Shown here one piece after another: positions 1 to 64,000 of a DNA stretch of 64,000 nt. A program made the translations under genes and the position numbers. Origin of the DNA: Flaccisagitta enflata (taxonomy: Eukaryota); the NCBI GenBank assembly GCA_965153355.1, contig OZ231126.1, positions 30,194,001 through 30,258,000 on the forward strand, written 5' to 3'. Each line of letters starts with the position of its first letter. Position 1 is the first letter of the stretch. Under the pieces are notes generated by a model. That model searched no databases. It had not been told where the DNA came from and saw only the letters and a program-made list of their open reading frames with translations.

Positions 1-1219
1 CAAGGACATGGATACCGTTGGACTAATTTGGTCTCTTTAGGGGGTCTAATTCTCTAATCTTCTTCTCTGAATAGATTATGTCAACAGCGATAGCATGAAC
101 TTTCTTCAGTTTTTGTCCAGGGCGTGTGAGGCAAGCGCTATCTTGAGCCAATCCTGTACATTGGCTCATGCAGTGATACGCTTTTTTTAACATTTGTAAT
201 TCGTCTAATAAAATTACGTTTTGCATTCATATTTGTTTGATTTACTGAGATTTTTGCTCAAGACCACATGAGAGATCAAGAGCATATGAAATAAGGCTTT
301 CGCTGTTTAATTTGGCCTTGAGCAGAAACCTCATTTGCATACAGTTGTAACTTCAATGTTCATCATCAATTAGCTAGCGAAGGTGAAAACGCACAGGACG
401 GCCAGTTCTTAGGGACCAAAACTGAATCATAATATCCCACTTTAAGAAATGAAGAAAACAGGCTGATTGTTTGCAGAAGTAAAAGGAAAAAAATGTTTTG
501 TTGGGCATTAAATCATCGAATTCCGTAGAAAGTTATGGGAAAACGTGTTCGGAAGACGGTACGGGAAAAAATGTCAGGGCAATGTTTTGATTTGAAATTG
601 GGAAATGAGATTCAGTTTCGGCAGATGCTATATGCAATAGGTTTGGGTACTTCACCCAACATAAGTTGGGAGTATCCCTTTGCACTTGCATTATGTAGAA
701 GAACACAAATCATAAAGATGTCATGTAAAGAGAATTGGCGCATATTTCTTTCATGACTTAATCGTTCCAACTACTCAATCCTTAATTCATTACAAGGCTC
801 CACGTCACCACTCCCGTTGCTGCAGCATCGGCCTCTGAAACGAAACCCGAATCTGCAGATTGGGGATTTAAAAAAACTGCCCTGCGTGAGTTATGTACAG
901 ATTAAACCGCCTCGAGACTCTCAAAATAAGCGTATGAAAAAATCGAACTGAATTCTCCGCCGTATATCGACAGTGTCGAATGGAAGAAGGTAAAAAGAAA
1001 CTGAACTGGAACCACTGTCATAATACGTATGTACTTGTACATGTAACAAGCTAGTCTACAATTACTCGAGGAAAAGGAATTGTATCTCAAAGATGGTGCC
1101 AACGATTGAATTGAATGCCTCATAACAAAAGAACTAAAGGATGAAATGGCCACGCCCCAGGCGGCGTGTTTAAGCTATGCTACAAAGCAGTGGCGAAGAA
1201 CCCAAAGAGTAAGTGTTGC

Positions 1220-1308
<89 letters not shown>

Positions 1309-1984
1309 GAACCGTGCATTGTGCAACAGCACAGAGTATTGTTGAGGCGATCATGGAGTTGAGATATTGAAATTGAAAGCTGAGAAATGTCTAGTTGGAC
1401 AGTATGATAGATGAATTGTAGTTTATACGAAGCTAGCAATTAAAGAAAATACATAAACTCACCCCGCCGCCCCCCCCCCCCCATCACAGATATTGCAAAT
1501 GTCATTCGAGTTGTACTCGCATTTGGGCTGGCCGCAACGTCTCCAGGGTCAAATGTTACCGGAAGTTAGGCGCCAGTCGCGAATCCGCAGCCGACGATGC
1601 TGATCCGGATCAACATATATCATCGAAACGCTAGAGCGTAGGGCCCCGAACCTAGAAAAAAAAAAAGAGAAAATGAAAAAGTATGTTTTTGCGGTCATTG
1701 GCCTCACTGCCTAAATGCTCTAGTGACCTCAAAAACTGCCCCTGACCATCCGCATGCGACTGGGGTAGCTGTGTATCTGACCTTTCTATCCAAGAAACTG
1801 TTTCAATCAGTGAAGAGCAGATACTACGACGTTTGCAAAAATCGTATACATAAGTCATAACACGTCTCAAAAATATAGGCAGGGGAAGGTAAAGAAGAAA
1901 GGGGCCCTCCGTGCCACAGGCCAAGCACAGGGGCCCGCGCCATGTTGACCCGGTTCAGCCACAATGGTGTTGCTGCTCTTGCAG

Positions 1985-3120
1985 CCGACGCTCTCTTGCT
2001 GCCGCTGGTGTCGATATAAAAACTTGCGCCGCTGCTCCATACTCAAACGCCGAAAGCGAGGAAGGAGTGACTTTGAGTACTACGTTGTGGGTTGTCATCG
2101 CGATCTGCATCATAGTGGTCTTCGCCGGCGTTCTCGGACGCGTTACTTTCGTTCTTCGGGTACAGTAAATGTCATCATGACTTGGAAATTTGGTAAGCTC
2201 ATATTTGAAAAATTGGTTATGGAAATATTGTGTACGCACCAGGTTTGCTTCCTGTAGTATGAAGGGTTGACAATGGGGTGAAGTACATATTTGGATCAAA
2301 GTCACCTTCAAATTAGGTAAAACAATCTTCCTCCTTAGTACCATGTTTATGTTTGATTCACTTTTCAAATAGATCACCAAGGACCGACGGATGGACCGAC
2401 GGACGGACCAACGGACCAACGCATGGACGGACTACCGGACGGACCAATGGATGGACTGGCGGAAGGACAAAGCCTCTTATAGAGTTGCGTGTCCGCAATT
2501 GAAAAAGCTACAAACCCTGGGACTTAACATTAAATATGACTTCACATTAAATATTCAAATAAGTCTAGGGGATGCCATCGTCAACCCTTCAGCGCTTTTA
2601 GCATCACACAGGTAAAATATTACACATTGATCCCCTCGCTCATCAGTATTCAGTTTATGAGTTTCCCCAAGTTTTCAAGTCTTGACGACATCAACAATTT
2701 GTTTGAAATTGGATGGTGGTGACAGGGGAAAGGGGGGGGGGGCACAGAATGACTTGTATCATCAACGTCGACCTAACCCATCCTTACGCGCCTAAGCCTA
2801 CCTTGATAGTCGATATTGCTCTTTCGTCTTTTCCTCAGCGCAGACGCCGCCATCGTCAAGCGCTCGCCGCCGCCAATGCAGATGCCACCAAAGCCGCCGC
2901 GAGAAAGGCGGAGAGAGAACAAACAAAAGAAGGAGAAAAGGACAACGTAAACCACAACGAAATCTCTTTTTCAACCTCCAAATCGGAAGACTCCAGTCAG
3001 GAGAGTGGGACTGGATCTGGAACGAGTACGAGCGAAGACGTTACATTCTCGGAAACTACGAACACAAATTCAGACTCGTATTCAAACGACTCGGGGATGC
3101 AGAGCGTAGAAGTAACGTGA
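1985..3120 (+). CDS. Last two exons (1985-2159, 2839-3120) of an unidentified single-pass type I membrane protein
   Basis: Acceptor ttgcag precedes 1985. The exon encodes a hydrophobic helix (LWVVIAICIIVVFAGVLGRVTFVL). Donor gt at 2160 joins in phase 0 to acceptor tcctcag|2839, giving a basic stop-transfer run RRRRRHR and a Ser/Thr/acidic tail ending in TGA at 3120. Upstream exons are not resolved. Confidence 0.6.
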
Positions 3121-3327
3121 AGTATTGGATGGAAACAATGTTGGTCAATTGTTTAGAACCGTGTCAAATAGAATAGGAACAAACAATTTCAACAAAACGT
3201 GATCCATAACTAACGTATATGACGGCGAGCATCCGACGGCATGATTTAGTGTGTCAACAGGGGTTAAAATAGAAAATTTTATGAGAATAAGAATAAAGAA
3301 TAACATGAAAAAAATCATTGGAGTATA

Positions 3328-3463
3328 TAGGGATGTGGAAGCGGTCGATTTTAGTACCGCTTCCACCGCTTCCGCTTCCGCTTCCGCTTCCATTTTGTAG
3401 TATAAATACTAGTAGCTATCCCATCCTCCAAAATGGAAGCGGTCAATCGCTTCCACATCCCTA
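3328..3463. mobile_element. hAT-type MITE (136 bp)
   Basis: TIRs TAGGGATGTGGAAGCG / CGCTTCCACATCCCTA with a perfect 8-bp TSD GGAGTATA (3320-3327 and 3464-3471). Confidence 0.8.
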
Positions 3464-4031
3464 GGAGTATATCTAAATGGATATTCTATTATAAAATTTG
3501 CATTCAAAAAGGAGAAAACAGCAAGTAGAGCTATCAATAACTAAATGTATTCACCAGAAAATATTCAAATTTCATTTTTTGTTCACTGATAGGAGGCTTG
3601 TTAAAATTATAACTTTGCATAGAAAACAAAAAAACACAAGAATGAAGAACATAGCCCCCTTCCAAAATTGATTATAAAGGGGGCTATGTTTTTGAAAATG
3701 CAAAATTTCTTTGCATTTGAGTCTTATAATTTTAACAGCAGTAAAAAGATAAAAAATGTAAGCAAAATTTCACTAAGAACCTTTATTTTCTTTGCTTTTC
3801 TTATGTGAATTGCCAATTTCAAGGTTCTTTTGAGGTCAGCATATAACAAAGACATACACACAGATTATTTCTGGAAATAATTTGTTTTATGAAAGTATTT
3901 TTAGCATCACTATTATTCAACTATAGTTTAAAAAATAGGGTGAAACACTATGTGTTGCCATCAATTGCTTTCCGTCATATGTGTATTTAGGAAATCCAAA
4001 TCGTGCAAAAAAATTCCACTTGACGTACATA

Positions 4032-5363
4032 TTTGGTATAGTGAGGGATATTGTTCCACTTATCATACTACTCAGTACCTTGGATCAGAATGTCCGGCGG
4101 TCGCATTAAGCTTGACCTCGATTCTATCCTTAAAGGGTATGGTTTCTTGACAATGTTGCCCTTGGGTGATTTGTTGAATTTTGGTAAAACAGGTAACAAT
4201 CATTTGCCCTTAGCTTTTTCGGTGAGCATTAGTGTTTTGGGTTAGACTTAGAATCAATGTTTGCTAAGTTGGTTTTGCTAAATGGAAAACTAGGAGTGAT
4301 GCGCGTAGTAACTAGTCAGTGAGGGCTCACAAGGCCCTCTTCCATATTTTTCAGTTTTGGTATAGTGAGGGATATTGTTCCACTTATCATACTACTCAGT
4401 ACCTTGGATCAGAATGTCCGGCGGTCGCATTAAGCTTGACCTCGATTCTATCCTTAAAGGGTATGGTTTCTTAACAATGTTGCCCTTGGGTGATTTGTTG
4501 AATTTTGGTAAAACAGGTAACAATCATTTGCCCTTAGCTTTTTCGGTGAGCATTAGTGTTTTGGGTTAGACTTAGAATCAATGTTTGCTAAGTTGGTTTT
4601 GCTAAATGGAAAACTAGGAGTGATGCGCGTAGTAACTAGTCAGTGAGGGCTCACAAGGCCCTCTTCCATATTTTTCAGTTTTGGTATAGTGAGGGATATT
4701 GTTCCACTTATCATACTACTCAGTACCTTGGATCAGAATGTCCGGCGGTCGCATTAAGCTTGACCTCGATTCTATCCTTAAAGGGTATGGTTTCTTAACA
4801 ATGTTGCCCTTGGGTGATTTGTTGAATTTTGGTAAAACAGGTAACAATCATTTGCCCTTAGCTTTTTCGGTGAGCATTAGTATTTTGGGTTAGACTTAGA
4901 ATCAATGTTTGCTAAGTTGGTTTTGCTAAATGGAAAACTAGGAGTGATGCGCGTAGTAACTAGTCAGTGAGGGCTCACAAGGCCCTCTTCCATATTTTTC
5001 AGTTTTGGTATAGTGAGGGATATTGTTCCACTTATCATACTACTCAGTACCTTGGATCAGAATGTCCGGCGGTCGCATTAAGCTTGACCTCGATTCTATC
5101 CTTAAAGGGTATGGTTTCTTAACAATGTTGCCCTTGGGTGATTTGTTGAATTTTGGTAAAACAGGTAACAATCATTTGCCCTTAGCTTTTTCGGTGAGCA
5201 TTAGTGTTTTGGGTTAGACTTAGAATCAATGTTTGCTAAGTTGGTTTTGCTAAATGGAAAACTAGGAGTGATGCGCGTAGTAACTAGTCAGTGAGGGCTC
5301 ACAAGGCCCTCTTCCATATTTTTCATTTTTGGTATAGTGAGGGATATTGTTCCACTTATCATA
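4032..5363. repeat. Tandem array of a 324-bp unit (about 4.1 copies, near-identical)
   Basis: Units start near 4032, 4356, 4680, 5004 and 5328. The 324-bp period is also seen in the repeated 64-aa ORFs at 4051, 4375, 4699 and 5023. Copies differ by only 1-2 substitutions. Confidence 0.95.
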
Positions 5364-5623
5364 TAGATGTATCATACAGTAGTGTAGATTTAAGTCATTT
5401 AACGGAACCATGCGTCATGGAAATTGGCTTATATTATAACAGATAAAAAATCTCAGTCCCTCTAGCTTATCCTTTTATTACTAATGAGAGCAATAATGGT
5501 ATCTGCGAGTAACACATAGAATTTGGTGGTCCCTCTAGATCCGTTATCATCGGTTTCAACCAGGGTCGTATGGCAAGGGGCCGCCAGGGCCGCCATGGCG
5601 GCACCTTGTCGGGACACACACCC

Positions 5624-5913
<290 letters not shown>

Positions 5914-7577
5914 AAGCGGAAGAGGAGAGGGAGAGAAAGAGGGATTGTTTTGAACTCGATACAAAGGGGATTAGTAGAATTGACTGCCACCACGGCACTG
6001 TGCCATTCACAAATACGGGCTCTCATAGTTTAGGTGACATTACTCAAACTGATCAATCTGTGTGTTTCTACATTTCTGAACCTTTTTTTGTTGTACCTAT
6101 TTACTTCTTCATGTGAGACTGGTATCATCTGAATCTTTTCTTCTAAAGATGTCTGCTGGACAACGTCGTTAAGCACAATGTTCAAACTGTGATGACATTT
6201 TTGATAATGATTACGCTTCCCGTCATATGACAAAACATCACCCTACATTGGCAAAACCACCCATCACATTAATGATAGAGAGCTCACAACCAAGTGTGTC
6301 ATTTTTAAAAAAATCGTCTACTGTTCTTACATTCAAAACAAGGCTTTCTTTTACTGATATGCACTGAAAATACTGTTCTCTATACATATGCATCCCCCAT
6401 TTTGAATAACGTTTGAGAGCTGAGATATATTTCACTGTTACCACAAATTTATTTTTAAACTGAAGTTGTTCAATGCCAAAATGGTATTTTTTTGTGAACT
6501 TTTTTTTCTCAAAAAAGAGGTGAGACGCGCTCACACGCGACTCTAATGCTTTGGTGTTGTGAAAGAATGACACGGCGGACCTTTTTGTCATCTTTTTCCA
6601 TGAAAAGGACGATGTCCCTGCCATCAGCAGACCATGACAAATGACAAAAATGACTGAAGGGACAGGATTAACTAGTAGTAGAAGCAGAAAAGGCGTGAAA
6701 TGTCATGATTAGGAATGACTTTGATTTAGCAAAGACTTGACATGATAGGAAAAGTGGTGCACTCTCTCGCTCTCGCTCTCTGGCCCTCTCTCTTGCTCTC
6801 TGGCCTTCTCTCTTGCTCTCTGGCCCTCTCTCGATCTTGCTCTCGCTTTCTCGCTTTTGCTCTCGCTCTCTTGCTTTCGCTCTTGCTCTCTCGTTTTAGC
6901 TCTCTTGCTCTCACACTCTCTCGCTCTCACGCTCTCTTGCTCTCTCGCTCTCACGCTTTCTCGCTCTCACGCTCTCTTGCTTTTTTGCTGTCTCGCTCTC
7001 GCTCTTGAGCTCTCGCTCTTGAGCTCTCTCTTTCTCTCTCTGTCTCTCTGTCATACTTCACAAGAGATCATTTTCGCAATGAAGGAATAAAGACTTATCC
7101 ATGGAACAGTGGGAAAAAATATCGATTGACACCAGTGGAAGAAATGACATATTTCATGATACTGGCCTTGTAGCTTTTTCGACATTAAAAGAACTACAAT
7201 GCAACCCTCATGATCATTTTAGAAAATAACAGATTGTAGTTGGTGTCATTGCTGATAAGAAAGAAAAAAAGTTTCATTTGGTTTACGCATGTTTACGCGA
7301 TCTCTTAGTTTGTTGAGAAAAATAATCAAGCTCCTTTAAGAAAATCTGAAGACAGTACGCGCAAAATTGCCAGTAAGCGAATTGTTTCTATTATTCACCG
7401 GTCTTAGCAACGATTTAGATGCAGCGGCATTTTAATTGACCCATGAGAGACAAAAGATCACTAGTAAGTTAGTTGGGACACTGAGAAGTTGTCGTGACAC
7501 AAATTGGGGGTGGACCCCCCAAATTCATAGCCTCCCATACGGCGCTGGTTTCAACTGTATGCGAACCGCGCGCGCAC

Positions 7578-7677
<100 letters not shown>

Positions 7678-8638
7678 CACTGTGGGCTGCATTGTGCGTT
7701 AGGTGGCTCATTGGGGATTAACATAACATCTTTTCCATTACATTGTTCCTTATAAAATATACAGAGTGAAAAACATTTTTCTGCATATTTTCAGATGTTA
7801 TGAAACTATTTATATCCAATATTGACTCATTTCTATTGGATTAAGAGCTTTATGAGCTTTGAGTACAAAAGAAGAGAAATGTGAGAATATAAAGTGAAGA
7901 ATACTGCTTAACTCTCGTATATCCAGTATTTAAATTGTCTAATGTTTTGACCAAATCAATTAAATTTTTGTCTTTGTACAATAAGATTCCTTAATAAGGT
8001 GCTCAAAAAAAAATCATTTTTTTGCTCATTTAGCTCATTTTGCTCATTTTTCTTCCACTCAAATATAGATTTTTACTTTTATCCACTTTATTTCTTGTCC
8101 ATTTTAGGCCAAGAAAATCGCAATTTGGACGTTGAAGGCCCGCTTGAGCCATAGCATTCTGGATTCAGGACCCCTTTAACTGCATTTTGGCATAGGTGGC
8201 TCATTGTGCGTCCTTGTGCGATTTTTTATATTTATAGGGTAATAAAAGCACGCAAATTAGGTCAAATATGTAGTAATAGTAGACTTATTTAATAGTGCTA
8301 AAAATGTAAAAAATAATGATTTTTTAAATTTTTCCAGACATTTTAACATTAATGAAGGAATCCAATCCATATTTGAAGATATCATGAGCTTTTTATAATC
8401 TTAACTGATAATCCAAAAAAATCATTGATTTTTCTTGAAATATAGCATTTTTCGTAGAAATGTCAATTTAGGTCGCCTTTTTTTCACTCTAAATTGCCAT
8501 AAAACCTGTCATATGGACCGGTAATGTATGCTCAAATGCTACCATGACCATTCCACTTAGTTTGAGCCATATAGCAGAGATGAAAATTTTCACCCAAATA
8601 CCCAAGGAGCCATCTAGCGCAATCCGTGGCCCTTAGTG
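7678..8638. mobile_element. Non-autonomous Transib-like DNA transposon, copy 1 (about 960 bp)
   Basis: Ends CACTGTGGG ... CCCTTAGTG with a 5-bp TSD CAGAG (7673-7677 and 8639-8643). A full-length inverted second copy lies at 18364-19342. Confidence 0.75.
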
Positions 8639-9273
8639 CAGAGGCACGCAATTTGTGTCCTTTTGTTCTTTTGATTTGGCGTATCTGTTTGTGTCGCGCT
8701 CTCTCGTGTATTTAAAGAAGTTATGGAAGCGGATTTTCCCTCCTTATGCTAGTTCAGGTCCAAATACAGCATCGTTATCTTTTGTCTCGGCCGTTTTTCT
8801 GCCACCTCCGCCGGTTCCATCACGCTTCCGGCGCCTTCCCTCTGCGTGTTCATCGTCGCCGTCCCATTCAATTGGAAAAAAAATTGCGTTTTCCTTGGTA
8901 CATCATCCCCTAAGTTTTCCACGACGTGAAGCGGAGGATATTGAAAAAAAATATCTCATTGGCCATCATCTCCAAAACAAAATCATTGGGGGGGAAAACG
9001 ATTTTTTTATGATTGATTACAAATTGACAATACGTCACCTGACAGTGTCATTAACGATAAACAAGTCTTTGGAAGGTGAATGTCTGTGCACACTTTTGTT
9101 TGATTTTCAGGGAAACGGCCGTTCTTTGGGGACGTTCAGGCTAAAATAAGGGTCAACCTCGTCACTAGCACGTTCGGATAGCTCCTCTTATCCCAATCAG
9201 ATATAGCAGTTGAAACAAAAGCTTCTATCAACCGTGCCACCAACGACGCGACAATCCCGCCCTCTTCTCCGCG

Positions 9274-12200
9274 ATGGATGCGACGGACGAATCCAACGCC
9301 ATCAAGCGTCATTACGTCGACTTTTTCGACGACGACAATGATCAAGGAACGTATCAGCAGAAGATCAAAGATTTGATCACCAACGGCGACGTCCGCCTCC
9401 TTGTCAACTTGAACGATTTGCGACGGTTCGACGCCGCGCAAAAAACGACGCGTGTCAAATCGCTACTCGATGACTGTCAGGTGGAGTGACGAATTCATTG
9501 TTGATTTCCTTCAAGACTCGTGCATTATTATTTGTTGTTGCCCTGGAATGAGTCTCCGCGAGAAGGCTAATAGAATTGATATGATCTTTCATCCTGCATC
9601 TGATATTTTGTCTTTATCCACCAGGTAATTGAAGCTGCAGGGGGTTAACTTCGTGTTTCTCTTTTGTCCGTAGCTCTCTACATTGATTAACGTTTTCTGC
9701 AAGCTAGCCCCTTCTCTTCATTTCTTTCTATCAGGCTGACCTGGTGCAATGTCAACGGGCGTTGAAGGAAGTCGTGGCTGCGGCCGACGCCATCTACGCC
9801 AAAGATCGGACTTTCTACGTGGGCTTCGAAGGGTCTTTCGGAGGGAAGCACGTGACACCGCGCAGTTTGACGTCGCGATACATCGGCAACATGGTCTGCG
9901 TCGAAGGCATCGTCACCAAGGCTTCGCTCATCAACCCGAAAGTCGTTAAGTCCGTCCATTATTGTCCGGCGACGAAAAAATACACCGAACGTAAATACAC
10001 GGACTTGACTTCGTTGGAGGCGTTTCCGACGTCGGCCGCGTATCCGACCAAAGACGAGGACAACAACCCTCTCGTCACGGAGTACGGACTGTCCGTCTAC
10101 ATGGATCATCAGACGTTCTCCATTCAAGAGATGCCGGAAAAGGCGCCCGCCGGACAACTGCCGCGATCCGTGGATATCATTGTGGACGACGATTTGGTGA
10201 ATAAATGCAAACCCGGCGACAGGGTGCAAGTCATCGGCATGTATCGCTGTTTGCCGGGCAAGAAGAACGGATACACCTCCGGGTAGGAACATACTGCGGA
10301 GCCATTTTTCTATCTTTCTGTTGTTGTTTCTTCGCTCATTTCTGCTCGTCTATTTTGTCGCTTTTAACTGTTTACAGTCTACACGTCAGTATCTCCCTAT
10401 TCTCTCTGGGTCTCTATCCCTCTCTCGGTCTCTCTTTTTCTGAATCCATTTCAAATTTGAATTCCTGTGTCCGTCTGCCGGTTTCTCTTGGTCTAGGTCT
10501 GTTTCTTTGTCTCTGTGTCATTTTCTTTCCTGTCTCGGCCTGTTTTTCTGTCTCTGTGTCAATTTCTCTGTCTCTTTCTTTCTTTCTTTCTTTCTTTTAA
10601 TCTTTCTTTCTTTCTCTCTTTCAAGTTCAAGTTCAAGTCAACCGGAGAAGGAAAGCCAGTGGCTTGTGGTCCCGGTGCAGTCAGTCATTCATCTGCATTC
10701 TTGCATAAACGTAACAACATAAAACCGTGTATCCAGACTTTTGGTATGCTCTACCAATAACAAGGTGAAAAAAGGTGAAAAAAGACTCACCATACATTCG
10801 CTTGGTATAACTTCTACCAAAGACATAAGAGAACTTACTATTTCCATCTTGAGAGGTTCCATTCAACTCTTTTACCATGTCAGTTGGCCTTGAGGATCCT
10901 CTCATCAAGGCGATTCTTGAAGGAATCAAGTGACTTAGCCGCTTTCACATCTGCCGGAAGTAGATTCCACTTTTGAATGACCCTGTATGAAAAGAAGGTC
11001 TGCCGTTGCTTGCGGCCATTTGCCGCCATTTCTTTAACCAACCTTGGTCCACCTCTTGCGTCCCGGACCTCCCAGAATACCTCTGGGTTAATTCTCGTGA
11101 GTCCTTTGAGCATCTTGAAGACTTCAATTAGGTCACCTCTTTCTCGTCTTTGTTCAAGAGTCATTAACCCAAGATTCTTCCTTCTTTCTTCGAAGTTCAG
11201 CCTCTTAAGCCCCCAAACCATGGCAGTTGCTTTTGATTGAACAGCTTCAAGTAACTTTGATTCCGCCGATGACCCAGGTGGACATGCTGTCATCCCATAA
11301 TCGAGGTGAGGACGAATTCTTTGATTGTACAGCACACAGAAAGCTCTTTTATCAATGTAGGTGAAATTCCGTCGGATGCGCGCTATTTCAGCCAGGGCCT
11401 TGCTTCTTGCTTTGCTGACATGCGTGGAGGTGCAGAGGTCGTCCGAGATCCAGAAGCCAATATCCTTTTCCACAGATACTGTTTCAATCATCGATCCATT
11501 CATTGTGTATGTTAGACATGGGTTGTCTTTTCCAACATGCATAACCTTTGACTTTTTTGGATCAATTTCCATCTTCCAATCTTCCGCCCATTGCGCAATG
11601 CGGTTAATCCTGTTTTGAAGGTCTGTTTGATTGGCCATGTGCAAGCTGGCATCTTTTTGTATCTCTTGATAACTTTTTGTGTCATCTGCCAATAGCATAA
11701 CAAGAGATTGGTCTTCTGGGCTGCATTCCTTTGGGAGATCGTTGATAAACAGGAGAAACAGGAGAAAGCCAAGGACTGTTCCTTGGGTGGTACCGCTGAC
11801 CACCTCAAGCCATTGAGACATCGCATTTCCAACTACGACCCTTTGCTTTCGGTTTTCCAGGTAGTTTCCAAGCCAGCGCAGAAGTTTTCCGTCAATCCCA
11901 TATGCTTGCAGCTTTACTAAGAGCAGCCTATGGGATACCTTGTCAAACGCTTTGGCATAATCAAAGTAAGCCACATCAACACAGTTTCCTCCGTCAACAA
12001 CTTCCGTCCATTTTTCAAGGCAAAGCAGTATGTTTGTTTGGCATGATCTTCCGCGTACAAAGCCATGCTGCTGCTCTGAGATCAGCCGATTGGTATCCAG
12101 GAAGCTCATGATTGCCGAGCAAATAATTCTCTCCATGACTTTACAGACAACCGAGGTCAGCGCTACTGGTTTGAAATTGGCCATGATGGCTTTAGAACCC

Positions 12201-12527
12201 GATTTATGAATCGGGACTATATTGGCTTCCTTCCATAGCAGCGGTACCTCTCCATTGTCCAAAGATTTCCGGAATATCTCACAGAGATAAGGTGACAGTT
12301 CCTTTGCACATTCTTTCAATGTGCGGCTTGCCATGCCATCTGGACCAGCAGCCTTGTTGGGGTCAAGTCCAAGCAGAACTTCTTCCACTACTTCAGCCGA
12401 TATGTACACATCATCAATCTTCTCTGAGGTCTGCTTATCAAAGCTGGGCAGGGGAGTATTACCATCATCTTTTGTGAAAACCGAATGGTAATAAGTGTTT
12501 AGCGCCGATGCTGCTTCTTCTTCCGTT

Positions 12528-12558
<31 letters not shown>

Positions 12559-12729
12559 CTCTTTCTTTCTTTCTTTCTTTCTTTCTCTCTTTCTTTCTCT
12601 TTCTTTTTTTCCTTTCTTTCTTCCTTCTTTTCTCCTCTTTCTTCTCCTCTTCTCCTCTTTCTTCTTTTCTTTCTTCTTTTCTTTCTTTCTTTTTCTTTCT
12701 CTTTCTTTGTCTTTCTTTCTTTTTCTTTG

Positions 12730-12785
<56 letters not shown>

Positions 12786-13092
12786 TCCTTGTTCCTTTCT
12801 TACTGTCTTGTTTGCTTCCTTGATTGTGCTCTCTCTCACTCACTCTCATTTGCTCTCACTTTCTCTCTCTTTCTCCCACTGACTCACGCGCTTTCCTTCC
12901 CCCATCTTCAGTTCCTTCCGCACTGTGCTTTTGGCCAATAACATTCGTAAAATGAGCAAGGAAGCTTCGCCTCTTTTCTCCGCTCAAGACGTTCAGAAGA
13001 TCAAGAAGTTCGCGCGTCAAAAAGGAGACGTTTTTGACACGTTAGCCAAATCTCTCGCGCCCTCCATTCACGGCCACGAGTATATCAAAAAG
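9274..13092 (+). CDS. MCM3: DNA replication licensing factor MCM3, 5' part (exons 9274-9480, 9735-10282, 12912-13092)
   Basis: GT-AG exons join in frame. They encode MCM3-typical motifs [67 protein letters not shown] and [14 protein letters not shown]. The gene stops at a donor just before the AAA+ core. Confidence 0.95.
10620..12525 (-). mobile_element. 5'-truncated non-LTR retrotransposon (CR1/L2 group) in MCM3 intron 2, antisense to the host gene
   Basis: Uninterrupted RT-containing frame running from about 12525 to 10880, a 3' UTR of about 250 bp and a short (TTGAAC)n tail at 10620-10640. Inserted in a (TTTC)n tract. Confidence 0.9.
10880..12409 (-). CDS. LINE ORF2 reverse transcriptase (C-terminal part; endonuclease missing because of 5' truncation)
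   Basis: Motifs [82 protein letters not shown] and [14 protein letters not shown]. The frame stays open upstream ([11 protein letters not shown]) to about 12525. Confidence 0.9.
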   Translation of the reverse strand: MYISAEVVEEVLLGLDPNKAAGPDGMASRTLKECAKELSPYLCEIFRKSLDNGEVPLLWKEANIVPIHKSGSKAIMANFKPVALTSVVCKVMERIICSAIMSFLDTNRLISEQQHGFVRGRSCQTNILLCLEKWTEVVDGGNCVDVAYFDYAKAFDKVSHRLLLVKLQAYGIDGKLLRWLGNYLENRKQRVVVGNAMSQWLEVVSGTTQGTVLGFLLFLLFINDLPKECSPEDQSLVMLLADDTKSYQEIQKDASLHMANQTDLQNRINRIAQWAEDWKMEIDPKKSKVMHVGKDNPCLTYTMNGSMIETVSVEKDIGFWISDDLCTSTHVSKARSKALAEIARIRRNFTYIDKRAFCVLYNQRIRPHLDYGMTACPPGSSAESKLLEAVQSKATAMVWGLKRLNFEERRKNLGLMTLEQRRERGDLIEVFKMLKGLTRINPEVFWEVRDARGGPRLVKEMAANGRKQRQTFFSYRVIQKWNLLPADVKAAKSLDSFKNRLDERILKAN

Positions 13093-13305
13093 GTTTGTGT
13101 GAAGAATGTGAAGCTTGTGATTTTGTTTTTTTTTCCCAACGTCCCCCTCCATGAACCGTCGTGCATTCTAGTGTAAATTAAGGTGTAAAGTATAAGGGCA
13201 ATGTTGTTTCAACTTTCATACAGAAGTACAGAATTAAGGTATATAGGAATGAATATTTTGGATATCCTTGACGTTTTACATGCGCTTTCATAAACCTGGC
13301 ACCCT

Positions 13306-13799
13306 GTGCAAACAAAGGCTTAGTTTCGGTTTCAGACTCTTTCTAAACTATATCAATAACCAGATCATAATTTTTTTTAATAGAATTTATAATTATCATA
13401 GGCAATAAACCATCCCTTTATTAGTCTATGCTTTAAATATCACTCCCCTGGCTTTATTTACGTTTCCACAATGCTTGCCCCCGTTTTCTCAAGTCTAGAC
13501 GAGATCTACTGACCATGTTCTTAGAAATGCAAAATTGTTGAATTTGTTCAAATCTTAGAATTTTCCCTTCATAGGTTTTGAATTATTGCTCTATCATTTT
13601 GAAAGAATCTATTACTTTGAGTGATCATTTCTTGTCTTTATCAGTAAAACAAAGCAATCCCTTTATCGAACTAGGTGTTTTTTTACTAATAAAATAATTC
13701 TAAACTATATAATTATAAATTCTATTAAAAAAAATTATGATCTGGTTATTGATATAGTTTAGAAAGAGTCTGAAACCGAAACTAAGCCTTTGTTTGCAC
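13306..13799. mobile_element. MITE with about 90-bp terminal inverted repeats
   Basis: GTGCAAACAAAGGCTTAGTTTCGGTTTCAGACTC...TAATTAT at the left, with its reverse complement at about 13708-13799. Confidence 0.7.
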
Positions 13800-14476
13800 C
13801 TCATCTTAAATATCTCCGGTAGCCTATCACGCGAATGTAACATTTGGCCAAAACAAAATTCACATTAGTCTTCAACAAGAGACGCGGGCTCACAGTAAAG
13901 TCCCGGACACATGGACAGCGGCGTCCAACCCCCATCCTCACCCCACCCCTTCTCAGGACAATCACAACTACAGTATCATAAATGCACGTTTTTGCGTTTT
14001 CAAGAAAAGCGTGACAGACAAACAGATCGACGGACGCACAAGTCTCTTTTAGTGTTGCAAGTCCGCAAGTATCAATTGAAAAATGATGTCACATCAAAGT
14101 CATATACAAAGTGTCTTTGACGCTGCGAACGACGTAGACAAGTTGCCAAATGTAGCGCAGGTGACAAAGAAAGCCGCTGAATAACTTCTTATGTGCCAAC
14201 CTGTACCTGTGTGTTTTTGCTATGCATGTGGGTCTGTGTGTTCTTGTCTGCGTGTCTATCGGTTCAAGTAACATTTCTTTTTTACACACCGTTCTCAATG
14301 TTGGAAAATCCACACGACAAATTCGCTGTTGTCCTCAAACGCCGCGGCCATTAATGTGGATCCTGATATCATATACGTGTGTGATTACTTTTGAGCATGA
14401 GTGATAATTCGTCCCTGTACGAGCGCGTGTGCAAGTATTCTGACGCTTCTTAAATAGTGTGAATTAATTTACATAG

Positions 14477-14615
<139 letters not shown>

Positions 14616-15331
14616 GTGGACACGGAGACACGGCGACAGTTGCTAATCCATGGAACAAGCGATATCTCCATCGCCTCAATGAAAAAGGCAGCACCTTTAG
14701 CTTTGCGTGTTTGGTCAGATGCGCAGTACTCCTTTCTGTAGTAGCGATACATTATATCTATTACAGTAATGTCAGATTGTTTCCAACTTAATCTTGAACT
14801 AGAAAGTCGCTCATGGATAGCAAGGAGCCTACTTGACTTTTTGGGATGGAAATTTTACCGGGTATGGCCGTCTGGTTGCCGTCTGGTTGCTGTCGGTGAG
14901 GGAGTCTACAGGTCCACGCTCTTTCCGACATTGATGTCTTCTGTCATCTGCGTCATACGTCATTAGCGCCTTCCAATGACAGCAATATCCGTTGTCTTCA
15001 TAACCGTCGTCTTCAACACCGTCGTATTTATCGCCGTTGTATTCATTACTGACGTCTTCATCACCGTCGACCTAGTCGTTGTTTTCATCATCATCTTTTT
15101 TTGCATTGTCGACATCTTTATCATCTTGTCACTTTTGTCAGCTCATGCTAAGGTTTTAACGATCCACAAGCGTAGGGTAGCAAATAAGCGGGGCATCAGG
15201 TCCCAATGTCAGACTCAAATGACTAACTTAAATGATATATGTTATCATGAATAAACATGCATTTTTCCTCAGTTTTAAAAAGGCCAGAAACATGCGGATT
15301 GGCAGGGGCAGTGATAGAGAAAGCCACTGGG

Positions 15332-15966
15332 CACCATCCATTCAAACTACCGCCAGGTGGTTTTGAGTAGTACTCTGGATTCTTGAGTAGTACTCTGGAT
15401 TCTTTGCTAGTTTTCACTCTGGATGGACTTCCTGAACTAGGATCCAGCTTCAAAGAAATCTTACTTGTGGTGCGTTTTGAAAAAAATCCCGATTTCATAA
15501 TATTTCATCATATTCTGCAATTAGAATTTTGAGGGATAATAGAAAATATTTGTAGATAGCAGATTTGTATTCTTGATGAAATTCCCTGTTGTTTGATAGA
15601 TTGCACTGTATATTTTTGAAATAGAATACAATTTTCAGATTTTTAGCTACCGTTGCAAAACGTAACGGTGGCTTAAAAAATGAAAATTTCATTTCTTTAT
15701 GAAAATATATTGTGTGACCTATTAAATGAAAGAAAATTTTATCAGGAATTCAAATATCCTATCTAAAAAGACTTTCTTATAACCAAATAGATTTTAAATG
15801 CTGTGTAGGATGAAAAATTATCAATTTTTGATTCTTCTCAAAAAGCGCCACAAGAAAAATTTCTTTCATGCTGGATCATAGTTCAATAAGACCATCCTGA
15901 GTGTAATCAAGCAGAAAATCCTGAGTACTACTCAAAACCACCTGGCGGTAGTTTGAACGGATGGTG
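15332..15966. mobile_element. CAC...GTG MITE with 4-bp TSD (Chapaev-like)
   Basis: TIRs of about 42 bp (CACCATCCATTCAAACTACCGCCAGGTGGTTTTGAGTAGTACTC and its reverse complement), with TGGG on both sides. Confidence 0.7.
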
Positions 15967-16506
15967 TGGGGCATTAGGGCGGAAGTGGTGATAAAAGAAA
16001 TTTCATTAACGCCGACTGACGGACAAATGGACAGTTATAGCGGGCTGTAGCGTCATACAGCACGTGACTGAAAAGGTAATTTCAGCTTGAGCGTCCGACT
16101 GCGGGAATAGTAAAATACACTCCCCGATGCCCCTTTTTAATTCCTTCAACTCGATTAAAGAGTTCTGACGATCTAGCGCGTACTACTCTAGCGCGTACTA
16201 GTAGGTATACGGGAGGCCAAACTACGTTAAAATGATAGTCATATTACGCGAACAGATAAACTTTTTTTTTTGGTCCCCTGGTCCCCTGTTGCGAAAGTCA
16301 AATCTCATTCACTATTCATCTCCGAATTTCTGGTGTTAGATTAAACGCAGTAAATTTGCGCCGCCTGGCTGCGAAACTTTTTATCGTGTCCAGTTGAAAA
16401 AATTCCAAGAGAGAAGAAAAATGCCGCTGCGGCCGAGATCGTTGCGGTACTGACTAGATTCTCACTCAGGTTCTACTGGCGGCTAGATTTGCCTGATGTG
16501 TCTTAC

Positions 16507-16597
<91 letters not shown>

Positions 16598-16898
16598 CTC
16601 TTCCTCTTTCTTTTCACCATCCTGTTTTTGATTAACCGTGTCCAAACTGTCTGAAGTCAGTATCATGGCAAAAGCACCACTACTTGCCCACGGAGGGCGA
16701 GCATCTTTTGTATGTTGGTAGGCTAGTTATATAATAAATTGTTGCACTCTTCATAAAAACGAGATTGTTTTATGCGCCTCATGCCCAGTTGCTTGTATTT
16801 TGATGGAAGATAAAAACAGTGAAGTTTCTTTTAGCCGTATCAATACGTCTGTCCATTTGTTTTCCTTTCTACAACTTCAACATCTCTGTCTCTCTCTC

Positions 16899-16971
<73 letters not shown>

Positions 16972-16984
16972 CCTCTCTTCGCCC

Positions 16985-17204
<220 letters not shown>

Positions 17205-18274
17205 TCCCTTCTTTGTCTCGCCGTGTGGGAGCCGTGCTAGGTTTCTCCCGTTGTTTGGTTCCGCCTGCGGTCGCCCAAACGCACGCACAAAGCCCAAATC
17301 GGCTGCCAGATGCGCGCGTGTGCATTATGTGTGCACGTTGCGCATGCATGACTTCAGTCGCGTGTCACACCTGCGCACGCATCTGCATAGTGCCTACTAA
17401 ACACCCTTCTTGTGCATTTCCTTGTACGTGTGCGTGTGTGCTTGCGATTGCAGGTCTGTCAGTTGCGTTTGTGTGCCTGCGTGTGCATATTGATGGTGCA
17501 TGCATTCAGTCGTGTATTTCGCGCACGAGCGCAGCCGCATCCCTGCATTTGTACATGCCTATGCGGGCGCACGTGCCCGGCCGCAATCGTCCCACGCGTC
17601 TGCTTGTTTTGTGTGGGTTCCCTGACGCCCTGCGCTTTCTTGTGTCTGTAAGAAATAAAGATGCCTCTTTTCTCTCATTGAGCTTATTACTTCGCGCCGG
17701 CACCCTTTCTTCTTCCCTATTGCACCCTATTTTCTTTCCTTTCTTTCTTTTTTTTTTTGTTCCTTTTTTCTTCATTTTCTTTCAACTCCTTTTTTTCTTC
17801 CTTTTATTATGCCACGGATGACGCGTCATGAAGCTTATTACCCGGGCGCCATTTTCTTCTCTACTGCAGCTTCCATGGGGCCCCCCCCCCCCCACCTTTC
17901 CACTCTTTTTTCTATTTTTTTAAAGTTTGCTTCTTAGTTTTCATCTTGTTTTCGTTGCCTGGGGCCCCCAAATCCTGGCTTTGAAGTTCAAAGTTTTTAT
18001 GTTTTTGCTATCGTCATGCTACTTATCATATGAATTAGTATTGCCTTTTTAGTCGCGTGCACGCAACTCTATGACCCGCTCTGTTGGTCGGTTGGTCAGT
18101 CCGTCGGTTCGTCGGTAACACTTTGCTTTTTTCGTCATTTTACATCATTTTAAGTCATTTTAAGTTAATTCAAGTCATTTTTAATCATTCTCAGTCATTT
18201 CAGTCATTTTTGTCATTTTTGTCATTTTTTGTCATTTTTTGTCATTTTTGTCATTCTTTGTCATTTTTTGCCCT

Positions 18275-19915
18275 TTTTGTGCAGCGGCCCCAAAGGGCCG
18301 ATGTCCTGTAGGACATAGGGGTGAATTGTTTGTCCGTCAGTTCGGTGGTCCGTTCGACCGTCCCACTTAGGGCCACGGATTGTGCTAGATGGCTCCTTGG
18401 GTATTTGGGTTAAAATTTTCATCTCTGCCATATGGCTCAAACTAAGCAAACTGGTCATGGTAGCATTTGTTCATATATTACCGGTCCATATGATAGGTTT
18501 ACGGACGATTTAGAGTGAGAAAAGGTGACCTAAATAGACATTACTACAAAAAATGCTGAATTTCACGAAAAATGCTACATTTTATGAAAAATCAAAGAAT
18601 TCTTTGGATCATCTGTTAAGATAACTAAAAGCTCATGATATCTTCAATATTGGTTTGGATTCCTTCATTAATGTTTAAATGTCTGGAAAAATTTAAAAAT
18701 CATTATTTTTTACATTATTAAGCACTATTAAATTAATACAGTTTACTATAATACATATTTAACCTAATTTGCATGCTTTCATTACCCTATAGACAGGAAA
18801 GATCGCACAAGGACGCACAACAAGTGACCTATTAAAAATGTAGTTCAAGGGGTCCTGAATCCAGAATGCTATAGCTCAAGCGGGCCTTCGATGTCCAAAA
18901 TGCGATTTTCTTGGCCTAAATGGACAAGTAATAATGTGGATAAAAGTAAAAATCTATATTTGATTGGAAGAAAAATGAGCAAATGAGCTAAATGCATGAC
19001 AAAAAATGATTTTTTTAGCACCTTATTAAGGATTCTTATTGAACGAAGACAAAAATTTGATTGATTTGGTCAAAACATTAGACAATTTAAATACTAAATG
19101 TAAGAGAGTTTAGCAGTATTTTTCACTTTATTTTCTCAAATTTCTCTTCTTTTGTACTCTAAGCTCATAAAGCTCTTAATCCAATAGAAAAGAGTCAATA
19201 TTGGATATAAATAGTTTCATAACATCTGAAAATATGCAGAAAAATATTTTTCACTAGGTATATTTCATAAGGAACAATGTAATAGAAAAGATATAATGTT
19301 AATCCCCAATGAGCCACCTAGCGTATGATGCAGCCCACAGTGCGTCTGTCCATCCATCCGTCCGTCCGTCTGTCCGTCTGTTTGTCTGTTCGTCTGTCTG
19401 TCCGTCCGCCTGTCTGTCTGTCTGCCCGCCCGTCTGTCCGCCTGTTTGGGTCCGCTCCATCTGTCTGCCCATTTGTCCGTCTGCCTGTCAGTCAGTTTGT
19501 CGTCTGCCCATACGCTCCCCCATGCTTTCAAGCCTCATCCCATCGGATAACATGGGAAATTGTCAAAATGCAAATTTCCCATTGAATAACATGGAAAAGT
19601 TACAAAAAGCAAAAAAATGCATGTTTCCTATTGAATAACATGGAAAATTGATGAAAATAAGAAAAATGTAAAATTCCCATTGAAAAACATGGCAAATTGA
19701 CAAAAAATTTTGAAAAATGCAAAATTCCCATTGAATATCATGGAAATTTGATACTATGGCCTCAAATATGCCCTCTCAGGACGTATGGAAATTCACCCCT
19801 GTGTCCTACAGGACATCGGCCCTTTGGGGCCGCTGCCCTGCTCTCACACTACCTCTGCAGCTATCACTCCATGCAGGGCATTGGGCACCGCTGACCATGT
19901 GTAATCCTTGGATGA
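18275..19915. mobile_element. Helentron/HINE-like short element, interrupted by Transib-like copy 2
   Basis: T-run start, subterminal inverted repeats GCAGCGGCCCCAAAGGGCCGATGTCCTGTAGGACA / TGTCCTACAGGACATCGGCCCTTTGGGGCCGCTGC and a (GTCC/GTCT)n tract. A related element lies at about 25730-26200. Confidence 0.5.
18364..19342. mobile_element. Non-autonomous Transib-like DNA transposon, copy 2 (inverted relative to 7678-8638)
   Basis: Ends CACTTAGGG ... CCCACAGTG, with flanks CGTCC / CGTCT (5-bp TSD, 1 mismatch). Collinear reverse-complement similarity to copy 1 over its length. Confidence 0.75.
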
Positions 19916-20126
19916 CTTGTTGTGTATGTTTGAGTATGGTTTGGGGGTCTTATTAAGTCTTCTTAAGTCATTCTAAGTCAGTTTAAGTCATCTTGAGTCA
20001 TCTTGGGTCATTTTAAGTCATTTCAAGTCATATTAACATTTTGTGTCATTTTTGGAAATTTTGTCATATTTTGTCAAAGTAAGTCATTTTTAGTTGTATT
20101 CCTAGTCATTTCAAGTGGCATTTCAA

Positions 20127-20510
20127 GTGGATTGAAAGTGGTGGGTTTCATGGTTTGAATTGAAACTGGTGGGTTCCAAGGCTGGAATTGAAACTGGTGG
20201 GTTTCAAGGCTTGAATTGAAACTGATGGGTTTCAAAGCTTTAATCTAATGTGATGGGTTTCAAGGCTTGAATTGAAACTGGAGGCTTACAAGGCTTGAAT
20301 TGAAACTGATGGGTGTAAAGATTTAAATGAAACGGGTAGCGTTTAGAGGTTTGATTTGAGACTGATGGGTTCCAAGCCTTGAATTAAGACTGGTGGGTTT
20401 CAAGACTTAAATTGAAAGTGGTGGGTCTCAACGCTTGAATTTGAACTGAGGGGGGTCTCACGGCTTGAACAGAGACTGGTGGGTTTTAAGGCTTTAATTG
20501 AAACTAGTGG
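20127..20510. repeat. Degenerate minisatellite with a unit of about 28-30 bp (GAATTGAAACTGGTGGGTTTCAAGGCTT)
   Basis: About a dozen diverged tandem copies are visible. Confidence 0.8.
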
Positions 20511-22122
20511 AGTCAGGTCAATGTATTTATGTCCCGCACGCGACTTATAGATGTTGGCCTTGTTTGATTTACCGGAAAATTTGCATGACCCTCCATAACT
20601 CATTTGGAACTGGGACCACACGGTTAAAGTGGCTAAGGAAAAGTTTTGACAATATGCTTCAATCAGAATGGAATGATGGATATATGAGAAAGGAGTCAAG
20701 AGAGTTGGGCATGGGGTGTTGAAAAGTCTTTGGTAAGGAAGGCTATAGCTATCGAAGGAGATGGGGCGATTGAGATGTGGGAGAGATGGTTTGAAATGCC
20801 TTTCTCAGTTGGTTACTACAATAAGAGAACAGAAACGAATAAAGCATATAGAAACAGAAAACGAATACAATAAATAACGTTAAATTTGTACCACAAATCG
20901 AAGAGGTTTGACATTGAGCGAGAATTTTGTGGGAGATTTGGGGCCGGAAGCTTGACCATAAAGATGTCGTTTAGTCTCTTGAAGCATATTTGTTGCGCGG
21001 CAGAATTGGTTAGTCAACCGTCAGAAAACCGTCTGCTGCCTTTGAGGAAAAAAATGGCGGCGCGGTGGTACTCCCGATGGGCACCCGATGTTCTCTGGTT
21101 CATGTACAGATTCATGGACGGTTAGATCGCGAACAAAAATTGCGTGGCAATTTGCTTTTGTGGACACTTGATATGATTGTTGGAAAAAGTCGAATAACGT
21201 TATCCGAATTTTTCAAACGTAAAGAAGAAATAAAGTTTTTCTCTCTTCAATTTAGGGCAATATTAGGAAGTTGAGCCATTTTCTGTGCTTGGATGATACT
21301 TTTTTTAAGATTCGTAACTAAATAAGGCCGGATACACAGCTACCCTAGTCGCGTGCGGGTGGGCAGTATGTTCAAAAAGCTTAAAAACGCCAAAAAAATA
21401 AAAAGGGGACCACCGACCGATTGACTGACCAACTGACATAGCGGGGTGTAGAGTCGCTTAGCACGCGACTAAAAAGAGCAAATTTTTTTTTCAAATGGCA
21501 CCAAGCAGATGTCTCTATGATGAATGTTTTTGGACTATTAGTTTTTAAATCTTTTCTTTTTAGCATTTTTTTGCATTTTTCTCAAAAATGAGATTTTGAT
21601 CCTTATGAGCTTAAAAGTTTCCCTGTAGGCCTGCCCTTATGACCATAAACCTGTTCAAAACTGTACAAACACTAACCAAAGACTGGCCAAAGTGTAGAAA
21701 ATGTAATTCTTTACTGATATGACTGAGCTTAACAGCAGAAGCGGCGGTGAAGCACTTTGCAACTGAAGAAATTTTTGCCATTTTGAAATACTAGAAATGA
21801 GAGTTAAAATAAAAGGACTGCTCAAAAAAAAAATCCCAGTTTTGCGACTTTTTTCCGATCGGCGAGAGACACCTTTACTAAGACTTAAGTAAAAGTCGGC
21901 GCACATGATTCGTTTGTGGGAGAGTGGATAATTTTGTTGTGGAAGGTTGTTATTGAGCTAGAGGTGATATGAGTTGATGTGAATGGTTGTAAAAGGCAGC
22001 ACAAAAGGAATCACGTAGATGAGAGGCAATTACAAATTGAAACATTTTCAAAGTGCAACTGAAAAATGATTGTGTTAGAGTGAGTCCTACATCTCTACTT
22101 CTTCCGTGGGGACGGGATAAAA

Positions 22123-22217
<95 letters not shown>

Positions 22218-22325
22218 TGTTTGTATTCAAGGCCACTCATGCGAGGAACGAGGCCTCCACCGCCTAGATAGCCGATGAAAAACGCTCTCACGCTCTCAAG
22301 CTCTTAGTCTTTCTGTCTAACTTAG

Positions 22326-22430
<105 letters not shown>

Positions 22431-25400
22431 CTGCTTCAACGTCCAGCCATAAAAGTGTAAACAGTTCACTTTTATTTCGTTTTAAAAGCAATTCGCAGGC
22501 CTGATTGCACAAAAAAAAAATACAACACGTCAGATGTTACATTGAGGATAAGCTGTACAATAAATTGTTGTTTTGTTTTGTTTTTTATTAGGAATACAAT
22601 TGGAGTGCAATAGTAGACAACAATATTAGACGTGGAAAAAAATTAGTTTAATTCGTTTGCGTTGTCATAAATAGACTAACAGGTCTCACAAAATTAGGCG
22701 GAAAGAGATGAAAACTCGTTGAAAAGAGCGTTAAAAATGGAGATAAATCCATCCAAGCAAGGGATATCACTTATTTGAGTTCGTCTATTAACATAATGCA
22801 AAAAATGCCCAAAAAAAGTAACCGGCTATCCCCTGATGGACGGAAATATGCTGAAAAGTGAAAGGTAACCAAGTTTTGGATTGCCACGCTCTTCTTAATG
22901 TTGCTAACAGTAGCACAAAAAAAAAAACGGAACAAAATGTTTGTCAGTGTTTTGTAATCATCCAATGAGAAAAACATAGCAAAATTCATGACCGTTTTGA
23001 AGCTCTGCGAAAGATCTTTCAAATGTGACCTTGCTGGTTGTCCTAGCTTTATTCGTTTAGAAATGGCATAAACATAAAGAGCAGGTGGTCACAGTTGTAA
23101 AAATTGAAGTTGAAGAAGCTGCATCTTTTTGTTAATCCATAAGAAAAAGACAAAAAAAAAAATGATAAATTGAACTTTTTCACAGAGGGTTTTAAAAGAT
23201 TTTTGAATTTTCTTTCATTCTAGACCAATCCCAAGTCTGTATCTCAAACGGTATAAAAGTTAGAGCTTGTTAAAGTTAACTAAGTCTTTTTACAAAACCT
23301 TTTTATTCAAACAAACACAAAATTGAATGGGGCAATGTTTTTACTCATTCCTATGCCATTTCTAAACGAATAACGCTAGAATGACCAGCAACGTGGCGTT
23401 TGAAAGATCTTTTACAGAGCTTTCAAATGGTCATGAATTTTATATGATTTAGTCTCTCAGTTAAAAATAAGTAAAATAAGTTGTTCCGTTTTTTCTTTTG
23501 CTATTGTTACTCAACTTCACCTTCAATTCCTCAAGCTATTGTCAACTAACGCTGCTTTCTTTCTGCGGGACTGACTCTTCTGAATCCACCAACTGCATTT
23601 CATGAAAAAATGACGTTTTTTTTTTTGCATTCCATCTTCTTAAAATGACAAACGGAAAACGTTTCCACTCTGCTACTTTTTTTTTTGTAAAAATCAACAA
23701 TAATCGGACGCCTGACTTTCAGTAAAACACCCTCCATCATGCCCTACATGCAGGAAAGTCGCCAATATTGCTTTGCTACGTCAAAATACTAGGTCTTAGC
23801 TATCTCCATGTCAAATTTCATCATGCTGAAGGCATTTTTACTACGTATATTGATCATTCTACTTTTCCGCCTAATTATGAAAAGTGGAACAATACCCCTC
23901 ACTATACCCAAACTGAAATAAATGGAAGAGGGCCTTGTGGACCCTCACTGACCAGTTAATACGCGCGCCACTCCTAGTTTTCCGTAAAACAGAATCTGAA
24001 AAACACTCCTTCTCAATCTAACCCAAAAGCAAACTGCTTACCAAAAGAAGTTAGGGCAATAATTGTTAGCTTTATTATGGCGAGGGTCGGTCATTTAGAA
24101 ATATCGTGATTTATTGTGTTTACTGGGGTCAACTGACTCGCCAACCTTGTTTTATTCCATATCACAATGAAAAATCACAACTCGAATCAATCCTCATCTT
24201 AAGAAATCCAATTTTTCAAGTCCTTTCAAGGTAACAATATCTGGGCAGCTCTTGAAACGAATTCAGATTTGCAAAGGGATCAATTATGGACGTAAAGTTT
24301 CAGTACTGTTCATAATTTCCTGATTAGCTGCTTAGACACTTTAAAACGATGCTATTGGATGCTGTGATTCCCAACATGTGACGTTAGACTTCGGTCTTTT
24401 CAAAACACAATAAGTAAGCCAATAAGCGATCACTTGACAGTTCACATTAACCAATCACAGCTCTTTTTGCCGGGACTCGCAATTATCCAGCCATGAACTC
24501 AGGAAAAACATTGCTTAGCCTGACCAATTTACTCATGTATCACAGCAAACAAAAGTAGTTTTTTTCATTATTTTCTTCGAAAAACATCGGTGACATCATT
24601 CCGACAATGCTTTAACTTTAATTAAGAGGAAAGCACTATGGATTTATGACGTCACTCCCCTGGAGCTATGGAAATGAGACGATGAGGGAATGACGTGAAT
24701 TGAGAGGATCAGAAGAGAACTCTGTCAGCATTTTAGAAAAACAAAAGAGCATCCGCATTCCTTGCTATTTATTACCAAAATTCAACAAATCACCCGAGGG
24801 TAACATTGTTAAGAAATCATACCCTTATGTGAGACCTGTTAACCATGAATATTGATCGGAACATAAACTGTGAAGAAATAAGAGACCGATAATGGATTTG
24901 TTTGATTTTGAAAGAATGCGAATGACGGCAATTAAATGTCCCTTCTGTAGGCTGTAAGCATTTGCACGCGCTTTGATTGCATCAATGTCCTTCATGACTT
25001 GTGAAGAAAAAGCTCGCCCCTGAAATTTTTAAGGCTGTAACAGGTGACAACTCTAGCAAACGATTTCTAGTTTCCTCAGTAAAGTAACCTGAGGCGCCAG
25101 AGTAGAAAAAAAAAACTCTTCCTCAGTTTTTTTCTCGCAACTTTCTTTTAAAATTCATGAGTGGGGGGAAATTTCGTGTATGAATGATATTTGAAACGAC
25201 TTTTTTTCACGGCCTAGAAGTTACTTACATAGTACTTCCCAATCGATCGGTCGGTTCGTCCGTCCAAAAGGAAGGCCTCGGCGGCACTTTTTCAGAGAAG
25301 TGTGCCAGTAGTCCCACTCCGTCAGTAATCAAAGCGCCCGGAGGTTGCCTGGCTTTCGGTCCTCATTTCAACCCCGATGTACAAAAATTAACCACCGCCG

Positions 25401-27051
25401 ACAACAATCTAACTCAGATTGCTTAAAGGCAACAGTTACGTGTGCGTTGAGGTTTATAGTCAGTCAGTCAATAAGTCCAAAATCAATCTTTTGGACCCAA
25501 CCCAACGTGAGTAAAATCCTTTTTCTCCTATTCTTATTCATTCATATATTCATCTATTCATTCATTCATTCCTTCATTCATTCATTTATTCATTCATTAA
25601 TTCATTCATTCATTCATTCATTCACTCATTCATTCATTCATTCACTCATTCATTCATTTACTCATTCATTCATTCATTCATTCATTCATTAATTTACTCA
25701 CAAATTCACTCATTCATTTCTTTGGCCCTTTTTGGGCAGCGGCCCCGAAGGGGTCGATGACCTATGCTTTCACATATATAGGGAGTTTTCTCCTTCACCT
25801 CCTTCTTCTTCTTCGTACCCCCCCTCCCCCAGCCTTCAGGCCCATATCTCAGCTTGGAGGTCCATATCCCAGCCTCCAGGCCCAAATCCCAGCCTGAGCC
25901 AAATCTCACTCTTCTAGGCCCATCCTAACCCCAAGGCCCAAATTCAATTCTCTAGGATTTAGGCCTCAAGACTGGGATTTGGGCCTGGAGGCTTGAACAT
26001 GGGCCTCCAGCTGGGATATGGGCCTGGAGGCTGGGGGAGGGGGGTGTGGGAGGGAGAGGAGGAGGGAAGAGAAGGAGAAACTCCCCATATGTGTGAAAGC
26101 ATAGGTCATCGACCCCTTTGGGGCTGCTGCCCTGCTCCCCCCTCAACTTCAACCACAACCTACTTAAGCAGGACACGGGTACCGCTGACCATCTAACGTT
26201 TTTGCTACTATTATTTTTTTTTTTCCTTTTCTTTTTCTGGGAGGCTGGGGGAGGGGGGTGCGGAGGAGAAGGAGGAGGAGGAGAAGGAGAAAACTTCCCA
26301 TATGTGTTAAAGCATAGGTCATCAACCCCTTTGGGCCGCCTTGCCCTGCTCCCCCTCACCTTTTTCTTTCTTTTGTTTTCATTTCTTTTCTTTTCTTCCT
26401 TATCATTTGTTCCTTTTTTTTCTCTTTTCCTCTTCTTTTCTTTTCTTTTCTTTTCTTTTCTTTTCTTTTCTTTCTTTTCTTTTCTTTTCTTTCTTTTCTT
26501 TTCTTTTCTTTTCTTTTCCTTTTCTTTTCATTTTCTTTTTTCTTTTTCATTTTCATTATCTTTTCTTTTTTTCTTCATCTTTCTTCTTCTTCTTCTTCTT
26601 CTTCTCCTTCTTATTCTTATTCGTCTTCTCTTTTCTTCTTTCTCTTTCTTCTTCTCCTACTACTTCTTCTTCTTCTTCTTCTTCTTCTTTCTTCTTTTTC
26701 TCCTTTTTTTTCTATTTTCTTTTCTTTTCTTTTCTTTTTCTTTTTCTTTTTCTTTTTCTTTTTCTTTTTCTTTTTCTTTTTCTTCTTCTTTGTCTTCTTC
26801 TTCTTCTTCTCTTCTTTTTCTTCTTCTTCTTCTTCGGCTTATCCAAAATACTTTCTTGAACATGCTGGGGAAAATGGAAAGTCCCGCGATGGTTGAAATG
26901 AGGCCGAAAAGTCCTTGAATCTCCGGAGTAACAAGTTTCATTTGCTCTCCAGCCAGTCTAATATCATTAAGGAAAAAAATAAAAGTAATTTCAAAAGTTA
27001 CGGTGCAAAGAGAGAGAGAAAAATAGAATGGGAAAGAGATAAAAATCAATG

Positions 27052-27210
<159 letters not shown>

Positions 27211-28451
27211 GACAGAGACAGGTAAGTAGACAGAGACAAATTGACAAAGATTAAACTTGGAAAGACAAAAAGACAGTTATGAATACCAGTAATGGTGGCT
27301 GTCGTCGTGAGAAAGTCGTCGTAAGCGTTGGTCACTTTTCACCAGTTTTCGTCTCTCTTCAGTCACTGCAAATCTTTTTATTTGTTAGATCAAATCAAGA
27401 GCAATTGTATGTATTGATTGCACTGAAAATCAGAGAAAAATAGGACTGAGCCAAATGAGCAAGATGAGCTAAAATGCTCAAAATCACTCAACCAGACAGC
27501 CAGGTATGCTCAATGAGCAAGAATACTTGAAAATACCCTCGCAGATGAGCAGCTATGCTCACTGACATGCTTTTTTTGTATCTGCTTGCTTAAACATGTA
27601 GCAAATGTTTTTAAATTACGGTACGTACTCCAAAATATGTATTTATTAATCGCATTCGAAATCTAAATCAATTTTGAGCTAAATGAGCTAAATGAGCTAG
27701 AATGCTCAAAAACACCCTCACAGATGAGCAACTATGCTCATAACGATGTTTTCTTGTATTTGCATGCTCAAACAAGCATAAAAATACTCCTTTATTGATC
27801 CTACTTAAAATCATAAAAAATAAAAAAAAATTCAATTTGTATTTTTCATAAATAAATCTTTAAAAAATCATAACGCAAAAAATATTTGTTGTAGAGCATT
27901 CTGCTTGGCGCAAAATGAAAGAGAATTATCAAATTTACTTACCCTATCAATTTCATCCGAGGGCACAATCAGTCGATGGAGATTCACAACTTTCCCATAA
28001 GAAAGTGAAAACCCTGTATCTCTCAAATATGTCAAAAAGTAAAAGACTGACTTCGACTTTTTTCCCGATAAAGCATGTGTAAAAATGAATGCCACTGGGA
28101 CAGCCTAAATGAGGGTTTTACCCTGTATATTTCACTGATTTCAAAAAACGTTAATTTTTTGAATCTTTTTTTTCTAACACTAAAGTGGAAAGGCAGAAAC
28201 AATTTTTGATAGGAGGAAAAACGAGACAACAACTTTTCTCCTCAACTTTTCATAATTCTTCAATGCTTAACCATGTAGTTTCCTTACAATTGAGTATAAC
28301 ATATTGTTTAGATGACAAAAATGAAGAAAAGAGGAGCGGCGGCTTATGAATTCCGGTATGCGTCATGTAAAGAGAGGTGGAACAGAATAGTTGTAAAACG
28401 CACAAGATAGCAAAATGACGGTTTTGGGCGAGGGTGATCAAGTAGGTGGAA

Positions 28452-28555
<104 letters not shown>

Positions 28556-29112
28556 AAGTCCCGGGAGAGTCGAGGGACTTTGGGACTTGGTGGGTTTCTC
28601 GTCGTAAAGAGAGATAAAGTGAATGGTTCATCGACGTTTGCGTAAAGTTCAGCATGTTTATTGCGCGTGAAATTCTTCGCCGGCGTTGTCATTACAACGA
28701 GATCACCTTCCTTCTCCTATCCTGCTCAGGGGGCGTTTCTAGTCAAAGACGATCGCGTTTTGAAAGGGCCACTCGGTCGCTCGCTACGTTCATTCGCTCG
28801 CCCCGCTCACTCCACTCACTTGCTCCGCAGCGCTCCGCTCCGTTCACGGGCTCTCTCACTCACTTTGCTCACTCCCTTGTGGGACAGGTGAAATTCTTGA
28901 ATATCTGTTCATACTATTATCGCGTTTCATGGAAACAAGCGCGTTTTTGGCGCTCACTAGAAACACGCCCTTACTTTTCTTCTCTTTCGTAGCTTTCATC
29001 CTTCTTTCTCACTTTGTTCAACCTTCTTTCTTCTTCCTATTATCCCTTGAGCGTCCTTGTACCACTCTAAGTGGATGTATACGTGTGTAGGTAGATCGGT
29101 AGGTAGTTACTA

Positions 29113-29514
29113 CAGAGGTAGGAGAAATATAAGATGTGAACGCCCCTAAAACTGTAGCACCCCCCCTTACAGATCAAACTACAGTAATAAATAGTGAATT
29201 GAATGTTGTTAATTAAAGTTTGTTAGTGTACAAGTGGCGCCACCAGAGCGATTTTGCAATTTCCATTCCAGTCTCAAATTATAATATAAAATCCTTGATT
29301 TTATGAACTTTTAATAATAGTTAATTTTAATGCTTTATTAAGCTATATCTTGACTTAAAAAGCAAAATTTAAAAATCGCTCTGGTGACGCCACTTGCATT
29401 GATATAAACATTCTACCTCTATCTTTAAAATGTCTTTAATTTAATCGGCTAGAGCTGTAGGTGGGGGTGCTACAGTTTTCAGGGGGTTCACACCTTATAT
29501 TAACCTTTTCTCTG
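29113..29514. mobile_element. Tc1/mariner-type MITE
   Basis: TA-flanked (TA|CAGAG ... CTCTG|TA), with long imperfect inverted repeats including AAAACTGTAGCACCCCC / GGGGGTGCTACAGTTTT and internal palindromic arms. Confidence 0.7.
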
Positions 29515-30879
29515 TAGTTAGCAAGGGAGCTAGAAAAGAAGGGGTATGACCTTATATGGGTAGGGAGGGAGGTTGGAAGGTAACACGATTTTTGACACGA
29601 TGTTTAAGGTTTCTCTCTACATCTCTTCATATCTCAATCCATCCTTCTTCTATTCCATACTGGTTTTTAGTTGCGGACACGCAACTCTATAAGAGGCTTT
29701 GTCCGTCCGTCGGTCCGTTGGTCCGTCCGTCGGTCATGGTGATCGAGTTGGAAAGTGTGGAAACGCGCATTTCCGCCCCTGCCCACCCGTCCGCAACTGG
29801 TATTGGCCATGTATCCGGCCTTGTTGTTAGTTGCGTTCCTTCCCTTTTTATTGTCCCTTTTTCAAACCCCCTCCCAACCTTACACATCTGACTTCCTTCT
29901 TTCTTCTGTTTCGCTTTTTTACGCTTCTCTTGCTGTTCATCTACGTGCATTTTATCACCCGCGCAATGGTTCATCTATGCCACCGATCGCGTGTTGCACG
30001 GGCCCCTCACGGCACACGAGTTCACATCTTTTGAGAATGTCTTTTTATGTACGGAGTAACGCACTTTTCAGACGGAGAATATCTCGTTTGTCTTTCCGTT
30101 TTTTGTGTCTCTTCCTCTGTCTTTCTCTGTCCCGGCATTTCTGGTGGCAAACTCCTCCTCAAATCATGCACAGTCGCCTACAATCTTAAACTCTTTTTTG
30201 CATTTCTAATGGCTTTTTCCTCAACTCCTCCTCACGTTACTTTTCTCCTCTTCAGAGATATTTCTCTCCACACGCCGCCTAAGAGTCAAAGCGTCTCAAC
30301 TACTCAGAGATGCAGGTTTCAAGGCTTAGTAAGATTCGAGAAGAGATATTCCAAGTGGCTTGCATCTTTGCAACCATCTGCCCTGCATTGCGCTTATCAG
30401 GTGTTTGTGATGACAAAACACGATATCACGAGCTTACATTTTCTTGAGGATGTAGCATCAAACCCTAAAAGAGTGAAGATATTTGGCAACAAGTTGATAC
30501 ACCTACCCACAAAGCTCGAGACATAACCACGATTTATACAATAACGTGTGCGCGATAACACGTAAGACAAAGTAGTTTGTAATTTATGGGAGAAAAACAT
30601 GCTACATGTAGGTTAGACATTCCACTAAATGGCGTCATAGCAATTCATCGAAACTTTCACTTTCAAAGTGTCATTAGCTGTAGAGTTCTTTTTCCGAAAC
30701 CACAAACCTCGTGAAACTACTTTTCAAAAGTAAGAAAACATAACTGTGAGTGAAGTGAAAAGAAGAAGAGAACAGAGAAGAAAATGATAATGGAAAGGTG
30801 GAAATAAAAGAAGGGCATAAAGAACGAAAAGAAGAGATATTGCATTCTTTTTACTCTGTCTTTCCCTATCTCTGTCAAA

Positions 30880-30984
<105 letters not shown>

Positions 30985-31340
30985 GCAGTTGGACAGAAAG
31001 ACAGACAGCAGTTACGGGGACGCACAGGCAAAGGGCGAGAGAGACAGACACAGAGACGTAGCGGATGTTTTTCAATTTCGATTTCATCGTCTGATGGCTT
31101 TTGAAAACGCGTCTGCTACGTGCGTGTTTTGCGTGCTTTGCGTTTTGTGTTTTGTGATTCCTTATTTCTGTAAACCTCGAAGTATCTTGCCAAATGATCT
31201 TGGGCACCACTGAAAAAAAAAATTGGTCTAGCATGTTGCGCGTTTTCTATGTTTCAATGATTTCTTTTTCTCTTTTTATTTAAAAAAGAAAGTTCCCAAT
31301 GAGTATTATAGGTGTGCCATGGATATTTGTAAATTTTATA

Positions 31341-31929
31341 CAGGGTGTACCAACTCAGTTGTAACATAAAAAATCGATAGATCTCAGCTTCTAGAAAAGA
31401 TAACCCCATTCTGAAAAAAGCTAAAAAAAAAACCACATTTGAAAAAAAACCTCAATTTTCATAGGCATGAATCTAGCAAATATCATAGTAATTTATCAAA
31501 AAATTGTATATTTTTCTAGGAATTCGCTTTCACTATGTAGGATATCTTTAATTTGAATCCAACTCCATATGTTTTGTCAAATTATTTACAGATAAGAGCT
31601 AAACAAAGATTGATCATCATAGGTGATCAATAAACAATAGCAAAATGATAGCAAAATGGCTTATACTTCCATGTCATTTTTCCATGATTGTTGATGCCTT
31701 CCCATCATTTTTCTTTTACTGAGCAAAAATCGTTTTTCAAAAGCTCTTTAGAACTATTTTCAGAATTAGATTATCTTCTTCAGAAGCAGAGATTCATAGA
31801 TTCTTAGATTCTTAGATTCTTAGATTCTTAGATTCTTAGATTCTTAGATTCTTAGATTCTTACATTCTTGGGTTCTTAGATTCTTAAATTTTTAGATTCT
31901 GTATGTTACAACTGAGTTGGTACACCCTG
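31341..31929. mobile_element. Tc1/mariner-type MITE
   Basis: TA TSD, perfect 28-bp TIRs CAGGGTGTACCAACTCAGTTGTAACATA and an internal (TTCTTAGA)n tract. Confidence 0.8.
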
Positions 31930-33674
31930 TATGACCAGATTATTTTTTCCCCAAAAATGAAGTTAGTCAAAAACAGACATAAGATGTTTCGCCTTCAATC
32001 AAACGTCATCATTTTCAGTGCCTTAAAAGGAATTCTGAGTTGAATATCTTTTTAAAAAAAGATCATTTACAGCCTAAATTCATGATAGCAAGCAAAAGCA
32101 AATTATCCACTAAAATAGACACGACCGAAACCACTTTATAAATGAGAAATTGTTTCTCCAGCGTCGACGTCAAAAATACATTATCTTTAGTAGTATTCAT
32201 TTTTCCGTCTTCCTAATTGCATCATTCTTCCCTTTCTTGTTCTTAGTCGCGTTCTGAGTCATGTTCTTGGTCGCGGACACGTTGCTGCGTCGGACAGTCA
32301 CTCTTACAGTCGGTCTCTTTATATCCAGCATATTTCCTTTGTTATCAATTTTTCCATCAATTTTCTTGACTTGTGGCTTCAAGGCCCTCTAGATGGATTC
32401 TTATTTATTTCATTCTTTTCGTTTTTACCCTCTTACAGCTTTCCCTAGCCACCATTTGTTAAACATCATTTGTCATTTATCAACTTTTTCACTCTTTCTT
32501 CTTTTTTTTCTGATTTATTTTCTCTCTCTCTTGTTCATCATTCTTGATATTCTATGATTTCTGTAAGTGCCGATGGTTAATCCGTGGGTCCATACATCCG
32601 ATTTCTAATTTCTTAACGAAAAAGAACCAACACCTTACAGTCTGCAAAGAAGAAGGTAGAAGAGGCAACATATTTAGATCCGGGCGATCTCTTTGTTACG
32701 ATTCAATCAATACATGGATTCAAAATTCAATGGCATCACAGTTCACGTTTCAATCAAAAGACTATAAACTAATTACATGTTAACGTCGTAGCCAATTCAA
32801 AGATGACAGATGCAATCAGGGAATCTCCTTTTAAGGCGAGGGTTAAATGATAGACGAGCGCGTAATTTGCATAAGTGGACCCCAGAGATATATGCATATA
32901 TGACGCAATGATTGCAGTCGCGTGCGGTTGTTAAGACCAAAAGACTAAAAGATATACTTCGTTCATTATGTGCACAGTCTGGTTTAAGTCTGGTTTAAGT
33001 CTGGTTTTAAGTCTGGTTTAAGTCTGGTTTAAGTCCGGATTAAGGAGTCTGGATTAAGCCAATAAGAGTGATACAATAAGAAATCAGGTCAATTCAGTTA
33101 TCTTTGTCTCATACGAGAGAAAGAGGAAAGGGATAGAGTGAAAGATTGAAAAAAGTATGAGCAGAAAGGAAAGAAAGGAAGGTAAGAAAGGTAAGAAAGG
33201 AAAGGAAGGAATGAAAAGAAAAGAAGGAATGAAAAGAAAGGAAAAGAAGGAAAGAAAGGAAAGGAAGGAAAGGCAGGAGAGGAAGGTGGTGGTGATATTG
33301 GTGGTGGTGGTGGTGGTGGTTGATTGATTGGTTGGTGATTATTGGTCAATTAGTGATTGATTGAATTGATTGAACAGGGTGATTGATTAGGGTGGTCGAT
33401 TGATTGATTGATTGATCAGTTCCTTAAGAATCCATGAAGGAGCGAATCTTTGAAAAGAGAAATGAATGAATGAATGAATGAATAAATGAATGAATGAATG
33501 AATGAATGAATGAATGAATGAATGAATGAATGAATGAATGAATGAGTGAATAAATGAACGAATGAATGAATGAAGAAAATGAAAAACACGCCACTAAACA
33601 AATTGTGTAAATATACTTTGATCTTATCGCCGGATGGCAATCAAAAACTTCTTCGTTCGACCCACAATGACTAG

Positions 33675-33862
<188 letters not shown>

Positions 33863-33996
33863 ACTCTCTCTCTCTCTCTCTCTCTCTCTTGCTTTTTTCT
33901 TAACCCGTTATTTATCTTCTCTTATTACAACAAAACATGATCTTCTTCTTGATTCCACTGTTACAACACATCCTCCCAGCTCATTCAGAGAGCAAG

Positions 33997-34069
<73 letters not shown>

Positions 34070-34149
34070 TTGATACAGATACAGATACAGACAAACAGTA
34101 GGAGAGACAGATGCAGACAGGCAGACAGAAAGACACTAGACAGACAGGA

Positions 34150-34238
<89 letters not shown>

Positions 34239-34725
34239 AACAGACAGACAGACAATCCGCAAAAGATATGTTTTCATGGAAGAGCGATGAAATGGAGCTG
34301 CAGCCTGAGGAAACCACACCCCACAACAATGGCAACCACAGCCACGGCCTACGGGAGGCCACAGGAAGCTTTATCTAGAAAGTCACAGGAAGCCATAGGA
34401 AGCCTGGAGGACAACCAATAAAACAGAACAAGTAAATAAACCAGGAGAAACGTCACTCCATATACGTAATTCTTTGCATTATGAGCAGAGTAGGCAACCT
34501 TTGAACCTTTTTCTGTTGGTAGATTTTGAAAAATTACTATAAAATTACGAGTCAATTATATTCTGATATACATATATAGACATGGAGAAAATAAGCCTGG
34601 AATGTGAACTCCCATCTATCAAGATGTCTGTTTCTTTTTAGGTGCGCCAAAAGGCTGAGTCCGTCGGTTGGTTAGTCTTTTGGTCGGGTAACGCATTCAT
34701 ACGACGATCCACCCGGCGCAACTTA

Positions 34726-35487
34726 CACCGTCTTTAGATCGATTTGAAAAATGTTAAACCTTTATAACTCCTAAACTACTGGGCAAAAAGTCTTCAAATT
34801 TTCAGTGAACATTGCTAACATGTGACGGTTTTATTATGTAAAAGCCTAAACATAGATAATGAATAATTGGGGTACAGCAAAACCCTGAAAAATGGTCTTT
34901 TTTTAAAGCAAAATAAACCTTTTTTCATCATTTTTTAAAAGAAGCTGTCCTTTTGCTACCTATCAACTCCAAATGAATTAAACTAGAACCCCAAAAACAC
35001 TAGTAGACTAATGATGAACATTCAAACACTTCCATTTTGCTTGAAAATCTACTGATTTTCATTAGTTTTGAAAATATTATAATGATTTTTATGTTTGCCA
35101 CTCATGATTTTGTAGAAAATAACCTAAAATTTGTGAAAATTCCGCAAAGTATCCATTTTCTCTCAAATTTATCAGCAAATGTGCTTTCTACAACTAGTTA
35201 CCAATCAATTGTTACCAATGCCAACATTTTAGTTTGATTTGTTTGGAAATGGCAAGCAGAAAAAAACAGCTCCTTTGAAAAAAGTGAAGGAAAAATTCAC
35301 CAAGGCTTATAAAGACTGATTCTTTCAGTGTTTTGCTGTGCTCCAATTATTCAGTACTCTTATCTAAGGTTTTGCACAACAAAACCGTCACATATTAGCA
35401 ATGTTCACTGAAAATTTGAAGACTTTTAGCCAAGCAGTTTAGGAATTATAAAGGTTTAACATTTTTCAGTTCGATCTAAAGACGGTG
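34726..35487. mobile_element. Tc1/mariner-type foldback MITE inserted into a short interspersed repeat
   Basis: TA TSD and long imperfect TIRs starting CACCGTCTTTAGATCGA and ending TCGATCTAAAGACGGTG. Confidence 0.75.
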
Positions 35488-36153
35488 TATTGGCCTACTT
35501 GGCCTTGTTTTTAGTCGCGGACACGCAATTCTATAACGGCGTTGTCCGTCTGTTAGGTCCGTCCCTCTCTCCCTTTGTTGGTCTGTTGGTACGGATTCAT
35601 TTTGTGTATGTTTGTGTGTGGGTTGGGGGTTAAGATAGGGACGGAAGTTGGACGCCCCAGCCCACCCTTCCGCAACGATATTGTGACCCCGCGTCACTTG
35701 TTTCATTGAATAAGATCGACTTTTACATAGGATAGAGAATTCCAATACATCCACTCTCGCTCCAGTACATCTTCTCTACATCTTCTTCAATCTTAAGCCT
35801 TGTTTGCACTTCTTCTCTGCCTTCTTCATCTCCTCTTACACTCCATCTTCCTTTTCCTCCTCCTCCTCCTCCTCCTCCTCCTCCTCCTCCTCCTCCTCAA
35901 GCTCCTCGGCGGCGCGTCGTTATCTTTTGTTTTTCGTGCCTGTTTTCAACAACAAGGCTAGATTAGTGAGATGCCCAGAGAGATAAGGTCAAAAGCTTTC
36001 TTTGATGTCCTTTGATACCGTCTTTGTCTCATCTTGTGCTCATCTGACATCTCATCTCAACTGACATCTCATCTCAACTAACATCACTCCGCGGATCTGA
36101 ATAAATTCTGAATATCATATGTCGATCCTTAAATCCTTCTTACTGGAATATAT

Positions 36154-36287
<134 letters not shown>

Positions 36288-36438
36288 CACAGATAGACAC
36301 ATAGATTGACAGACAGACCCAGAGACAGAGAGACCCACACACAGGTAGACAGACAGACAGACTGACTTACAGATAAAGGCAAAGATAGAGAGACAGAGGG
36401 ACGGAGACATCAAGTCGAAAACTTAGAAACACAGAGAT

Positions 36439-36585
<147 letters not shown>

Positions 36586-37298
36586 CCGTGCGTGCGTGCG
36601 TGTGTGTGTGTGACCGCATGCGTGTTTTTGTCGATCTTTTTTTGTTTTGTTTTTTTTTTTCAAATCTGTGTCTAGTAAATTGATAAACCAAATTTTCTTT
36701 TGTCGTTTAATGTTTAACTTTTTGTCTTTCATTTAGTCACTTGTCATCATGGAATCAATCGGTCATCATTTCCATTTCGTAATTGGTTTAATTGCCAACC
36801 AACATGGAAGCTTGTTTTCTTACGCCTGTGGCAACGTAACGAACAGACTAAAATCAAGCGTTACATTTGGGCCATGAACTGTCCTAATGTATCCTCATTT
36901 GGAGGGAGAGCTAATTCTATGGACAGACAAATGCCATAAAGAATGCCATAAAGCAAGGGTAATGAACCGTTTAAAATCAAAGTGCCATAAAACAAAATGT
37001 GTTTTGGAGTTAAAAGGATGAGTCAGAGTTGATTAGAAACGCAGAGCATATTAGTATAGACTCATATAGACGCATACGCTAAGAGACGACCTTTCTAGAG
37101 TTAATATCATTAGTTTCAACTTTGGGCTAACCGTCTGCTCATACATCCCACAGTCCATCATCCGCAAATACTGTAATTTTCTTTTTTTGAGGGGGGGGGG
37201 GGTTAGCCGTTCGTCTGTCAGTCTACCCCATTACACAATACACACACACACACACACTCACAGAAAAACGAAAACAACCACAACAACAAACACAAACG

Positions 37299-37402
<104 letters not shown>

Positions 37403-38395
37403 GATATAAGCATACACAAAAGTTCTCTTCAAAGCCTCAGAGTCTTTATCTATTCCATTCAACTTTCATTTTTCCCTTTCCTTCTTGGGTGCATTCACCA
37501 AAGAATACTACTCGACTCAATAAAAAATCCACACTTTAAAAAAAAAAATTTATGTTTAATTTTGAAATAAAATATCAAACTCTTAAACCATTAGAAAGCT
37601 CTTGAAAAGATTTTGAAAAGATCTTGAAAAAATCTCGAAAAGATATTAAGCTCCAATCTGACAACTCTAACTTTTCTTCTAACTAATTTAATAATGACAT
37701 GAGAAAGAGTAAAACTATTGTCATTATCAGTTTCACAATGTTATTGAAAAATGAGCTTTTTTACAAAGATCACTTTGACAAGCTCTAGTTCCTAAAACGT
37801 TTGAGATACAGACCTGGGATTTGTCTAGAAAAAAGTAAGATTGTTAGATTGTTAGATAGTTAGATTGTTTTTTGTCTTTTTGATCAACCCAAAATAGGGT
37901 GCGGTTTTTTTTTTAGTCGAGTAGTAGATTTAAAGAAACGCGATATATCCAGTCTCCAATATCCAATGATTAGCTTGTTTGTTTGAAAGGCAAGTGTGCA
38001 AGTGTGGATATGTGCATGAGCATCGTGCAGTAACTGAGCGTTTTCTGCACTGTTAAAAACGGTATCATAAACATGCCAAACTTCATACATCAAACTTTTT
38101 TTTCAATAACACAGTCTCATTTCTTTGAATGATATGAATGATATGAAATAAGAGGGGTAATGTTCTTTTATTATTTTCTTCTTTACACAAACAATATTCC
38201 CTTATGGGCATGTTTGCTAAAATGCGAGTCTACGTATTACGTCAAACCTATTATAATAGATGCAGCCGCAGAAAATCAATAATGACCTATGAAACCAATC
38301 TTGAGCCTGAGAGCGAACGAATCCTTTTTCTCCTCCTTTAGTGCATCCTCTTTCATGGTTTTTATTCGCCTGCTTTTAATCAATACACTTTCTTG

Positions 38396-38771
38396 TTTTT
38401 AGTCGCGTGCACGCGACTCTACAACCCGCTTTGTCGGTCCGTCGGTCAGTCCATCCGTCGGTCCGTCCGTCCGTCGGTCCGTCCGTCACACTTTACTTTT
38501 TTGTACTATAACGTCAACTCTTAGGTCATTTTAAGTCATTTTAAGTCATTTATAGTTATTCTAAGTCATTTTGAGTCAGTCTAAGTCATTTTAAGTCATT
38601 TTAAGTCATTTTAAGTTATTTTAAGTTATTTTTGGTTTTTTGGTTTTTTAGTCATTTTAAGTCAATTTTGGTCATTTTAGGTCATTCTAAGTCATTGAAA
38701 GTCATTCTAAGTCATTCTAAGTCACTCTTTGTCTGTAAGTCTCGCACGCGACTTATAGGTGTTGGCCTTGT
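38396..38771. mobile_element. Short Helentron/HINE-like interspersed repeat (family with many copies in the window)
   Basis: TTTTT start, hairpin AGTCGCGTGCACGCGACT, (GTCC/GGTC)n tract, repeated CGCACGCGACT and GGCCTTGTT end. Relatives lie near 18046, 21325-21474 (-), 29664-29824 and 35507-35703. Confidence 0.55.
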
Positions 38772-38852
38772 TTCATTTGAAAGTAAAAGCATAAAAAAAT
38801 TGCGAGCATCGCCATTTTCCCGAATGTAAATAGAATGAGTCATTGGTACATG

Positions 38853-38961
<109 letters not shown>

Positions 38962-39018
38962 CAGACAGACAGAGACAGAGACAGAGAGACAGAGAGACAG
39001 AGACAGAGACAGAGACAG

Positions 39019-39051
39019 NNNNNNNNNNNNNNNNNNNNNNNNNNNNNNNNN
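39019..39051. other. Assembly gap (33 N)
   Basis: Run of N directly after an (AG)n/(AGAC)n tract. Confidence 1.
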
Positions 39052-39243
39052 TTACTCTACACCTTGGTCCATCCGTCTGTCCTTCCATAACATTTTTGAA
39101 TTGCAATTGCATTACTGCTCCGGCCCAACCGTCCGCGACTGGATTGCCGTGTATCCGGCCTCATTGCTCAATACCTAACATGCACCTAGTAGTGGAGCCT
39201 AATTGTAATCGTATCAATGTAAAAGAAGGTAAAATTCTCTCAC

Positions 39244-42200
39244 CGGTCTTCCTCTTCGGTGTAGTTCTTGCCCTTGTTGGTGCCGTATTGTAGTCTCAAT
39301 TGGTGGAAGGGAGCTCGATATCTGGCCATCTTCGCGTCGAGGGCTTTCTTAATGGAGATCCTTCGTTGAATCTTGGCCTCTCCGCGTTCGATTTGAGCCA
39401 TGATTTTGTCGTAGTCTGTTAACTCGTTGCAACGATCCCAAAACACCGAACTGTATTCCATCACTTCTTCCGGCGTCTTCCCTTCCACATCCTGAAAGGC
39501 AAAAAGGTGTAGGCAGGATTCTCAGATGGTTGCTCCGTCGGTCAGACTTTGGTGTGTAGTCCATGTCCGGCGTTTTCTTTTCATCACTGACCAAACTCAT
39601 AGTCCGCTACCTTCTCGCATGCGACACAGTGCCTTAAATCTAGTCTTAGGCTGAAATGGGCTTCCATAACGTCTTCGTATAGTTCAGTTTGCCTAAAGAG
39701 AACTATTACTCCACCTAGTTATACCTGTGAGATGTTGTCGATATCATCCCTGCCCCATTTTTCGTTGGCTTTGATAAACTGATTGAAGTCGCGTTTGTTC
39801 CAGTTGGTGAATCCTTGCGTGAGGAGTTGCTCCTTCTCCTCGGCCTCCTCGTCATTGAGGACTTCCGCTTCGTCGATTTTCCGTTGCTCTTCCTTCTGCT
39901 TCTTGGCCGCTTCCGCCGAGGGCAAGTCGGGATCGCGCGGGACTGAGTGAAAGATATATGGAAACTTTTATTGACTGAATGATGGAAAAAGTCACGAGCA
40001 CACCGTCTTGAGAATAAATATTTCTTCCTGAAATGTTTTTCTTAGTCGCGGAGTAATTGTATGTGTGGATATTGATCGACATCGATATCCGGTAGTAGCT
40101 CCTTTGGCACAGTCGAATTGCTCAATCGACAAAACAAAAGAGCAGGCCAACCGTGCCAATCCATGCAATGCTCGCTTGTAATGCCATCGAGAAGATCACC
40201 ACGAAGCTGACGGCAATAGTGCCGGAAAAACGAGCGAGCGCACGCTCAGTCAGCATGGAGAATATCTACATGAAGGCGCTGCGACGCGAATGCGACCGAA
40301 ATCAATATGGGATGTGTCGAAACCGGCGGCGCTGTAATGTCCGCGCAACGAAAGGAAGCGCGAAACACGCCCGTAAGACTAGCATGGCATGATCGCAAGA
40401 ACAGCACCTGTTAAAAGCTTACAGGCAAAAGGATGAAGGGTGGACATTTTCAATATCTCTGAGAGAGGAGAAAGGAAAATGAGCTGAGGATTATGCTTTA
40501 GACAATAAATAATCCAATGGGAACCCCCCCCCCCATATGTTATACATATGGGAAGGAGAGATATACGATAACCTGAAGAGTATCTCTTACAAAGAATAAA
40601 AGGGAAAAAAACATGATGGAGGGAGGAATGAGACCAATCCACTCCGCCTAATGAGCAGTCTTTCCAGGGCGGTAACCTGAGAAATAGTCATAATTTATCT
40701 GGCGGCGCAAAAATAAAACACAAAGGAAAGACCAAAGGGAACAGGTCTGACCGATTTACAAGTCAAAATGGAGCGAATTCCATTTACAACGAAGACTCCT
40801 TTGAGAAATAATCTAAATTATTATGAAAGTACAGGGCAAAAGTCACCCGCGGGAGGGAGAGATGGAGAGCGATTCCCAAACCAACACCCCCCCCTCTTTC
40901 TTTTCCCAAGAAAAGGAGAAGTACAACCTTCGAGGCTCATGATCTCAAAGGGCTAAGAGCCGGAAAAAATATTAACCATAATATTTACATTACATTCTAC
41001 ATACATGTAAGGGAAGGAAGTAGAATGTTAAAGCCATACTTTTTGCACACAACTCCTGAAAAGAGAGGAGGCTAAGAAAGGGAGGCCACTGTCTTGGATC
41101 TGAGAGAGGTAAGGCAGTGGGGAAAATGTGTTACAACTAATGAGAAACAACAGTAGTTCAACAACAGATCGTCCATGAACTAATGGTCATGAACAAGGTC
41201 AAGAATATGACAAACAGAATAAGCTCAGATTCTTAAGGGAACCTTAATGGAACGATATCCATTAACTTCTAAGATCTCCTGAGAGGAACAATCAAAATGA
41301 TTATGACAGAAGCAAACTGATGCCACCTGAAAAAAGGCACATTGCTTAGAAGGGGGGCATCAAAGGAATATTGTCAATTACGACGAAGATTCCCTGTGAA
41401 AAAAACAATCGAAATGATTATGATAGTATGAAGCAGGAGCCATCCAAAGGTGGCCTACAGCTTGAAGGGGCATTCCCCTAGGGGAAAAAGCCTATCCCAA
41501 TCGAGAAAATTTCTGCAAGAATCGATCAAAAAGGACTAAAATTTTAAAACGGCAGGATCCGCTCAGAGGGAGGGGATACTCAGCTAAAAATGGCATCCAC
41601 AATGGGAGATGCCCATCCATCTTTTGGGAATTTCTGTGAGAAATTGTTAAAAGGATGAAAATTTAAGTAGAACCGCCAAAAGAGGCGGTTAGCCCAGCTG
41701 CCAATGACGAATACCGTCTGAAGATGTAAAAGACATCTTGCAGAAACTCCCAACCTAAAAGAGTTAGGGGGGAAAAGAAGCGTTAGACGGAGAAAAGATG
41801 GGCAGAAGGCCCATTGAAGATGTTTCTGAAAGAACCAACTCAATAAAACAAATTTTAGCCCATAGGATCCACCCTAGAGGGTGGGGGCACATAGCGCTCA
41901 TCAACAAATACCGTCCAAGAAGATGCGAAATGAAAACATCTTCCTGACCACAATCCAACCTAAAACAAATTGGGGCGGATACGCAATCAAGACCTAGAAA
42001 TAATAGGGATTGATAAAATGAGCACCCAAGGGCTAAAATCTTGGACAGGATTATCATAAGGCAAGAGATAGACCTGACTCAGTCAAATTAATCTTTTCCT
42101 AAGGAAAATAATAATAATACCGTCCATTCAAGATTTGAATCAAAAAGAAAAACAGGAATGACGGAAACCGGCCCTGGTCCAGGGGGGGTACGCAGGGTAC

Positions 42201-45200
42201 CTAAACTGCCGGAAGAATTGGTTCCTCCCCTGATTCCCACAGAACCATGTTTAACTAAAAAGAATCTGTAGTAAAATCAATTCTTCCGGTTATAGGAGTT
42301 GGAAAAAAGTGAGGTCGAACAGGTCAACTAGGAAAGAAAAGAATATTCATTAGCAATCATCATAACTTCCATTAACAGAGCATTTTGTTGTTCAACAAAC
42401 CTGATGCACAGAATGGTCAATCGACACTTCCCTACTTTTTTCATAGCACTATGACTCACAACCATCGCGAACAATTTGTAATTAAAGACTAGAAACTGAC
42501 CAAAGAAATTTCGGGTAGTTATTTTTTTGATCCATAAAATGAAGAAAAAAGCAACAAGGAATCTGGAATTCACTCAGTAAAAAACGATGGTACCCTAAAA
42601 AAGTCATTTACACATCTAAGGCTACGTTCGTCGTCTGGCCCTGGTCAAATGTCAATACAATCAAAGAGGCTTTGAGGTACAAGAAGGGTTAAATTCAACC
42701 AATGAAATAAACCCATAAAATGACACGAGAGGCGAGGCTAACGTTAGCACCACAAAACTTAGTTTTAGAAGGGGCGCGATATGATAGTTCCGGGAAATGG
42801 TGAAACAGCAAAAATTTCCCAAAACGATGAGGAATTCTTAAGTCGTAGAAACTATAAAATAAAATATGCGAAAAGGTAAATTTTGATTTTCCAAAATAGA
42901 CCTGATCAACGATCCTTGTAAGAACTTACATGGAAATCTCTTACCAGAAGTTATGTAGAATATGCAAACTCGCATATAAAGTATGTCTGCCTTCAATGAG
43001 ACTCCAACCAAATTCTAGAAGGAGACTATCGCCACGACCCCTTCTTCAAGATGCGATCAGAAACCTCGATGATGGCATCTAGTAGGTCCAGGAGGAAGGA
43101 AGGGGTTAATGGTGAGGCAGAAGGCCGAAACTAGAAACAAGTAAACAAGGCGATATACCTCCTCGACCACTCACATCAGGACCTGAATAACATTCAGGAC
43201 CTGACGATTGTACCGCCAATGCAGGAGGAGGAGGAGAAAGATGTCTTTCTTACAAAACAGCTGTAATAGGGTTATTTTTGCATCCAGCTTTTGAAAAATT
43301 TTAACAATAATTGGATGCCATAAGAAACAGTGCCTTGTTCCACTTTTGGTAATCGCCAATGAAGACTAGGAGTATATGGCGATGGCAAGGCTAACAGCCT
43401 TGCAAATGACCACCAGCGTCTACTCAAAGAGGATGGTCAAACCATAATATGTATATAAGCTTCTCATTGCTGGCGACTTCTCTACAAGTTGAGAATCAAA
43501 AACAATTGAATGACAGATTTTTACCTGAAACTTCAATTGGCAATAGAAGTAGTGGAGCAGCCGACCTGAAAGAGCGATAACTTTTCTGAAGGCTGAAAAG
43601 TATGCGTAGAGCGTAAACAACTTCTTACGCATTGATCTTTGGTGCATTGTCCATGATGAATGGAAACACCAAATTGCGGAGAGGCAACCTCCAACGACCA
43701 TACTGTCGCATGACAAAGCATTCCGGAGGAACTTTGCCGACTAAGCGCTATGCCGAATAGAGACTATGCACGTACGACGGCGGCTTCTACGACGGCGCAT
43801 GAGTGGCATTCTTCTCCTCGTAGACAAAACGGCAGCGCCGATGTCGAATGAGGCCCTCGACGGCGAATGATGCAACCCGGACACCGACATGACTCCTAGG
43901 AGACTTGTGAAGGCGTCCTCCGGCGGCGCCGAATCTTCCTCGGCGCTTCCGGCTTCTTCGCCGACGGAACCTCCATGTCCTGAGCCACCCAGTGACTCAG
44001 AAGGCAATCAGCCATGAGCAAAAAACAGAGTGACTTGGCCTGATGAAATTCGTCTTCTACTCTGACAATCACTCATGACAGCATACACAGAGGAATGAGA
44101 AAATATCAAAGGCCTCTTCTAGTATGCCCATTATACCAAGACCCACCATGTTGGCCGAAACCAAGTTAGGAGTGATCTACTCACATCTTCCTGTGCCCCC
44201 TCCAGCGTGCGCAGTGGCAGTGGAGGTGGCAGCGCCATCAGGGATGGACGCCAGGAAGAGGGGGGGGCGCCCCTGGTGCAGCCTTAAAGGTCACCCTGCG
44301 AGCTTGAGGTAGGGTATAATGGTAAGCCACCCCATAGCAGCAGCAGCAGCAGCGACGCAGCGAGGATGAAGGCGAAGGGAGTCGTACATGAAAAGGAAAA
44401 AGAGAGAAAGGGAAAGAATGGATTAATAATTGAGAAATGATGAATCATATGAGAACCAAAAAGGGATGGAGATGGGGATGGATGGAGGGCCATACAAATA
44501 CTCCGCGACTAAGAAAAACATTTCAGGAAGAAATATTTATTCTGTAGTCGCTTCATATTTGTATGTGTGGATGAAATTCCACCAAGGTCCGATATGAGAC
44601 AAAAATCAATCAATCAATCATTACATCCAACCCTGCTCAATTTAACCTTTGATGAAAATACGAGTTTCACTCCTGCTGCATCCTGAAGAAAGCTGCTGCT
44701 GCTGGAGAAGCTGCTGCTGCAGAAGATAAGCATTCTTCTTCTGAATCGTCGCCATCGTAACCCTATGGGCTGGGGGGACGGAGGCGGCAGAAGAGCGGGG
44801 CCTTGATCTGTATGGACAGAGGAACCCGGCAAGGGTGCGGAGAAGCGCGAAGGAGAAGGGGAGGCAACCGGCGACTCTCGCAGCAGCGTAGGACGTTGTA
44901 GAATGATTGCGACGGACTTCGGCGGGCCTTGATCCGCATGGACAGATGGACCCGGCATGGGTACGGAGAAGCGCGAAGGAGAAGTCAGCGGCAATTGGCG
45001 ACCATTGTAGAGGCGCAGGACGCGGGACTTTGACTTGCCATTCAGTCTAGGCGGGCGAAGACGAGATCCAAAAATGAGAAGGAAACTTATCCTTGAAAAC
45101 AGCAGGAGGCAGCCATCTTGTTATGACATCACTTGCTGTTAAATAGACGTCCCAGAATAACTCATTTTTCTGAAAAGTACTCATCCTTGCAGCTTTTCTG

Positions 45201-46643
45201 GAAGATAAAACACTAAAGATTATGAATTAAGCCAAAAAAATTTTTTTTGAAATTTTTCTATGGTGGAAGTATTAGGTCAAAGTAGATATTAGGTCAAAAT
45301 TTCAAAATGAGAATTTTGTAATTCTGATTGCAGATTCAGAATCCTTGCAAAAAACTGTGTGAACAAAGTGCTTTTCTTTTTTTGATATTCCATCAGGAAG
45401 TTTATCAAAATTTTAATTGAAAATCTTGATCGGGTCAAAATTGCTCTTTTGTTTGAAATTGGCCTTATTTGGGTTTTTGACCTCAATTTTGACTATCTTT
45501 CTGAAGGAATATAAAAAAAAGCAGAGCACTTTCTTCACACAGTTTTTTGTGAGGATTCTGAATCTGTAGTCAGATTTACAAAATTCTCATTTTGAAATTT
45601 TGACTATATCTATTTGACCTCATACCTCAAATTCAAAATTTAAAATTTTTCGGCTCAATTATAATCAGTGTTTTATCTTCCAGAAAAGCCGCAAGGATGA
45701 GTACTTTTCAGAAAAATGAGTTTTTCTGGGCCGTCTACTGTTAAAATTGACTCGGTTGCCTGAAACGGACGTGGAACCAGATTCCCGTCCACAGGAAGGC
45801 CCTGCGTGAGGGAACTTGACCGAGGAAAGATACGGACCACTTGTAACAATCGTGACAGTGTGTGAAGTCCTTTAAGGCGATGAACTTACTAATTTTTAGT
45901 AATATTTGGAAAATATTCGGAGCTAATCGACCGGTAGGTTCGAGTAGCGATCAAAAGATGGCATTACAAGCGAGTATTGCATGGATTGGCACGATTGGCC
46001 TGCTCTTTTGTTTTGTCGATTGAGCAATTCGACTGTGCCAAAGGAGCTACTACCGGATATCGATGTCGATCAATATCCACACATACAAATATGAAGCGAC
46101 TACAGAAACAAAGGTATCAAGTCGTTTTCAATTGGACATACTGCAGCAGCTATTAAAGCATACATGAACTATGCAAATCGCAATTAGACGTACATAGCCA
46201 TTAGCGAGTGAAACAAGTGGAGGCGACAAAATAGCATGACAAATACCGCAGACAAAAACAGATATTTTCATCGGTCGTAACAACAACGCAACCTCGTGTA
46301 ATATGCAGCCCCTCCTCCTACCACGGTGACATCACTCTCAAAACTATCCATCATCAACATCATCATCCTCTCACCTTTGTAATTGATGCTCTTTCTGTAG
46401 ACGTAGATTTCCTGATCGAGAAGTTCGAAAAGTCGAGGCGGGAAGAACTGAAAGTCTTGTACGTTGGGTTGTTTGGGGGGTCGAGGGGCCTTCGGGGCTT
46501 TGGGTTCCGACACCCTCAGGGCCTCGCGGAAATAAGCGTCCACGGCGTAATTGGCTTTGCGCTCTCGCTTTGGCGGCTCAATCCAGTGCCCAAGGAGTGA
46601 CTTGTTGTGTTTATCTCTGAAGAGAGAAATAAAGGAAAATGGC

Positions 46644-46703
<60 letters not shown>

Positions 46704-46903
46704 TGTGTTTGTGTTTGTGTGTGTGTGTGTGTGAGTGTGTGTGTGTGCGTGCGTGAAGGTGTGTGTGTGTGTGTGTGTATGCGTGCGTGGAGAGAGTGTG
46801 TGTGTGTGTGTGTGTGTGCGTGAGTGTGTGCAGAGAGAGAGAGTGTGTGTGCGTGTGTGTGAGTGTGTGTGTGTGCGTGTGTGAGAGAGAGTATGTGTGT
46901 GAG

Positions 46904-46939
<36 letters not shown>

Positions 46940-48471
46940 AAGAGAGTGTGTGTGTATGTGTGTGTGTGAAGAGAAGTGTGTGTGAAGTGAGAGTGAAGTG
47001 AGTGTGTGTGAGTGAAAGTGTGTGTGTGTGTGTGCATGTGTGCGTGTGTGTGTGTGTGAGTGTGTGAGAGAGAGTGTGTGTGTAAGAGAGAGTGTGTGTA
47101 AGTGTGTGTATGTAAGAGAGAGTGTGTGTGTAAGTGTGTGTGTGAGGGTGTGTGCCAGAGAGAGTGTGTGTGAGATTGTGAGAGAGAGAGGTCCAGCAGA
47201 GAATGTGTGAGGGAGTGAGTGAGTGAGTGAGTGAGAGAGAGAAAGGGGTGTATCTTCCCACAGCTAAAGCGCCCAACAGCTAAAATTTTTCCATGACAGA
47301 TTGGCCCAAGAGCTAAAATATTTTTTAGCTTTGCAGCCATTTTTAAGCATTTTATTTCTAAAGTTTTTGTCTGAAAAAGTGGTCTAACTTCTAAAATTTC
47401 TTTCTGTGATTGGCCTAAGTTCTAAAAAAAAGATGGAAGAAAAACACAATAAAAAAGAACAAAAAAGGTCTAAACAATACACAAATCAAGTTTCATCCCT
47501 TTACACATGTTATATTTGGTAATACTATTTTTTAAATATACAGCTTCAGTCTAGAGGGCATTTTAAGGGACCCTGCAAATTTATCCCTTTTAGTGAAACT
47601 GCTTTCTTTACAATTCAAAAAAAGATTACAAAATCTCTTAAGGGAGAGCAAATAGTATACCTTATAGACGGGCATGCCTTAATGGCAGGTGAACAACAAT
47701 TCTCAAATTCAGTATTTGTTTTTTCAATGCAACATAAGGAACCTTCTTATCCCTGATTTTGAGCATAGTAGCAAGATGCAGTTTGTACCATTGGATACAC
47801 ATGGTGCAATCTGCATCTTGCTATGATAGTTAAGAGCAGAGGTATATATATTTCTTATGAAAGTTGGACGACATTACTACTCAACAATATCTAAATTAAG
47901 GACAAGATCCTTTAGAGCTCTTAATGGTCTTTGATCCGGACCCATCACAACAATCCTTAAAACATCTGAAAAAATCTTCCCTCTTCCCTCTTCAGAAGTT
48001 TTCTTGCATTCAAAATAAAAACCTACAGTATATCAATAAACAGTAATTATTTATATATTCCATTTGCAAATTAACTTCATTTGAATTTAGTATTGCTCTT
48101 GCATGCTCAACTGCACTTTATAATTTCTTGTATCTTTATTGTGGACTAGTGATTTTCAGACACTTTGTGCTCTTGTTTGTCTGCTGCTCTCTTGATCCAA
48201 CAATCTATCTATCTCTGTTTCTCATATCTGTTTTTCATGTCTGTTCTTCAATGCCCTCCTTTTTTTAGACATCAGGCGCTTACTTTTTAGCTGTTAGGCG
48301 CATTCAGAATTTCAAACTATGCCAACACTTTAAGTTTCAAATTGGCCTCAAGTCTAAATTTTTTTTTTAGCACTCAGGTCAAAATCATTTTTAGACATCA
48401 GGCCACTGGAATATTTTAGCTTTCAGGCGCTTCCCCCGAGAGGAAGAGAGAGAGTGTGTGTGTGTGTGTGT

Positions 48472-48504
<33 letters not shown>

Positions 48505-48557
48505 AGAGTGTGTGAGAGAGAGTGTGTGTGAAGAGAAGAGAGAGAGAGTGTGTGTGA

Positions 48558-48634
<77 letters not shown>

Positions 48635-48636
48635 AG

Positions 48637-48703
<67 letters not shown>

Positions 48704-51700
48704 ATAATACACAAGGTGGAATCAACGGCTAACCTAATTGCGCGCTGGTAGGCAATTCTGCAGGAGTATTGATGCAGTGATACTAAAAGCCCATGTAAAA
48801 GCCAAGTGTGACAGGCCGACAAACGGACAGACAGAGATCCATTTGAGTTGCGTGCATGCGAAAAAAAAAAGTTAATTGAGCTGATCAGTGATCAACCATA
48901 AAGCGAGTTAAGAAGACAAAAAAGAAGTAGATGTAATTGCGTGCACGGCTGCGCGTGATTTCATCATGTGAATACCTGAAATCTTCTCCCTCGAATTTGT
49001 AGCAAGAGTACTCTGTGTCCATGGTGAAGTTTTTGAGATTGCTTTCCCCCAACTTTTCCATTTTCTGGTTGATTTCGTCGGTTTTCTTTTTGCCTCGTTG
49101 GAGAATCTGGTCGATATCCTCGTCCGTGATGTCGCTCTCTTTCGACGCGAAGACGTGGTCAGCGCCGTGACGGATCATCGACAGCACCTATTTTAAATGG
49201 ATGATTTTCCCACGTAAAAGAATTGAATCAGCTTTTTTTTCCAAATGTCAAATATCGAGTTATTATCATCATCATCCTAGTCTTCCGTTTTTGTTAATTT
49301 GACAAAATTACGAGGAAGTCACTCCTTCCAAGTGAACGATTAAATAACATTTGACACGGAAGCAAGTGTAGCTTGCTTACAATATTCAGAACAGAATGCC
49401 CATCCTTTTCCGTCGCCCGACCCCGTATCCCCTTCCACAACCAAAAAGAGTGGATCATCTACAGGTTCGGACGGAATTTAAGATGTTATAAGTCACTTTT
49501 TAACCCACCATACCCCACAGCCCAAACTACTTACAGTAGAGACATGAAATTTGGTATGGAAAGTCAGTTGGGGAATACTTTTGGGGCCATCAGAGGGTTT
49601 TTTTCAATTTCCGCCCCTGAGCAGAAATATAGGGGTGCGGTGGGGTAGCCCTTGAGGGTTGAAAAATCAAAAAAAAATTTTTTTTTGAAATTTTTGATTT
49701 TTTTAGTTGGATATGTTGTATTAGGCTCTAATAAACACAAAAAACTAAAAATCATCATAGAATTGTGATTTCACAAGCATTTTTGATTTTTTTGAAGTGC
49801 CTCGTTAGAATGTTCAGATGTGCATAACTCTTCAAATTTCAAGAATAGTTCAAGAATTTTTGTATATTTGTTATAATATTAACTAGATTTAACCAATAAA
49901 ATTCAAAAATTCCTCAGGGGTTCACCCCACCCCACCCCCATATCTCCGCTCAGGGGCGGAAATTGAAAAAACCCTCTGATGGCCCCAAAAGTATTCTCCA
50001 ACTGACTTTCCACGCCAAATTTTATGTCTCTGCTATAAGTGGTTTAGGCTGTAGGGTATGTGGGTTAGAAAGTGACATATAACATCTTATTCCGTCCAAA
50101 CCTGTAAATCTTCTGGAGCTTGTTCTGTCCCTCTGTGAGTCTGTCTTACTAGATAACAATGTCATTTAGCCCCAGCCTTACCTCGTCTTTCTGGAGCTTG
50201 TTCTGTCCCTCTGTGAGTCTGCCTTGCTGGATGACGATCTTATCGAGCCTCAGCTTCATCTCAGCTCTCTCCACGATTCGTTCTTCCACCGTGTTTTCAG
50301 TGACGAAGCGGAATACTTGGACTTGCTTCTGTTGTCCGATACGATGAGCGCGATCCATGGCCTTTCGCAGCAAAAATGAGAGAAAAATTGAGAAAATGTG
50401 GTCATGTGTTTGTATATTTTGTCTGTTTGTTGTCGTGGTTTTTGTTTGTTCTTGATTGATGCTATTTTTGTTTGTTTAGTGGCATGAGGATGGTCCCGTC
50501 GTCGACGTCGTTGTTGTTATTGTTATTGTTGCTTTAGCCTGTAATTTTTAATTTTAGTAATTCTTGTCTTCGTTTTGTTTGTTTGTTTATGTTTGGTTGG
50601 AGTTGTTTTCGTTAGTTGTTGCTTGTTTTTATTTGTTTGTTGTTGTTTCAGTTGTCGTTTCTGTTATGGTTGTCCTACCGCTTTCGTCATGGTTGTGATT
50701 GTAAGTAGCTTTCAAAGAGTTTTTCATTCATACTTGTCCTTTTTCAGCGTTGTTCCATGTTGCTATGACCGGTAGAATGAGGTCTTAAATCAATACATGA
50801 ACTCCGCACCTGTAAATCAGCCTGTGGATTCCAATCCGAATCATACAAAATGACGATATTGGCGGTGGCGAGATTAATGCCGAGACCACCGGCGCGCGTC
50901 GACAACATGAAGATGAAGATATCAGAGCCAGGGGCGTTGAAAGCGTCTATGCTCTTCTGACGCTCCTCGTGAGCAGTCGAACCGTCCAAACGACAATGCT
51001 TGAACCTTCACGAAGAAACGAATTGCGCGGATTACATCGGTATTCAGAGTAATTAAGATATGTATTGAGATGAAAAGAGAAAGCGACGGAAGGCAAAAGC
51101 GAGCAAGAAGTTTCAGTGAAATATGTGAATGCCGCATGACCAATAGCGATGCTTTTTCACATACCCGCGCCACATGCAGAAATCCTCCAAGATGTCCAAC
51201 ACTCTTGTCATCTGACTGAAAATCAGCACACGGTCGCCTGAAATGATTAAGAGGCAATGTCCATAAGGATGATCTGAGGTAGTTGCCAAACGAAATGATA
51301 TCGCTGTCATCACATTCCCATACAGACGTTGGCCCATACTGCGTACAGCACGTTGATTCGTCAATCTTCCGACTTTAGGTTTCCTTCCCTTAATCCCAGT
51401 CGAAATCACAATCACTTGATAATTCATTAAATCAACGCTACCGTCTAAACGCGCGGCTTCAATCCTCACCATCTTTTTGCAGCTTGGGCAGGAGTTTGTC
51501 GAGCAGCACCATTTTGCCGCTGTTGTCTACGAGATGTTTGTCGGTGGTGTATGGCGGTCCAGGTTCGGCGCCGTCGAACAAATAAGGATGATTGCAACAT
51601 TTGCGAAGCTGCATCAAAATGTTCAACAGGCGAAGTTTGTCAGACTTTCCGGCGTTGTTCACCACGTCGATATCCTTCATCAAAATACGAGTATACCTGA

Positions 51701-54700
51701 GGGGAGGAAGAGGTAAGGGGTATGAAGCGAAGGAAGAACAGAGTGAGAGTGTGAGTGCACAAAGACACACACAAATATGCACACAACAAACATGCGCACA
51801 CACACACGCACGCACACAGCATAAATCACAATACATCATACACACCATCCAAAACACACCATGCACAACACAAACACATCCACAACACGCACATCCCACA
51901 AACACATACCACCCACACAACCACATACAAGCACCAACACACACAAAACGCATCGATCACAACACACACACTACACACACACACATCCAAAACACACAAA
52001 CATCCGCCGCAACACACACATCCACCACACACGTACACATCCACCACACACACCCACATCCACCACACACACACAAACATCCACCACACACACACAAACA
52101 TCCACCACACACACCAACATCCACCACACACACCAACATCCACCACACACACCAACATCCACCACACACACCCACATCCACCACACACACACCCACATCC
52201 ACCATTCCCACACAGAGCTCTTACCATTCTCTTTGCATTCTTGAGAGTCCGATGAAAATCTTCAACTCCTTCTTGGGCAGAAGATTCTTTTCCACGTCGA
52301 TTTTGAGACGACGGAGAAGGAAAGGTTTGAGAATCGCGTGAAGACGAGTGATCAAACCCTAGAAAGTTATTAAAGAAAGTAACGAGTATAACTGCTCGTC
52401 GATGCCAGAAGCAAAAACCTGCACGAGAGACAGAAGTAGATCCTATGAACGAATAATGAGGACGATTGAGGAAAAGAATGATTGAATGAATTAGTGAATA
52501 AACGAATGAACGACTAAATGAAGGAATGAATGAATGAATAGAGAAAACCAAAAAACTGGAACAAACGTCAAACATGAACTACGCCGCCACGAAAAAGCTT
52601 ACGTCATCAGTTCCGGAGACGGTGCTGTTGGTGTTGAACCACGCGTCGAAGTCGTCGGAAGACCCAAACACTTCCGGCAGCAGGAAGTTGAGAAGCGCCC
52701 AAAGCTCGTGAAGGTTGTTCTGCAGAGGTGTTCCCGTCAACAACAATCGGTTCGTCGACTTGAATTCGCGAACGATTTCAGACAATTTGGATTTCTGGAC
52801 AGGGAAGAGAGAATGGAAGATACATGAACTATCGGTAACGCCAGAGAAACTTGGGAAGCAATGTGTGAATGTGGATTGACGTGTTTGCTGGCACAGCTTA
52901 ATTGCATTACACTACTTGCTTACTGACAAAACATCGAAAATAAAAAAAGCGTTGCTGCGTTTCACTTTCAGACTATAAGTTCAATAGCAAGAACCCATGG
53001 GGTCTATCAAGCGATATAGCGACAGAACTTCTTAATAATGAATACATCCTATTTGCAAACCATCACTTAGCGGGCAAAACCACAGCTGAAGCAAGAATTA
53101 AGCCAATCATTCTGTAACATGTTTCTTTCTTACTTCGTTCTTGATTCTGTGAGCTTCATCGATGATGAGATAACGCCAATTGAATTTCTTAAAAACGGCC
53201 TTTTCCTTGAGGACCATTTCATAGGAAGAAATGAGGACGTCCCAATGGCCAGGCATGATTGTGTCCCGAATCAGCTCGGCACGGGCATCCTTGAGGAAAC
53301 AAAAGAAATCAAAATATCGAAGGAGATGACGAGCAAGATTGAAAAGTTTACATTTCGTATATGATGAAAGACAATGTAAATCGCGTTCCAAGAAACAATA
53401 CATGATAAAACTGACCTTGTCCCCGATAAGCACGACAGCTCGAAGCGTGGGACACCAGCGAATGAATTCGTTGCGCCAATTGTTCAACGTGGACTTGGGT
53501 ACGATCACCAAATGAGGACCTGAAAATTGACCAAAATCAGGGGTGTATAAAATTGAGTCGCTTTTGAGTCCCCCCCAGCCCCGCCTTTGGTTTTATTTCC
53601 CGCGATGCATTGCGTCACGTTTTAAAAAAGCAAAAAAAAAAAAAAACACAGTTAAAGTTTTAATAGTGTTAAAATTGTCTTTTACTAATCAGCTTTTATG
53701 ATTTGGTACTGCCAAAAGCTATATTTTCCCCAAATCTTCTCTTTTTTCCCCTTTGATTTTCTTCCCTATCTCCAAATTCTTAGATTTGAAAATCGCATTA
53801 CGGTATCTTGAACTGAAAAGGCCGGTCGGTCGACCGCGGTCTTGCGTCACTTAATCGAAGATCATTCCTCCAAGTGAGTCTATTGCTCAATCCCACTACA
53901 CCGGCCGGTCAATCACGTTTTCTATCAGCCCTTTTGTCATCCCATCATTCAAACACCGGTCGCGCCAATAAAGAGACCTTTTACCACTCACCGGCCGTGT
54001 TGCGATAATGCTTCATATAACCAAGTAAAGAGATGGTTTGCAGGGTTTTCCCCAGACCCATCTCGTCGGCCAAGATCCCGTTGATGCCGTTTTCGTAGAG
54101 AGAGATCATCCAATTGAGACCGCGAATTTGGTAATCACGCATCGTCCCGCTTTCGATGTAAAAAGGAGACTCGTCGAATCTGATCGATACAACAACGAGG
54201 AAACATTCATGTCAACATCATCATCATATCATCATTATCGTCATCATTGTCATTCTTATCATCATGTTCATCATTGTCATCATCGTCACCATAATCATCA
54301 TCGTCACAATTAGCATCCTCGTCATCATCGCCATCTTTATCGCCACCATCATCATCATCTTCGCCCTCATCATAGGATCATAATCAGCATCGCCCGCATC
54401 ACCATCATCATTACCTTCATCATCATAGTCACCTCCATCATCATAGTCATCTTCATTATTCACCGCTCTAGGCAATCTTCATCATCATCATCGTCATCGT
54501 CAGCATCGTTGTCGTCGTTATGATCGTCATAATCAACATCATCATCATCTTTCACCTTCTACTCGTGAATCTTCGCCCACGACACCGCCATCATCATGAC
54601 ATCGCCAAAATCATGCTCTTTCTCCATTTTCATCATCATCATTCAACGTCATTGGCATATTCAAATACGTTATAACAATCATCATCGTCGTCACCTCCGT

Positions 54701-55437
54701 CTACCGTCGTCAACATGTCGCGATCATCATAATATCCAAATCATCACCTCGTGACGTAAGCCGCTGATTTTTTGGCGTCGCTGAGGAGTTCCTCGTCTTC
54801 CTCTTGTTCCGACTTTTTGTGCCGATGATCACCCGCGTCAGACAATTGTCGTTTAGCTTCCTTCAGACTTTCGGGTTTCTTTGGTCGACCTTTCATCTTC
54901 AACGGCGATGTGCCACCGGAACCGCTCTTCGTCGCGCCTGACAGCCAAACAAGTTTGGTGCTTAGTTTTGATTGGTGATCGGCAATTAGTAAGCGGATAA
55001 CTTCACTTTTGCTGACGGTGTAACCATGCACACATCCCTGTGCCCAAAACCTCTGAACAAGACTAAGACTCATCCCCTTGTCATCACACCACGCCTCCAG
55101 TTCACTAAACTCCAATTTTCTTTCGCTTCAAATTTCAAAAACCCTCACCGGCTTCCTGCATGAAATGTCCGAAGATTTCGGTTTGTTTGAGCAAGAACTC
55201 GAATCTCTTGCATCTGTCTGCCTCCATTTTGTCGTCATATTCGGCGTTGCCTTCGCCATTTCCGCTCTCTTTGCCCTTTTTCGCCGACGCAGAGTCTCGC
55301 TTCTTCTTCTCTCCTTCTGGCAGAAATTCCTCTTCCTCTTCCTCGCCAGATCCTTCCCCTTCCTTAGTCTCCTTCTCTTCCTCTTCTTCCTCCTCCTCGA
55401 CAACGGCCTTTTTCTTGTCCTCTTTAGAGTCAGACAT
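39244..55437 (-). CDS. SMARCA5: ISWI-family SNF2 chromatin-remodelling ATPase (SMARCA5/SMARCA1-like), 15 exons, 3' end absent
   Basis: Phase-consistent GT-AG exons (-): 55437-55149, 54937-54748, 54179-53992, 53519-53416, 53289-53134, 52794-52603, 52358-52225, 51696-51470, 51237-51165, 51005-50810, 50361-50182, 49187-48976, 46616-46375, 39942-39725, 39491-39244. Motifs [97 protein letters not shown] and HAND-SANT-SLIDE up to [10 protein letters not shown]. Confidence 0.95.
44491..44572. other. Internal complementary region (ICR) of the DIRS element
   Basis: 44491-44543 is the reverse complement of 40011-40063 (1 mismatch). 44541-44572 is the exact reverse complement of 46075-46106. The two parts overlap at TCT. 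Confidence 0.9.
45143..45740. mobile_element. Foldback MITE nested in the DIRS element
   Basis: Flanked by TTAA on both sides. The arms TAGACG.CCCAGAA.AACTCATTTTTCTGAAAAGTACTCATCC are inverted at the other end, and the element is palindromic over most of its length. Confidence 0.75.
49462..50104. mobile_element. Tc1/mariner-type foldback MITE in an ISWI intron
   Basis: TA TSD and imperfect TIRs of about 190 bp (CAGGTTCGGACGGAAT ... ATTCCGTCCAAACCTG). Confidence 0.75.
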
Positions 55438-55737
55438 GTCTGTATCGAAGTTTGTCAAGTATTCCAATGACACAAAAGAATACCGTAATTAATAAATACC
55501 GTAGCAGCCTGTGAATGATAACGTTTTTTTTTAAAAATCAACAAAGACAAATAATAATTTCAGAACATGGGTCTATCAGAACTATCAATAATCGCGACGT
55601 CGCAGAGAGAAACTGGCGATATTCCCTTTTAACCCGAATAAACATTTCCACTCCGCGTCACCCTAATATCATCGCGTCATCATTTTCGATCGTGGATTGT
55701 CCTCAAAAACACACCCTCATCATCATCAACAACCCCA

Positions 55738-56043
55738 TCACGACTTCCTCCTCTTCCCTCCGCCTCCTCCAATCCCCTCGCCATCAGCTTCAATCGTCCT
55801 CTTGACGTTGTCGCACGACGCGGCTCCGTATTCCGTCAACGCGCAGGCGGTCAAATATCCATCAATCAGCAGAAAGTCTTCATCTCGCGTCATTTCTTCG
55901 CTACTCGCGGTTCCACTCCATCCGCCGACTCCGACGGGCTTCTTATCAGAGTCATCGTCAACTGCAGTCCATGAGTTCAAAGAGCAAGAAGGAGAGTCAG
56001 TGTTTTCAGTCATTACGTCTGTCGTGGAAATTACTGAATCCAT
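55738..56043 (-). CDS. Intronless orphan ORF (101 aa from the first ATG) between MCM3 and ISWI
   Basis: MDSVISTT...GGGGKRRKS. It is free of repeats, its codon style resembles the neighbouring exons and it ends in an NLS-like KRRK. No family recognised. Confidence 0.35.
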   Translation of the reverse strand: MDSVISTTDVMTENTDSPSCSLNSWTAVDDDSDKKPVGVGGWSGTASSEEMTRDEDFLLIDGYLTACALTEYGAASCDNVKRTIEADGEGIGGGGGKRRKS

Positions 56044-56590
56044 CAATAGCAATTCACTGCATCAAGTCATCGGCTAATTGTATTGTATTGTACCATTGAA
56101 ACGACGAAGCGTGCACTGAACAGATGTATATATGAAGAATCTATAAAAGAAAGGCGATGACGGTAAAATATAAAAATTCAGTATGGAATGTTAAAAAAAA
56201 ACGGAAACCAATGAATAGCTTCGATTGTTGTAAACGAGTAACTTTAACGGAGAAAATGCGACGGCCAACGGGAATGCAACAATTAACATAACTGACAAAA
56301 ATTCTTTTTTTACCCAAAAACATTTTTATCACATGTTCAACAGATCATTAAATGAGAAACGTGCATACATTTTCATAAGGCATAATAGAGAAATAAGTCT
56401 CGCCAGGGTGGCACTAAGTGGTGATACTACAACTCCCCTCGTCAAGGCAATAACAGTTCGGTTAAGGTTTCAGCCGTTTCTGGACTCTGGGTAAATAACC
56501 CCCACCCGGATACCCCCTTTTAGTTTGTATACAAAGGCCGAAAAAAAACTAACAAGGTTAACCAACCTCTTCCCCCCCCCACCAACCCAT

Positions 56591-57673
56591 TCAAATAAGG
56601 AACACCATATCATCGGCGGTCATGATCTGGTTTTCGTTCATCATCCTCTCCAACGCGGCGCCGATTTCGGCGTCGGTGAAATGCTCCACTCCGGCGCCGC
56701 CGTCTTTCTCCCCTTCGCCGGCGACGTTGGCCTTTTGTTTCACGGTTTCCACCGGCAGCGTCTGCGCCCTTTCCGCCTGAAACATCCGCAGCAACCGCGT
56801 CTTGAAAATCTTGAGACGGTCGTCGGTGATGGATCCTGGAGCCACTTGGGACACCGAATCGGAAGCGACGGTGGTATCGGCGTCCTCGTCGACGGAAGAA
56901 GCCGGCGTCCGCTTTTTGCGTTGCGGACGGATTTCCGCTTCGTCGGCGGAAGATTCTTCAGCTTCCGATTTGTCGAAGTCGTATGGATCTTCGCCTTCTT
57001 CACCGGCGGTGTACAGCTTGCGACGACCTGTTTGGGGAAAGAGGCAATTTAACATGATTTTGAAAGGAGAAGACCGCAGAGAAAGAAAAGAAAATGAAAG
57101 GAGAAAGGAAGATAGAAAGAATGAACGCAAGAAAAAAAGCAAGTAAGCAAGCAAGAATGAAAGCAAGCAAGAATGAAAGCAAGCAAGGATGAAAGCAAGC
57201 AGGAAAGACAGCAAGAATGAAAGCAAGCAGGAAAGACAGCAAGCCAGAAAGCAAGCAGGAAAGACAGCTAGCAAGTAAGCAAGCTAGAAAGAATGAAAGC
57301 CTGAAAGCAAGCAGGGTGGTTTCATGACAGATCAACCAAACTGAAAACCCTAAAAAAAAGAATTTGCTCTTTTTTGGTGTTAAGGTACTCCTTTTGCTCT
57401 CAGACCCATATTTTGGGTTTCAGGGGGGTTTAAAATTCTGAGGGGGGTTTAAGTTCTGAGGGTGCCCGGGGGGGGGGGGCCCAAAATTTCAAACCCCCCT
57501 AAAACCCAAAATATGGGTCCGAGAGCAAGAATCTTCGGGATTCTTTAGTATCTCCCCAAGGGGTACCTTTACACCAAAAAAGAGCAAATTCTATTTTTTC
57601 AGGGTTTTCAGTTTGGTTGATCTGTCATGAAACCACCCAGCAAGCGAGCGAGCGAGAAAGAAAAAAAGAAAAA

Positions 57674-57749
<76 letters not shown>

Positions 57750-58234
57750 AAAAAAGAAAGAAAAAAGAGAGAAAAAAAGAAAGAAAAAAAAGAAAGAAAA
57801 AAAGAAAGAAAAAAAGAAAAAAAGAAAGAAAAAAGCAAAAATTACAGTCCCCGATCAGACTGTAATTTTGAGCTGTCGCAACGCGACTCCGAGAAGATAC
57901 ACGACCAAAAAAAAAAAAAATTCAAAAAAAAAAAAAAAAAAAAAAAATTTCAAAAAAAAAATAAAAAAAAAAAAAATCACAAAAAAATTAAAAGAAAAAA
58001 AAAACTAAAAAAAAAAAAAATTGATGTCCATGATGGCATGCATACTTTAAAGTCCATGACGGCATACCTTAAAGTCCATGACGGCATACCTTAAAGTCCA
58101 TGACGGCATACCTTAAAGTCCATGACGGCATACCTTGAACATTAAACACTGAAGTCCAAGAAGGCAAACCTTGGTCCTTGGAGTCCTTGACGGCAAACCT
58201 TTTTTTAGAGGAATGGCATGGGTTATTTTATGCA

Positions 58235-58286
<52 letters not shown>

Positions 58287-59061
58287 GCGTGTGTGTGTGT
58301 GTGCTCCCACAACAGTAATATATTACTACATAAATAAGTTTATATCTCATAAACCAGACTTCAGATTTAAATCGAATTTTGCAGGAGCTGTTTAATTGAC
58401 ATTATTTACCTGTTTACTAAGTTTTAAAAAAATTCATAAACTTTTACTACCGTTTGCCTATGAAAACTGCTTAAGTCCTAGTAACATATTACTACATAAA
58501 TAAGCTAATATCTCATAAACCAGGCTTCAGATTTAATTCGAATTTTGCAGGGGTTGTTTATTTACTACCCTTTACTTGTATACCAAATTAGAAAAAAATT
58601 CATAACCTTCTACTACCCTTTGCCTATGTAAATCGCCTCAGTCCTAGTAACATATTACTACATAAATAAGCTAATATCTTCTAAACCAGACTTCAGATTT
58701 AATTCGAATTTTGCAGGGATTGTTTATTTACTACCCTCTACTTGTATACCAAATTAAAAAAAAATTCATAAACTTTTACTACCCTCTACCTATGTAAACC
58801 ACCTAAGTCCCAACTAAATATTACTACAAAAATAATAGGCAAAGGGTAGTAAAAGTTTATGAATTTTTTTGAAAATTGGTACACAAGCTCCTATTGACCT
58901 ATAAACAACACCAGCAAAGTTTCATAAAATTCTGAAGTCTGGATCCAAAGATATGAGAAGGTCTTAAACCCACTCACCCACAAACAAACAGACTTACACG
59001 ATCAGGTCCACCTCATAGTCCACCGACGAAAACTGTTCGTCGGGGACAAAAAAGAAAGAAA

Positions 59062-59129
<68 letters not shown>

Positions 59130-59866
59130 GAAGAAAGAGAAAAGAACATACATACAGAAAACTTCGTACCAGTCCTCTTCCTCTTCCTCGACTCGGCGTT
59201 TCCTTCGGTCGCCTCTTCGTCCATCGCTTCCTCTTCGCTCTCCGTATCTGTCGCGTCTCCGCCGCCGCTCTTCCGTCTTTTCTTCTTCTCTTTCTCGAGG
59301 ACCTTCTTGAAATACGCGAACTGAATGAGTTCGATGGCGGCTTCCGCGTCTTCCGCCGTCACTTCCTTCGAGAGCCGCGCTTTAGCGTGAGCCGTCGACA
59401 GACGAATCAGCGTCTCGAGCGTACGCGGCGTGACGGGCGTGGTTCTGGCCACGTTGGCGGCGCTGATCGACTCTTGACTGCGGAGTTTGGCGTACTCGTC
59501 GGCCAACATCGACGCCGCGTCTTTCGTCAATTTGGGCGTGATGGCTTTGGCGATATGCACGTATTTGCGCATGAATTTCATGGTGACGAATCGATCTTTG
59601 CGCGAATCTTTCGTACGCGGTCCGTGGAGACAGGCGTTGTATTTCTCCCACACAGGCGTCTCCTCATCGTCTTCTTCTTCCTTCTCCGGGTCGAAAGTGG
59701 CCAACACGTCGACGGAACTGCCAAAAGGCATCGCCTCGCCGTCGGCTTGGCCGGCTTCGCGGAAACGGTGCATGCGCAACACGTGGTCAGAGATGTTACG
59801 ATCGAATTCGGGATCGGATTGATCCAAAACGATGAAAATCAAATCAAAACGCGACAGTAGAGAATC
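56591..59866 (-). CDS. MCM3: MCM3, 3' part (exons 59866-59170 and 57027-56591)
   Basis: [11 protein letters not shown] (arginine finger), [53 protein letters not shown] and the MCM3 C-terminus [25 protein letters not shown]. The phase-1 intron is consistent. Confidence 0.95.
57312..57638. mobile_element. MITE with about 65-bp TIRs
   Basis: GGGTGGTTTCATGACAGATCAACCAAACTGAAAACCCT... and its reverse complement. The right end of another copy lies at about 62890-63052. Confidence 0.65.
57835..59047 (-). mobile_element. Helentron/DINE-like (HINE) element, copy A
   Basis: Terminal stem-loops (CAAAATTACAGTC..GACTGTAATTTTG and CCGACGAA..TTCGTCGG), subterminal GTCCCCGA/TCGGGGAC, about 4 internal 22-bp repeats, about 160-bp repeats and A/T-run flanks. 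Confidence 0.6.
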
Positions 59867-60088
59867 CTGTTGACGATAGAAAAAGGGAGGGTTGTATAAG
59901 AATACAGGTGAGGTACAGTACAATGGGAGCAATGGCGACCTAGACTAGAGGATAGATTTTGAGTATTTTGATTTTATTTATATCATAAAATATTTGAGAT
60001 CTAAGCCACTATGCCGCCTTACCAGCACAGTATTATACAGGGCACAGTATTATACAGGGCACAGAAGGTCAAAATTGGAGAAAAAAAA

Positions 60089-60720
60089 GCTTCAAAATTA
60101 CAGTCCCCGACTGGGGACTGTAATTTTTGAAGCTTTCTCGTCGCGTAAACGCGACTCGAGAAGATGCACGACAAAAAAAAAAAAAAATTCAAAAAAAAAA
60201 AAAATTCAAAAAAAAAAAAAAAAAAAATTTCAAAATTTTTTTTTGAAAAAATAATTGATGTCCATGATGGCATGCATACTTTAAAGTCCATGACGGCATA
60301 CCTTAAAGTCCATGACGGCATACCTTAAAGTCCATGACGGCATACCTTAAAGTCCATGACGGCATACCTTAAAGTCCATGACGGCATACCTTAAAGTCCA
60401 TGACGGCATACCTTAAAGTCCATGACGGCATACCTTAAAGTCCATGACGGCATACCTTAAAGTCCATGACGGCATACCTTAAAGTCCATACAGCATACCT
60501 TAAAGTCCATGACGGCATACCTTGAACATTAAACACTGAAGTCCAAGAAGGCAAACCTTGGTCCTTGGAGTCCTTGACGGCAAACCTTTTTTTAGAGGGA
60601 TGGCATGGGTTATTTTATGCAATATTAGCAATATCTGTTTTTAAAACAGTCCACGAGAAGAAAAAACACACTGTCGCTCTCTCTCTGTGCGTGTGCGTGT
60701 GCGTGCGCACGTGTGCGCAC

Positions 60721-60795
<75 letters not shown>

Positions 60796-61533
60796 CCCAC
60801 AACAGTAATATATAACTAAATAAATAAGTTTATATCTCATAAACCAGACTTCAGATTTAAATCGAATTTTGCAGGAGCTGTTTAATTGACATTATTTACC
60901 TGTTTACTAAGTTTTAAAAACATTCATAAACTTTTACTACCCTTTGTCTATGAAAACTGCTTAAGTCCTAGTAATATATTACTACATAAATAAGCTAATA
61001 TCTCGTAAACCAGGCTTCAGATTTAATTCGAATTTTGCAGGGGTTGTTTATTTACTACCCTTACTTGTATACCAAGGTGAAAAATTCATAAACTTTTACT
61101 ACCCTTTGCCTATGTAAATCAAGTCCTAGTAACATATTACTACATAAATAAGCAATCTTCTAAACCTGACTTCAGATTTAATTCGAATATTGCAGGGGTT
61201 GTTTATTTACTACCCTCTACTTGTATACCAAATTAAAAAAAAATTCATAAACTTTTACTACCCTCTACCTATGTAAACCACCTAAGTCCCAGCTAAATAT
61301 TACTACAAAAATAATAGGCAAAGGGTAGTAAAAGTTTATGAATTTTTCTGAAAATTGGTACACAAGCTCCCATTGACATAATAATAACACTGGTAAAGTT
61401 TCATGAACTTCTGAAGTCTGGATCCAAAGATATGAGAAGGTTTTACACAGACAGACAGACACACACACACACAGACAGACTAGCACAAACAGGCTATCTC
61501 ATAGTCCACCGACGAAAACTGTTCGTCGGGGAC
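60089..61533 (-). mobile_element. Helentron/DINE-like (HINE) element, copy B
   Basis: Same orientation and structure as copy A. The 22-bp repeat GTCCATGACGGCATACCTTAAA is expanded to about 11 copies. Confidence 0.6.
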
Positions 61534-64000
61534 AAAAACGCCAAACCTATTCTTTAGTCTATATGCTTCCATTCAATCGACCATAAGATCCTATCTTGAC
61601 CGGAAGTAGGTGCCCACTATGTAATCGCCCGGACTCTGGCTCTGGCAGCTAAGATGGCAAATTTGGTCAAAATTAAAAAATGAAAAAAATTATGAAATAA
61701 ATTGGAGATGAAGTTGATTTTTATGGAAGGGATAACGCAGCTAGCTGAAGATATGCATGTGAGGGATTTTTGGCAATTAGGGGCTGGGGGGGGGTTAAAA
61801 TTGAGTTACGAGGCTCAATTTGCTTAAAACTTAGGGGGTCAGTGATCTTATTTATTTTTTTAAGCACTGATCACCAAAACATTAAGACAATATAATTGTT
61901 GAAATATGTAGAGGAGACCATGAGGTTTCATAATCAGGTTCCTCATATTGGGATGTTTCTTAGTTTTTTGTCTATACTACATACTATAAAACGTTTTTTA
62001 AAAATCAATGAGCAACTTCCCATTATAATCCTATGAGGGGGAAAAGCAAAAATTTCAATTTTTTTTTTTTTTTTAGCTATGATCACCAAAACATTAAGAA
62101 CATTTTTTTTAGCAATTATTACTCTTTAGTGATGGTCTATTTCATGACTGGTTTCATATAGTAACAGACTAAATTGAAAACCCTAAAACAATTTGTTTCT
62201 TTTTTTTATGTAAAGGTAGTTTCAGAAGATATTCACAACTGAAGATTTTGCTGATCCATATTTGCCTTACGGGCCCGGGCCTAGCCTCTCGGCTACTCCT
62301 AAACTTGGTGCCATATTCAGCCATTTTTAGTGATAATAGATATTCTTGTAATAATCACTTAGAGTTAACTCACATTTGTTAAGAGGGCCTTGAACAAAAA
62401 CACTTTTGGGCCTAGTAGTACTGTACCCTGGGTACAGCATGTAAATTTAAAAAATGAAAAATATTCTATGTTTGTGTTCAATCATAATAAATATGACTCA
62501 ACTCCTTAGTGCCCATATAAATGGCCAAAATGAGTGGTAAGGCTATTTTAACAATTTTGACCAAAAATGCCAAAATCCTCCAACATTGGCTCTACCACCC
62601 ATTTTTGGTCCTTTATATGGGCACTAAGGAGTTGAGGTCCCATATTTTTTATTCTTGAATATAAAAAGCACAAACATAGAAGAATACTAACTTTTTTTTC
62701 AAAATTTCTATACTTCAGGTACTCCCGGCACTTAGCACTTCCTAGGGGTAAAACCTGTGAATGATTTTTTTGGTTCAATTTTTCCTAATAGATTCTTTGG
62801 GCTAATACAAGAAGATTGACACCAAGATTGTCCTTTTACTATAAAAAATAGCTGAGATATAGCTTTTCAAAGTTCTGGGGGTACCCGGGGGGTCCAAAAT
62901 TTCAAGCCCCCCTAAAACCCAAAATATGGGTCCGAGAGCGAAAATCTTTGGGATTCTTGAATATCTCCCCGAGGGCTACCTTTACACCAAAAATGAGCAA
63001 ATTCTATTTTTTTAGGGTTTTCAGTTTGGGTGATCTGTCATGAAACCACCCTATAATGGTACAACTCGCCAATTTGGAGTAATAGCACCTTGCTATATTA
63101 CCAACTCTCAGAAAGAGGATTCTAGATAAGCTCTGTTGTAAATTTTCCTCTTTAAGCCACGTTCTGTTGATATATTGTTTACAATTCAAACCTATTCTTT
63201 TTGACAGTAGATAAAAAGAATGTGCATTGATAAAATTCCCTTTCATTTGATATGTTGCACTATATGGTTTTGATTGAAAATTGAATTTTCATATTCTAGG
63301 CCACCTATGTAATTGTTAATAATAAAGGTGGCTAATCGCCGTAGGAAAAAGAGTGAATGCTGAGAAAAAGAGTTATGACGCCGGGATTGCGGACAGGGCA
63401 TCTAACTCCCCCATCCACATCCTAACCCCACACACAAGCATCTAGACCGCTTGTTTTTCGACTTTTCCACTTGGACGGACAGACGGACCGACAGAGCAAT
63501 AGATGGACTGACAGACTGACGGACAATGCCTTTCATAGAGTCCAGAGTCAAAATGAGAGAAAGACTGCACTGCCAGGATGCTCAATCATAACCATTTCAA
63601 AGTTCAAATAGCCTTCAACTAACTTGATTCCTTGTTTTTGGGATAAATGCAAAAAATGCGAAAAAACATAAAAAGATTTATAAAATCATAGCTCCAAAAC
63701 TATCAATCGCACAGAATTCTGCTGGCGTCATCTGAAAGAGGAGTTCATTAGCTCTTTCTAGCTATCAATTTCATGCAGAGTACCATTTGGACCCAAAGCT
63801 TATCAATCTCTCAAACGCTTTTCATGGAAAAAAAGGAAACTTTTCTTCGCGGAAATCAAAAAGTCTTCGAATCTTCGAATCTTGACTTTTTTCCAAATAA
63901 TGGTGGCTTAAGAAATGAAAATGTTATTTCTTTTTAAAACCCTATAGTGCGACCTATCAAATGAAAGAAAATTAGATCAGGATTAACAATATGCTGTCAA

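What the first reader, a model, noticed from the sequence alone, without database searches (positions are those of the whole stretch)
40011..46106. Complete DIRS-type cis machinery (ITRs, terminal extensions, circle-junction ICR) around a dead coding core: a candidate non-autonomous YR retroelement mobilised in trans
Seen: 132-bp inverted terminal repeats with only 2 mismatches, unpaired 46-bp and 18-bp terminal extensions, and an 82-bp ICR equal to the two termini joined head-to-tail at a shared AGA/TCT trinucleotide. The empty site would read gtcttg-AGA-aacaaagg, with no TSD. Established: this is the DIRS1 architecture, in which the ICR templates end restoration and circularisation and a tyrosine recombinase integrates the element at a short core (TTT in Dictyostelium DIRS-1). 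Inference: the cis signals are nearly perfect while gag/pol/YR are shattered, with no long ORF and pol apparently internally deleted. That suggests a recently retrotransposed non-autonomous family with a TCT core, parasitising an active DIRS.
Basis: partly seen in the sequence, partly recalled or inferred. Interest (0 to 1): 0.8.

Follow-up and report, generated by a model that had tools for sequence, protein, structure and literature searches.

The report
Gene-less DIRS retrotransposon, front-placed junction copy
This is one of nine copies of a protein-less jumping element that must borrow its enzymes from intact relatives, and it belongs to a lineage whose essential end-repair sequence sits near the front of the element, probably inside an intron, instead of at the back as in described members of this group.

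Summary
In detail: 132-bp ITRs (2 mismatches) and an 82-bp ICR matching the joined termini at 81/82. The predicted empty site exists exactly, in a second copy of the host ISWI locus. The genome holds nine full-length copies (92.6-98.4% identical, three subfamilies). None codes. The recombinase relic has shared lesions, and the middle 3 kb aligns to no gag/pol/YR, so pol is undetectable, not merely shattered. Trans-mobilisation is the best reading, but no partner with the same termini was found. Two corrections: the invariant core is TT (target WTTYY), not TCT; and the copy is only moderately young. All 16 scorable RT-bearing DIRS1 copies here share that layout, as one clade; 28 of 28 published annotations have a 3' ICR. 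In 8 of 10 families a splice donor lies 57-85 nt before the ICR, which suggests a gag intron; splicing is not shown. The scan noted a protein-less DIRS1 element before in another genome (e1-7787525).

The parts
40011..46106 (-). Whole non-autonomous DIRS1-like element (about 5.0-kb core plus two nested insertions), inside an intron of an ISWI gene and in the same orientation as the gene
40011..40056 (-). 3' terminus: 28-bp right extension (40011-40038) plus 18-bp divergent ITR; complementary to the ICR
   Evidence: terms from PMC3266345 section 10
40057..40188 (-). 3' conserved ITR, 132 bp
40210..40383 (-). Relic of the tyrosine-recombinase C-terminus (GSTR...GDW...FFRHY region), broken
   Evidence: tblastn E 4e-7; hmmsearch E 1.3e-9; 55 bits against controls of 13-26
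40390..43926 (-). About 3-kb middle (plus one nested insertion) that does not align to gag/pol/YR; T-rich on the coding strand
41182..41664 (-). Decayed internal repeat of about 120-bp period (61-63% identity), detected in 8 of 9 copies
42180..42636 (.). Nested 457-bp repeat with a 10-bp TSD; only in this copy and its duplicate L021
43261..43335 (.). 75-bp match (76-79%) to the very end of the LTR of an unrelated non-coding LTR element; detected in 8 of 9 copies, in all three subfamilies
43927..44490 (-). Region after the ICR (predicted intron and start of the main gag exon), alignable as DNA to intact families, best to L095
44491..44572 (-). ICR, 82 bp, about 0.93 kb from the 5' end once the nested MITE is removed
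44642..44755 (-). Poly-Q relic of the upstream gag exon, ending where intact families have their splice donor; no GTRAG donor is left here
45144..45737 (.). Nested 594-bp MITE with long inverted arms and an 8-bp TSD; only in this copy
45957..46106 (-). 5' terminus: conserved ITR (45957-46088) plus 18-bp divergent ITR (46089-46106)
46375..46600 (-). Host ISWI exon upstream of the element (HAND domain, first part; far boundary approximate)
   Evidence: Pfam HAND E 4e-17; donor read
39719..39942 (-). Host ISWI exon downstream of the element (end of HAND; far boundary approximate); acceptor 68 bp from the element

Best explanation
A non-autonomous DIRS1-like retrotransposon family. Its ancestor was a member of a DIRS1 clade that carries the ICR near the 5' end. 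It kept the first ~1.6 kb (5' ITR, upstream exon relic, ICR) and the last ~0.4 kb (YR tail, 3' ITR, right extension). The ~3 kb between became non-coding, by replacement or by decay beyond recognition, before the family spread. Shown: the anatomy, nine copies at unrelated sites, exact ends, an exact empty site and shared lesions. Inferred from the DIRS-1 model: the element is transcribed from its 5' ITR; RT from an intact co-resident DIRS copies it; the ITRs and ICR restore both ends and form the junction; and a borrowed tyrosine recombinase inserts it at a TT core in a WTTYY target with no TSD.
For: Nine full-length copies were found by each of three queries, on six contigs, with eight independent flank pairs and the same end points. 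An exact empty site exists in L211. YR lesions are shared across three subfamilies: the Arg of the GSTR motif is absent in 9 of 9, the Trp of GDW is absent in 9 of 9 (a stop in 8), and a one-base frameshift is present in 8 of 9. A foreign LTR end and an internal repeat are each detected in 8 of 9 copies. A subfamily-specific change at the 5' terminus of subfamily C is mirrored in the ICR of all three members, as ICR-templated repair predicts. Termini and ICR diverge least between subfamilies, 3.1-3.5% against 3.9-13.8% elsewhere. Intact DIRS with open gag, pol and YR frames and 98-99% identical ITRs are present: L048, L086/L087, L090/L091. The 44 nt around the junction match seven co-resident families at 29-34 of 45-48 columns. 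PMC7192593 (passages and section 21 read) shows the ICR is essential and suggests RT acts in trans.
Against: No element with the same termini and open frames was found; the best DNA similarity to an intact family is about 60-68%. The families closest at the junction (L092-L095, L097) each have a broken or interrupted frame in the copy examined. In PMC7192593 a truncated DIRS-1 did not complete retrotransposition in trans in the assay. The conservation contrast between cis signals and the middle is small (3.1-3.5% against 3.9-5.3%). Terminus and ICR differ at 0-2 positions per copy, and one variant (L025) is not mirrored. No cDNA, circle or transcript was observed.
Confidence: 0.8

Rival explanations
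1. Copies of a once-autonomous family that decayed independently after insertion.
For: Full element length (about 5.0 kb against 5.1-5.5 kb for intact copies); a YR tail and the gag start survive.
Against: Copies are 92.6-98.4% identical, yet none has detectable RT, which is 50-54% identical between L048 and seven other intact copies. The lesions, the LTR fragment and the internal repeat are shared.
Confidence: 0.04
2. The family is mobilised by a dedicated autonomous partner with near-identical ends that has been lost, is absent from this assembly, or lies in a sister species, and not by the diverged co-resident families.
For: Recombinases are usually sequence-selective (general knowledge). 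Four 42-66-bp fragments at 83-90% identity to the termini or ICR show that related families existed. A 93%-identical relative is in a public ENA contig (P0001). Only 144 of 575 RT candidates were scored.
Against: The terminus, ICR and interior searches all return the same nine copies. The four fragments have no YR-element coding sequence within 28 kb. The junction-side motif is shared across families.
Confidence: 0.25
3. The copies spread as DNA, by segmental duplication or by recombinase excision and re-integration, without an RNA step.
For: One copy (L021) shares its left flank with the window copy (99.9% over 1,062 bp) and its right flank with L022 (91%), so it arose by duplication, recombination or misassembly.
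Against: The other eight copies have unrelated flanks and precise ends. The ICR tracks the termini, which only the reverse-transcription model requires.
Confidence: 0.08

Closest known systems
DIRS1-like retrotransposons (Dictyostelium DIRS-1; the 28 elements annotated by Piednoel et al. 2011, PMC3266345, Table 3 and Additional file 3)
   Same: Conserved ITR 132 bp, divergent ITR 18 bp, right extension 28 bp, two-part ICR of about 32 + 53 nt overlapping at the junction, NTT-like core, no TSD, length about 5 kb. A 2-bp junction has precedent (BfDIRS2, AA).
   Different: All 28 have the ICR at the 3' end behind the YR motif; here it lies about 0.93 kb from the 5' end. No RT, RNase H, methyltransferase or working YR is present.
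Co-resident DIRS1 clade with 5' ICR (L048, L085-L099; closest L095, L092, L093)
   Same: Same ICR position and flanking motifs, same junction-side motif, alignable first 1.6 kb and last 0.4 kb.
   Different: They encode gag, RT and YR; their termini are only about 60% like this family's; most keep a GTRAG donor before the ICR.
TOC1 of Chlamydomonas reinhardtii (non-autonomous DIRS-order element; recalled and named in earlier scan notes, paper not read)
   Same: Gene-less YR retroelement presumed to be mobilised in trans.
   Different: Split direct repeats (PAT type), not ITR plus ICR.
Pat1-like elements, nematode versus echinoderm form (PMC4157794, passages read)
   Same: Precedent that the internal junction repeat can change position within a YR retrotransposon.
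   Different: Concerns split-direct-repeat elements; no 5' ICR for ITR-type elements appears in the passages read.

Membership tests
DIRS1-like superfamily | Inverted terminal repeats | tested here: met
   132 bp with 2 mismatches; 0-4 mismatches, plus 2-4 gap columns in three copies, across the nine copies
DIRS1-like superfamily | ICR complementary to both termini, overlapping at the junction | tested here: met
   81/82 here; 0-2 differences in each of 9 copies
DIRS1-like superfamily | ICR located at the 3' end, behind the YR | tested here: not met
   The YR relic, the lICR/rICR order and the right extension all put the coding strand on minus, so the ICR is 5'; 28 of 28 published are 3'
DIRS1-like superfamily | No TSD; integration at a short shared core | tested here: met
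   Exact empty site; invariant TT, target WTTYY at 8 of 8 independent sites
DIRS1-like superfamily | Tyrosine recombinase gene | tested here: inconclusive
   Only a broken relic of about 60 codons, clearly homologous (E 1.3e-9); it proves descent, not function
DIRS1-like superfamily | gag and RT/RNase H/methyltransferase genes | tested here: not met
   No hit by Pfam, tblastn, hmmsearch or frameshift-tolerant alignment
Non-autonomous derivative | Coding loss predates amplification (shared lesions) | tested here: met
Non-autonomous derivative | Autonomous partner with matching termini | tested here: not met
   None among the hits, or the 41 RT-bearing loci examined
Non-autonomous derivative | Mobilisation in trans through RNA and cDNA | not testable with these tools
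   Needs an assay, or RNA and cDNA from this species
PAT/Ngaro/VIPER (split direct repeats) | A1...B1A2...B2 direct repeats | tested here: not met
   The repeats are inverted

The most novel reading that the evidence does not exclude
The element derives from an undescribed DIRS1 clade in which the essential ICR has moved from the 3' end into the first intron of a spliced gag gene. Spliced mRNA would then make Gag but could not be completed into an element, and only unspliced RNA could retrotranspose. That would sort messenger from genome, and would explain how a retrotransposon keeps an intron.
Probability: 0.5. Interest if true: 0.68.

Novelty: new variant of a known kind. Interest (0 to 1): 0.48.

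Why it matters
Gene-less hitch-hikers are common among mobile elements. This one is a clean ITR-type DIRS example with an empty site and shared lesions, and it shows which ends (about 1.6 kb and 0.4 kb) were kept. The larger point is the lineage. A 5' ICR departs from the layout given for DIRS1-like elements in the papers read. If it lies in a spliced intron, it offers a simple, testable way for a retrotransposon to separate translation from replication and to retain introns. It also matters for annotation: orienting such elements by a 3' ICR gives the wrong strand.

Tried and rejected
Pfam on the three minus frames of the whole element and the three plus frames of the middle: 0 families. Proteins of the first four YR loci against the nine copies: no tblastn hit. 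Profiles of gag and pol from DIRS1-type loci, and of gag, pol and YR from split-repeat loci: no hit. Frameshift-tolerant alignment: all gag, pol and N-terminal ORF3 segments scored 13-23 bits against controls of 13-26. Motif-like stretches seen by eye in the middle were therefore rejected as chance. Four weak terminal matches (L029-L032) are isolated fragments with no YR-element coding sequence nearby. RNA: no RNA holder was listed for L048. The one same-study run, laid on window 39060-46640, gave 283 reads, none at 99% or more; they lay on ISWI exons with many differences or on short repeat pieces, with no joints. It looks like another species and says nothing about expression or splicing. 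No in-frame spliced gag model passed my thresholds for L048 or L095, and only a weak one for L096. The careful protein tree did not finish; the quick tree is reported. Look-ups of earlier findings by place, by sequence and for a relocated junction returned nothing. A Penelope, LINE or LTR identity was rejected: the RT-bearing insert in L026 is copy-specific.

Full report
1. Observation. The ITRs (40057-40188 / 45957-46088) are 132 bp with two mismatches. The ICR (44491-44572) equals the joined termini at 81 of 82 positions. The longest stop-to-stop frame inside is 168 aa. The element lies in an intron of an ISWI gene on the minus strand; the flanking exons carry the two parts of the HAND domain, and SLIDE follows. 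The same downstream exon occurs three times at 100% on contig C1. The copy near 30.0765 Mb lacks the element and reads gatacctttgtt-TCT-caagacggtgtg, exactly the predicted empty site, with nothing gained or lost. Whether that copy is a paralogue or an uncollapsed allele is unresolved. The host is an animal with a 794-Mb, 9-contig assembly; I did not determine which.

2. Family. Searches with the terminus, the ICR and the interior each return the same nine full-length copies on six contigs (the tool warns that counts are lower bounds). The core is about 5.0 kb. Pairwise identity is 92.6-98.4%, leaving aside one pair depressed by misaligned nested inserts. The copies form three subfamilies with 100/100 support. 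The window copy differs from its nearest independent copies by 2.2% and has since gained a 457-bp repeat (10-bp TSD) and a 594-bp MITE (8-bp TSD). It is young but not fresh. Eight copies have independent flanks; L021 is a mosaic. At those eight sites the invariant core is TT on the coding strand, within WTTYY; TCT is kept at five.

3. What is left inside. An RT query found 144 matches among 144 scored of 575 candidates. I fetched the 16 closest loci besides the query's own and 24 more distant ones. Their proteins hit the family in one place only: the last ~60 codons of the recombinase, on the minus strand at 40210-40383 (tblastn E 4e-7; hmmsearch E 1.3e-9, 7 of 9 copies, 0 reversed controls). 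A frameshift-tolerant profile alignment on five of the nine copies gave 46-55 bits there and control-level scores for every gag, pol and upstream ORF3 segment. As DNA, the first ~1.6 kb and last ~0.4 kb align to intact families in 9 of 9 copies, with 0 control hits. The middle 3 kb does not align. It is 33-41% T on the coding strand against 23-32% in the coding parts of intact elements. It holds a decayed ~120-bp repeat and the 75-bp end of an unrelated LTR, each detected in 8 of 9 copies. The YR relic lacks the Arg of GSTR in 9 of 9 copies and the Trp of GDW in 9 of 9, and is frameshifted in 8 of 9; the window copy is the exception. Whether the middle was replaced or decayed beyond recognition is not settled; the LTR end and the composition favour at least partial replacement.

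4. Orientation and the 5' ICR. Three markers put the coding strand on minus: the YR relic, the order of the two ICR halves (5'-terminus complement first, as in DIRS-1; PMC7192593, passages), and the position of the right extension. The ICR is therefore about 0.93-0.97 kb from the 5' end in copies without nested inserts there. This is inherited. Of 17 DIRS1-type RT loci examined, 16 have a scorable ICR, and all 16 have it 0.6-1.06 kb from the 5' end, ahead of the conserved gag region; L100 was too disrupted to score. They fall into about 10 families. In the supplement of PMC3266345, 28 of 28 elements have the ICR behind the YR motif. As a control, of 80 metagenome loci 23 showed internal repeats, and I scored 16 of these, all distant (31-38% pol identity), as 3' ICR. 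In a quick pol tree of 36 rows, the nine 5'-ICR proteins included form one branch (SH-aLRT 100) with five close metagenome loci, nested among the 3'-ICR rows. Two of those five (L133, L135) have an ICR-like hairpin with the same flanking motifs upstream of gag. Their termini are not in the contigs, so that identity is inferred.

5. Probable intron. I examined 12 copies of the 10 families. In seven families an ATG-initiated, mostly Arg/Ser-rich frame, often ending in poly-Q, stops on a GTRAG donor in phase 2, 57-85 nt before the ICR. An eighth has a donor at the same place but out of phase. GTRAG occurs 0.68 times per kb in these elements. Against this: two families (L086, L088/L099) have no such donor and read through the ICR; the donor is altered in L085; in-frame spliced gag models passed thresholds for five of eight; and the donor-like site in L135 is in phase 0. 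L092 and L093 give similar predicted middle exons. The window family keeps the poly-Q relic but no GTRAG at that site. No RNA evidence was obtained.

6. Mechanism. Shown: cis anatomy, precise TSD-free insertion, shared loss of coding capacity, and intact relatives with open frames (L048: RT E 1e-26, YR E 6.5e-8). Inferred: transcription, reverse transcription in trans, ICR-templated end repair and recombinase integration. PMC7192593 shows the ICR is essential and acts after first-strand synthesis, and suggests RT works in trans, though its truncated construct did not complete the cycle. Termini and ICR are the least diverged regions between subfamilies, by a modest margin. No partner has the same ends. 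Seven families share a junction-side motif at 29-34 of 45-48 columns, so cross-mobilisation is plausible but untested. If the ICR is intronic in the autonomous relatives, only unspliced RNA could be completed; this step is inference.

7. Comparison and novelty. The element works like a DIRS1-like retrotransposon and descends from one, but it fails two listed features (3' ICR, coding genes). I file it as a non-autonomous derivative of a 5'-ICR variant. Eight literature searches showed no report of a 5' or intronic ICR or of an ITR-type non-autonomous DIRS family. The library lacks most subscription papers, including the main reviews of these elements (recalled), and Repbase was not available, so absence is weak. 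Seen: PMC3266345 (passages, section 10, supplement S3; one PPT supplement unreadable), PMC7192593 (passages, section 21), PMC6681497, PMC9210276 and PMC4157794 (passages); all others as listings only. Movement of the internal repeat is already described for Pat1-like elements (PMC4157794), which lowers the surprise. An earlier scan note reports a protein-less DIRS1-type element in another genome (e1-7787525, not checked here).

8. Verdict. A real feature. Novelty: new variant of a known kind. Interest 0.48; 0.68 if the ICR-in-intron reading is confirmed and unreported (probability about 0.5).

Noticed in passing
L101-L124 (G000, several contigs): Split-direct-repeat YR retroelements laid out A1-gag-[B1 A2]-pol-YR-B2, with the junction between gag and pol. 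21 of 24 loci show both repeat pairs and 24 of 24 show B1 before pol; L116 has RT, Dam-like methylase and YR. Probably the echinoderm form of Pat1-like elements (PMC4157794); the figure was not seen.
   Followed up: partly
L021 (G000:C1:30258062-30263604), just beyond the window end: Inverted second copy with the window copy's left flank (the ISWI 3' exons) and a right end and flank like L022 (1 difference in 366). It could be ectopic recombination between copies, a heterozygous inversion splitting ISWI, or misassembly; two patches (equivalent to window 42880-43170 and 43700-44000) are unusually divergent.
   Followed up: partly
window 39019-39051 and G000:C1 30.06-30.27 Mb: The window's ISWI gene is cut at the N gap; its downstream exons continue beside L021, and another ISWI copy lies about 150 kb away in the opposite orientation, mostly 95-98% identical.
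   Followed up: partly
L125-L128: Multi-copy non-coding LTR element of about 5 kb with ~810-bp LTRs that are 99% identical (LARD-like); its LTR end matches window 43261-43335.
   Followed up: partly
L026:956-4510: Copy-specific nested insert with a 1,185-aa frame bearing a PHD finger and RT, probably a non-LTR retrotransposon.
   Followed up: no
L095 (G000:C5 ~32.876-32.886 Mb): The family's closest relative in the 5' region; its YR frame is interrupted by a ~3.7-kb insertion with tandem repeats, while its ITRs are 97% identical.
   Followed up: partly
L086, L087, L088, L089, L098, L099: Two families in which the upstream frame runs through the ICR with no nearby GTRAG donor, a possible intron-less or differently spliced state.
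   Followed up: no
L211:7572-7757: A different 185-bp repeat inserted about 20 bp from the empty site in the other ISWI copy.
   Followed up: no
P0001: A public ENA contig of 3,488 bp encodes a frame 93% identical to a stretch of this family, so the family occurs in at least one other assembly.
   Followed up: partly
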